From: Lepidodermella squamata
Lineage: Eukaryota; Animalia; Gastrotricha
Reading direction: 5' to 3'
Length of the DNA stretch: 64,000 nucleotides
NCBI GenBank assembly: GCA_047495785.1
Contig: JBLDXI010000019.1
Location: forward strand, 1,860,001 to 1,924,000
Part shown: positions 1 to 64,000 of the stretch, piece by piece
How the letters are laid out: every line of letters starts with the position of its first letter
Numbering within the stretch: position 1 is the stretch's first letter
Program-made: the position numbers and the translations under genes
Notes under the pieces: generated by a model
Database searches by the model: none
What the model was told of the DNA's origin: nothing
Seen by the model: the letters and a program-made list of their open reading frames with translations, nothing else

Positions 1-4
1 ATGC

Positions 5-361
5 TTGAGGGCGTCCGAAGCGAAGCCCGACGGTATTTTCAAGGGCGGAAATCGAGTAATGCCTGACGACTACGGCGAAGACGTCGACAATCAATCTCCT
101 CCGTCCTCGTCATCATCGAGTAGCTCACAAGCTCGAGCCAACAGCCAGTCAAATCCGGTTCTTGTCAACGGGCCAAATTCGTCTATATTCGTAATCGGCG
201 GGCCAGCTTCTAGGAAGACAGTAAGTACCGACAAGAGTAAGCAGCAGGCTGTTCTAGCTGGAGGCGCATTTGGCGCAGCTGTAGCAGGCAGCGGCAGCTC
301 GTTCAAAGTCCCAACGCAGCCACGGCGCCACACTACAACCCAAAGCGAAGACGACACTTGA
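5..361 (+). CDS. Possible 3' end of a gene truncated by the window start (Ser-rich low-complexity tail)
   Basis: Open frame from the window edge with a poly-Ser tract; AATAAA at ~494. No recognisable domain. Confidence 0.25.
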   Translation: MRASEAKPDGIFKGGNRVMPDDYGEDVDNQSPPSSSSSSSSQARANSQSNPVLVNGPNSSIFVIGGPASRKTVSTDKSKQQAVLAGGAFGAAVAGSGSSFKVPTQPRRHTTTQSEDDT

Positions 362-784
362 AGTTCATAATGTAATGAATGTTTTACTTTTCCCGTGAGG
401 ATTCATCACTCTTTGACTTTTCGGGAATGTCCGACGAGCCATTGGAATAGTTATAGTTGCAGTACAGGTACCTATATTGTGCGCGGCGAAGGAAATAAAA
501 ATAATTGAAGCGTCTTAATTATCATTAGTTTTCATTACGCTCGAATATTCTGCTTTCTAACCATGTCTGCGCCACATACATTTCGTGGCTTCAAGGCAAA
601 ATTCGCGGGCTAATCATCGTCTGGTTAGGTAATTTTTTCAGCTCGTCCGCTCGAAGTTTTACAGGCTTTTCAGCACGAACACGCCCCTCACTTGTTATTG
701 CTTATAGATGCGCTTACGGCGTACGTCTGTAATTAAAAATAGGCGATCTAAGACAGATTCGACACTTTTCATTCCAAAGCAGTC

Positions 785-3337
785 ATGTTTTTTCTGACAT
801 TCTTTGCTCTGCTTACCGCAGCCGCCCTTCCGATCACTTGCGAAATCATTAGAAAACCTTTCACTCTCCGAATTCCTTTCCTCGCTCCGGTTTCTGGCTC
901 CGTAACACCAATGGGAGGTCTATGCACGATTCCTATCGAATTGCTAGCTAAAACAGTAAATTCTAACCCGAATATTCTTCCCAACTACAACATCGTCGTC
1001 GATTTCTACGATGATCAATGCACAAATTACGTCGGTGTCAACCGAGTGATGAAGTTCTACTCAGATTCTCAACCCAACCCTGTGTCATTTGTTGACCAAA
1101 TCTACGGTAACTTCATGGTTCCCTACAACGCTAGTTCAATAGAAGAAATCTCGGCAGAAACCATTCAGCCACCCATTTTTGTCGGTTCGGTGTGTTCTGG
1201 GGTGTGTAAGACTACTGCACTGTTCATGGGAGAGTTGAGCGTTATCAACGTAGCATTCGGCTGCAATGATCCGAGCATAACCCAAAAGCGAGCTCAATAC
1301 CCGAATTTTTACCGGTATCTCCCATCGCTGGAGAAATACGGCGCCGCAAGGGTCCAGTTCGTCAAGTCGATGGGATGGAAGAAAGTAGCTATTATCACCG
1401 ATTCCTTACCTTACTCGCAGTTTGATACCGTCGGAGTTATGAAGTTACTTCAAGCCGCGAAGATCGAGATTGCATCGGAGGAGTTCTACCTAGACGATCC
1501 TACTGAAGCCATCCTACGACTCAAGCAGTCTGGGGCAAGAGTTTTCTTCGCAAACTGCTATATCAGTAGCTGCCCATTCCTAGCCTGTGCCGCTTATAAC
1601 GCGGGTCTTTACGGGCCGAAATACGTCTGGATTTTGAAGTCCGAAGTTAATCTGGCAAACACGGGGTTGAACCGGCCGACAGGGTGCTCAGCTGAGATGC
1701 AATTAACAGTAGCTGAACGGTCCTTTCACATCGGGGCAGATGTAGCTGGCGATGCTTATCTAGACGCTGTAACTGAAGTTGGGCTGTCTCATCGAGACAT
1801 TATCGCTGAGTTGAAGAATCGCATTCCAGCTGTCGAAAATTCGTCCCTATATCCATGGAGGTCAACATGCTTCGAACAGGTCCATGGCGCTGTTAACATG
1901 CTCGATATGGTTGAGAAGAAGCTAAATGCTCAGAATCTAACAATTCGGGACTTTTATATAGGACCCAGCGCCACCAAGTCGAAGCAAGCCGAACTGAGGG
2001 AGATGATAAGAGAGGCGGCAATCACAATTGATGTGAAAAGCATGACAGGGCGTATGGTTTACGAATCGCGGCAAGATCTCGAACCCATTTACCCTCTAAT
2101 GGTCATACTTCAAGTGCAAAACGGGATTAGGAAACTCATCGCTACTTTTGAGAGGTCTTGGAACGAGAAGGATAGGCAAATGCGGCCTGTGAACGGGAAT
2201 TACAATGAGACAATTATGAAGATTCATGGGGAGCTGATTTGGGGGACTAAGGATGGTGTACCCCCGAAAAGTCAACCCTTAGTTCTCCAGACATTTGAAC
2301 ACGTCGAGTTGCCACTAATTGGGGTGATTTGGGCGATATCATCGGCAGTTATCATTGCAACTTTCATTCTCACCTCAATACAGCTATATCATCGTAAATT
2401 TGGTGAGCAACAAGAAAATGAATCCATCTACTCGAATCTTACGTTGATCGGAATTCCTATTCAAGTCGCTGCTGTGTTTTTCTTCCCGCTTGAACACGAC
2501 ATCAATATGATGCGAAATTTCTGCTTAGCAGCGCCAATTCTGTTCATCATAGGGTTCAGCCTAACTGAGGGATGCATCATAAGCAAAGTGTTGATAGTCC
2601 ATCTTCAAGACGCAAGATCAATGTCGAAAGAGAACGCTTTGAAAACGGCAAAAGGCTGCTACGGTATTGTCATTTTGGTCATAGTAACTTTGGTAACTAT
2701 TTGGTACGCTATATCTGCTCCATTTAGCTGGGATAGTTCAATCACTTTATCGAACACAGATACTTTGAATGACGTGATCGAGATACAGCATTGGCTGCAA
2801 TGTTCAATGGGGGAGAATTCAAATTTTGCCACCACAATTGCTGGTTTTCTGATTTCGCTGCTATTCATCGGAGTTTTGGGATGTCTATTGACTAAATATC
2901 AGCGAATTGATGGTCGACTTCTCGCAGGATCGGACTTCCGCCAAATTCGAATTATGACTTTCTTACTGTTCCCGACTCTATTAGGAATTCTGCTGATTTT
3001 GGTCGGCCGATTGCCGGTTAGTCCGAAATTTGGTCTAGCGTCTTGCTTCTCCTTAGCTCGGCTTGTTTCGGTCTTAGTCATGACATCTCTCTCGAAATTC
3101 GACCCTAGCTCCAGGGCGAGTGTAGCTAGCCTTATCAACATCGAAATAGGCTTTTTACGCAGAAATTCACGATTTTCAATGTCGCAATTAGTGATGCGGC
3201 GGGAGTCGATGATGAGTGTTTGTGAAAAACCGAAATTCTACCATCGACAACGCAGCTTCACAGTTTCTCAATCAACTCGTCCTGTTAACGAATCCAACAG
3301 CATGGCTGGGTTGCAAATAATATCTAAAGATAATTAA
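785..3337 (+). CDS. Intronless class C GPCR, GABA-B-receptor-like (signal peptide, Venus-flytrap/ANF domain, 7TM)
   Basis: 850-aa ORF with a signal peptide and motifs NILPNYNI, GSVCSGVC, YPNFYR, GWKKVAII, LKQSGARVF, LYGPKYVWI. No Cys-rich linker. Hydrophobic TM segments in the C-terminal third. Confidence 0.85.
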   Translation: MFFLTFFALLTAAALPITCEIIRKPFTLRIPFLAPVSGSVTPMGGLCTIPIELLAKTVNSNPNILPNYNIVVDFYDDQCTNYVGVNRVMKFYSDSQPNPVSFVDQIYGNFMVPYNASSIEEISAETIQPPIFVGSVCSGVCKTTALFMGELSVINVAFGCNDPSITQKRAQYPNFYRYLPSLEKYGAARVQFVKSMGWKKVAIITDSLPYSQFDTVGVMKLLQAAKIEIASEEFYLDDPTEAILRLKQSGARVFFANCYISSCPFLACAAYNAGLYGPKYVWILKSEVNLANTGLNRPTGCSAEMQLTVAERSFHIGADVAGDAYLDAVTEVGLSHRDIIAELKNRIPAVENSSLYPWRSTCFEQVHGAVNMLDMVEKKLNAQNLTIRDFYIGPSATKSKQAELREMIREAAITIDVKSMTGRMVYESRQDLEPIYPLMVILQVQNGIRKLIATFERSWNEKDRQMRPVNGNYNETIMKIHGELIWGTKDGVPPKSQPLVLQTFEHVELPLIGVIWAISSAVIIATFILTSIQLYHRKFGEQQENESIYSNLTLIGIPIQVAAVFFFPLEHDINMMRNFCLAAPILFIIGFSLTEGCIISKVLIVHLQDARSMSKENALKTAKGCYGIVILVIVTLVTIWYAISAPFSWDSSITLSNTDTLNDVIEIQHWLQCSMGENSNFATTIAGFLISLLFIGVLGCLLTKYQRIDGRLLAGSDFRQIRIMTFLLFPTLLGILLILVGRLPVSPKFGLASCFSLARLVSVLVMTSLSKFDPSSRASVASLINIEIGFLRRNSRFSMSQLVMRRESMMSVCEKPKFYHRQRSFTVSQSTRPVNESNSMAGLQIISKDN

Positions 3338-3584
3338 AACACCCAAATTTTATCTGACTGATGAATCATGTCTAGGCTAGTGAGTGATAACGCTTTTATG
3401 AATGGCAGCACGTGCGCACTCACTATAATAAAAAACTCCAGCTTAATCAATAAAAAACGCACACGCACACACACATAAAAACACATGCAGCTTTTTAGCA
3501 TGAGGCTTTCTTGTTTTTGCTCACACTCTATTTTTTGACCCGAAATTACCGACCAATCGCTGTAATGATTTTTGTTGATAGAAA

Positions 3585-4537
3585 ATGCCGCCAGCCTTAC
3601 ATCCACCGCAAAGTTTGACCCCAATCGCCCCTCGCTTACCGGCTTTAGCTTTCGAGGGCGGCGATCAACAGGGCGATGATGACCCGCTTTTCGAGCAAGA
3701 AAATCTTCAGGAAGCATGGCAGGCCGTCGCCGAGGTGCCTAACATCGACCAGCAGCTAGCTCTGCTCATCGCAGCTGTCGACGAATTCGAGCGAAATATC
3801 GAGCAACACGCCGCTGATTTGCAGCAACCTATTGCTGTTCTGCGCGAGCGGGTTGAAGAAATGCGGCAGGAAATCGACGATCTCAGGTGGCAGCTTCAGG
3901 TTATTCGAATGCAACTGCGGACAATTGTTTTCAGCGGCTTCTTTTGCTGCACGGCTATGATAGGCATTTGTTTGTACCGAGTTTTCACTATTGGCCCACC
4001 TCCTCGACCTGAACTATCGATTTTTTACGGTCTATCAAATTTTGCCATGGCTTCAAAATTTACGGTAATTTTTTTTAAAGAACTAATTTTAAATATAATT
4101 TCAAATTGGTAATTTTTTTTAATTTGGGCGAAAATTTAATTAAAAAAATTAAAAATAAATAACTGAGAATTTTACAAAATTTCAAAAAAGTTTGAACCTA
4201 AATAAAATAAAATGTATGCATTTTTCAACAGTTTCTTGTTGCTCCATCAGTCGCGTGTCTGCTTTCAGCCGGTTACTATTATCACTACCCGTGTAAAAGC
4301 TTCAAAGTCGCCACTTCGCATCGCCTCCATCAGAGAAATTACGTCCGCGTGCTGAGGCGCATCAACCTTACCTCGCTAGTCAATGTCCTGTGGAATGTTG
4401 GCATGGTGTTCTATCGGCCGATTCGCTACTCGTGGCTGAGCCTCATTCAAATCGGCTTGAGCACAATAACGCTCAAATATGCGATAAACGCTGCCGCTAT
4501 CAATATTTCTGTTAACGTCGATATTGGCTTGCAATAA
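3585..4537 (+). CDS. Two-exon unknown protein: N-terminal coiled coil followed by several hydrophobic/TM segments (exons 3585-4064, 4232-4537)
   Basis: Phase-0 intron ACG|gtaatt...ttcaacag|TTT joins the 3585 ORF to the frame of ORF 4349-4537 with no stop. Heptad-like stretch IDQQLALLIAAVDEFERNIEQ. Confidence 0.6.
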
Positions 4538-5599
4538 CAGGAGAAACCCGTGAACTTTTTATTACTAAAATGTAAGAAGAAAATAAAAGCGATAACCTTG
4601 GCAAAATCGTCTGACAGTCAAAAAATCATCGATTGTGGATCATGTTAAAGTTTCAAATTACAGGAACTCGCAATTGCTGTAGCCACTTTGAACCTCGCAG
4701 CTTTGAAGTTATTGCTGGCGAGGGCGACTTGAAATGCCCATTTATAGCGGTTTATTACACTTTGATAGATGATCGATATATACACTTTGACAAAAGATGA
4801 ATCATAATAAGTTTTTTGTCGATTTTGGTATCGTTATAGAGTATGCAAAAAGCGTGATAGTGATTCATGCTGAATCTTGAAAGGTGAATGCTTGATCATT
4901 CCAGTTTCCCTGTTACTAGGCTCTGCTTTTTCCGAGAGTCTATTGTACGACAAAGTTGGAACTGGCTTGGAATTCCCATAGCACCAGCCGCTCAGTTGAA
5001 ATGAACCGCCCCAGAAAAATTCGCAATTGACGTATGATATCGTTGTCTGGTCTCAAATACTCAGCGCGAATAAGTTGAGAATTCTGGACGGAATTCTGGC
5101 GAAAGGTTCTGGCAGTTTGATGAGTCACAATCGATTAAACCAAAATCTGATTATTAAGGTAGCTGGCCTGAAATTCAGCGCTGTTGGCAGGGTTGCTGGA
5201 TTTGATTAAGGCTTGCTGGGTTGCTGGATTAAGGCGGATAGGACAGGCGCCAAGTTCCGTTGGACTGATGAAACCTTTCTCGAGCTCGACAATTTACCCT
5301 GGATAGCCGGTCAGCCGGTAAGTTCTTGAAATCTCGAATTATTCGTATCCAAAATACAGGCTGTGATTGGCGGGCCAAATGCGACTGCGTGGAATTATTT
5401 TCGAAGCATCTTGAACCTATTTCTACGGATTTCGGAACATGTGAGCATAATAATTGGGTTTTTTTTCCATTCGGTTCGAGCTGGCAGACTGAACGATTTG
5501 CAGTGTGACTTCCGTCTAAGCTGTGCCGTGCGTTATCGAAATTCTTATTGATCGGACTATAGACAGAAAGTGAATTATGTTAGTTTTTATGAAGAATTA

Positions 5600-6320
5600 T
5601 TTTCCCATCAGATAATATTGGCCCGCTTTTGCTTACCATCTACGTGAACGACATCGCCGCGGTTGCACTGAAAAAATGGAAATTCTCGGATTTGTTCTTG
5701 ACCGAAAGCTTCTCTTCAAAGAGCAAATTAATGCGATTAGAAATCGAAACTGGCCTCCAAATACATGGATAGAAATACTCTGAAAATTATGGCGAACGGC
5801 ATTGTATTGAGTTACTTAGGATACGCTGACAATGTCATGGCTCAATCAGCTGACACGAACTTGATGGCTCCCGATGCACCAAAAGCGCAACGTACACCTA
5901 TCAACTTTGGTCTGGCGGTGCGTGAACGGTGAGGCTCCCGAATATCTGTGCGAAATGTTCGTCCGGAAAGAATTTGACCCAGACCAACCAATGACGCGAA
6001 GCGTGTTCAACAACACCCTCGTCGTTCCAAGCCTACGATCTAAGCATGGGCAGAAAACACTGGCATACCGAGGCGCAGTGCTCTTCAACAACCTGTCGTG
6101 GGAAACACAGAACGCTAAAACGGCCAACAGCTGCCGACAACTAACATACAATGAACTGCTTAATGCGCCTATGTGTTTTTCGAACAAAGTTTAACGACCT
6201 CTGAAACGGCTCCGAATGACTATGGCTCTCTGCACGAAAACTAGCGGCTGCACTTTTTTTCTCTCTTGTAGAGCTTCCAAACCTGGATATCACGCTCTTT
6301 AAATAATAAAATAAATAAAT
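5600..6320 (+). mobile_element. Degraded 3' fragment of a CR1/L2-type LINE
   Basis: IGPLLLTIYVNDI at ~5617 matches the RT motif GPLLFxIYINDL. ORF 5874-6194 (NGEAPEYL...RS...LVVP...GQKTLAYRGAVLFNNL) is a typical CR1/L2 ORF2 C-terminus. Ends in an (AAAT)n-like tail at ~6301-6320. Confidence 0.75.
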
Positions 6321-6568
6321 ATTTATTTCGAATAAATTACGTATCGTCCAATGAGATGTTAGAGTTTATCATCATAATTTGAACTCCAAACTCAACTCAG
6401 TCTATTAAGCAATGCAACCTTCATGCAAAACTATTTAAAACCTGAATAATTGAATACATTGCCTTATATACAGCGAAGTTTCTTCCAGAGAACTCAAATA
6501 CGTCTACTTTGAGTGAAATAAAAGTGATTTCTTGTCTGTAGATCCAGCCAGACTCACTTTTAACCAAG

Positions 6569-9500
6569 TTAAAATACCAGAATTCGCGAAAATAGCATGC
6601 CAAGTGAACCGTCTTTTTCGACACTGACATATCGACCAGTAAGCGGCGGCGTGCAGTGTCCAATCTGAGATTGACCCTGGACAAGATTAACCGTACGAAG
6701 GCCTTCGCTCCAGATGTCGCATATCGGGTTTAGTGCCAATGAAACGTTCGCGGAATTCCCAACTCGCATTACAAGCCTTGCGTTCCAAGCGGCCGTCGAC
6801 CATGCTGTGTACGGCTGGGTGACTACAACGATTTTGGACACTGACACCGAAACGCCGAGATCGACCTGAAACCAGCCAGAGGTCAACGTCAATGTGCCAC
6901 TTGTTGACCCAAACGTCGTCATAGCCACTAAATTCACAGCAGAATTCATGTTGCTTGACGTGACAACTTTGTATAGCGCGAAATCAGTCGCGTCATCGTT
7001 GTAGACACTAACTTGACAGACGTCAATGTACGTATCCATGTAGGAGCTTACAAGAGTCACGTAACGACCTGAAACCGGTTTGCTGCACGGCATATTGAAT
7101 TTTCGGGCGTATGGCATCAATGGGCTTGTGACTGTGCAAACGGGTTGACCTATGGCTTGGGCAGCACTCGTAGGCTGAGTATCACTGACTCGAAGCAGGA
7201 AATTCTTTGCCGCATATTCGATACCAGAATACGGGCAGCCTCGAACTCCGAAACGGCCAGATGCCGAACCGACGAATTCGTCAACCATGAATCTGATACC
7301 CATGGCTTGCATTGGTGGGTTCAGGTAATTGATCATCGGGGTCGGGTTCATAGCGGATGTTGGTCCGTCAAAAATACGAATCCGAGAGCCGTTGTTGTCC
7401 TGGGTGTAAGCCATCCAAAATGTGTTACTATCAAGGCTGCTTGTTAGGTGGTATTTCGTTATCCAAGCAGTTTTGTTGACGTTGCTCTGAACTAGGACGG
7501 CTGTCACAATTTTGAAATTTGTGAATCTAAGTTGGAAATATGGCTGTGGATCAGTGGCCAAGGCTTGCCACTCATAAATACTGTTCAGGGTGAACCACGC
7601 GCCGTTTCTTGAATCGATATGGGTCGTGTAAGACGCAGCAGCGGTTACATCAAAAAGGTCAGATTTGCACGACATGTCTGAAATTTAAATCTGCTCAGTA
7701 CCAAACGTGGGTGCAAGATTATTTACCTGGACAGCCACGAAACATGACTCTGAACGCAATGGCGCCGAACCATGACGCCGGTTGAACACGAATCATACGA
7801 GCTGAAATTACTGGGCTAAAGAAATTCCATACTACAGTGTCAGCGTCGCTGTTTGCTGTAAATAGCTATTAGAAAAACTAAGTCACTTGAAGACTTCTCA
7901 ACTGTGGAAATGAATGCTCACCTTTACTGCACCGATCTGACGGCCCAAATATGAAAAGGTCATCCCATTTGTTGTTGTATACGCTAGCCTGTAGCTAGAA
8001 ATGTAGTATCCTGTCGAGTAGTCACCCTGTGTAGCCATCGAAGTTATCGTCATCTCCTCTTGGAAGTCGAATTGGATAAATTGACTCGTGTCAGCTGTTG
8101 CGAGCTGCATGCAGCAAGATGTTGAACCTGGCGTGTTAGCATCACCGACCCATCGATTGTTCAAGCGGAATTGGTTGAAAGTGACATTTGCAGCTGACTT
8201 GTACAAGCTTCCAGTGTTCAACCATGTCGCGCGCGGGGTTAAGTCGGTTTCACACCAGTGTCCCTGAACTGAAAAAAACAAGATTTCCATGGACAGAATT
8301 GAAGTAGTATTTTACGCATAGTTGGTCCTGGACATTGGCTCGCGACTTCTTGGGCTAGGTATTGATTAAGATAGCCTTGGAATATCGTCATGCACGCAAC
8401 ATCTCCAGTAAACTGATTGTTTCCCTTATCGCGACCAGACTGGACTCTTATTTGGTTTAGGATCGGCTGTGAATTCGGGAATGGCTTCGAAATTAGTAAA
8501 GCGCCATCTTGGTAACCCTCGAATTTCATGTTGTCTACTGTCATGTCGAATGCCATAATGTGGTGTTGCCACGTGTTCAGAAATGAGCTGACATTGCCCA
8601 CCGTCTGTGAGTATAAAGTATTCGTTCCACCGACATTCATATTTGCCTCGTAGTACATCGAATTTGGGGTAATTGCCTTCATCGTGTACCGAATCGTGGT
8701 GCCGTCATCAATTGAGTAAAAAGGCATTCCTATGGTACTTCCGGTTTGTTTGCTGTATACAAATACTCCGATTGAATACGACTGAACGGTGCCGTTGCCG
8801 AGCCCAAATATCGCATTTGTCTGATTGATGTTTTGATAGTTGTTAGAACCTGTTTTGTAATTAGTTCCCCAAATATCATCAGTAACGGCTGATTTCCATG
8901 GAAACCCATCTCCCAGAAGGGCACCGTTCAAGGGGTACCACGATGTACCATCGACAATTGAACTCATTCCGTAGGATCCGTCCCATGGAGAACTGAACAC
9001 TGCTCTCATGTCAGCAGTCGAAGTCAATGGACATCTCTTCAGCGAATATATTTGCCGTCTTGTGAGCAATGCCTTGTAAGCTTGGAAGCAAGCCACGCTT
9101 ATAGAAGGCGATTGACCTATACGGAAGTAGGTCGTAGATGTTTCAACGCCATTTGTACAGCCGATGCCAGACATTGACCCAACCGTCTCTCCTTCATGAA
9201 AGATTTGGAATACCGGGTTTCGAGAAGGGTTGTAAGCGAGACCAACATATGCCCAAGTATTTGGGGTGAGAAGCTTTGTCGAAGCTACGAACTGATACGC
9301 GGCACCACCATCGCCATTTCTGCATCGAAACCCACCGGCTAAGTAACCGTTGTGAATCGACAAGTAGACAGTTGTGTTGGTTGAGTCGTAAGACCAGCCC
9401 ATAATAGTCCCATTCGAGTCAATTCCTGGCAGTACGTGAATCAAGGCTGTGAACGAGTAATGCAAGTCAAGAGCCTTGGCAGGGGCTGCTGTTATCTGCA

Positions 9501-12155
9501 TTTGCAAGTAGTCGTTCGCAGTAGGAAGGTTCCAGGCCCTGATTTAATTCGGATATGCCACAAATGGTCGAACGAATTGAAACACTTACGTTGAAGGGAA
9601 ACCGTACATCTTTGAGCACTGTGGACTTCCAACACTAGAGAAGCTGGCTCCGAACCCTACAGCGTCCGTCAACGCGCAGGCAAGCGGGAAAACGGCAACA
9701 GGGGGCGGAGCTTAATAAAAGGATCGATTAAGGTCGAATAGGAACACCAAAAAAGGACAAACTTAGCCATGGGCACATGCTAGCCTGATGAATCTCCGAG
9801 TGATCCAATCCTCGCTGGAAGTATTGCATGCACGCAATCTTTCCCGTCCAAGCCCCGGAGACCATAAAATATTGCGAAAGTTTGAAAGCATCAACTGCGC
9901 ATCCGACGTTGAAAATTGCTTGGTCGTTGTTGTCAAAGTAAATTCTCGCTATTCCAGATTTGCAGTCGACTGTTACAGCGAAGAAAAACCATCGATTTAG
10001 CGGGATTATCACGTCATGGTAAGGCCAAGTGTGGCTGGTTGTTGCACTGGTGGTGTAATCAAGCTTCACGGCTCGAGTCGATTGAACAATTTTTATGTTG
10101 AATCGCAACAAGCTATGCGAGAAAGAATGTGCTCATCGCCTTAGAATTGAAGAGAAACCAACCTGTTCTTGATCACATTTTTCATTAAATACAGATCACT
10201 TGACGCCGATGAGTAATACATCATCATTCCAAAGGTCCAGCCATTTTTGGTGTCGATCAGATTTATGTTGTTAGTTCTCACGAGAACAGCTTTATCTGTC
10301 CCAGTCCACTCAAGAGACGCCATCGGCCTGCCATCAAATCCAGTGCCGTAATTCAGCCCGGTAGAAACTATTGCATGGTTTCCATTGTATGAATAATCAT
10401 CCGCTCCATGGACATAGTCAAACAGCCATAAGCCATCCGGGTTCAGCGTAACAATAGGTGGAAAGTTGGGTGTAACGATATCGACCGAAGTAACTTGCAT
10501 TGTCGCGCCGAGATCGATTGTGGCATAAGGCTTGCCTCCCGCACCGGATGGTATGATGCGAGTACAGTTTTGAAAGTGTTGTTTCCTAACAACCCGCTTT
10601 TGAGTTATAACAGAAGGACTGCCCATCGGCGTTATCGCAACGTTGTCAAAAGCCGAAAATGTGACTGCCATATTTTCAGCTAGATCTTTCATATAAGCAG
10701 GAGGATCTGAAAAAATGAACGATGTGAATGGTGCGTAAAATTAAAATCTGACGAAACTAACTTTTGCATCCTAGAAGCTCGAATTTATAACACGCGGATG
10801 TCGAGAATGCCACAGGAATAATGCTGATGTATCGGGCGACCAAGAGGGTTGGAAATTTGATGACAACGATAGTGTTTGAGTCGACATTGCCGCTAAGATA
10901 TTTCGATCCCGAAGCGTCAGTGACGTCGTTCCATTTGTCAGAATCAATCGTTTTGTATTGAATACTGAACGAAGTTGCCCAAGAGTTGAGCGATTTGCAC
11001 CCTTGAACCTCAATCGCGGTTACTACTGTTGGTTTTCGGAGATCAACCATAGTATTCTTAGGATTGTTGGCAGCCGTCTGAAGGCCCCAATTCAAACGAA
11101 CTTGAGAAGTCGCCCCGCCAAGTTGGGTATTTTCAATATCACCATTTTCCATCCCGAGAGGATCAAAGCAATTTGCCTGGCAGCCATCAAATTGGAAATT
11201 GACGCAATTTATGCTTCCAGTAACATTCTTGGCTGTTATTTTGAAATAGCGGAGCAAAACCGGCTGGAAAAAGTCCTGTGTCACTGTTGACCAAGGATAA
11301 TTCGTCAGATACTAAATTCAACATTCTCATTAGGTAAATGAAGTAAGATAGATCTTTACCAACCTTTATGCTTTTCCCACGAGAGGTTGTAACAACTTGA
11401 TAAGTAACATCATCAAGGCTTGTGTCCATTTGAATGACTGGGAAACAATAGGGATCTTTGCATTGGTACCAAAATTTCTTGACCCAAACATATCGCTGCA
11501 GGTCGACTTTGTACCAACTACCAACTGGGACTCCAGACACCATGCAAGATCTGTAATTGTGACCAGCTGTTTTTCGGGCGAACGCAGCAATTTCAAAGGG
11601 TGTGCCGATCGATGTACTGGTGTAACCTTGATTACTGCTGTACGCGAGATCTGACATGTAAGACGTGTCATAATCCAGCGTTTCTGTCGGGCCAGGAATA
11701 ATCCCAGCTTTTTGACTTTCACATGAAACCACTGCTGCATTTTCAAGGTAAGCGTCGTAGTACCAGGCCCGTCGACAGTCGCCTTTAGTTGCTAGGCACT
11801 GCTTACCTTTCCCTAAAAGACTGGATCCATCAACAACGAACGAATTGAAATCTGAGTTCGCTACGATGGTAGCTGTTGATGAGGCATCGGGTGATATCGT
11901 GAATAGGGCGCAGTTCTTTGTGCTGAGCTGAAATTGTGCCGCCTGGCAATTTCGATCGGCAGAACACAGCGAAGCACATACAGAGTCTATGCTCGCCTGC
12001 GCAACGCCGGAGATCAAGAAACTGTTTAGATTAGACAGACCACTGCTTGCTGTTGGGACTATGTTGTAACCAGGGTAACGCTTGTAATAACTCCCGCACT
12101 CAGCAATGATTGAGAATGTGCTGAGGCACAAGACGAAACCAAACATCCCCTCCAT
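6569..12155 (-). CDS. Multi-exon secreted multidomain lectin-like protein, copy 1 (SP-PAN/Apple-F5/8C x2-split F-type lectin enclosing LamG/pentraxin x3 and F5/8C x2-F-type lectin)
   Basis: Consecutive minus-strand ORFs joined by short GT-AG introns. Signal peptide, PAN-like CxxxCxxxxxCxA.QF, discoidin motifs (PLGMENGDI, VTAIEVQG, ARYISIIP, FELLGC), LamG-like W..VAVT and WQHHIM, F-lectin WFQVDLG...GRYVSV. Confidence 0.8.
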
Positions 12156-13960
12156 ATTATTCCTTAGAGAAGAAATTAAAGGCAGGATGCCATATGGGGG
12201 TTTTTTATGCTCTTGGAGATCTTCTATTTAATTATGGATGACTTTATTTTCAGCTCATCGTTATTGATGCATAGATGCGTGATACACACCCTTAGGCGTT
12301 TTTTCTTTTGAAAAGTTCGAAAACGGCCGAAAGAAGGTCTCATCGATCTTCCTGAACACAAAAGATTGGCTTTCAAAACAATGGCGTGACTATTTGTTTA
12401 ATTTAATCACCTGTTTCTCATAAAACTTTAAGGAACATTACAGAATACAAAAATGCCAAAATATTTAACAATAAAAGAATTAATGCACCAAAGCGGGAAG
12501 CGCCAGGCAAATGGAAACAAAGTGGTCAATCGATATTCGCGAACCAATCGACCGGCTGCGACGAACTGCAAGGGGTTCCTCATCGGCTGGCACAGTTTCA
12601 ATTGTCCAGGAAAAACTCAACGCTTCCTCCTTAGAGATCAGATTCCAGAGAAAACTCTCTGCAAAAAGTCGAAATGCATTTTTTCATTAAGGAGGAATTT
12701 CATAGATAAAAATACTGAAGATATGACAGTATAGCAATTATTTCAAAAATTAATTAAAAATAAACATCATCCTCCAAAAAATTACGAGAGAATTATAGCT
12801 TCTTACTTGACTTTTTGACACCTGCTGATAAAATTTGCTGGCAGCAGTTCAAATACCCTAAATAATAGCTCATTTCGGTTGCTTTATTCTGTAAAGTTGA
12901 AAAATCGGCGTGACTACCTATTAGCCTATTAGTAGATGTGGGGTGTTGGTTTCAATTTTGCCATTTTCCGTCGCTGAAAAGACATTTTCAGAAGATATTC
13001 AGCAGCTCTGATGGAAAGTTCGCGACTTAGCTTGAGGTTTTGTGCGGCTGGCGACGTGGAAGGCTGAGGTGACCCATTCCGCCGTTATAAAGACATTATC
13101 CTACGGAGCGAAGAAAAACCCCTGTTGCCATGCGTTGGCTTTGGCTCACGAGCCAAGATTAATCGCCATCGATCCGCGGCATCATTCTGTTCCTCTAGCG
13201 GTTAGAACGATGTCCCAAGCCCGGTCGTCGCCGAAGATTGGTTGGAGCTTTGGAGTATGAGACATCGAACAGGCAGGAACAACTAGGCCTGTTGAGTAAC
13301 CTGAGTTTGGCAAAAAGGCAGCTCTATTCGAGGAGGTAGTTGTGGGTTACAAGTTATACAAGCATGCGAAGCGCGGGCGGTGTCAAAACCTATTTTTCCT
13401 GTATGTCGTGTGACCCGAAGCTAACTTTCCAGTTATCGAAGCTGAAGTGAAAGCTGTGCCCCAGTTCGTGGTGGCAAGAGGCGTGGTTCATTGTTCCGTC
13501 ATCGAAAAGACATTATTCGAGGAAAAAGATATTGAGAGTGGAAATATGTAATTTCGCATGAAAAGAGATATTTTTATTATTCCGATAGATTCCGACGGTA
13601 GAAGATATTTTGTTCCGTGTAATAGAGACATTGTTCCGATAGAAACATCTTAGGCCTAAACAGCGAGACAAAAGGGAGGGCGTACAACCTATAGGACAGG
13701 GGTAATCCCCGTAAAATTCCCAATTTCTTTATTCGAAAGTTTATTGTCGAAACATATACAGTTGCCTGAATCACTCAAAGAAAAATCTCAAAAGAAAATT
13801 CCTATAGGCCAAAAAATTTCGACAATTCAGCCACATAATTGCTTCTAGTCCGCTTGTTTTCTGTCATTTTGCTCTCAATATTGGCTTTTTCAGCCCGCCG
13901 CTGTCGGGGCAATGTCTCATATTATTATCAACGCATCTCGCAAAAATAACAATGTCACAA

Positions 13961-16209
13961 TCAAATAGGCCGTTGATATGGAAACATGAGATAGTCACCG
14001 GAGTAAAGACGATCAACCACTCGTCTCAATAAATGACTATTATAAGTAACAGTCGACAAAAATGGCACATCGTGCTGTTTGTGACTCGGTCTAGGCAGAC
14101 GCGGGACTGTTTTGCGGCCTGTGGCACGCCGCGCAAAGTGTTCCAGCTCGCAGTTGAAGTTTTCGAATAAGCCAATAAAGTCGTAATCGATAGCGCAAAA
14201 GTGACAGATGTGCAACTGCGATCGCCAATGAATGTTAAGGTCGCGCGGTGAATTTTCCTCGTCCAGTAGGAACTGCAAAAATTCGTCGAATGTAACAGGT
14301 AAACCGGCATCTATTTCATCCTCTGTAGCATTTACGCGATAATCGTATATTATATTGCTTCCAATTATCTACATGAACACAATTGATTAAATCGATGGAT
14401 GGACTTGAACATAAACCGAAAATACCTATTAATTATTCACAAAATTTTAGTTAAATTCTACGACATCCGTACCGTAACGTGTGGTGATTGTGGACACGGT
14501 AACTTTGGACACTTTCGGCTTTGCAGGTGTTTAGCTTTTCAGGGTTAAATCATGAGGGGTTTTGCATAAAATTTTCCGTCTCTTCAGCTTTCGTTTGAAA
14601 TAAAAACCAAGACGATTGGAGCTGAAATCGGATTTCAGAAAAAGTTACAAGCTGTTAAACTTTGAGTGCCGTTTTGGGACCCCCTTTCTATCTTTCTAAT
14701 AATCGATCAGTTTTCAATAAAAGTTGGCATGAGTATTCTCCTATCTTTACTCTCCCTATAATCGAAGAAAAAATGGCAATCCGTGGCGCGTTTTAGCAGG
14801 GCATTTACCTGAAAAACAGGTGAAAAGTGGGGTAATTTTGGACACTTTTGGACGGTTTAATTATGCGGCTGCGCAGAAACGTATTTTTATTGAACTTCCG
14901 AGAAACAGATGATGCGCCGTCTGTTCATAATTTTTTTCGAAATCTGACCCAAATCTGACGAAATCTGACGAAATCTGATCAAGGTTAAATGAAAAACCAT
15001 GAAAAACAGATAATTCACAATGAAATGGCAATGAAATTGCATATGCAAATGGGTGTCCAAAATTACCCTACTCTAATTGTCCACAGTTACTGGAACAAAT
15101 TTCAATATGCCAGAAGTCAGGTAAAATTCTCGAAATTCTGAAAATTTTGAGAAAATTCAAGAATCACCGTCCCCACCTTTGGTGAAAATTTCAAAAATTT
15201 GGGAGTAAAGGCTGATTTTATTTAATGTTCGAAAAACACGTTTTGTTCAAAGATACACGTCGTTACGGTACTTCCCAGCAGACTTTTTCCAAGAATTTTA
15301 AATTCGAAATACAAAGTAAACTCTGATTTTTCGAATCCGAAGAAGTTCAATAACGAAATTTCATTATCTAGAAATGAATTCCCAGTAATTCAAAGATTAA
15401 AGTTGCTTTTACCCTGTAAAGACGTGTGACAATGCCATCCGACTCGGTTGTAGACAATTTTTCGCGCCACGCTGATATCATCCGATCGACAGGTTCTCGA
15501 AGAAACGCGAATTTAGTGTATTCAGCCAATATCTTCTTTGCTTCTTCTGGCTCAAATTCTGACAGGCGTCGTACATGCGGCATAGATTCAAACAAGTGAA
15601 TTTTCATCATCTCAGTTCGATTGTAGTCGTACGTTTCCAAGTCTGGATGTTCGCTAAGATGCTTGATGTAGTGGCGAACGTTTGTATTGCCATTTTTCGG
15701 GGTGCTGAAACTTTTAGAGAAATAAAATAAAAAAGCCATTTTTTAAATAAGAGGTCTTACCCGCAATAAACGAGTTTGTATTTTTCGTTAACAAATATTT
15801 CAGTCCACCAAAGCGAAAAATCACTTTTGGATAATGGGATAAGGAGAAATTTCGAATAAAAAGTAATATGACCAGCAGACCTGTACCAATGATTGCGATT
15901 TTCCCGAAAATTCACCCAATCAAGACTTCTGTGAGGCGGGTTCGGCCTGCTTGCTATCAAGTCGCAAATTTCACGGATTCTAAGTCGCCTCAGCTGATTC
16001 TCTTCAGCTATTTTCGCGTCACTCTATAGACGGATTAAAATATTTGCAAATATCGCTGAGTCATTTACCTGGCAAGCGGGGTGATCACTAGCCGGTATAA
16101 ATCGAAATCTGAAATTGTACCAAACCCGCAGGACGGTACAGCATAACAAGGATAAACAGCAAATAATTTTCAATTTTAAGGTGGAGCGACGCATGAGAAG
16201 TACTAACAT
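13961..16209 (-). CDS. Carbohydrate (chondroitin/HNK-1-type) sulfotransferase, Sulfotransfer_2 family, ~4 exons
   Basis: Type II TM anchor; 5'-PSB motif YC..PKNGNT; 3'-PB motif FLREPVDRMISAW; HW..Q..ICHFCAIDYDFIG..E; C-terminal LY..DYLMFPY. Confidence 0.85.
14470..15270. mobile_element. ~800 bp non-autonomous TIR element (MITE; TA-flanked CCGT termini, pogo/Tc2-like) in a sulfotransferase intron
   Basis: Left end TACCGTAACG, right end CGTTACGGTA. Internal inverted motifs GGGTAATTTTGGACAC (~14830) and GTGTCCAAAATTACCC (~15053). A 10-bp tandem repeat AAATCTGACG x4 at ~14940. Confidence 0.65.
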
Positions 16210-16477
16210 AGATGGCCGAGAGAACAATGCAGAATGCGTAGAAGAATAATGAATGTGATAATAAATAGGAATGACAAAAATAACACCTGATTAAATGCCG
16301 ACAATACTCATCGCAGGAAAAACAAACAGATGATTAGAGCCGTGAACGTTCAAAATCCCCTTCTCATTGGGTATGGCTATTTCGGGAAAATGAAAATGCA
16401 GAATATCTTTTGGCGAAACCAAACTTGCTATTGGCGGAACCAAATTGTGGAGTTTTCTAGTTGAATGAAATCACTCA

Positions 16478-17188
16478 CCGTCGTTTGGGGCGAGTTGGGC
16501 AGTGAAAAAAATCACCTCTGATTTTATTGCATATTTACACGTTTCCAAGAGTTCGTTTGCTCATTTTTCGTTTTGCTCTAATTTCGATTGCTCTCATATC
16601 GTTGCTCAAAAGCCCTTGCTCAATTTTCGTTTGCTCAATTGGCATAGAACCGATGGTTCGACGCCAAATCGCAACATTTTTATTTGCTCTTTTTTACTTT
16701 ATTTTTATTTATTTATTAATTATTTATTAATAAAATGTTCAAATAATTTTTTTAATATTCCTGGCTTTCCTCCTGACTGTACTTTGTGGTCGAAGGACGT
16801 TTAAAAGGCTCTCACAATTAAATAGACTAATTAAACCAAAAGACCAATTCGCCCCCGTATATAATTTTTCCATGGCGCAATTTGGGCGGAATTACCAGGC
16901 CATGCCTGTGCATCGCGGTTTTTTTCCTAGTAATCACCAAAGGAAATGGTCGAAGGAAAACAGGTCATATGGGTTGTTTTTACCCGCCTAAACTTACCTG
17001 TAAATACTGGCTCATTTTGGGACATAACTGGCTGACAGTTTTTACAGATCGCCCAAAGTCTGTTGAAGATCATCTGCACAAAATTTTTCAGAGATCTGAC
17101 TATTACAGTCTATGAGCTATTAAAAGTAATGTGATGACATCAAGTTTCGTCAAATCGCCCCAAGTGCCCATTTCACCCCAAACGACGG
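16478..17188. mobile_element. ~710 bp MITE with ~25 bp TIRs (CCGTCGTTTGGGG...)
   Basis: Left end CCGTCGTTTGGGGCGAGTTGGGCA versus reverse complement of the right end CCGTCGTTTGGGGTGAAATGGGCA. Right flank is TA, left flank is CA. Confidence 0.75.
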
Positions 17189-17912
17189 TATTTCTTGCGG
17201 GTCAAGATTGCGACCACATCAATTCAAAAACAACCAATAACCAATAAATTCAGCGTAACATTCTCTATAGGACAGAGTGTTCAATGCAGAACTCATCTAA
17301 AAGGTATTCTGCATACCTATTCATTTTCCCAAAATAACCAGCATACCAAATGAAAATCTTAATCCACATCGATTCCTTTATTCTGTAAAGTTTACAAGTC
17401 GGCTTGACTATATATTAGCTGTTAAATGTTATGTACCAATGCCTTGGAATGGCTTCATCCCATCATTTGTATTGACAAGGCCGTGCAGTCTTGACAGTAC
17501 TTGTAATAGCATGTCTCCGCAAATAAACCATCATCCGCCTTAATCGCTGGACGAGAACCTTGGCCAGACTCCGGGCAACATCGCCGCCGACCAGTTCGCC
17601 TCGAATATATCAAACAAATCCAATAATTGATGGTCGAAACAATTATCATTATTATTTAAAATGATTTTTTTCCTCAAGATAATGGAATAAATGTTTGAGC
17701 TTCACGTACCACACAAACCAGAATAGCGATTATAATCCGGAGTATTTTTTGCGCGAAGCAATATTTACTCAGGCGTGACCTGGCAGAGTTCCTTTGTTAC
17801 TTCACGCGCCACCGAGGAAAAAACCCCAAAAAAAACTTCACAAGTCTTAGTTAGACATGAAAAATCCTGAGAAGATAATTTACTTAACGAAACAGAATGA
17901 ATAACAAAACTA

Positions 17913-20900
17913 TTATCCCTCGTGAATACTAGGGTTGAAATGTTCGGAATTCGTCTGAAACTGGCCGAAAAACGTTTCATGCTCGCCGTGATCCGGAGCT
18001 GCGTCCTCAACTGGAACCTGTTCAATAACCGGCCCAGGGCCAGCCGTCATCGTGCCGTTATGGCCATGCCGTCTATGCAGGCTCATCGGCATGATGAATA
18101 GATAAAATCCGATAAAAGTCACTGTAAATGCGAAAAATAGCCAAAATGCGAGTCGATCTATGACGAAGGCTATCATGCGCCACTCGGCGATGACGAGATC
18201 CGTCATTTTAGTCGACTCCTCGCGCTTCGACATGTAGCCGATTGATTTCAGCAAATGGCGAATCAAATCGCGCTCCAGTCGCGATTTTTGGTTCGATAGC
18301 AGCGTCTCATTCGAGCAGGCCGAGTTTTTTCTCGCCAATCTACTGTTAGGTCGGATTTGACGGCAGATGGACGCGGCCGGTGAGCTGTTGGCTGATGAAT
18401 TTTCGATGAATTTTTGGCTTCGAACAACATTCGGAGTGTTGCGGTTGTAGGGCGATGGCGGCGGCGCGCGGGCGTTGTAGTTGAAAGCGACTGATGAGCC
18501 GAGGCGAGGCGTGAAATTAGCGTCGCTGTCGCTATTTTCACCGCTTGTTGCGTCGTCTAGCCACGAGTAAATTCGCGGTTTTGATTGGCTGCGTTGCCAG
18601 GCTGAATTTAGGCTCTGGTAAGAAATGCCGTGGTCTCGGTACAAGAATCGCTGGTGGGATTTCGGGGCCAATTCGTCGAGAATACCCTCGATGCCCATGT
18701 AAATACTCTCGCTCTCTGAAAAAAAAATATTAAAGAATTAATTGAGCCCCGAAAACAATTAAAAATGTCCCTAAAATCTAAATAGGATTAATTAAAATTT
18801 TAAAAATTCTTAAGTTTTTAATTCAATTCATTTTTTCAACTTTTTCAAATTTTTTCAAATTATTTTACATGCCGATTGGACACCCTGAGTTCCAGTAATA
18901 GATATATATATGATGACCGATTATGGAGTTTCCATTTAAATCTCAAGTATTTATTATCTTGCCCTAGTAATAAACCTTCTTTTTACACGAATTTTGCCGA
19001 TATCGATTTCTGGTTTCGATAATACAAATCAGTGATTTTTCCGATATTAACAGTCCGATATTAACAGGCTACATTGGAAATTCTCTACATGCCTGAATGT
19101 ACCAGGTACCAGGTAGCTCACAAAACCAAAGATTATCGGGACATTATTATCAATCAAAAAAAGAAAGGTCGAAATCGTGAAAAAAAAATCGGGAATATTT
19201 TCAATAATTTTACCTTGTTGCCGATATTTCTGTTTGGCGTCGGTTGAATCAGCGCTATCCGAATCGAAATCCCTGATGTCAATTTCAGCCACCACGTTTT
19301 GCTCCTCAGCGAATTCTTCGTCCTTTTCGTAGATAATCGACTGAACCATAGCCGATCCGTTAGCCTTGACAATTCGCTGTTGACTCTGATGGCTGCTGGC
19401 ATGGCTTGCTTTCGATTTAGTCGACCCTTTCCGGTCTACTTTGCTTTTTTTGCTACTTTTCGATTTGCGATGCTTTTTACGACCTGATTTTTTTCTCATC
19501 AATTTTTCGAAGCGATCGTTAGCCATTTTAGCGTCGACGCAAATGATGCGCGCAATTATGTCCAGAACTAGGACACGCAGCCAATGCGGCACGGCGACTA
19601 GAATCGGGCTCAGGCCGTAGATGTTGAGGATGAAAACTTGAATGCCAACAACTAGAGCTGTCGTAATGTAACTTGTTGTCAGGTATAAACTGATCAAAGG
19701 CACTGGAAAAAATTGGATAAAATCACGGAAAATGGAAAAAAAATCGAACTCACAAAAATCTGAGGTACGAGGCGTTTTAGCGGCGACCAGAAGTTGGAAG
19801 AGGGTGAAAGTGACGAGAATTGTGATGCCCAAAGCAATTTTCTCACCGGCAGCCGGGTCGAGCCAAAATGTGAGCAAGGTCAAGGCAGTGAGCCAAATCG
19901 TTGGAATAAAAATGTCCAAAACTAGGTCAAATGCGATTTTTGTCACAATTTTTCGAAAATCATAAAAATTTACTATTATTAAATAGAATTCGACGCCTCA
20001 TGCGAATCGATACGTAAATATCGGAGAAAGGATGAGGGCAGCAAGAATGTTGATGGCGAGTTTCCTCGATGCTGGAATCTAACAAGTCCCAAACAGCTGA
20101 TTCCTGGTACTGAGAAAGAACTGGCGTTCGACTATTGCTAACAACCAGTAGCTGGCTCATATCGTAGGACCAACTTCCAAAAATCAGCCTTAAATAAATA
20201 ATTTTGCTAATTTTTATCAATATGAAATGGAAATTTACTTGCAAAGCTGGTCATCGAACGGGTAAAGAGTTAAATCGAGAATGCAGGTAGATCGCAGTTT
20301 GACGTAAGGTCCAACGAAAATCTCGCCAGTATGAGCGACCATAGCTCGAATGTCGCCCGAAATTCGGAAATCATCCGCCGAGTTGTAGAGAACAATGTCG
20401 GGTGACCACACCATTTTCGTCGGCAGGCGCACCATTTCTAAGCCGCTGAAATCAGCCGGCGACCAGGTTAGCCGCTTATCCTTCCAATACTGGGATAAAT
20501 GAATAAAAAAATACGGGAAAAATTAGAAAAAATACAGAAATTAAACCCACCATTTCTAGCCATACTGTTAGCTCTAGGACTTGGCCGATTTCGTCCATTT
20601 TCGAAATGTTGATAATATTGAGGCCAAATACCAGTTCCACAGGCTCCGAAGCATTGTAGACCTAAAGCAGAATTTGAAAATAATTTTTGCACTTCAAAAA
20701 ATTACTGGTCGAAGGTGAGGGTCGTAGTAACGGAAAATGATGTCATTCAACCGCTCTTCATCCGTCAAGGATTGGCGACCAGATAATGAAAAATCCGCCG
20801 CTTCTGGAAAATAAAAAATTATGTAAAAACTGACAATAATCTAGGTCAAACTCACTCGTATATTGAAATAAAATGTAATGAAAAATCAAAATAATTCGAA

Positions 20901-20922
20901 TGCTCAAAACTTTACGTAGCAT
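17913..20922 (-). CDS. Nicotinic acetylcholine receptor alpha-type subunit (Cys-loop LGIC), multi-exon
   Basis: Signal exon MLRKVLSIRIIL; DEERL...Y..HLRP; WSPDIVLYNSAD; Cys loop CILDLTLYPFDDQLC; FGSWSYD; vicinal CC; M2 GEKIALGITILVTF; M4 EWRMIAFVIDRLAFW. Confidence 0.9.
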
Positions 20923-21726
20923 TTGATGGGTTGAATTTTTTGCCACGAAAGTGATTTGTAGTCTTTCATCCTATTATTTTTCTTGCGAGGCCTACCTGAG
21001 CAGCTCTTTGTTGATAACGCTAGCGCCTTGTTGATAGGCTACTTAGAGCCGTGCGCAGATAAACCGAAATTTGCGTAATAAATAGTTACATTTAAAATCG
21101 AATAAGTACTTCCATTAATACTCGCGGATGTATTTATTTACACGCCTCGAGTGATGAGTAGTATTACGCCGCGCTTCGCGGGCTAAAATAACAGCGGGTG
21201 TGTAGAAAATGTGTGGAAAGAGGCGCGCACTATACTCCTCACCTAGGCCGGCGAAACAGGGTGAATTTGCGCAATAGCCGAGCGAGTGATTTCTCCTGCA
21301 TGGACTATACCCCGCTTGTATTAGATTCATAACAAATAACAAATAACAGACTGAACGTTACTTTGTTCCAAGGAAACAATTGCGCGTGAAAAACGGAAAA
21401 TTATGTTTTCATTATTTCTTTTTATTCCGGGATAGAGTTCTTTATGGGAAGAAACTTCAAAAACGAATCAATTGTAAATTGTTGAGGATAAAATCGTAAA
21501 TATAAGCAACCTTTTTTACAAAAATTTACCTGTGACTTTTGTCGATAGATCAAAAGGCCTCAAATAAAAGATAAGGCGATAAAACATATGTTATACAGCC
21601 ACGAAAGCAGTCCATCGTAAATTTTGTCGGAAATTACAACCGATGATGTATGATAGGGATTTGATTCATATTTTTAGCTATCTCTCATGATCATTATAAA
21701 TTGTAGCAGGGTGAAATAAGGAGAAT

Positions 21727-21799
21727 GACTCCGTAGCTCAATTGGCAGAGCGTCTGACTCCAGATCAGAAGGTTGCGTGTTCAAGTCACGTCGGGGTCA
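21727..21799 (+). tRNA. tRNA-Trp (CCA)
   Basis: GACTCCG...CGGGGTC-A acceptor stem; anticodon arm TCTGA-CTCCAGA-TCAGA; GTTCAAGT T-loop; T7 Pol III terminator immediately downstream. Confidence 0.95.
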
Positions 21800-21925
21800 T
21801 AGTTTTTTTGTAGCACGAGATGACTTTATTTTTGTATTATTTTTTTACTTCTAATGTGCTTTAAGTTCGGCTCGAAACTATTGAGACTTTGATTTGTTTT
21901 TAGTTTCATGCCCCCATGTTTCAGG

Positions 21926-22091
21926 GGGTGAGCCGAATCCCGGAGGTACTGCAATACCGGGCCGACTCGTGGACGGGGTCCAGCAAGCTGGCTGCTCCCG
22001 CCCGGCTAGCCAAAAATAGGGCTAATATCGTAGGCCCCACATGGAGGCCGTTGTAGATATTAAACTACAAAGAACAGATACTACACTTTGA
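21926..22091 (-). ncRNA. U2: U2 snRNA, 3' portion (from ~nt 28 to the 3' end), separated from its 5' end by a LINE insertion
   Basis: Reverse complement reads TCAAAGTGTAGTATCTGTTCTT (branch-point recognition GTAGTA), loop IIa TTTAATAT, Sm site ATTTTTGG and stem IV CCCGG-TATTGCAGTACCT-CCGGG, ending in CACCC. Confidence 0.93.
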
Positions 22092-22360
22092 GGAACGAGC
22101 ATCTTTATTAGGAAGTGAAAATATTCGAATACCCGAGGGTAAACCACAAATAACGATGATTCGTGTACATCTAAATGTCGCAAAAAATATATTCGGCGCG
22201 CCGAAATTCCCGCTAATTGCGGGGTGCATAATGGCGTAAGTGCAACACTGGCAGAAAAATTGATGATTAATTATTTACATCAAGGCCTATATTATCACAT
22301 TATTTAGCTATAATTTGAAAACTCTTCTTGACCGGACTTCTTATCAAATTTTCACCATGG

Positions 22361-25297
22361 TCACGCCTCAAAGGACGGGATCGACGGCGGTCGGTCGCGG
22401 GACTCAGGCAGAGGGCCTTCGCCTAGGATGGTGTCGAGGAAAAACCGGATTGGCGAGTCACTTTTGTCATTGGGTGCATCCCGGCACCTCCGAATGATGT
22501 CGTTGAGCGGGCCATTGACTGAGACCGACTTGTTGAGGGCATTGAACGTCACGTTGCCGATTCGCTCCGTGATTGGCACGAAGCCAGGGAAAACAGCGTC
22601 GACTCGCTGTTGAAAAACGGTTGTAGGTGTCCGGCGATGAAGACCAAGAATGGCCTTGAGCGCCCGCTTCTCGATCAGTGCCAACTGCTCGAGCAGCCCA
22701 GGGTTGAGATTGGCGAAAACAGGGCAGCCGAATTCAATCAGCGGCCGAATCGTCGCTTTGTAGAACAGAAGACCGAGCTGCGGGTTTGAGGCCAGTCGCC
22801 CTCGCCGCAAAGCGGCGACTCGCGGCATCGCCTTTGCACGGACGTGCTCGACATGCCGACGCCAGTTCAGGTGCTTGTGCAGCCATACGCCCAGGTATTT
22901 GAACTCCTCGGCGCGCGGTAACGACTCGCCACAGACTTGCAGCCCAGCGCCACACTTCATGCCCCAGGCATTGAACGCGACCCATTCGCACTTGCGCGGG
23001 TTCAGGTCCAGACGCCAGCGATACGACCAACGCTCGGAGACGCGGAGGGCGCTTTGGACACGAGCGGTAACCAGCGCCTCGGGGTGACCAGTAGCCCAGA
23101 TCGCCTGGTCGTCGGCGTAGGCGGCGGCGGCGGTGCGCTTCATCGCATCGTCCGGGTTGACTTCGGCGGGAAGCGAAGTAGCTGTGTAAATAATGAACAA
23201 AATTGGTGATAACGGCGACCCTTGCGGGACGCCACAATCGCAGTTGAAGGGCTCACTGAGCTGCGACCCAACCCTGACTCGAGATTGACGGCCACGCAAG
23301 AAGTCGGAGCACCAGCGAACGACCGGCTCGGGCAGACCGAGACCTTCGAGGGCGAGTCGGAGCCCGTTGTGCCATACGCTGTCGTAGGCCGCGCGGTAGT
23401 CGAGAAAGGCGGCCACTGTCACCAGCCTTCTTCTCTCTTCGCCAGTTTCCTCGCCAGTGTCGGAGCGCCCCTCGCAAATGTCGTGTACCAAACGTAGGAT
23501 TGCATCCAGCACCGACCTCAGCCGCTGAAATCCGACCTGGCTGGCCGGCAACTTGCCGTGCTGGATGCAGAAGTCCAGCAAGTACGCTGCGATGACGGCC
23601 TCCATGAGCTTGGCGACGCACGACAGCAGCGACACCGGGCGGTACCCATCGACCGACTGGGCGGACTTGCCGGCCTTCGGGACAGGGACCACGACTGCGA
23701 CCTTCCAAGCGCTAGGGACGAAACCTGTACTAAGGCTGTAATTAAATAAAAGCAATAGGGCATCATGTAGGGCAGGTGGCCCATTTTTAATCAAAGGGTT
23801 CAATATACCATCCTCGCCTGGTGCCTTGAGGCGAAGCTTGTTGAGCTGCGCAAAGAAAGCAGCGCGCGTAATACTAATAGGCAGCGCGTGTGGCAGTGTG
23901 CGGAGTGGCCGGAGTCCTGGGTTCGAATCACACGCTGTGTCGACAGAGCGCCAAAACTCGCGATCCTCGGCGTGCGGGCTTGACCGCGGCGCGGACTTGA
24001 ACGTAGGGGCCCAGTTATTGGCGAGTGCCTGAGCCTTGTCCTCATCGCTAGCTGCCGTAGTGCCATCGGGTAACTGAAGCGGCGGTATCTCACGTCGCGT
24101 GGCCTTTTGCGATCCGAGCAGTCGTTGCGCCTGTTGCCAAGCGAGCGCCGCTTGTTGATCTCGAAACAACGCCGCGATCTGTTCCAACCGTCGTAGGTGT
24201 TCGCGGTGCTTGACCCGCCCGACTGCCTGTGCCACCGTGCGTGTCGCAGCGTTGAGGGCCGCTTTGGACGCGACACTTTGCTCGGCCGCGTGCGACTTTT
24301 CGGCCTCGGAGCGAGCGTCGATTGCTCGGCGGATGTCGTCATTGAGGCGAACAGCCGGCAATTTCGATGCGGCACATCTAGGGATCGTCGCAATTGCGGC
24401 GTCCATCATAACTTTTACTATCGCTCGTGAGAAGGTTTCAAGAGCTTCTTCCGTAGGGTCGCCGCCCTGGGGTTTGACGACAGCAAGTAGCCGCGACGAC
24501 ACATCATCTCCGTATATAGGCCAGTCGGCACGCATAAAATTGAACCGTAAATCTTCAAGCGCGATGGGTGCTAATACAGGGCCGCCCCGAGTAGGGATGG
24601 CGACGTCGGTATAGGTCACGGCGTGATCGCTGCCGTATCTGTTCGCTACAACCGGTGAGGAGTTGAACCAGTCCGCGGCGGTTTTCGAGGCCAACCAGGT
24701 ATCAAGGACACGAGGCGTGTGACCGTCCTGAAAGTGAGTAGGCGCATCCGGCGAGCTAAGCAAGGCGATATCAGAATTCTCAAGCAACTCGTCAAGAACA
24801 AGGCCGCTAGGGTTCAGCCGCTCGTTCCCAAGCACGGACGCCCAGGCGTTCAAATCACCTGCGAATATAGCTGGCGCGCTACCGAAACACAACGCATCAC
24901 GCAAAAAGGCAGTCTCGAGCTCGCTGGTCCACGGGTTATACCCGGTGGCGACAACAAATCTAGTAGCATCATCATCATTACCTAGCTCCAGGCCGACCCA
25001 CTCGCCGCGCAACTCAGGCGCAGAGATCACGGCTTTACAGCTCAGCAGCGCAGCCTCACGCACCAGTATAGCGACCCCGCCGCAGTTCGTACCACGCGGG
25101 TCTTTCCGGTCGCACCTAAATTCAACAAAACCAGTAATATTAAGAACATCACCAGCCTTAAGCCAGGTTTCGTTAAGGATAATAATATCAGGCCTAAAAA
25201 ATTCGATAATCCTAAAAAGTTCAAAAACCTTGCCACCAATGCCACGACAGTTCCATTGTAGGATTCGCAGTCGTCGGAAGCTAGCCATGGTGGACAT
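22361..25297 (-). CDS. LINE ORF2: APE endonuclease + reverse transcriptase (no RNase H or C-terminal CCHC seen)
   Basis: APE motifs LRILQWNCRG, DIIILNETWL, GDLNA, SDH. RT motifs KAPGEDG, YRPVSLLS, FLDYRAAYDSVWH, GVPQGSPLSP, YADD, KYLGV. Confidence 0.95.
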   Translation of the reverse strand: MSTMASFRRLRILQWNCRGIGGKVFELFRIIEFFRPDIIILNETWLKAGDVLNITGFVEFRCDRKDPRGTNCGGVAILVREAALLSCKAVISAPELRGEWVGLELGNDDDATRFVVATGYNPWTSELETAFLRDALCFGSAPAIFAGDLNAWASVLGNERLNPSGLVLDELLENSDIALLSSPDAPTHFQDGHTPRVLDTWLASKTAADWFNSSPVVANRYGSDHAVTYTDVAIPTRGGPVLAPIALEDLRFNFMRADWPIYGDDVSSRLLAVVKPQGGDPTEEALETFSRAIVKVMMDAAIATIPRCAASKLPAVRLNDDIRRAIDARSEAEKSHAAEQSVASKAALNAATRTVAQAVGRVKHREHLRRLEQIAALFRDQQAALAWQQAQRLLGSQKATRREIPPLQLPDGTTAASDEDKAQALANNWAPTFKSAPRSSPHAEDREFWRSVDTACDSNPGLRPLRTLPHALPISITRAAFFAQLNKLRLKAPGEDGILNPLIKNGPPALHDALLLLFNYSLSTGFVPSAWKVAVVVPVPKAGKSAQSVDGYRPVSLLSCVAKLMEAVIAAYLLDFCIQHGKLPASQVGFQRLRSVLDAILRLVHDICEGRSDTGEETGEERRRLVTVAAFLDYRAAYDSVWHNGLRLALEGLGLPEPVVRWCSDFLRGRQSRVRVGSQLSEPFNCDCGVPQGSPLSPILFIIYTATSLPAEVNPDDAMKRTAAAAYADDQAIWATGHPEALVTARVQSALRVSERWSYRWRLDLNPRKCEWVAFNAWGMKCGAGLQVCGESLPRAEEFKYLGVWLHKHLNWRRHVEHVRAKAMPRVAALRRGRLASNPQLGLLFYKATIRPLIEFGCPVFANLNPGLLEQLALIEKRALKAILGLHRRTPTTVFQQRVDAVFPGFVPITERIGNVTFNALNKSVSVNGPLNDIIRRCRDAPNDKSDSPIRFFLDTILGEGPLPESRDRPPSIPSFEA

Positions 25298-26831
25298 TGG
25301 TGGATTGCGCGGCAGAAGTTGGCAGAGCAGGCTGGCTTAAGATGTCGACGCCATACGGGCGCAGCACAGCCGAAAGGCTGCTCGCGACGTTGTCGGTCTG
25401 CATCGCCGGCGGCGGCACGTCGGCGCGAGGTAGGACGATCGGGGCCGACAGCGAGCTGTTGGCCGGCGGCGTAGGCGAGCGTGGGCGATAGCCTCCAGCA
25501 GCAGCGATGATCGCCGGCTGCAGACGAGCGAGGATGCGGTCGACGAGGCGGTCTTCGAAGTTAGCGGGCAGCTCATAGACAACCTCGCTAATCGGCTGTA
25601 TCAACGGGGCAGACGCAGGCGCAGGCGGCGGCACACCTTTCATCAGGTCCGCCACGATGGCTTCGAGGCGCACAATCATAGCAGACTGCGAAGCGACGAG
25701 GGCTCGTAACTGCTCGACTTCGGCTTGGCTCGAATTCGACGCGGCGGCAGGCGGTTGCGGCTGAATCGGCGGGAAATCGGCAGGCCCGGGTGGGACCGGC
25801 TGATGCGAAACGGCGGGTTGGCCGGCGGCCGAGCTTGCTCCGGCAGCGGCGGCAAACGACGTGCCATGGCGGCGAGCAGCGTCACCAGCGCTGCGGTTGC
25901 GAATCGCCCGAGCGCGCTCTTCATCTTCTTTTCGGAGCTTGTCGGTCTGCTGGCGAATAATCGGGCAGCCGTAGTAGTTCGCCGTGTGCTGACCATTACA
26001 CCTACTGCACCTAACACCAGTCGTACTACCACACTTGGCAGCCTCATGGCCACTACCACCACAACGAGAACACACCAACGCCTTGTTGCACTCACGCGCA
26101 TTATGCCCAATCGCCTGGCAACGCGCACATACGACGACCGACTTGGGCTTATGCTTAGGTCGAGCAATCATTCGCACGCCGAGGAAGCTGCGACCATCGC
26201 GGATCAGAGCCTTAGCCTGAGCCTCGGTCTTACACAACACGCCGAAAACGGTGCCTTTCTTCCCAACAGGCCACACTTCATCCACAATATCGGCCCAGTC
26301 GCCTAAGATATCGCTAGCCCTAACGCCACGAAAAAAATTAACGCAGATCGCTTTCCGCGATTCCTCGTCAGCTTTGCGCGCACGAGCAGCAGCGCGATCA
26401 GCAGCTTCGCCGCGCGGCTTTAATTCCTCAAGCGCTTTCTTTATATCAGGATCGAAGTCCTCATGGTCAAAGGACGTCGGGCGATGCGGCCGGGCGTTGC
26501 CGCCGAACGCGGACGCAGGCCAGCCTCTGCGCGTAAGGAGCATCTTCACTGTCGCGGCGTCTTTGCACATCAAGCCAAGTGCGCCACGACGACAGATCCA
26601 TGGCTTCGCGATCTTGGCCTCAGGTGAGACCGCTGTGAGCTCGCGCATGACGTCAACGAGCGAGTTGAACCGAGGCGAGATGCCGTCGATAATTACGATG
26701 CGCTCTCGAGCTGAGACTTTGCCAACTTGGGCAGTGAAACCGTCGCCGGCGTCACCACCTTCATCAGCGCCATCCCCGTCCGAGGTCGCGCCGTCAACGA
26801 CCATCGCATCCCCACCCCACCCCATCCGCAT
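25281..26831 (-). CDS. LINE ORF1 gag-like nucleic-acid-binding protein with three CCHC zinc knuckles
   Basis: CARCQAIGHNAREC, CSRCGGSGHEAAKC, CSRCNGQH....YGC, followed by SFAAAA and a coiled coil. Overlaps the ORF2 start by 17 nt. Confidence 0.92.
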   Translation of the reverse strand: MRMGWGGDAMVVDGATSDGDGADEGGDAGDGFTAQVGKVSARERIVIIDGISPRFNSLVDVMRELTAVSPEAKIAKPWICRRGALGLMCKDAATVKMLLTRRGWPASAFGGNARPHRPTSFDHEDFDPDIKKALEELKPRGEAADRAAARARKADEESRKAICVNFFRGVRASDILGDWADIVDEVWPVGKKGTVFGVLCKTEAQAKALIRDGRSFLGVRMIARPKHKPKSVVVCARCQAIGHNARECNKALVCSRCGGSGHEAAKCGSTTGVRCSRCNGQHTANYYGCPIIRQQTDKLRKEDEERARAIRNRSAGDAARRHGTSFAAAAGASSAAGQPAVSHQPVPPGPADFPPIQPQPPAAASNSSQAEVEQLRALVASQSAMIVRLEAIVADLMKGVPPPAPASAPLIQPISEVVYELPANFEDRLVDRILARLQPAIIAAAGGYRPRSPTPPANSSLSAPIVLPRADVPPPAMQTDNVASSLSAVLRPYGVDILSQPALPTSAAQSTNVHHG

Positions 26832-26834
26832 CCA

Positions 26835-26858
26835 TAGCCAAAAAGGCCGAGAAGCGAT
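26835..26858 (-). ncRNA. U2: U2 snRNA 5' fragment (nt 1-24, stem I)
   Basis: Reverse complement is ATCGCTTCTCGGCCTTTTTGGCTA, the conserved U2 5' end with one more T than vertebrate U2. Confidence 0.9.
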
Positions 26859-26960
26859 ACTTTTTTGGAAAAAAATTTTTGCCGGGGTCTTGGACTGTTT
26901 TTCAGCCGAACCAGCCGGCTGATTAGCATATGCACCTTGCGATTTGAAGTTTTTATTCGA
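26859..26960 (-). promoter_or_regulatory. Expected U2 snRNA proximal promoter (PSE) region
   Basis: Positional only: directly upstream of U2 +1. Contains an octamer-like ATGCTAAT at ~-70. The lineage-specific PSE cannot be verified by eye. Confidence 0.35.
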
Positions 26961-27146
26961 AAAAAACTTTCTTTTTCACAGGAGCGACTGGTAGTTTTAG
27001 TTTTAATCAGGATTGAAGCTCGCAAGCAAGTTTTTCGAAGAACTAACTTCTGAGAAAGCTATCTTAATTAACTCCCTCACCGAAGAAGCGACTTGCGGCT
27101 CTTGAGTTCAGTGAAAATAATCTATACTGAATCAAAAAGATTTAGC

Positions 27147-27220
27147 TGCCCCCTGTGAGGATCGAACTCACGACCTCCAGATTATGAGACTGGCGCTCTA
27201 GCCAACTGAGCCAAGGAGGC
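27147..27220 (-). tRNA. tRNA-Met (CAT), elongator type
   Basis: Reverse complement GCCTCCTTGGCTCAGTTGGCTAGAGCGCCAGTCTCATAATCTGG...GTTCGATCC...GGGGGCA; T5 terminator just downstream. Confidence 0.95.
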
Positions 27221-27564
27221 TGCTTGTACTTTGAGAAAAGGATGCTGCTTATAGATGATACTGGAAAATCAATAAGTTCACAAGTACAAGCGCGGATCAG
27301 TGGATCAGTAAAACTGTGTAAGAGTCCAATCGAATGAATGTGACAATGACTGGGGCGGCGTTTCCGAATTTGAAAACAGTACGAAGCGGCTCTTTTAAAG
27401 CAAATATTCTACAATGGATTGGCTTTATTTGAAAAATTATGCCTTTTCTAATAGAGATAGAAGTCGCTCACTCTGTCTGCACAGATATTTATGATGGAAA
27501 ACCGTTGGCTAGCAACACTACATCTCAAAATGTTTACTTCTTATTTGTACACTTTAAGTTGAAA

Positions 27565-27967
27565 CTATTCTGCGTCCACGTGAGTTTCAGTCGAGTTACT
27601 TGCAGAAACAGTGGGCCAAAAGTGGCCGAATGGCATGACGCTTATAACTGACGCCATAGCATGGATTGGCCGAACACATTGGCATAATTTTTTGCTCCAT
27701 TTATAATTCGTTCGACATGGCAATTCGGCATTACAGTCTGAAGAAAATCAATGTTCAAGGTCAGAGTTTAACAGCATTCAAAGACTTGCCTTTTGTATCG
27801 CATTTGCATTCCGCTGGAAGCCATACCTGGTTTTGAGGGCACACGCCTTGCGAACACCACGTGCTATTGGTATGGTACGGGCTCAGCGCGAAAAGATTTG
27901 GATGGCAAGCTTCGGTTGTAGACAGAAGCCACATTTCTACACCGATTAGAATAAGCAGAAACCTCAT
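27565..27967 (-). CDS. Small secreted Cys-rich protein with two C-x10-C-x-C repeats; 2 exons with a GC-AG intron (27789-27738); ~116 aa
   Basis: Signal peptide; repeats CPQNQVWLPAECKC and CRTNYKWSKKLCQC; AAG|gcaagt...ttcttcag|AC splicing keeps the frame. Confidence 0.7.
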
Positions 27968-28488
27968 GTTTTATGCTTTCATCAGAGGTTTCATTGCGAT
28001 TAAATATCCTCGAAACGTGAATAATAGTCTAATTTTATTCCGCAAAATCCTCATGAATTCGTGAGCATTTAATATGTTGGCATTCACATTTCACATCTAA
28101 TGAATAGTATCCGGGGGTGTTTATTATTTAAGCTGCTGCGACAATAATACCTGTGTTTTTGAAACCAACCTGTAGAGCAATACCTAATCGTTAGGGAGCG
28201 CCAACAGCAATTAGGGGAATCAAGGATTTGGGACTCCTTTAGAGACATAGTTCAAGCGCTTCATTTTCAAGACAAGTCTGCGGTTATGAACCAAAGCCAG
28301 ATTCCTAAAGTGATTAGTATCAGGAATTCCAATGTTGAAGGTTCCATTGAAGATTTTACTTTACAGTGCATATCATGGTATAGGTCTTATTATATTCCGC
28401 AACATCCTCATCCAACTCATTTGAATGCATAGGTAATGGGCGTATTAAAAATTTAGCATTTTTTAGATACAATGGATAGGATCCTATG

Positions 28489-30048
28489 CTAATTATAGTC
28501 GTCCTCATAGGAATTGGTTTCTTCCTCGCCCAAAAAATCACGGGACTTGGAAGCTTGCAGTGCTCGAGCTCCACGCTTCAGGATATCCTTAATATCAGGA
28601 TTCCTGATCGCCTTGAACCATTTCTCACTTCCGCTAACATTTTCCCGAGCCCCTTTCCTCGTAAGGAATACAACCATGGCATAGCGATTACGCTTCGCCG
28701 CCAAACGGAGCGGTGTTTCGCCTTTTTTGTCCCTTGTGGTGATTTTCGCTCCCTTTGCGGCAAGTATGCGTGCCATGTCGACATTGCCATTCGCCGCAGT
28801 CCACATCATAGCAGTCCTACCATCAGCATCCTTCGCGTCAACAGTCGAGCATTTCTGTTTCTCAAGTAGTTCCCGCACACCCTTCGTATCTGCGGGAAGT
28901 TGAAATGCAAAGGAAGAGCCGATTATAAGGTTACAATAATTTACCGTTATGCTTCGCACCGCACATTAGTTCCAGATTGTAATCCCGTTTAATGTTCGTT
29001 TTTTCGACCAGAAACTTGGCCACTTTCGTATTACAGTTGGACAGAGCTACTTGCATCATCGTTTTTCCGTCCTTGTCAGTCTCAAGAAATGCTGTGTTAT
29101 CGTTTTTGAAGAAAAGCTCAACCAGCCCGAGTAAGTTCTGGGAACAATGACATTTGCTTTCCGGCAGTTTTATAATGTTGAACTTACGTCACGAATTGCT
29201 TTTGTTACCGCGTTATCAGCCATTTCGCTTGGTCGCATCAACAACAATTCAGGGTCTCGCAATATCAAATCAGTAGCTATTGAAATCTTTGACCTCATCG
29301 GTATTGATTTCTTCATGATGAGAAACAGCAAAGGATTGACGCCCCTAGCCGCATGTTTCACCCGAATTGGCGTTCCGGCTTTGTGTAACTTCTGAAAAAT
29401 CGGCCTGTTGCAATGCGCCCGGTCGATGGCAAGGAAAATCGGCCATTGATGCTGGTCGTCGTCTTTTGACAACGCTGCAGGATCTGCATGAGCCTTCAAA
29501 ATGCTGTGAACTAGGCGGGTTCTGTTGTGGAAGATTGCGAAACCCAAGGCGGTGAAGGTTTCTGTGCCCAACGATCTCGATCTAGAAGATCTCCTATTTC
29601 TTCTTTGGGGATGTTGGGGCCATGAAACTCGGTGGGCATCGTCCTTGACATATTCTCTGCTTTCTTCATAGTCCGGAGCTGCTGTTGTCCTCTTCTTCCT
29701 ACCCCTCGACGGTCGCTTAGTTCGTGGTTCATCGTCGGCATCTTCGTAATCTGGCGCTTGCGTTGTTTTTCTCATGCTTCTTGTAGTTCTTACAATTTTA
29801 TCGGGCGTGTCATCGTTGGTCTCGCGAGGAAGGATTGGAACCGTGACTTCTATATCGTTTGGATCGACCAGGCCATTATCGAACATTTCGGCAGCTTCTT
29901 TCCACTTATGGGCCCATAGAAGTTCGACACATTTTCTATCGAGTTCATCTAGATGACCTGAATTCCCTCTCCGACATTGCGACAGAGGCGCGAAATTGGC
30001 CACGAAAAAGAAGACGAAAACCGTAAGTCGCACTATCTCATTAACCAT
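28489..30048 (-). CDS. Ankyrin-repeat protein with an N-terminal signal peptide; exons 30048-29188, 29137-28945, 28889-28489 (~484 aa)
   Basis: Ankyrin motifs TALGFAI, DADGRTAMMWTAANGNVDMARILAAKGA, DKKGETPLRLAA. Canonical introns keep the frame. Hydrophobic N-terminus LTVFVFFFVANFAPLSQC. Confidence 0.8.
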
Positions 30049-30304
30049 TGAGCGGCTATTTGGAAAATAATTCAGTTACACGTTGTATTTTCGGAATTCA
30101 AAACAAAGCACGACAGCTGAGATGTCTGAATAGTCAAGTTGGATCAATGCGCAGACACTCCTCTCGAAAATTTATTCCACAGCTAAATTTATTCCTTATG
30201 GTTACTCTGTTATCTCGAATTTGACTCTAGTACATAACGAGAGTTTTTCATCATAAATAAAAAATATCTATAAAAAGTCCCCCTGCTATTCAGAGGATTG
30301 TAAT

Positions 30305-32713
30305 TCAAGTTTGGATGGTGCTTGGCCGTTTTGAAGTTGTTAGAAGATTATGAAGTTGTACAGAACTTAATCGACGCTGCACTACTGTTTCTCTGAGCAT
30401 CGGCCATGCTACCAACACAAGCGTTAGTTGCGTTGAAATCAGAATCGCAAGGCTCGCGGCTATCTCGCCATAAATCTCGTTTCTCAGAGCAATCACTGCT
30501 AGAAAAGTCCCGCCGGCCAGCGACAAGTTGTTGATCTCCGCTAAGCAAGCTCTCCGGTTTATGAAATCAATGAACGACGACTTGTTGAAGTGATGCCGCC
30601 AAGTTACGACTAAAAGCATGAGCTGCCAAGCAATCTGGGAAACAGACAGGGATATCAGCCAATCTTGGTCTCCAGAGCAAGCAGTCAGCTGATATTCACG
30701 GACGACATCCGCATTGGGTTCATATAGCCTCTTTGTAGTTCGGGTGGCAATTTGTATTGAAGACGAACTTGTGCTCAATGTAACAATAATTGACAATAGA
30801 ATCAAGGCTCCAAATGCGCCTGAAATGTACCAGATTCGACGTCTGTGGTGCCCTGGCTTGGGGTAGTCTTTGATAGTCACCTTGACAATGTGATGTACTT
30901 GTCTTGACTTCCTTCTAGCCATCTCACTCGGCGCGATGTAAGACCCTGGATTAGATGAATCCTTTTCAGGCCTGACTTCATTGTCCTGTTTAGCTGCAAG
31001 AACTGAAAAGCTAGCATTAACCAGGCAAAACCCGATGTTTGCCACTAAAATTCTTGCAATGCACAGCGCCGATGAGTGTAAAGGGAATGTTCCTGAAGCG
31101 ACGACAACAGCAGTCAAATTTGTCAGAATACATCCAAAAATTAGTATGCTCAGGGTATAAATTAGGTACGTTGTGTCTCTATTCCTCCTACCCCTATGAT
31201 ACGAGTGGACTAACAGCGCAATTTGACCTGAAGTTGAAATCGCAGCAACGCAGTAAACGAAAACTGACACTCCGAAAGGAAATCGATCGATCTGGAGTAG
31301 GAAGATTGCCGCGTCTCTTGGCGGCTTGCCATCGCTTAGGTCCCAGCTCTGTTTGGACAATTCGACATACCGATAGCTCGCCATATTATTGATATCAGCC
31401 CCTTGCTCATGCAAAATAGCATACATTTGACGATAGCCATATGAGGATGACCATTGTAAGATTGCCTGAGGTTCGTCATCGAATTCAAGCCTTTTCGAGT
31501 AACGATTTCGACCAACGCGAAGTGTTACTAGGTCCGTCAAAGCGAGGCTCGAATTCACTATTGATATCACCCTTTTCGGATTGGTCTTAACATCCTTCAA
31601 AGTCATGTTCAGAGTTGCGAGATGCTTTTCAGCTCTATCAAGGGCCATGATAGCTTGCAACATGTTATCGCTACATTTATGCCGTTCAGAATAATCAGGC
31701 GTCCGTGTTTTGTTGATTCTTGCATCGAGCATTTGGTCGAATTTCGGCAGGTCGTAGCCAAGAATAGTCTCCCCGTTGTTCAATACCGTTTCACTGATAG
31801 CTCCGATCCAATAGGTCGATTCCATTTGTTGAATGAGGATTTTCTTAGTGCAACGATCGCTTATCTTTTCGGGGAAGAATGTTGGTGTAGAGAATACGTT
31901 TGACTGGGCCAGAAAGATGTAACGATTGCCGGTTATTCCGAGATGGTAAGCCTCGCAGAAGAATTGGTTTAGCAGCCCTTGCATGCCAATATCGACGACA
32001 ATTATCCTGGCATCGCTGTCTTTCAACGGCTGAATCCGAGCAGCTGTCATAGCGTTGACAATATCAAAGTACACGACTTCAATTCCGAGTTTTGAAGCCA
32101 AACTCTGAGTCATCGCGGCTAGGGTGTAGTCCATGGCGCTATCTGCACCCGTGAATATCGCAATTTCCTTCCAGCCTCCGATTTTCTGAATGAAAATCAT
32201 GCGGGAATACACAGCGATCTCTCCGCTCGCTGTTGATCGGTAAAAATTCGGGTAGATATCCCGTCTTGCTGTGAAAATCGGCGCTAGGCACCCTGTACCA
32301 ACCGCTGCCATATCGAATTGATGAACCATCGATGCCACGCGTTTACAGCCATCGGTTATCCGAGGTCCGACCATGATTGGCGATTTCGTGGCGACTTCAA
32401 CCGGGTTTTCCTCGAAATATCGATTGAATTCAACGAGATTTCGCGATGTTCGCGCGCTCTGAGGTGTTTCGTCGCGGTAAGCAGCTTTGATTGCGTAATT
32501 CGGCAAGATGTCAGATCGATTATTAGTCAGATCAATGACAAGTTCCATCGAAGCTTGGCAGATTTTCGAGTCTCTTGGTTCAGCACCCGTGAAACTGGCG
32601 ATTACCAACAAGGATAGGGCGTTGGGTTTGTCACTACCAACTCCATTTATCAGTAGCATGAGAGCTACAAAGAATTCTAAAACTTTCATTCTATGAAATA
32701 CAAAATTAGACAT
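30305..32713 (-). CDS. Intronless class C GPCR, GABA-B-receptor-like, divergent
   Basis: 802-aa ORF with a signal peptide and motifs NNRSDILPNY, YPNFYRS, GWKEIAI, LKDSDARIIV, FCEAYHLGITGNRYIFL, W..GKPPRD, then TM segments. Confidence 0.85.
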   Translation of the reverse strand: MSNFVFHRMKVLEFFVALMLLINGVGSDKPNALSLLVIASFTGAEPRDSKICQASMELVIDLTNNRSDILPNYAIKAAYRDETPQSARTSRNLVEFNRYFEENPVEVATKSPIMVGPRITDGCKRVASMVHQFDMAAVGTGCLAPIFTARRDIYPNFYRSTASGEIAVYSRMIFIQKIGGWKEIAIFTGADSAMDYTLAAMTQSLASKLGIEVVYFDIVNAMTAARIQPLKDSDARIIVVDIGMQGLLNQFFCEAYHLGITGNRYIFLAQSNVFSTPTFFPEKISDRCTKKILIQQMESTYWIGAISETVLNNGETILGYDLPKFDQMLDARINKTRTPDYSERHKCSDNMLQAIMALDRAEKHLATLNMTLKDVKTNPKRVISIVNSSLALTDLVTLRVGRNRYSKRLEFDDEPQAILQWSSSYGYRQMYAILHEQGADINNMASYRYVELSKQSWDLSDGKPPRDAAIFLLQIDRFPFGVSVFVYCVAAISTSGQIALLVHSYHRGRRNRDTTYLIYTLSILIFGCILTNLTAVVVASGTFPLHSSALCIARILVANIGFCLVNASFSVLAAKQDNEVRPEKDSSNPGSYIAPSEMARRKSRQVHHIVKVTIKDYPKPGHHRRRIWYISGAFGALILLSIIVTLSTSSSSIQIATRTTKRLYEPNADVVREYQLTACSGDQDWLISLSVSQIAWQLMLLVVTWRHHFNKSSFIDFINRRACLAEINNLSLAGGTFLAVIALRNEIYGEIAASLAILISTQLTLVLVAWPMLRETVVQRRLSSVQLHNLLTTSKRPSTIQT

Positions 32714-32815
32714 AGCTGGCGACTGTTCATCACGTCATTACGAAGGCTAGCTAGCAGGTTTCTTTTCGAGGAAATAGGTGTGTCGCGATTAGCTTATACT
32801 TGGGCCTACCATCAC

Positions 32816-33370
32816 ATGTCGAATTTCGGAAGCCGGAAACAAGAAGTTTTAGAGGATGTTGTCACCCATAATCTTCTCACATGTTCCGGAGAAGATAACA
32901 CCTCTTTGATGGGGGAATACACATGCGAGGTTAAATACAGTTTTGAGCAGTTTGAAAGATACGCCGACTCTATGGATCATTCAATTTGATTCCAAATCTT
33001 GGGACTAGCATCGCAAATCAAATTGAATACGATAAGAAGGCTGATACATACTGGGAGAGTCATACGATTTCATATAGCTTCAAGGAAGAAGAAATGTTGG
33101 ACAAATTTGTTTATATGATTCCTCTGAATGTTTCCTCAGACATCAGTGGCTTTTTCATTATGCCTGAGAGCATGTGCGGGAATTATTTTATACACAAGAC
33201 ATCGCCTGATTTTTTTTCGGATGAATTCAAAGCTTCGATGATGTCGTCATTGAGTTTTCAAGGTTCACATGTTTTTTTTGTTTATTAATTTAATTTCTTA
33301 AAGTGGGATGTGCTAACTTCGGACACATCGGCGGAGCTCTAACTCTGGACAAATTTCGAGCCCGTTGATC
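32816..33370 (+). other. Possible small unknown gene or pseudogene (two ORFs offset by a frameshift near 32986)
   Basis: Protein-like ORFs 32693-32989 and 32986-33288 abut in different frames; no recognised domain. Confidence 0.2.
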
Positions 33371-34342
33371 CTCTAAACCTCCCATGCTATTTTTACGCAC
33401 ACGCTGCGCGCCAATTTTGCCAGATAATTCCGAAAATTGCAGCGACGGTGATCAATAGAGTACAAAGTTACACAAAACCAGTTATAGTCGCATGATCATC
33501 AAAGCGCATTAGTAATTCGTAAGCTAGGTTTATGTGGTATAAAATGTTTTGTGCTAGAGCGCGCCACTTGCTTAAAAAAACTTTCCTTCGTCCATTTTTT
33601 GTCAATTTGTGTTGATTATGGTCGATATATCACATTTCCTTTCATTATTAACTGCGTTCTGGGTCCTGGCCGATTAATTTCATAAAAAGCGCCTATTTCG
33701 GTTGCATTATTCGTGCGAAATTCGAACTCTAAGCGAGTCGCGAGGAACAGCGCCACAGGAACAAGCGGCATTTGGCTTTGCGACGTTCTCGACGTTCGAG
33801 TTGTTGGTCTCGACAGTTTCCGAGAGGGAATAGCCGATCGCTGGTGAGAATAATCTTCTTCAATCTTGACTTCAGGATCGCAGACATTAGCATACTGAAG
33901 CAAGTTTAACAGATGCTATTTTGACCGAGAGTCCGAATTTAGATTAAGCCCCGACCTTCAAGCGGCCGTTTGTGGTGTATTATAACCTGCTTACTCCTTA
34001 TTCAATAATTTTTTAAATCAATAAAACATGAATTATTAATAATTCAAAGACTGCCCAGGTGCCGTATTTATTTGATAGTACTCATGCGTATAGATGCCGC
34101 CGCCCAAGCATAATCGATTTTTTTACGTTTTTTTTCTACCTCACGTATGATTCAACGAAACGGCACAAAGCACACATGGGTACCCGCATTTCAAGCCGCC
34201 CAAGTATTACGCATATAGGAAAAATATATTGAGTTGTTATCATAAAACATGGCTGAGTAAAAGCTTTGAAAGCTGACGGGTAACAAAGGTAAAGATAATT
34301 ATTTGCTGTTCAATATGTTTCCTTAATCTATTCAGCAATTAG

Positions 34343-35656
34343 ATGGAGATTTTCAGTTACGAAAATCAGTCAACAAAACGGCAAATAACCTTCGATCTCG
34401 CTGTTGCTTTCACAGTTCGAGCCAGTTTCATTTTCGGCACATTAATCTGCTGTTTACGCGGCCACATTTTCTTAGATTACACGATTAACAAAGCGTTCAA
34501 TTTAACAAAACTGCTCGATGCTAAAAATAAGGCAATTCTACGCCGGTCTAATTCGTCAACCGTAATTTTACCCGAAGATTGTGATCACCCTTTCTCATGG
34601 TCTGAATGGAACTGGTGCAACTTCGCCTATGTCCTACTGGTCGTGATAGGCCAAGCTATCTACCTCATCCAAAAATACCGGTCTGCTAAATTCAACGCTA
34701 CTGACAATGTGGGAATCACTGAGAACTCGAATGAATCGAATCGAAATTTACGTGATTTTACGAAATCGATTCGCCAATCTGAGGCAGTCCTATCAGCTTA
34801 CATTTCAATGCAAGCGCTATCAATTTTATCTTTCGAAAGCGATGATGCAATGTTGAGATGTCTAGCTAATGCTGTTGGGAACATGAGTTTAATCGAAGAT
34901 AAGTTGTCCATTTCTGGGTCAATTTTGCCACCCCATCTCCACCACTACGGACTTCAGTTGTTCAACTGGTCGAAATTGGCTGAAATTTTCGCGATTTTTA
35001 TAGTGATTTTCAACCAATGGATAGCTGAACAACACAGCCGGGCGGCGATTTATGGCTTCATAGCTATGGGTAGTGATATTTTCGATTTGTTGAATACACT
35101 TTCTATGGCTGATGCAGGTCGGAGTACGAAAAATGCGATTGTTCTCGGCCTGATTTTCGCCATTTTGCTGGACGCCTTAAAAACTGCTGCTGATTGTTAT
35201 CAAGCTTTTGTAACGAATTCTAGTCGATTCGATTTTTTGAGCAGCCGTGAATGGCTGAGGAGTGTCCTCAAAACTGGCATGGCTATTTCAACCGATTTTT
35301 GCTGTTTGATTATCCGCCTGGTTTTGATTACTCAAAGCGACTACGACGGGCCGAATGTCTACTATTTTCTGATGAAGAATTGCTTCTGTATATCGATGGA
35401 AATATGCAATCAGCTCTTTTCATTAGGGCCGGCTGATAATAGCAGAAAAATGGCTTATTCGCCGCCGATTTCAAGTTCGAATAGTACGAATGGGACTGCG
35501 CCGGAGGCAACAGCTGTTGTTGATCCGCCGGGTATTATTCGGAGGCGACGGTTATCTGACTCGCCGGTGATATTTTCCAGGCATGTTCATTTCGATCCGA
35601 ACATACCTGATGTAGCATCTCCTGTTAATCAAGAGACTGAGACTAGTTACGCTTGA
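34343..35656 (+). CDS. Intronless multi-pass membrane protein, TMEM26/TMEM121(CECR6)-like
   Basis: 437-aa ORF with multiple TM segments; GSDIFDLL and D..CLIIRL...YYFLMKN resemble this family's conserved motifs. Confidence 0.6.
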   Translation: MEIFSYENQSTKRQITFDLAVAFTVRASFIFGTLICCLRGHIFLDYTINKAFNLTKLLDAKNKAILRRSNSSTVILPEDCDHPFSWSEWNWCNFAYVLLVVIGQAIYLIQKYRSAKFNATDNVGITENSNESNRNLRDFTKSIRQSEAVLSAYISMQALSILSFESDDAMLRCLANAVGNMSLIEDKLSISGSILPPHLHHYGLQLFNWSKLAEIFAIFIVIFNQWIAEQHSRAAIYGFIAMGSDIFDLLNTLSMADAGRSTKNAIVLGLIFAILLDALKTAADCYQAFVTNSSRFDFLSSREWLRSVLKTGMAISTDFCCLIIRLVLITQSDYDGPNVYYFLMKNCFCISMEICNQLFSLGPADNSRKMAYSPPISSSNSTNGTAPEATAVVDPPGIIRRRRLSDSPVIFSRHVHFDPNIPDVASPVNQETETSYA

Positions 35657-36066
35657 TTGTGATATAATATTTCTGCTTTGAATTATTAATTTTTTGTAAT
35701 TTTCTTGATACGATCCAATATCATTAATAAACTCGGAAATTAGTTAAAATCTCAAGCTCTACTCGGCAGTTAAACTGTTGGGACAATGTAGAGTTGGCCA
35801 GAAAGCTTAGTAGCTTCGACTTCAAGCACCTATTAGATTCCCGCAAAAGACTTCAAAGTCCAAAAGGTGGCATTTGAAATTGAAAGCTGCCATCGAGAGG
35901 AAAGGTTCTAGAATTCCGAAAGATAATGGTAGCGCCCAAAATTTCGAGACCTGAAATCGATCGTTAATGCAAATCGAACTGAAGATCACTTCTCAAATTC
36001 GAGATAATGGAGGTTGTAGCATTGGTGACAAGGAATGCTTCTGCCAACACACCTTTCGCTTCAAAA

Positions 36067-36100
36067 TACCGTAACGTATATAGGGTAAATTTGGACGAAA
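36067..36100. mobile_element. Isolated MITE terminus related to the 14470 element
   Basis: TACCGTAACGT...GGGTAAATTTGGAC resembles the left end and subterminal motif of the 14470 element; partner TIR not found. Confidence 0.35.
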
Positions 36101-36700
36101 CCTAGGTTTTCACAGGTGAAAAACAACCATCCCTCAAGCCAAACTTGGGCAAGATGTTTCCCATAGTGGTTCCTAATTTCCCTGCAAATGTTCTGACAAT
36201 TTAGCATTTTACCGTAGGTTTTGCTACCAGATTCACAACGGGCATGGCGTGATATGCATAAAAACAACGTCATGAGTAATCCGCTTCAAAATTACGAAAA
36301 TTAGATTTATGGGTCACCTGGGTTATAAAAGTTGGGTCCTGTGTCCTCCCGGCATGGGTCTCTTCGGGACCTGGGTCGATTTTTTTGACCCATTCTCATC
36401 TCTGGTATGGCTAACCTAGGACAATTAGTCGGAATTTCTGGACATCTATTTTCACTCCAATCACCTAGATTGTCATCAAAGGAAAGCTGATCGGCCGAGG
36501 ATTTCATAAAAAACCGCATGTTTCTAACATTCAACCCTGAAAAAGTGATCTTGTTATCTTAACAGAACATTGCGATAACACTTCACAGTTTTTCACTGTC
36601 TCTATTTATTTTATCAGATTATATTGTGGTGCACAAGTGTCAAAGATAACATTAACAAGGGATATAACTCAAATATTAGTATCAAAGCAGTCTCCGAAAA

Positions 36701-39077
36701 ATGACCCTCTGTTGGAAATCAGAACCTGCGAAGTTCCTGATAAATTTGCTGATGGTTCTCGTCGTGGAAGGTGGCTTGAATCCTTCAAGGTATGGACCAA
36801 GTGCACTCTACATCCGGGCTATGTCACCACTAAGTGAAAGATTCACCAATCCTCCAAGCCTTAAACGTCCAGATATCAACATGAGAAGTGTTTTCGAAAC
36901 AGCTTTCAGCGAAGATTTGAAAATCCCAATGAATCAACAAGATTGCTTTCGAGATATGCTCATAATCCAAAATGCGAGCAGTTACGGCGAAAACTGGGCT
37001 CTTCAGTGTTAATTCTATTACATTTGAAATTCCTTCTTTGAAGTTTGAATCTTTTAACCAGATTTGGACTCAATGGCTGCAAAACCCAGCGGCATACAGC
37101 TAGGCAATCACATGTGGTTTGGAGAGTTCGACGAATGCAAACGCATTGGTGCTGTTAAAACGAATGGAGTTACAATAACCTCACAGTATTGCGCCCTTGG
37201 TATAACGGCATTGGGGGATAATTCAACTTTTACTGGTGGCCAAATTGCACCGGTAGCCTATACGGCTCAAATGATAGGCGTGTGCGTGTCAAACACCTGT
37301 GATATCGATACTCTCATGGCTATTCTCAACCCGATTCGTAAGTAATTTATAACTTGAATTTCGAATAACATTATTTGCTTTGAACTTCAGTGGAGTCTTC
37401 TAAATTGGAAGTGAATTCTTACTACTCAAATTGTCCACAGGATTCAGTGCCTTATGACAGTCTTTCCATTTTTACTGTGTAAGGACCTATGAACCATTCT
37501 CAAAAGCCTATATCAAGGGATTCGCATATTTTGTAGATTTTTCTTCTCATTCGCGGCGTTACTTGTTTTACTCGGCCTGTTAGTTGACGTTATTCCGAAA
37601 GTCCGAAAATGGTGGCAAAACCTCGGTTCCGATGCTGACGAAGAGAGCGAACCAGTTTTACTGCCGAAAAACAAAGGAAATGGTTATGGAACGCAACAGG
37701 AAGTAGGAAAAACTGAAAGAACTGAACCAACGATCATCAAAGTGATTCTCAGCTTTTCTCCGTACTCAAACCTAAAAAAGCTATTTACTATACCTAAGCA
37801 AGATTCCAGTGAGATGACTCCAAATTTCAATGCAGCTAATGCAATCCGTGTGCTCAGTTTGCTCTGGGTAGTGTTAGGCCATAGTTACATCTATCTAACT
37901 TCAATCACTGACAACAGCGCCGAAATTTACCTTACCAAAGTCCCCGATGTATCCGCAATATTCATCCCAGCAGGATATTCTGCTGTAGATTCTTTCCTCT
38001 TTCTATCTGGATTCTTCGCAGTTTGGTCTTTGTCCAAATTACTCCCCAGCAACCTTAAAGGAATACAATTTTGGAAGAAACTTTTGCTAATCTACCTTAA
38101 TCGTTACATACGACTCACCGCGCCATATTTGGCTTTGATTTTATTTGCATTGGGAATTTGGGGCCGCCTGTCGAATGGCCCTGTTTGGTTCCAAGGTGTC
38201 GATGACAACTGCGCGGCTAATTGGTGGACCAATTTGATCTACCTTAATAATATTATAAATGTAAGAGAAGGTTGCTTATCCTGGACTTGGTATCTAGCCG
38301 CTGATATGCAGTTTTTCATAGTAACCCCCTTTGTAGTCTACCTCTTCAATTTTCGCGCTAAATTCGGATGGTTTGCCTGTTTCTTTCTGTTAGGTGTTGA
38401 GGTGGTTTGTTCGATAGCTTTGACTTTAGCTTACAATTTGCCGATAGTCCCTTTCCCGCCATTCACAAGACCTGATATTGCGAAGGAGAGGAATTATAAT
38501 GCTTATTCTACTGTGTATTACACGAAACCCTAAGTACACTAGGTTAGCACCATATGTTATTGGAATGATGATCGCCTTTCTAGTTCTAGAGCACTCGAAT
38601 TATTTGAAACGGAAACTCTTTAGGAACGTTAAATTGTGTTCAGCTCTATGGATTCTTAGTGCGATTACATTCCTATCGCTTGTTTATGCACCTTATGGCG
38701 TTGTAGCTGGACTCTATGTCGACCCTCCATTTTTGGACGTATTTTACAACGCTTTCGCTAGAATCTTTTGGGGGTTAGCTCTAGGCTGGCTATTCCTAGC
38801 TTGCATTTATAATGGAGCAGGTTTTGTTGGCGATATTCTCTCATGGAATGGATGGGCGATTCCGGCCCGATTGTCCTACGCCACCTACTTGGTTCATTGT
38901 CTGGTGATAGTATTCTACGCCCAAACAAGTAGGCGACCGTTTCATTCAACCGATGTCACTCAAGCCTATATCTACTGTTCCGTTGTGATGATCTCCAGTT
39001 TGGTTGCTGTTGTTTTGTCGGTAGCTTTCGAGTCACCTGTCATCAGCTTGCAAAAAATGTTTCTGAAAGGCGAATAA
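36701..39077 (+). pseudogene. NRF-6-like (NRF domain + acyltransferase-3) gene A, frameshifted by a 4-bp insertion at ~38533
   Basis: DS.AAKPSG...WFGEFDEC; IRVLSLLWVVLGH; AVDSFLFLSGF; RYIRLT; WTWYLAADMQ; RLSYATYLVH; FESP. The conserved YYxKPYxRL is broken (CCC TAAG TAC ACT AGG). Confidence 0.8.
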
Positions 39078-39381
39078 TTCTCGCCGAATCGTTGGTAAAG
39101 AGGGATATTTATTTTATTTCAAAAAAAAGAAAATATATCAGTTAACAGTTAATGATAAACTGCCCTACATGCAAATAGTAAAATTATGTCCACCTTACAT
39201 GATAAAAATTGTGGAACATTTTTGCATCGTCAACAATGATTTCTAGAAATTGAATTATGCAAAATGCGGCCTTACATCATGTTCAACATGATTCCCATGG
39301 AAAAGCGAAGTAAAATATGTAATTCTTCTACTCTAGGGGATTCAGTTTGCTGATAAGTATATCCAGGTTCCAAGTTTGCTT

Positions 39382-42300
39382 TCAGTAAACCATAAAGCGA
39401 GTGAATTGCATTTGGCCGCTGCCGTCTTTTTCCACGCTGGCGTAGCGTCCAAGCAACGGAGGCGTACAGTGCCCAATGATTGATTGCCCTGGAACTATGT
39501 TCGGTGCCTTCAAACCATCAGTCCAAACGTCACAAATATCGTTTTGAGCGATTGCAGGTCCAGGAGTGTTGCCGACGCGGAATGTTAATCGCATAGTCAT
39601 CGGCATAGTGTTCGCAGGCCAGCTGCCACTGGATGTGGTGACAATGACAATTTTGGACACTGAAATAGCTCTGCCAAGATCAACTTGTAGCCAGCCGGAA
39701 GTAAGCGTTACCGTGGCTGTTGCCGACCCAGGAGTGGTCATAGCCAGCAAATTTGCCGCTGTCATAGCCGAGTTGTTAGTTGTAACCGTTTTGTATTCAG
39801 CAAAATCAGTCGCATTGTCGCTGTACGCTGCAACCTGGCAAATTTCCATCGAACTGTCGATCGTGGAAGGTACTATCGTCAAATAACGCCCCGTGACCGG
39901 TTTTATACAAGGGATCGAGTAGCGCACGTTGTATGGCATCGTTATCCGATTTGTAGGATGCCCGCAAGCCTGTTGCGAGTCGGCTGCAGCTGCACTTGCG
40001 GGTGGGGTGGTCCCGACTCGAATAGAGATAGATTCGCTGGCTAAGGTGTAGTCGCTGTAAAGACAGCTTCTCAAGCCGAATCTTGCAATGGGCGCTGTAA
40101 CAAATTCATCCACATAGATCCTAAGAGCTGTAGCCAATATTGGCGGCTTCAAGTAACTAGTCATAGGATTCGGATTGATGGCGGCATTAGGACCGTCGAA
40201 AATTCGCAGGCGAGATCCGTTATTTGGATAGGTGTAAGGCGTCCAAATATTCCCGTCCAGAGAGGTCAGTACGTGATATTTTGTTATCCACGCAGTTTTG
40301 CTTGTTCCACACTGAACAAGAATGGCCGTGATTATTCTCAAAGTGGTGAACTTTATGTCATAGAACGGCTCGCTGTCTGTACTAGAAGGTATCCAATCAT
40401 AATTGCTGTATACCTCTGGTCTCGCGGCTGAAAGATTCAAAGTTTGAATTAATAAGTAGAATTAATAGTAGCAGCTTTATGACGTGAGATATATTGGCCG
40501 GAAAAGTCACCCGGTTGCCGATTATTTACACACATAATGATTTCCTCTACAGAATTTTCAACCTTGGCACCTGGGCTGAAATCTCCATTATTCCGCTTTC
40601 TATTGCAGTGGTTTTTGACGAACATTTTCCGCGACCTCATATTTTCATTTCAATTGAAGTCGCGACCCACCGCTTTTCAGGTATTAAGCTTTTGGAGAAT
40701 AAGTAATTATGAAAAGGTCCGAATAATTTTGCCGCGCCCGCTGAAACCACAGTTGATCAATTATCAATTGCAAGCGAAGCGAGCTTTAGCTGACGGCATT
40801 TCGTTTAATTAAGACTGAGAAATACTCCAAAATTGGATTTTTACCATTATTTTTGTTAAAAATTGATGATTTTGTGCCGTGACTCTCGTGACCCCATGAC
40901 CCCAAAACATTTAGTTACCCTTTTCAAAACCATTCATTGAAGACCACTTTCAAGAATGACTGATCTATTGGCCTTAACAGCTTCGATTTGAGGCCTCGAG
41001 ATTACGGACATTGATACCTCCCAAAATCTGTCATTCCTGGGTATTCGACAATAGGTTGCACCGCGTAGCAATACTATCAAGTACGCCATTGCGCCTTATA
41101 AGTTCTCCATTTTTGTATTAATCATGAATCATGAAATCGGTGCGAGATGGGATAGAAATTGTTAGAAGTAGTTTGCAGTGCAATTCGGATAATGATTACT
41201 GCATATTCTCAAGAAGTACTTACTGGGTCCTGTGTTTGATGAGAAACCTGGCGTAAAATCATTGAGTTCGCCTTTGCAGGAAAAATCTAGTCGTAGTAAT
41301 AGGAATAATATAAGTAACAGAAATTAGAAGTAGCAGGAGCGCTAATTAACCTGGACATCCACGAACCATCACCCTCCATGCCATACCACCATAGTAAGTT
41401 ACTGGATACAACCGTATGTATCTGGCGCTCAAGTGCGGTCGAAAGAAATTCCAAACTACAGTATCTGCATCAAAGTTCGCAGTAAATGTCTGTAAATGAT
41501 AACAAGAAACTATATTTCCCACTCGCCCATTAAAGAAAGCCAAAAACCTTCACTGTAGTCGTGCCTGGAATGGTAATCCATGCTAATCTGTTCGCAGAAC
41601 TCCAACTCATGATCTGGTAGCTCGAGATGTAATTCCCTGTTGAGTAGTCCCCTTGTGTTCCGATCGAAGACACGGTGATATATTCAGTGTAATCAAACAG
41701 CATGTATTGGTTTGCATTGTTAGTGAGAAACTGCCAACAACAAGGAATGGAGCCGACGGTGTTGGGATCACCAACCCATTTGTTGTTTAGGCGAAATTGG
41801 TTGTACGTTACATTTGCTGCAGATTTGTACAGTTGACTCTGAGTCGTCGAGAATACATTGCTTTTCGTAGTTAGATCAGTTTCGCAAACATGACCTTGAA
41901 CTACAAAAACTTATTTTGAACAAATTTTATTGGGTATCGGGAATACTCACGCATTGTGGGACTCGGACATTGAGTTGAGACATCAGCAGCCAAGTATTGA
42001 TTCAAGTATCCCTGAAAAACTGACAAGCAAGCGTAGTCCCCATTGGCCCGGTAATTATAGTAGACATCTCGACCGAGAAATAACCGGGTTGTCGAAAGTG
42101 GTTTGGAATCCGGCAAAGGAACTGATACCATCAAAGAACCATCGAGGTAGTTCTCGTATTTCATGGCTCCTGGTGTCAAATCGAAAGTCACCAAATGATG
42201 CTGCCAAGTTGTGTAGGGCGAAGAAATATTCACTGCATTAGGCCTATACCAAGTTCCCGTACCGCCAACAGACATGCAAGCTTCGTACTTGATCGTATTG

Positions 42301-45300
42301 GGTGTTTGTAGAGTGATGCTATATTTCGCGTAATTTGTTCCGGCTTCGGCTACATTCATGACGGGAATATTAAGGCCACTTGTCGGTTCTCTACTGTAAT
42401 AAAAAACGGCAGCGGTGTAAGAAGTTGCATTGCCAACTCCCGAGCCAAAGAGCATGTTCGTCTGATCGGAATAGTAGAAGTTATTTGAATTTGCAGGGTA
42501 GGCCCCTAAGCTCATCGTTTCATCAGTTGTGTTGTAAGGAAACGCTGAAGGAAACTTTGAGCCTGCAATAAACGAGGTTCCAGCTTTTATAGGATTTGCA
42601 GCATCTTCAAGTGCAATGCGTCCGAAAGAGTAGTCCAATGGGCTATTAAAAACAGATATCATATCTGGGGTTGACGTAATTGGACATCTTTTCAGTGAGT
42701 ACAGCTGTTTTCGAGCGAATATTATAGAGTTCCGAAATACCAGCAAGCAGGCCACGTTAATACCCGGCACTCGACCTATTCTGAAGGTGCTTGTCGATGT
42801 TTCGAGGCCGCTAATGCATGCGATCCCAGGGTATGATGCAACAGCTTCTGCCTCTTGAAATATCTGAAATACTGGGTTCTTGTTCGGGTGGTACATCAGC
42901 GTGATGAAGGACCAGCTGTTCAGCATTAAAAGTCGATTTGAAGTCATGTTGAAATTACCTCCGCCCACTCCGTTCTTGCAGCGGAACCCTGCGACCAAAT
43001 AACCGTTTTGCACTCCAAGGTAAACCGTGGCATTTGTTTCATCATAGAACCAGCCCATGAAGATGCCGTTCGCCATAGTTGTAGGCATGATTTGTATATT
43101 CACTGTGAAAGCGTACTGGAGGTTCATTGCGTTAGCCGGTGAAGTAGTGATAGGCATGCTAAGAAAATCAGTAGACGCTGGGAAGCTCCAGGCACTGAAA
43201 TTGTAGTCGATAAACAATTTTTTTCCGATATGTTTTTCTTCAAATTACCTGGCACTGAAACCGTACATTTTCGAGCACTGTGGATTGCCATTTACTGAAA
43301 AGCTAGCTCCGAGGCCGGAGAGGTCATCAACGGAACAATTCAAGGGAAATATAGCGACAGGAGGTGGGGCTAAGAAGAATTAAGAGAAATTACTGATGTA
43401 AGTTTGTGATAATAACTCACTCAGCCATGGGCATGTGCTAGCTTGCTCGATTTCAGAATGGTCGAGGCCACGTTGATAGAACTGCATGCACGCAATCCGC
43501 CCATTCCACGGTCCATGGATCATGAAATATTGTGACATTCTAAAGCTATCCGCGTTGCATCCCACTTGAGCGATCCCTCGATCGTAGTTGTCTATAAAGA
43601 TTCTAGCTATGCCAGTGGAGCAGTCGAATGACAGCGCGAAGAAAAACCATCGATTTACAGGCACGATGACATTGTTTACAGGCCAGGCCCACGAAGTCGT
43701 AGAATTCGATGCATAATCCACTTTGATGGCACCATTGCTAGCTTGAATTTTGATATTAAGCCTCAATTGACTGCAAAAAATTTAAATTATTCCTAAATAT
43801 GATATGGAAGTTGAAGCCCACTTATTGCCGAACAAGTTTCTCATGAGGTACACATCGCCAGATGCATTTCCGTAAAACACCCACATTGCAAAGGTCCATC
43901 CGTTGCCAATGTCCAATGCGCTGATGTTGCTAGTTCGAACCAGGACGAACCTTTCAAGACCACTCCATTGAAGTGATCCCGAAGCCCTCCCGTCGACACC
44001 AGGCCCATAACGAAGTTGAGGAGAGAATATAGCGTGATTGGCATTCATGGATAAATCGTCGCCGCCTCTTAAAATATCAAAAAGCCATAAGCCGTCGGGA
44101 TTCAGAGTAACAAGTGCTGGTAAAGTTGGCGTCGCGATATCGACAGAAGTAATCGTCATGGTCGATCCCAAATCGACGGTAACGTATGGTCGACCACCCA
44201 TCGCACTTGGAATTATACGAGTGCAATTTTGAATGTGTTGCCGCCGAATTATCCTCGGCTTAGTTAGAACCGACGGATCAGATAGCTTCGAAATAGGATT
44301 ACTGTCATACGCTGGGGTTGTTACATTCGCATTGAGGGCAAGATTTTTTAAGTAGTTTGGTGGATCTGGAACATTAGATTTTCATTATGGTACTTCGAAA
44401 TCACGAGCTATTTACTTACTTCTGCAGCCGAGCAATTCGACGCGGTAACAAACTACACCAGAAAATTGAACAGGAATTATGTTGAAGAACTGGCCGGTAA
44501 CGGGTTTAGGGAAATTTATGACCACAACTGTATTAGGGTTGGAATTCCCAGCAAAGACCCTCGATCCAATGCTGTCAACAATGTCGACCCAGCTATCTTC
44601 ATCTTTAGCTTTGTATTGCAAATACAATGAGGTCACCCACGCCGTCATGGTTTTGCAGCCTTGAACTTCTACTGCGTTGACTATTACTTGCCTGCGAAGG
44701 TCGATAATGAGATTCGACGGATTATTGGTACCAGCCATGCCCCAGTTCAGTCTGAAGAAGAATGAGCTTGACGTAGTACTCGGAGCTGTTAACTGGCTTT
44801 TCGCTATATCCCCACTCTCTATACCAAGTGGTTCCATGCAGTTAGCCGGGCATCCATCGAATCTGAAATTCGCACAGTACAATGTCCCGTTCGCAATAGT
44901 TGCTGATATTCGAATATATCGAGTTAGAACAGGCGCAAAACGCTGATAGGCAACTGTTGAGCTAGTCAAGCCGCTGATTAACTGAAACCAAAAAAGAAAG
45001 ATAGGTATCATTCAGGTATACGAAAAGTCCTTACCATCTTCTGCCCATGGCCTCGGGTTATCGGTCTGTAGTAAACATCGTCTAGGCTTGAATCCATTGA
45101 AAATTGAGGGAAGCAAGAGTTGTCCATGCACTTGTACCAAAGCTGGGTCAGCCATACGTAGCGTTGAAAATCGACTTTAAACCAGCTACCAACTGCCGAA
45201 CCAGAAGCTAAGCATGCTCGAGAAAGATGCCCTCCTGTTATTCGACCGAAAGCTGGGGCATCATATGGCTGATTGATGACCGTGTTCCAAGTTGAGGAGC

Positions 45301-45817
45301 TCGAACTGTACGCTAGATCACTTAGATAGGATGTGTCGTAGTCCAAGGTTTCGATTGGATTGGTCATAGACAAGGCATCAACAGCATCAAGGCAGGTTGG
45401 TTTTCCTGCCATCTGCTTGATAGTATCAAAATACCACGCATTGCCATTACTGCAGGTCGAAGTTAAACATTGGTTTGATCTTGCAACACTGCTTTGCAGC
45501 GCGACAGCGGACACAAAGAAGTCAGGGTCTTCTGCAAGCCCGGCTGTACTTGATCCTTCGTGCGATATATTGAAGAGATTGCAGGCTTTGGTCGATTTCT
45601 GAAACTGCATTGCTTGGCATCGGCGATCAGCTCCGCATAATGACGTGCAAACCGACTCTTCGTTAGCCGTAGTGATACCTGGTATGATGAAGCTGTTCAG
45701 GTTACTGAACCCGCTGTTGGCCACTGCTACTAGTTTATTCCCGGGGTACCTTCTGAAAAATGTTCCGCCTTCAATTGCATTCAACGAAGTTATAATGATT
45801 GCAACGACAAAAATCAT
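39382..45817 (-). CDS. Secreted multidomain lectin-like protein, copy 2
   Basis: Same exon order and domains as 6569-12155. The last intron is expanded to ~800 bp (40428-41223). Confidence 0.8.
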
Positions 45818-46974
45818 TCCTCTTTTATTTCCTCCAAAACGTTTAATGTCATCAGGCTGTAAGAAAGAGGTACTTGAGCTTTGGCGCGTTGAAGATTTAA
45901 GGCAGTTACGTTCGTCCGTTACGGTTCAGAGAAGAGGATGATTGAATATTGATGGAGCTAAAAATAATTTCGTGTCGACTTGGAAAGCGGCGAGGAAACA
46001 TTTGAAAGTGCCCTGAATATTGTGCGAAATTATCGAGTGTGAGTTCAGCGTTGCTGCACTTGTTCGTTTAAAAAATACTAAGGAACCATCATAAATAACT
46101 CCAAGCTGTTAGTTTACGGGGTCAATTATTTATCCAACTTCAATGAGCGTTAGCAATGAGTAATATTAATAAGTTAGATACCTGTACTGTTGGCAGCCAC
46201 AGAAAAGATTATTGAATATTAATGGAGGTAAACATCTATTCGGAAAAGGGCGCTTCAACATTTGAACGCGCCAAATTACGCGAAATATCGAGTGCGACTA
46301 ATGCGTTGCAGCACGTATCACTGAATTATGTATCACTAAGAAAGAAACCGGAAAGAAACTCAATCGGCAAATATATAAGGTCAAAAACATTGCACCGCCT
46401 TTCATTAGCTTCCATCTTTAGCAATCATAGTGACGCCGAAATCTGGTCTCAAGAAAATTGAAAATCAAAACTTGTGGTTCTTGCGGTAAAACCGGCTCAT
46501 TTTTCGCCTACTGTCCTCATTTGCCAAACCATCCCATTCAGCTACCAAAATTCAGCCTGTAAGACCTATTGCTGTAGGCTGCTCCATTGTTGGATTTTAT
46601 TTTGAGACGCAATTTCGGCGTCGCAATGAGTTTATAATTTGGATAACCGTAATTGTTCTGATAATGTGAAGTTTTGGGTTTCCGGATCGCAAATAATCGT
46701 ATCAGATCTTCGATAATCCCAGAGATTTCACAAAACCACAACACAGGTTCACTGTAAAAGACAGAAGTTGGAAATGGAGAAATCGAAGCCGTTTTACTAA
46801 TTTGTTACTAGTTGTCATTATCTCTCATGGTTAACCCGTATTTTATCCGTTACAGGCCGACGCAAGTTTTCCGATTGATGGGCCTAAGAGAATCGAGAAA
46901 TAGAGTATTTACTGTAATTAGGAGGTGGAAAATTCTTAGATTTTTTCTGAAGTAAATTCGATTGTCTTCGAGAA

Positions 46975-47260
46975 ATTGTGGAACCGCTAAATGGTTCAAC
47001 GCGCTGATTGGTCAATCGGTCGTTACTATGACTCCGACATGAAATATTTTGCCGTGCAATCCACTAATAAATAAATAAATGATCTTGCAATACCAGGTGC
47101 ATGATTCCCAATGACTACGGCTGTGGGGCTGTGGACCCATTATAATCTTGGTCAACTACTGCCGCAAAAGCACTTGTTGCCATAATATTTCATGCCGGTG
47201 TCGTAGTAACGATCGATTGACGATTGCGCAGTCAGCGTGCGCATAAAAAATGGTTCGTCA
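46975..47260. mobile_element. Foldback/MITE insertion absent from the paralogous region (~55930)
   Basis: GTCAATCGGTCGTTACTATGACTCCGACATGAAATATT (~47011) pairs with AATATTTCATGCCGGTGTCGTAGTAACGATCGATTGAC (~47184). Boundaries are approximate. Confidence 0.6.
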
Positions 47261-47342
47261 GTCATTCTCTTTCGAGATAAATTGTCAGCGAGAGCTGCTG
47301 TATCCTAATATTCATTTTTACAAGACTCATTATTATCATATG

Positions 47343-47732
47343 GTTACCTTTCCGCTTTTTAAGTTCCGCTATGATCATTTCCGCCTATTATCTTTTCCGC
47401 TACAAGTACACTTCCGCCAGTGACATTTCCGCCTATCAGCTTTCCGCCAAAGTCGATTTCCGCCAACAACATTTCCGCTAAAGGTCATTTCCGCTTTTCT
47501 GCACTTCCGCTTTTTGGCTCTCATTTCAACTTTGAAAATCCTAAATACCGAGACGAATGGAAAATCGGAGAAACGCTAGAACGCGGAACTCACGATAGCG
47601 GAAGTGTGTTATAGCGGAAACGTCTATGGGGGAACTCATACTATGGCGGAAATGAAAATAACGGAAAACGCAATGGCGGAAATGGTCTCGGCGGAAAAAA
47701 ATGTAGCGGAACTTAAAAAGCGGAAAAGTAAC
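47343..47732. mobile_element. MITE with 29-bp TIRs and internal arrays of TTCCGC / GCGGAA subrepeats
   Basis: GTTACCTTTCCGCTTTTTAAGTTCCGCTA versus TAGCGGAACTTAAAAAGCGGAAAAGTAAC (1 mismatch). About 12 TTCCGC units on the left mirrored by GCGGAA units on the right. Confidence 0.8.
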
Positions 47733-47953
47733 GACACCCCAGCACCCCTGTACTTCGCACCCTATTTTGTTCAGATGATTTTTAATGCAATCGATCCACC
47801 TTGGATATCGGTCCACCTTAATTTTGGTCCAGGATAGAACTGTTTGGCGACAAAAAATTCATAGTTATTTTGGACCAAAATTAAGTTGGATCGATTGCAT
47901 TAAAAATCATCGGAACAAAATAGGGTGCGAAGTACAGGGATGCTGGGGTGTCG
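47732..47953. mobile_element. Hairpin MITE with ~90 bp inverted arms
   Basis: CGACACCCCAGCA.CCCTGTACTTCGCACCCTATTTTGTTC... mirrored by ...GAACAAAATAGGGTGCGAAGTACAGGGATGCTGGGGTGTCG. Confidence 0.8.
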
Positions 47954-48507
47954 CGACACGTCAGCTTCGGGGCTCCAACCAGAGGGAGGCTGGAGAAACC
48001 ACTATCGAACTCTAAATGAGGCAGTCATTGTAGAAAGTAAGGTCGCAAGCAATTCAGGAAAGGGTTGCAAAAGGTCGGGAGTCGCTATGTTCACGACACA
48101 ATAATATAATTTTGAAGCGACTTTTGATTATCTTCAGCCATATTTCGAAGAAATACCATCAGCTACAGCTCGCTTCGCTCGCAGATGATCACAGTATTTT
48201 AGAAAAACCAAGCTCTTCTTCCTTTTAAGGAGATTTTCAGGCATTTTTCTGAAAAAAATCCGTAAAAAATCCGAATAAGGGTTTTGATTGACTGATGCGG
48301 AAATGAAAGAGGATGTCAGCAAAGGGGATTTCGGGGGATTGAGTACCTGCCACTATCGACAGTTCGATGGAAATTTGCCAGTTTGCAGTGTACAACAACA
48401 ATGCGACTGATTTTGCGGAATAAAAAACCGTTACTACGAGGTGTGACAGCGACGCCACTGACAAAACAACGGCAACCAAACTGGAGAGCATACAACTCAA
48501 CAGTAGA

Positions 48508-48720
48508 TGTTAGCGATATTCTCTCATGGAATGGGTGGACGATTCCGCACCTACTTGGTTCATTGCCTGGTTATAGTATTCTTCGCCCAAAGAAGTCGGC
48601 GACCGTTTCATTCAACCGATGTCACTCAAGCCTATATCTACTGTTTTTTTGTCGGTAGCATTCGAATCACCCGTCATCAGCTTGCAAAAAATGTTTCTGA
48701 AAGGGGGATGATTCTAGCCG
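48508..48720 (+). pseudogene. 3' remnant of NRF-6 gene A with internal deletions
   Basis: TYLVHCLVIVFFAQRSRRPFHSTDVTQAYIYC is nearly identical to 38880-38980; frameshifting deletions are present. Confidence 0.8.
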
Positions 48721-49004
48721 AATCACCCGTGGTTATTGGTTATATTTATTTTATTACCAAAACTAAGAATATTAAAGACAAACTGACCTACAAAAACCGA
48801 AGAGTGAGATTCAGTTTCCTAAACAACTTTAAAATTTGAATTATTTTTGCATCGTCAACAATGACTCTTATAGAGATTGAATTATGAAAAAAGCGGCCCT
48901 AATCATGCTCAACATGATTCTCATGGAAAAGCCAAGTATAATTCTTCTACGCTAGGGTACTTATTCAGTTTTCTGATAAGCATATCCAGCTTTAAAGTTT
49001 GCTC

Positions 49005-52000
49005 TCAATAAACCATAATGCGAGTGAATTGCATTTGGCCGCTGCCGTCTTTTTCCACGCTGGCGTAGCGTCCAAGTAACGGCGGCGTGCAGTGCCCAAT
49101 AATTGATTGCCCTGGAACTATGTTCGGTGCCCTCAAACCACCAGTCCAAACGTCACAGATACCGTTTTGACTGATTACGGGTCCAGGAGTGTTGCCGACA
49201 CGGAATGTTATTCGCATAGTCATCGGCGAAGTGCTCGATGGCCAACTGCCAACGGATGTTGTGACAATGACAATTTTGGACACTGAAATAGCTCTGCCAA
49301 GATCAACTTGTAGCCAGCCGGAAGTAAGCGTTACCGTGGCTGTTGCCGACCCAGGAGTGGTCATAGCCAGCAAATTTGCCGCTGTCATAGCCGAGTTGTT
49401 AGTTGTAACCGTTTTGTATTCAGCAAAATCAGTCGCATTGTCGCTGTACGCTGCAACCTGGCAAATTTCCATCGAACTGTCGATCGTGGAAGGTACTATC
49501 GTCAAATAACGCCCCGTGACCGGTTTTATACAAGGGATCGAGTAGCGCACGTTGTATGGCATCGTTATCCGATTTGTAGGATGCCCGCAAGCCTGTTGCG
49601 AGTCGGCTGCAGCTGCACTGGCGGGTGGGGTGGTCCCAACTCGAATATTCATAGATTCACCGGCGAATGTGTAGTCGCTATAAAGACAGCTTCTTAAGCC
49701 AAATCTTGCAATGGGCGCTGTAACAAATTCATCCACATAGATCCTAAGAGCAGTAGCCATTACTGGCGGCTTCAAGTAACTAGTCATAGGATTGGGATTG
49801 ATGGCGGCATTAGGACCATCGAAAATTCGCAGGCGAGATCCGTTATTTGGATAGGTGTAAGGCGTCCAAATATTCCCGTCTAGGGAAGTCAGTACGTGAT
49901 ATTTTGTTATCCACGCAGTTTTGCTTGTTCCACACTGAACAAGAATGGCCGTGATTATTCTCAAAGTGGTGAACTTTATGTCATAGAACGGCTCGCTATC
50001 ACTACTAGTAGGTATCCAATCATTAGTGGTGTATGTATCTGTTCTCGAGTCTGAAAGTTTCAAAATATCAGGAGTAGTACTGCAAATTCTCAGTAAGTAT
50101 ACTTACTAGGTCCTGTGTTCGATGAGAAACCTGGCGTAAAATCCGTGAGTTCGTTTTTGCAGGAAAAATCTAGCGGTAGAAATAGACATATAAAATAAAT
50201 AAAGCATAATATAAAAGGATATAGAAATAGAAATAGGCATAAGTATACGGTAATTTTAAAAGGGAATTAGCCAAAGCTCCAATTAACCTGGACATCCGCG
50301 AACCATAACTCTCCATGCCATGCCACCGAAGTAAGTTACTGGATATAACCGAAGAGCTCTGGTATTCAAGTGTGGTCGAAAGAAATTCCAAACTACTGTA
50401 TCAGCGTCAAAGTTAGCAGTGAATGTCTGCGAATGTTAACGAGAAAATTGATTTTATACTCTACCATATTAAAAAAAAGCTGAAAACCTTCACTGAAGTT
50501 GTGCCCGGGATGGTAATCCATACCGATCTGCCCGAAGTCATCCAATTCATGATCTGGTAGCTCGAAATGTAAAACCCCGTTGAGTAGTCTCCTTGCGTTC
50601 CGATCGAAGAAACGGAGACATATTCGCTGTAATCAAACAGCATGTATTGGTTGGCATTGTTAGTGAGAAATTGCCAACAACAAGGAATCGAACCGACGGT
50701 GTTGGGATCACCAACCCATTTGTTGTTCAACCGATATTGATTGTACGTAATATTTGCTGCCGATTTGTACAGTAGACTCTGAGCCGTCGAGAATACATTA
50801 CTTTTTGAAGTAAGATCAGTTTCGCAAACATGGCCTTGCACTACAAAAAACTTCTTGTCAATAGGTTTTTCGTATATTAGATTACTCACGCATTGTTGGG
50901 CCAGAGCATTGAGTTGAGACATCAGCAGCCAAGTATTGATTCAAATATCCCTGGAAAACTGACAAGCAAGCGTAGTCCCCATTAGCCCGATAATTGTAGT
51001 AGACATCTCGACCGAGATATAACCGGGTTGTCGAAAGTGGTTTGGAATCCGGCAAGGGAACTGATACCATCACAGAACCATCAAGGTAGTTCTCGTATTT
51101 CATGGTTCCAGGGGTCAAATCGAAAGTCATCAAATGATGCTGCCAAGTTGCAGAGGGCGAAGAAATATTCACGGCATTAGGCCTGTACCAAGTTCCCGTA
51201 CCGCCAACAGACATGCAAGCTTCGTACTTGATCGTATTGGGTGTTTGTAGAGTGATGCTATATTTCGCGTAATTTGTTCCGGCTTCGGCTACATTCATGA
51301 CGGGAATATTAAGGCCACTTGTCGGTTCTCTACTGTAATAAAAAACGGCAGCGGTGTAAGAAGTTGCGTTGCCAACTCCCGAGCCGAACAGCATGTTCGC
51401 CTGATCGGAATAGTAGAAGTTATTTGAATTTGCAGGGTAGGCCCCAAAGCTCATTGTTTCATCAGTTGTGTAAGGAAACGTGGAGCCTGCAATAAATGAG
51501 GTTCCAGCTTTTATAGGATTTGCAGCATCTTCAAGTGCAAAGCGTCCGAAAGAGTAGTCCAATGGGCTATTAAAAACAGATATCATATCAGGGGTTGACG
51601 TAATTGGACATCTTTTCAGTGAGTACAGCTGTTTTCGAGCGAATATTATAGAGTTCCGAAATACCAGTAAGCAGGCCACGTTAATACCCGGCACTCGACC
51701 TATTCTGAAGGTGCTTGTCGATGTTTCGAGGCCGCTTATGCAGGCGATCCCAGAGATAGATGCTACTTGTTCTGCCTCTTGAAATATCTGAAATACTGGG
51801 TTCTTGTTCGGGTGGTACATCAGCGAGATGAAGGACCAGCTGTTCAGCATTAAAAGTCGATTTGAAGTCATGTTGAAATTACCTCCGCCCACTCCGTTCT
51901 TGCAGCGGAACCCTGCGACCAAATAACCGTTTTGCACTCCAAGGTAAACCGTGGCATTTGTTTCATCATAGAACCAGCCCATGAAGGTGCCGTTTGCCAT

Positions 52001-54720
52001 GGTCGTAAGCATGATTTGCAAGGTTACCGTGAAAGCGTACTGAAGGTTCATAGCGTTAGCCGGTGAAGTAGTGATAGGCATGCTAAGAAAATCAGTAGAC
52101 GCTGGGAAGCTCCAGGCACTGAAATTGTAGCAGATTAACAATATTTATGAAACCATACATTTTCGAGCACTGTGGATTGCCATTTACTGAAAAGCTAGCC
52201 CCGAGGCCGGTAAGGTCATCAACGGAACAATTCAAGGGGAATATAGCGACTGGAGGAGGGGCTAAAAAGAAGCAAAAGGAATTACTGATCAATTACTAAT
52301 ATCGATAATAGCTTACTCAGCCAGGGGCATGTGCTAGCTTGTTCGATTTCAGAGTGGTCCAGGCCACGCTGATAGAGCTGCATGCATGCAATCCGCCCAT
52401 TCCACGGGCCATGAACCATGAAATATTGCGACATTCTGAAGCTATCAGCATTGCATCCCACTTGAGCAATCCCTCGATCGTAGTTGTCTATAAAGATTCT
52501 AGCTATGCCAGTTGCGCAGTCGAATGACAACGCGAAGAAAAACCATCGATTAACAGGCACGATAACATTGTTTACAGGCCAGGCCCATGAAGTCGTAGAA
52601 TTTGATGCATAATCCACTTTGATGGCACCATTACTCGCTTGAATTTTGATATTAAGCCTCAATTGACTGCAAAAAATTTAAATTATTCCTAAATAATATA
52701 TGGAACTTGAAGCCCACTTATTGCCGAACAAGTTTCTCATGAGGTACGCATCGCCGGATGCGTTTCCGTAAAACACCCACATCGCAAAGGTCCATCCGTT
52801 GCCAATGTCCAGCGCGTTGATGTTGTTAGTTCGAACCAGGACGAATCTTTCAAGGCCACTCCATTGAAGAGATCCCAAAGCCCTCCCGTCGACACCAGGC
52901 CCATAACGAAGTTGGGGTGAGAATATGGCATGATTGGCATTCATGGATAAATCGTCGCCGCCTCTTAAAATATCAAAAAGCCATAAGCCGTCGGGATTCA
53001 GAGTAACAAGTGCTGGTAAAGTTGGCGTCGCGATATCGACAGAAGTAATCGTCATGGTCGATCCCAAATCGACGGTAACGTATGGTCGACCACCCATCGC
53101 ACTTGGAATTATACGAGTGCAATTTTGAATGTGTTGCCGCCGAATAATTCTCGGCTTAGTTAGAACCGACGGATCAGATAGCTTCGAGATAGGATTACTG
53201 TCATACGCTGGAGTTGTTACATTCGCACTGAGGGCAAGATTTTTCAAGTAGTTAAGCGGATCTGGAATATTAGATTTTTATTATGGTACTTCGAAATCAT
53301 GAGCTATTTACATACTTCTGCAGCCGAGCAATTCGACGCGGTAACAAACTACTCCAGAAAATTGGACAGGAATGATGTTGAAGAACTGGCCGGTAAGTGG
53401 CTTTGGGAAATTTATCACTGCAACTGTATTAGGGTTGGAATTCCCTGCAAAGACCCTCGATCCAAGGCTGTCAACAATGTCGAGCCAGCTATCCTTGTCT
53501 CTCGCTTTGTATTGCAAATAGAACGATATCACCCAAGCCGACATATTTTTGCAGCCTTGAACTTCGATTGCGTTGACTATTGCCTGCCTTCGAAGGTCGA
53601 CAATGAGACTCGATGGATTATTGGTACTAGCCATGCCCCAGTTCAGTCTGAAGAAGAACGAGCTTGATGTTGTTCTTGGAGTTGTTAACTGGCTTTTCGC
53701 TATATCCCCGCTCTCTATACCAAGTGGTTCCAAGCAGTTAGCCGGGCATCCATCGAATCTGAAATTCGCACAGTACAATGTCCCATTCGCAATAGTTGTT
53801 GATATGCGAATATATCGAGTTAGAACAGGCGCGAAACGTTGATAGGAAACTGTTGTATTCGGCAAGCCGTTGATTAGCTGAAAGAACAAATCAAACATAG
53901 CATTCAGCCATAATAAGCAGATAATAAGGATCCTTACCAGCTTTTGTCCATGACCCTGAGTTATCGGTTTGTAGTAAACATCGTCAAGGCTTGAATCCAT
54001 TGAAAATTGCGGGATGCAAGAGCTGTCCATGCACTTGTACCAAAGCTGGGTCAGCCATACATAGCGTTGAAAATCGACTTTAAACCAACTACCAACTGCC
54101 GAACCAGAGGCTAAGCAAGCTCGAGAAAGATGCCCTCCTGTTATTCGACCAAAAGCTGGGGCATCATATGGCTGATTGATGACCGTGTTCCAAGTTGATG
54201 AGCTCGAGCTGTAGGCGAGATCACTCAGGTACGATGTGTCGTAGTCCAATGTTTCGATAGGATTGGTCAAGACAAGGGCGTCAGCAGCATTAAGGCAGCT
54301 TGGCTTTCCTGCCATCTGCTTGATAGTATCAAAATACCACGCATTGCCATTACTGCAGGTCGAAGTTAAACATTGGTTTGATCTTGCAACACTGCTTTGC
54401 AGCGCGACAGCGGACACAAAGAAGTCAGGGTCTTCTGCAAGCCCGGCTGTACTTGATCCTTCGTGCGATATATTGAAGAGATTGCAGGCTTTGGTCGATT
54501 TCTGAAACTGCATTGCTTGGCATCGGCGATCAGCTCCGCATAATGACGTGCAAACCGACTCTTCGTTAGCCGTAGTGATACCTGGTATGATGAAGCTGTT
54601 CAGGTTACTGAACCCGCTGTTGGCCACTGCTACTAGTTTATTCCCGGGGTACCTTCTGAAAAATGTTCCGCCTTCAATTGCATTCAACGAAGTTATAATG
54701 ATTGCAACGACAATAAGCAT
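49005..54720 (-). CDS. Secreted multidomain lectin-like protein, copy 3 (one splice donor lost at ~52150; functional status uncertain)
   Basis: Close paralog of copy 2 with the same exons. The canonical donor found at ~43248 in copy 2 is deleted here. Confidence 0.7.
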
Positions 54721-56042
54721 TTTTCTTTTATTTCCTTAAGAACGTTTATTGACATCAGGTTGTGAGAAAGAGCTACTTGAGCTTTTGCGCTTTGGGAAAT
54801 TGGTGATTCAACACGGTTAAATACATTCCAGAGAAATTGATGATAGAATATTGATGAGGCTAAAAATACATTCGATTGCGGCTTAGAAAACGGCGAGGTA
54901 ACGTTTGAAGGTGCCGCGTATACCGCGCGATATTTTATCGAGTGTGAATTCTGCGCTTTTTTCTTGTCGGATTCGCTAAGAAACCACCAGAAATAACTTC
55001 AAACTGCTACTTTTATTAGGCAGCAATTATTCAACTCCAAGCGTTAGCTATCAGTAATATGCACAAGTTAGATAACTGTACTGTCGGCAGCCAGAGGAAA
55101 TATGATTGAATATTAATAGAGCTAAACATTAATTCGACTACGACTTGGAAAAAGGCGAGCTAACATTTGAAGGCGCAAAATTGCGCGAAATTATCGAGTG
55201 TGAGTTTTGCCTGCGGCACTTGTCGGGGAACAGGGAACAAATTATATATCACTGCAAGTTTAGAAGGTCAAAAATTGTGCACCGCATTCATTCAGCTTCC
55301 AAACGTTTCATAGATAATCGTAAGTGTTCTGATACTGTTTTCTGTTTCCGGATCGCAAAAATATCACTCCATTTCCAGTTGTTATGAAACCACAGTACGG
55401 ATTCTTCAAATGACAGAAGCTTGAAATGGCAGAAATCGAAGAAACCACTTGAAATTGTTCAAAATAGAGGGCCTTCATTTGCTCAGCATTGTTTATTTCG
55501 TATTACTCGCCTTATTCACATGCTAGTTGAATTACTGATTGATAGATTGAAACCTGAGCGAATACATTCATTATGAAGAAATCGAAATTTGACAAGTCAA
55601 AAATCGCCTCAGTTAACTAGACCCGGCTCATGGCTTCAACCTTTCGTGTCCGTTGTCCATATGGGCCTAAAACTTGGCCCACTCCCATGCATGCGTTGTT
55701 ATATCCGTGTCTACTAAACTTCCTGCTCGCATCGCCGTGTAGACCTAGGCACGCTTCACCTTCGGGAAACGACAAATGCAGCCATATAATATGAATCGAT
55801 ATTTTCGAGCTCTTCCGCACGGTTTCCAGGGATTTATTAATAACGTGTGAGTCATCTATCATTAATGTCCTAATTGGAGATGGACGATTCTTGGATATTT
55901 TTCTGAAGTAATTCAATTGCTTTCAAGATATCAGACTTTCCAGATAAGTTGTTATCAGCGAGAGTTGCTGTATCCTAATTTTCAATATGATAAGACTCAT
56001 TATTATGCCCAAAATTAAAAGCAGACGAGCTTTGACCTGATA

Positions 56043-58227
56043 ATGGCTCGCCTTTTTATAATTTTGTTCATGATTCTGCAGACAGGCGCTCCATCGGCCT
56101 CAATAAACGCTTCCGAATGCTTCAGGGACATGAAACTCATTGAACAGGCCAGAAATGTTGGCAATGAATGGGCATTGAAATGTTTGGATCATCTCCATCT
56201 AACTTTTTATCGCATGATATCATTCTTGTCCCGCAGATTTTGATTCGAATGCTGCTAAACCGAGTGGATCGATGATGGGCAATGACAAGTGGCTGGGTGA
56301 TATTGACGAATGCCGTGGAATCAGGGCTGTAAACACTTCTACTGGAATACTCATCTCGCCACAGTACTGCCGGATGGTTCTGACTATCCCCAATGCAACT
56401 CTGAATCCTGAGAACATTCTGGTTGAAATCCAGGGCATGGTCGACGGTATTTGTGTCTCGAAGAGGTGTTCTTTATCTGATGTTGCATCGATTGTTAACC
56501 GCATGGGCAAGAAATAACTTACGATGTGCTAATTGAAAGTTACCGATAATTCTTCCACTTTAGTTGCTAATCAAGGAGTTCAAGTCAATATGGATCGTTC
56601 ATCATGTGTGCAAAATGATGGACCGTATGATGCTTCATCAGCAGTTGCAATGTAAAAATATTGGAACAACGGCTCATATTCGCTGAAATGATTCTTTTCC
56701 AGAACTTTCTACGTGATTTTCGGTTTATTGTTACTTATCGGCCTAATCGTGGATCTGAAGATTAGAATGGGGAAGTGGTATACCAAGAAGTTTGGAGTCC
56801 TTCATGAAAGCAGGGAAAAACTGGATGTTGAACAAATGGGCGTGGAAAATGGTGATAACCAGGAGTCGAAAACACAAGAAAGCAGTATCATCACCAAATT
56901 ATTGCTGGCTTTTTCACCATACACGAATTTCGCGAAACTAAATACTTTGACCATTCAACAAGCTGCAGGAAACTCGCCGAATCTCAACTCGATAAATGCG
57001 ATTCGGACGTTGAGCTTGTTTTGGGTCATTCTCGGCCACACTTACGGTTATACATCTCAGATAAGCGACAATTTGGTCACAGTAGGAATGTTCCAGAAGA
57101 ATTTATCATTCATGGTCCTTCCGGCTGGAGTAAATGCTGTGGATTCCTTCTTCTTCCTATCTGGATTTCTGGCATTCTGGTCGCTCTCGAAGCAACTGAA
57201 GCCTAACTCAGCCACGCCCTCATGGAAGAAAATTCCAGTAATCTACTTCCATAGATACGCCAGGCTAACCCCTCCTGTCATCGCTGTTGTGCTCCTTGCA
57301 ATGGGGATATGGAGTCACCTTCAAATCGGACCGCTTTGGCTTCAAAAAGCTGACCCGAGTTGCGAGGCAAATTGGTGGACCACTCTGCTATACGTCAACA
57401 ACTTCTTCGACCCAACTAACATCTGCTTAGGATGGACGTGGTACCTGAGCGTCGATATGCAATTGTTCCTCTTAGTCCCTTTCATTGTCTTTCTCTACAA
57501 CCAAAGACCATTATTCGGCCATTTGGCTTGTGGAGCGTTACTTCTGATCCAAACAGTCGTAACTTTCGCGCTATCTTACGCTTATAATTTGCCTTCAGTT
57601 CCATCAGCTGCAGATCCTACGGCAATCCTTGAACGGGACTACGCAGCTTATTATACAGTGTATTACTCAAAGCCTTACTGTAGACTGGGCCCTTACGTTG
57701 TCGGAATTATCGCCGCAGCTCTAGTGGCTTTTCATGGTAGCCAAATCAAAAGGAAAGTTTTCTCCAAGTTCTGGCTGACCTGTCTGATGTGGGTGCTGAT
57801 GAGTTTCTCCTTCCTATCGATTGTCTATGGTTTGTATGGAGTTCAAGCTGGTAACTACATGAACCCGCTTTTCATCGATGCAGTTTACAACTCGCTATCG
57901 AAAACAATCTGGGGCCTCGCTCTAGCCTGGCTTCTAACAGCCTGTGTCCTGAATGAGGCTGGCCCGATCGGAAGCATCCTAAACTGGCCGGTTTGGGCGT
58001 TGCCGGCTCGTTTGTCATATTGCGGTTATCTCGTTCATTTATTTGTGATTCAGTATTATGTCCAGACAACGGCGAGGGCTTTTCATCTAACGCATATAAC
58101 AGCAGCTTATTTTTACAGCGGGGTTGTTGTGCTGACTATGCTTGCTTCCATTGTATTTTCTTTGGCATTTGAATCACCTATCATAGGCGTTCAAAGACTG
58201 CTAATCGCAGGAAAGTCCGCAAGATAG
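56043..58227 (+). CDS. NRF-6-like protein B (signal peptide, NRF domain, acyltransferase-3 multi-TM), apparently intact, 4 exons
   Basis: WALK|..DSNAAKPSG...WLGDIDEC; IRTLSLFWVILGH; AVDSFFFLSGF; HRYARLTP; WTWYLSVDMQ; YYSKPYCRLGPY; FESP. Confidence 0.88.
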
Positions 58228-60071
58228 ACCATCTGGATAGAGCAGCTAGAATGGGAATGGGACATTTTTGAATGAAATAACAAAATTCGAATTTCTCAAA
58301 AATTCTCAGCGAGCAATTTGCTTCCGAGTGAATAAAACTGCACTTTTTATGGCTCGAATCTTGAATTTCATTAATAGACGCTGTTGTAGACGAAATGCGG
58401 AACTTGTTTCAGAGACTGTAAGAGAAAATTTCCGCGTAAGTAAGCAATTGGTTACTGAAATAATTAATTAATTTTGTATTTCCATGGATTGGAATTATTT
58501 TCCGTATGTAACGGCACATGTAGCGGTCCTGAGCCATTGGGGATTTTTATCAAGTTTTCAGTTGTGATCAGTGAACAGACGAACAATCGTGAACGACAAA
58601 TAATGTCGTTTCGTAGGAAAAATAGACGGTATTTTCTGTATTGTTTCAGTTTATTCAAATCCTTTTATTCAAATGCAGTAGGAAACGGAGTATTTCTGTA
58701 GCGAATTATCGAATGCAAAAAGCTGTAGATCTATAGATAGCTGTATTTTCTGTTGTAAATCCTCTGTGAGCGGAAATAATCTCAGCGATGACGGATAGTT
58801 CGATAAGAACCAATGGAATTCAGTCTACTGAAACAGCCGTATAACGTATTTTTCGTACATGATGAGCGGATGCACCTGTTTACAGATACTGATAAAACAG
58901 TACCATCCAAATGCAACGTGTCACAATTGTTTCGAGTTCGCGAAGCGAGCTCCGCACGTAGTTTTATGCTTCATCACTATTCCTGTTTTGAAGCGTTCAC
59001 TCAATTCATATATCAAATTCTCGGCAATTTGCATATGAACCGGCCTAACCTCTAACTGAGCCTTTACCGAGATCACGGCGATCAATTACCACGAGACCAA
59101 AAACCACGGTTCTGCTCTCGGCCTGTCGCTAAATCAGCTCGCTCATGGCACTGAACGCATAATGGAAACAATTGTTGTCCTGCTGTTATAGGAAGCCTGG
59201 CTGAAGGGCTTTTTACCACATGTCAGCATTATTACTCCTCTGCCGATTATAATCGTAATAAAATCCAATTTCCATGGAATTTCATGTTTCTAAAATAGTA
59301 CTAATTACCTCGGCTGCCTGCATCTATTACGTGCGGAGGCATCGTTTAATGCCACGGCGCATACTATCATTTATTACACAATGAGCGTATTACTACTATA
59401 ATGTTGTCTGTTGACCTCGGCAAGCGCGAAATGACTACAAAACGACGGCAACAACATGAAAAAGCAGAGTGTGCGGCGGCACAGTCCAATAATATAAAAC
59501 AGATACATTTCAGTCGACGCGTGTTTTCATGTGTTCTTATTCTATTATTTCGAAATAAGGCTGCTCATCTTGATATGCAGATGAAAAAGCTGTCTCTCTG
59601 ATTTATGTATAATGCCTATGTGTAATTAATGTCATTGATCGATAGTTGCTTGTTGACTTCATAATTGTAATGGGCATAGCTTAACGCCACGCTGTCCTTC
59701 ATGAATAGCCAATAAATGGACGAGACGCACGTTGTCCGAAAATAATCCAAATTTCTTCGTGATCGCGTGCTCGATATTTTATCTGAAATTCAAAATGAAC
59801 ACGATTCTTCGAATTCTCACCCTATTTTTATTCAATTTCAAATTCAAAATTCAATCATGTTTTATCAATTCAAAATGTCTGGAATTTTCGCTATTTCATC
59901 GGGCATTTTTTCTGATAAATGCTTGTATCTTGCCATCAGTCTATACATGCTTTTAAGCAAATATTTTTCAAATTATTTTATCCGAGGATTGAATAATTTT
60001 TTCATTCCGCCTATGCACGGACCTTATAATAAATCTGATAATTTTTACTAGATTTTTACTACTGAAGTGAA

Positions 60072-61854
60072 ATGGCCCACGGCAGCTACGATGACGGCGA
60101 TGAGGGCTGGCGCTCAATTTCGACGAATTCTATCATCAAACCGCATGGCGGAATGCACGGCTTCATGCGAGCTCACGGCTTGCGGCCGTATGTCAGTGGG
60201 GCCTATGGCGAAGCGAAAGCCCTTATCAACGAACTGAAGAAATCTCAGTACTACCAGGAGACGCAGAACAGCAATCGTAGGGTTCACCAAAAGTGAGTTT
60301 TTATTTTTTATTTAATTTAATTCATAATTTTTCTGATTATTTTAGCAATCAACCAAGGATGCAATATTACTGTGTCGGAGTATTTGGCATCAGGCCGTCA
60401 AATGTCTCAAATGAAGTCGATTCACAGGGCTGGCGTTCAATTTCGACAAATTCTATCGTGAAGCAGTGGGGCGGAATGCGAAATTTCATGCTTTCCCATG
60501 GCATCAAACATTGGGAACCCGGCGCCTACGACGAAGCAATGGCAATAATCAATAGAATGAAGCAAAACCAGTATCAGGAAGAGCAGGATCAGATACGAGC
60601 ATCGGAACGGTAAGATGGGTGAAATTTAATACTCAGTCGAAAATTAAATGGCGAAACACCAAGCTTTACATTTTTTTTAGAAATAATTTCGGACTCTTAA
60701 AAGAGTTTAAAAATTTTACAGTGCCCACAGGATAAATCTTAGGTCGAGCGGGGAAAAATACCAAAAATTACCGAGCCACTTACAATCGGGTTTTTACCGG
60801 GTTTCTTCGGTAAAGTCGCGCATGGAGGACGAGAAGTGCTCTGGATAGATTTAATTTTTGGAAAGTGAGAGAAATTCGCCGGCAATTATTTTTTGCAAAT
60901 CTTCAGCTCTGTAAAAGATATATAATTATTTTTGAAAATTGAATTTTCTGTGATAAATTTTGAAAATATTCCCTTTACCATACTGTGCTCCGAAGGCCAA
61001 CAATTTTACGTCTAGAAATGAGCGTTTTTCTCTCTGTTTGCGTTCGATCAGAATCAGAGTTTCTTATTCAGCAGGGCGCAAAATTCGCGAAATAATCGGC
61101 CGAATAACGGTCGAAATACAGCATCGCGTCGCAACCAACGATACGACGATGACGACGAGGATGAGGAGTATGAAAGCTCATCGGAAGAAAGGTATATTTT
61201 AGGCATGATTTTTATGTTAATTTGATCATTTTTGTTATTCTAAGTGAGTTCGATTATTTGGATAAACTATCGGGCAAAACTTCGTCAAGCGAAGAGTCGG
61301 AAGATGATGATGAGGATTTCGAAATTGACGACGGTTGGAAGGAGATCTCGAATTATTCGATCACGAAGCCGTGGGGCGGAATGCATCAATTCATGTATTC
61401 CCACGGTATCAAACCGTACGATGACGGAGGTTACGCCGAGGCGAAGCGATTGATTTATGAGATGAAGAAAGAGCAGTATCGCGAGGAATGCCTCAAAAAA
61501 CGAAAAGATGAAAGGTCAGTTGTGCCATTTTTTAGTTGGAATATTTCAATTTTAATTTTAATTTATTTAATTTTTGTGTTTTATTTCCAAAATTAAAGAG
61601 AAGCTCGCCGAGCCGCCAAGGAGCGTGAAATTGTGCGAAAAGGCTGGCAAGCGATTTCAACGTGGTCTATCACCAAAGGCTGGGGCGGTATGAAGAATTT
61701 CATGTTGTCTTATGGCATCAAACCCTGGGACAACCACGCTTACGAGAACGCGAAACGACTTATCGATGAGATGAAAAAATCCGAATGGCAACAACTTCGA
61801 TCGAAATATCAATCAAATCGCGGCAATTCGTCTCGCGGTTACAGACATTTTTAA
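60072..61854 (+). CDS. Five-exon gene (~376 aa) with four copies of a ~45-aa GW..IS..SI.K.WGGM..FM.S[HY]G[IL]KP[WY]...Y..AK..I..MKK motif
   Basis: Exons 60072-60292, 60346-60609, 61072-61191, 61245-61514 and 61599-61854 are joined by phase-2 GT-AG introns into one open frame. Confidence 0.7.
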
Positions 61855-62287
61855 AATGGTAACTGACCTGGACTGAGTTTACAACGGAAATAAACAAAAT
61901 ATCTGTGAATACTATATATCTCAAATTCGGTTTTTGATGCGAACCTATCGATAATAAAAATCGATTTCCAATACAAAGCGGCCATGCTTTGCGTACTTGG
62001 GCCCTCTGCCATGTAAATATTTGATGAAACGAGTGAAGTAAAATTTTTGCTCCTGTTTCGTTTTTTATCTTCCCTTTTTAGCCCTAAAACGATATACATA
62101 AGGGCTTTTGCCCAACTAGGTTCACGCATAGGTTGTTCTGCGATAACGTTGAATAGCATTCATGCTTGAACCTTTTGTTTGTTTAAGCGTGCGCAAGATT
62201 AGCCAACTGCTTCATAAAAAATGCACTAGTATAGCCTTTTATATTATTATAGCCTGAATCTGTAAGACGGTCATTTTACAACGGAAA

Positions 62288-64000
62288 ATGAAGCGTTACC
62301 GGTTGCTGGTTTTAGCGTTGTTAGTTTCACTGAGCAACGGACAGTTTAGCCATTTCAGAGCTAGACCATCACTGTCCGCATCCATTATTCAATTGTCTTT
62401 CGAGGGTACATCAAATGTCAGAGATCCCGGAGAATGCTTGCGAGATATGGCTATCATCGAAGATGCGGCAAAAAATAAAACCGAATGGGCTATGAAATGT
62501 ATGAAAAAATCCCCAAAAATCATAAAAAAAATTTTTAACTTCCTATTTAAGTCCTGGATTCAAATGGAGCAAAACCTAGTGGATTCCTGGAGGGAAGTGA
62601 CAGATGGCTCGGAGCTTTCGATCAGTGTCAAGCTATTGGTACAGTTCAAACAAGCAAAGACATTGCCATCACGTCGCAATATTGCCGCCTTTTGCTGACT
62701 AAACCTAACACAACCCTGGACAAGGAGAGCATTTTGATCAATTTACCTGGCCTGGTTCTTGGAGCCTGTGTATCAAACCGATGCTCAATCAGTGATATTG
62801 CCATTTTCGTCAATCCTCAAGGTAAGATTTTCCAGAATTCAAGCTGAATTGTTGAATTTTTTTATCTATTTTCTAGTTGAGAGTATGGGCGTTGAAGTAG
62901 ACACCTTACTTTCAGCTTGTATCGTTGATGAAGTCCCTTACGACGCCATTTCGATTGCCACAATGTATGCTTTAAGATTTTGGAAACTGCTAAATCTGAC
63001 TTTGCCTATTATGTTAGCGTTGTCTATTCTGTTGTTGGCTTTTTTCTACTAATTGGTTTGGCTTTGGACGTCTATCTTCGATTGAAGAAATGGTCTACGA
63101 CAAGAATTCATCATGAAGTTGAGGATAAATCCTCCTTAATTATACCGCCAGCTTTCGACACTGAATCCATGCAACAAAGTACTCAAGCCAACTCCGCTTC
63201 AATCAATGCACACGAGAGCCATCCAAAAAGCGGGGTCAAGCAAACCCTAGTCAAGTTGGCTCTATCATTCTCGCCATACACAAATTTCGTCAAAATGAAC
63301 TCAGTCCCGGTACATGAGCATAAATTCCCGAATTTGAGCAGCATCAACGGAATTCGGACACTCAGTTTGTTCTGGGTAATTCTAGGCCATATCTACGCGT
63401 TTGTGCCCGGTTTTATCGACAATTTGGTCGCGGAAGCTAAAATTCAATCCAGGGTGTCTTTCATGTTTGTACCAGCTGGTTTCTACGCAGTCGATTCTTT
63501 CCTGTTCCTAGCAGGATTCCTGGCTTTCTGGTCGCTTAGCAAGCAATTGAAACCTGACTCATCGACTTCTCTGTGGAAGAAAGTCCCATTCCTCTATTTC
63601 CACCGCTACATCCGCTTGACGCCGCCAGTTATTGCATTAGTCCTACTTGATCTTGGAATTTGGCCACGCTTATCAAAAGGACCATTGTGGCTTCAAAAGC
63701 CTGATGATTACTGCGTGGAAAACTGGTGGAGTACCGTTTTCTACGTCAATAACTTCTTCCACCCCAATGGAGAATGCATCGGATGGTCATGGTATCTATG
63801 CTTGGACATGCAGCTCTTCCTTTTAGCTCCTTTCATCATTTACCTTTACAATCGAAAACAATGGCTAGGCCATCTTAGCTGCGGCATACTTTTGTTAATT
63901 CAAGTTGTTTCTACAATGGGCGTCACATTTGCTTACAACCTACCTTCGTCTGCCGTTAGCCCTGTTAACAAGACATTTGCTGATGATAGAGATTATCAGG
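62288..64000 (+). CDS. NRF-6-like protein C, truncated by the window end
   Basis: Signal peptide, ECLRDM...EWAMK|.LDSNGAKPSG...WLGAFDQC; later IRTLSLFWVILGH, AVDSFLFLAGF, HRYIRLTP, WSWYLCLDMQ. Confidence 0.88.

Follow-up and report, generated by a model that had tools for sequence, protein, structure and literature searches.

A low-copy APE-type LINE inside U2 and U1 snRNA genes of the gastrotrich Lepidodermella squamata

A non-LTR retrotransposon (LINE) of Lepidodermella squamata lies in sense orientation inside a U2 snRNA gene, and its only other full-length copy in the genome lies inside a U1 gene. Junctions were found in U2 from two independent insertions and in U1 from one. The best explanation, which is considered likely, is a leaky APE LINE that prefers sense integration about 26–28 bp past the start of Pol II spliceosomal RNA genes. 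As both U1 and U2 are used, the target of this element, called here the U1/U2 LINE, is taken to be snRNA genes and not U2 alone. The features of the insertion are given below with their positions in the window, which is the whole stretch of 64,000 nucleotides that was analysed.

26869–26893, minus strand: promoter-proximal motif of U2 (CCAAGACCCCGGCAAAAATTTTTTT), present in other intact U2 loci with the same sequence and spacing
26833–26858, minus strand: nt 1–26 of the U2 snRNA gene, 5' flank, 100% match to intact U2 of the genome
22092–26832, minus strand: LINE of 4741 bp, sense within U2, delimited by BLAST junctions and by the empty-site joint in read contigs
25281–26831, minus strand: ORF1, 516 aa, gag-like, open, from the ORF translation
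25965–26129, minus strand: three Cys/His zinc knuckles of ORF1 (aa 235–289), read from the translation
22361–25297, minus strand: ORF2, 978 aa, open, with Exo_endo_phos and RVT_1 by Pfam
24623–25261, minus strand: APE-type endonuclease domain (ORF2 aa 13–225), from Pfam PF03372 and PF14529, conserved columns and AlphaFold
22883–23680, minus strand: reverse transcriptase domain with YADD box (ORF2 aa 540–805), Pfam RVT_1, E = 8e-30
22092–22360, minus strand: 3' UTR, 269 nt, ending in AATAAAGATGCTCGTTCC without poly(A), from the sequence and the terminus common to copies
21923–22091, minus strand: nt 28–196 of the U2 snRNA gene, 3' flank, Rfam U2, 100% match to intact U2

The original prediction of an intact LINE within a U2 gene, in sense orientation, was confirmed. 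The 3' part of U2 was matched by Rfam at 21923–22099 (minus strand, 121 bits), and both flanks are 100% identical by BLAST to intact U2 of the genome. The empty site is present in an independent assembly of public reads, where position 22091 is joined to 26833 via one letter. The same genome contains more than 40 intact U2 genes, all starting with ATCGCTTCTCGGCCTTTTTGGCTATGATCAAAGTGTAG, and the U2 of this species is GGCTATGATCAAAG. The target loss amounts to one base (A27), and not to the three (AGA) initially proposed; the error arose because canonical U2 (AAGA) had been used, whereas the U2 of L. squamata has TATGA. The 5' piece of U2 is 26 nt long instead of 24, and the inserted element, correctly recognised, measures 4741 bp instead of 4743. 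The junctions bear out the absence of target-site duplication (TSD) and of poly(A). The CCGG of the upstream motif starts 27 nt before U2 +1, and a motif similar to the promoter-proximal motif of U2 is found upstream of the spliced-leader gene.

Both ORFs are open, as had been claimed, and ORF2 overlaps the end of ORF1 by 17 nt. The ATG of ORF1 that is common to the copies is at 26804. Relative to the other full-length copy (C10), about 90 nt of the 5' UTR are absent from the window copy, and the first ~14 nt are unmatched. The combination of a three-knuckle gag with an APE endonuclease and reverse transcriptase, also part of the earlier description, was recovered: two knuckles are of the CX2CX4HX4C type and one is CX2CX3HX6C, although they give no Pfam match at E ≤ 0.01. 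The catalytic residues of the endonuclease (E43, D148, N150, D224 and H225) are intact in conserved alignment columns. Its AlphaFold model has a pLDDT of 93.6 and matches the endonucleases of L1 and TRAS1 with TM scores of 0.72–0.78; the fold search did not separate the two, and phmmer of the domain against the PDB gave no match. The reverse transcriptase domain matches those of R2 and L1 in the PDB. Downstream of it, nothing recognisable was found in ORF2: no C-terminal Cys/His motif, no restriction-like endonuclease and, by Pfam, no zf-RVT. The 3' UTR contains an AATAAA at 22104–22109, and the terminus is identical in all five 3' ends of the U1/U2 LINE in the assembly. Comparison of the window and C10 copies yielded dN/dS values of 0.047 for ORF2 and 0.10 for ORF1; both ORFs are under purifying selection. 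The U1/U2 LINE is a young, low-copy non-LTR retrotransposon that is probably still active.

The ORF2 protein of the C10 copy is 99.8% identical to that of the window copy. Its location inside a U1 gene is indicated by an Rfam U1 match spanning the 3' end of the element; compared with intact U1, the 5' flank stops at about nt 22 and the 3' flank resumes from nt 25–27. Two further copies (C36), identical to each other, stand within a 5.4-kb tandem U2 array and have the same junction as the window copy, with the element abutting U2 nt 28. Private changes number 9 in the window copy, 11 in C10 and 20 in C36. The pattern is star-like, so that the window and C36 insertions are independent; these two copies have no derived changes in common against C10.

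The other copies did not turn out to lie at random loci with TSDs or poly(A). Three of the five distinct 3' junctions are in U1 or U2 genes, which make up ~1.3e-4 of the genome, and two of them are in U2. The chance of at least two of five insertions falling within the U1 and U2 genes (~16 kb together) is ~1e-7, in a calculation that, like the other statistics on these junctions, rests on few events, the copy number being tiny. The two remaining junctions are outside snRNA genes, one at a single-copy TC-rich site on C1 and one, seen only in read contigs, in a copy of a dispersed repeat (AAAT/TCAAGA, the slash marking the junction). All five 3' flanks start with TC and have nothing else in common. 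Placement in U2 is non-random, the same nucleotide having been hit by two separate insertions, whereas exclusivity to U2 was not supported.

Some candidates were set aside. The flanks on C1 (3' of one fragment, 5' of the other) were considered as small-RNA genes, but both are single-copy without an Rfam match. A captured U2 or U1 head was sought at the 5' ends of the C10, C1 and C33 copies, which aligned locally to U1/U2 nt 1–45 no better than shuffled sequences (p 0.25–0.74). A U2-like match on C3 (L064) is a pseudogene of U2, internally deleted, and not an insertion.

The original prediction had inferred an independent origin of U2 target specificity. The U1/U2 LINE is not an isolated new origin, but belongs to a well-supported LINE radiation of this genome aimed at the 5' regions of small-RNA genes. 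In the ORF2 tree it is sister to families A, B, B2, C and E of the same genome (support 100; SH-aLRT 100 for the clade, nine rows), with ORF2 identities of 51–59%. The sister families likewise occupy the 5' region of small Pol II RNA genes in sense orientation, but their 3' ends adjoin U3, U5, the spliced-leader gene or a snoRNA-like gene present in multiple copies instead of U1 and U2. Their 3' UTRs carry repeated GC-rich hairpins, whereas that of the U1/U2 LINE is short and without hairpins. A terminus made of AATAAA and 12–14 nt, without poly(A), is found in families A, B, B2, D and E; the 3' end of family C has no AATAAA-type signal.

In the genes with known 5' ends (U2, U1, U5 and U3), the sense insertion occurs ~26–30 nt past the RNA start. 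The junction windows, counted from the RNA 5' end, are 27–29 in U2, 24–28 in U1, 26–30 in U5 and 23–29 in U3, and the 5' flank in U5 stops at nt 26, as in U2. The probability that the four windows share one coordinate by chance is ~6e-5. The starts of the spliced-leader and snoRNA-like genes are those predicted from the promoter motif.

Integration would proceed by target-primed reverse transcription. The endonuclease may nick the template (bottom) strand just before the TC of the top strand, at about +27/+28, and the element RNA, with its putative 3' end 12 nt past the AATAAA, would be copied without a poly(A) tail. A break of the second strand 1–4 nt upstream would account for a small target deletion with no duplication. 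It is hypothesised that the choice of site depends mostly on its position with respect to the snRNA-type promoter or the early transcription complex, the nuclease contributing only a weak preference for sequence, because the flanks have almost no sequence in common while their distance from the RNA start hardly varies over four different genes and several families. A bolder proposal, put forward tentatively and short of being probable, is that the whole APE LINE clade picks its site by a ruler, nicking ~27 bp past the start of snRNA-type Pol II genes irrespective of sequence. Such a ruler would cover U1, U2, U3, U5, the spliced leader and the snoRNA-like gene. It would presumably depend on tethering of the element to a complex on the promoter or to Pol II in an early or paused state, and the families would differ mainly in the favoured gene class.

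It is possible, but rather unlikely, that the endonuclease together with other parts of ORF2 or ORF1 reads a degenerate DNA sequence present in U1 and U2 (ATGA...TC, GATCA), the common distance being a coincidence or a persistence effect. The U2 site (TATGA/TCAAAG) and the U1 site (GATGAGCC/TCGATCA) both have ATGA upstream and GATCA nearby, and the off-target site in the dispersed repeat resembles that of U2. Site-specific APE LINEs known from the R1 and Tx1 clades do read sequence (PMC4640811), and a more distant family of the same genome occupies TAGTATCT sites that look alike in U2 and in the spliced-leader gene. However, the register of the nick relative to ATGA and GATCA differs between U1 and U2, the TC is the only base pattern common to the five flanks, and the sister families are found at an equal distance in U5 and U3, where the local sequence is unrelated.

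A strictly U2-specific new lineage, the U1 and other copies being rare strays, is improbable. Two independent insertions at one U2 nucleotide, at a site unlike that of Keno and Utopia, would fit this claim. Against it stand the U1 copy and the fact that U2 holds only two of the five distinct 3' junctions. Only two copies are full-length, and the one in U1 is subject to equal purifying selection and represents a separately evolving sub-lineage (ORF1 dS 0.13). Less credible still is an absence of targeting, with one chance insertion spread among U2 genes by duplication or gene conversion: the identical C36 pair shows that duplication occurs, but it could not account for the copy in U1, derived changes common to the window and C36 copies are lacking, and the chance expectation for the snRNA genes given above is minute.

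Preference for a position in U1 and U2 genes, the favoured explanation, can be set against known systems. Keno, a U2-specific APE-type LINE of animals that belongs to the Tx1 clade, also resides in sense inside U2 genes, with a 3' flank starting at U2 nt 39 (PMC4640811). That of the U1/U2 LINE starts at nt 28, which corresponds to canonical nt 27, 12 nt upstream; the earlier statement that the site differs from that of Keno and Utopia is accordingly sustained. In contrast to Keno, the U1/U2 LINE is also found in U1; its gag carries three knuckles, its ORF2 lacks a C-terminal Cys/His motif, and poly(A) is absent. The presence of PF14529 and the lack of zf-RVT and of the ORF2 C-terminal Cys/His motif argue weakly against membership of the Tx1 clade. 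Utopia (NeSL-like) resembles the U1/U2 LINE in its U2 insertion and low copy number. Identity with Utopia was rejected, as the latter carries a restriction-like endonuclease at the C-terminal side and is found at U2 nt 38/39, whereas the U1/U2 LINE has an N-terminal APE domain, by Pfam and fold, and another site.

A three-knuckle ORF1 followed by an ORF2 with N-terminal APE and reverse transcriptase is the layout of I/Jockey-group APE LINEs (R1, Jockey, I, LOA and others). LINEs of the R1 clade (R1, TRAS, SART) are similar in their two ORFs, three-knuckle gag, APE with a TRAS1-like predicted fold (TM 0.72–0.79) and precise 3' junctions, and R1 likewise lacks poly(A). This comparison is one of layout and fold, and the targets of the R1 clade are rDNA or telomeric repeats read by sequence. 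The nearest database proteins are metagenome or read-assembly sequences, those closest from outside this genome being P0022, P0024 and P0001. The contig of P0023 stops short of the ends of its element; P0027, P0028 and P0032 are members of a poly(A)-tailed group at spliced-leader-like donors. A metagenome scan returned only relatives of at most 38% identity, none adjoining an snRNA.

Should the positional reading be right, the U1/U2 LINE would resemble TRE5-A of Dictyostelium and Ty3 of yeast, whose integration is fixed by the distance to a transcription complex and not by a sequence. Those elements insert outside Pol III (tRNA) genes, whereas the U1/U2 LINE is inside the transcribed region of Pol II snRNA-type genes, by a mechanism that is presumed. 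Dada-U1 elements also insert specifically in U1 snRNA genes, but are DDE-type DNA transposons with 6–7-bp TSDs, and their mechanism is unrelated to that of the LINE (PMC8869645).

Site-specific LINEs, for which only a handful of targets are known, lend themselves as natural models of programmable insertion of genes from an RNA template. In the literature consulted, Keno and Utopia are the only LINEs listed for snRNA genes, both at one U2 site, and none is listed for U1. With the U1/U2 LINE, one and the same element contributes a new site in U2 and another in U1. Together with the sister families of the U3, U5 and spliced-leader genes, it provides a natural series in which sequence reading can be set against distance from a promoter complex. 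Ruler-type siting at Pol II snRNA genes, if true, would be a new way for an element to find a safe harbour.

More than 40 intact U2 genes occur in the genome, an assembly of 151 contigs and 121 Mb, and all copies read start with ATCGCTTCTCGGCCTTTTTGGCTATGATCAAAGTGTAG. In the window (C19:1860001-1924000), an Rfam hit of 121 bits at 21923-22099, minus strand, covers the 3′ two-thirds of a U2 snRNA, and BLAST with the species' own U2 finds two parts of the gene, both 100% identical, separated by an insert of 4741 bp.

21726-21800, plus strand: tRNA-Trp
22091-21923, minus strand: U2 nt 28-196
22361-25297, minus strand: ORF2, 978 codons, overlapping ORF1 by 17 nt; Pfam domains Exo_endo_phos (aa 13-225) and RVT_1 (aa 540-805)
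25281-26831, minus strand: ORF1, 516 codons, with three Cys/His knuckles at aa 235-289
26858-26833, minus strand: U2 nt 1-26
27147-27220, minus strand: tRNA-Met

The uninterrupted form, with 22091 joined to 26833 and one letter between, was recovered in contigs of an independent assembly of public reads. Together with the flanks and the Rfam match, it confirms the original prediction of a LINE inside a U2 gene. The 5′ piece extends to nt 26, and not to nt 24 as first read, and A27 is the only missing base; about three had been counted because the canonical GGCUAAGAUCAAG was used, whereas the U2 of this species reads TATGATCAAAG. Upstream, the motif CCAAGACCCCGGCAAAAATTTTT keeps the spacing to +1 that it has in other U2 loci. 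The insert is therefore within a real U2 gene, and a retro-copied chimera is ruled out as its host. The two tRNA genes lie within 130-290 bp of the interrupted U2, one on each side, and a cluster of seven tRNA genes also adjoins the U1 locus on contig C10.

The predicted anatomy was borne out by the two open reading frames, the Pfam domains of the APE-RT, the three-knuckle gag and the absence of poly(A). ORF2 carries the APE catalytic residues and a YADD box, and the confident AlphaFold model of its residues 1-240 (pLDDT 93.6) superimposes on the endonucleases of human L1 and TRAS1 with TM scores of 0.72-0.78. The 3′ UTR of 269 nt terminates in AATAAAGATGCTCGTTCC without an A-tail. The G+C content of the element is 55-64%, against about 40% in the flanks. 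No RNase H, restriction-like endonuclease or C-terminal Cys/His motif was found in the element. The lack of the latter motif, the three-knuckle gag and a match to PF14529 are indirect signs that point to the I/Jockey group and weakly against Tx1/Keno. Utopia is ruled out as its identity, since the window element has an APE and no restriction-like endonuclease. The site differs too: after Utopia, U2 resumes at nt 39, and the Keno 3′ flank is identical (Kojima and Jurka, PMC4640811), whereas the window site corresponds to canonical U2 nt 27, 12 nt upstream. The elements known from snRNA genes were limited to Keno and Utopia in U2 and the Dada DNA transposons in U1 and U6 (PMC4640811), and a 2022 paper by the same author has no LINE for U1 (PMC8869645).

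Exactly five ends with this terminus are present in the assembly: the window copy, one on C10, two on C36 and one on C1. The C10 copy is full length, with about 98% DNA identity to the window copy and 99.8% identity of the ORF2 protein. A U1 snRNA spans its 3′ junction (Rfam). An intact U1 on the same contig reads AAACTTACCTGGCACTGGGATGAGCCTCGATCACGAAGG, against which the interrupted locus has CACTGGGATG joined to CTTCTTCG at the 5′ side and GCTCGTTCC to TCGATCATGAAGG at the 3′ side; this places the element within U1, in sense orientation and with a loss of 2-4 bases. On the 5′ side U1 runs to nt 22 (nt 18 if GATG belongs to the element), and on the 3′ side it resumes at nt 25-27. With this near-identical copy in U1, the proposal of a new U2-specific lineage is replaced by that of a U1/U2 family. 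The search of assembly and reads did find the same U2 junction again on C36, but copies also lie in U1, at a single-copy site on C1 and in a dispersed repeat. On C36 (G000:C36:992374-1008339), a tandem array with a period of 5394 bp has units made of an intact U2 and a dead, internally deleted LINE joined to U2 nt 28-59; its two LINE copies are mutually identical and share the window terminus. A MIR841 match between the U2 fragment and the next U2 gene of this array (L033 4565-4790; 84 bits, gathering score 200) is probably spurious. The C1 end (366 bp, 5′-truncated) adjoins single-copy TC-rich sequence. A sixth end, found in read contigs and absent from the assembly, is joined to TCAAGAATCACC, a member of the dispersed repeat GAATCACCGTCCCCACCTTTGGTGAAAATT (at least 39 copies, one at window 15148-15190); this insertion may be heterozygous or unassembled. 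Fragments of the 5′ end occur on C1, C2 and C33, that on C1 with a single-copy upstream flank.

Over 2.9 kb, private changes number 9 in the window copy, 11 in the C10 copy and 20 in the C36 copy, and the window and C36 copies have no excess of shared changes. U2 was therefore hit in two separate events, and a duplicated locus as the common source of both insertions is ruled out. ORF2 of the window and C10 copies differs at 16 bases with only 2 residue changes (dN/dS 0.047), and dN/dS for ORF1 is 0.10; both full-length copies thus derive from lineages replicating under selection. Between them, dS is well above that of ORF2 (0.019) in ORF1 (0.13), which suggests a mosaic of two sub-lineages that recombined. 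Of the 121 Mb, about 16 kb belong to U1 and U2 genes, yet these hold three of the five distinct junctions, all in sense orientation, which cannot be chance.

Of the 5′ UTR of the C10 copy, about 90 nt are missing from the window copy, which starts with about 14 unmatched bases, so that its ORF1 follows nearly directly after U2 nt 26. Full-length heads all start GATG...CTTCGTC, without significant similarity to the 5′ ends of U1 or U2. New copies therefore carry no host leader sequence, which argues that the template RNA normally starts at the element's own 5′ end. No RNA run holding the window copy was found.

A protein search of the genome returned about 30 further ORF2 copies with 51-61% identity. 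The maximum-likelihood tree places the U1/U2 family, with a support of 100, as sister to a group that comprises families A, B, B2, C and E; family D was covered at its 3′ junction only. Outside lie unnamed metagenome proteins and, further out, a group with the other U2-gene LINE (L063, L065; 32% identical).

Targets of the sister families, from 3′ ends read directly
Families A, C, D and E: end just before TGAGGTTAGTATC, the exon/donor junction of the spliced-leader gene, about 257 copies
Family B, one copy: U3 gene
Family B, seven loci: snoRNA-like gene, at least 12 copies, octamer ATGCAAAT upstream
Family B2, one copy: U5 gene

The terminus lies 12-14 nt after AATAAA, without poly(A), in families A, B, B2, D and E; no AATAAA-type signal was found at the family C 3′ end. 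The B2 copy in U5 (G000:C9:5224544-5231100) is full length, with an ORF2 55% identical; its U5 flanks run to nt 26 and resume at nt 27-31. The junction in U3 (L053 3336-3553, G000:C29:986720-986937) is at nt 23-30. The snoRNA-like gene, of roughly 150 nt, ends in CTCTGACTT like a C/D-box RNA and matches no Rfam family; family-B LINEs end at one fixed site of it in at least seven loci. At G000:C74:~980660-983000, two family-B LINEs stand head to tail, the 3′ end of one abutting the 5′ UTR of the next.

Junction positions were compared for genes with an RNA 5′ end fixed by Rfam alignments, allowing for bases common to element end and target.

3′ junction windows, in nt from the RNA 5′ end
U2, U1/U2 family: 27-29
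U1, U1/U2 family: 24-28
U5, family B2: 26-30
U3, family B: 23-29

With uniform placement, four windows would share a coordinate with a probability of about 6e-5. U5 and U2 also agree on the 5′ side, where the flank stops at nt 26 in both. In a U2 gene on C42 (L066, G000:C42:726423-730644, locus 2001-2213), a 21-nt insertion, CAATAAAAATTCGGAGCGTGC, has its 3′ junction between nt 28 and 29, and U2 nt 29-36 (8 bp) are duplicated on its two sides; by its sequence it looks like an extremely 5′-truncated LINE 3′ terminus (AATAAA plus 14 nt), at nearly the same position in U2. Another candidate site, L064 (G000:C3:1133965-1134166), was rejected: it is a U2 pseudogene, 6% divergent, that has an internal 5′ deletion, ATCGCCTTTTTGATCAAAGTG. 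The spliced-leader junction is predicted at about +29 if the RNA starts 27 nt after the CCGGCAAAATTTTT motif, as in U2, and a similar guess places that of the snoRNA-like gene at about +29.

The five 3′ flanks of the U1/U2 family, TCAAAG (U2, twice), TCGATC (U1), TCTCTC and TCAAGA, have only TC in common, that is NGA immediately before the junction on the nicked strand. This TC may pair with the terminal ...CCUC of the RNA. ATGA and GATCA occur near the junction in both U1 and U2, in differing registers relative to it. The preference for sequence is thus weak, and the concentration of insertions in these genes must have another cause. The most interesting reading, unproven but supported by the junction windows, is a positional mechanism in which the integration site would be set by the distance from the snRNA-type promoter or RNA start, and not by sequence.
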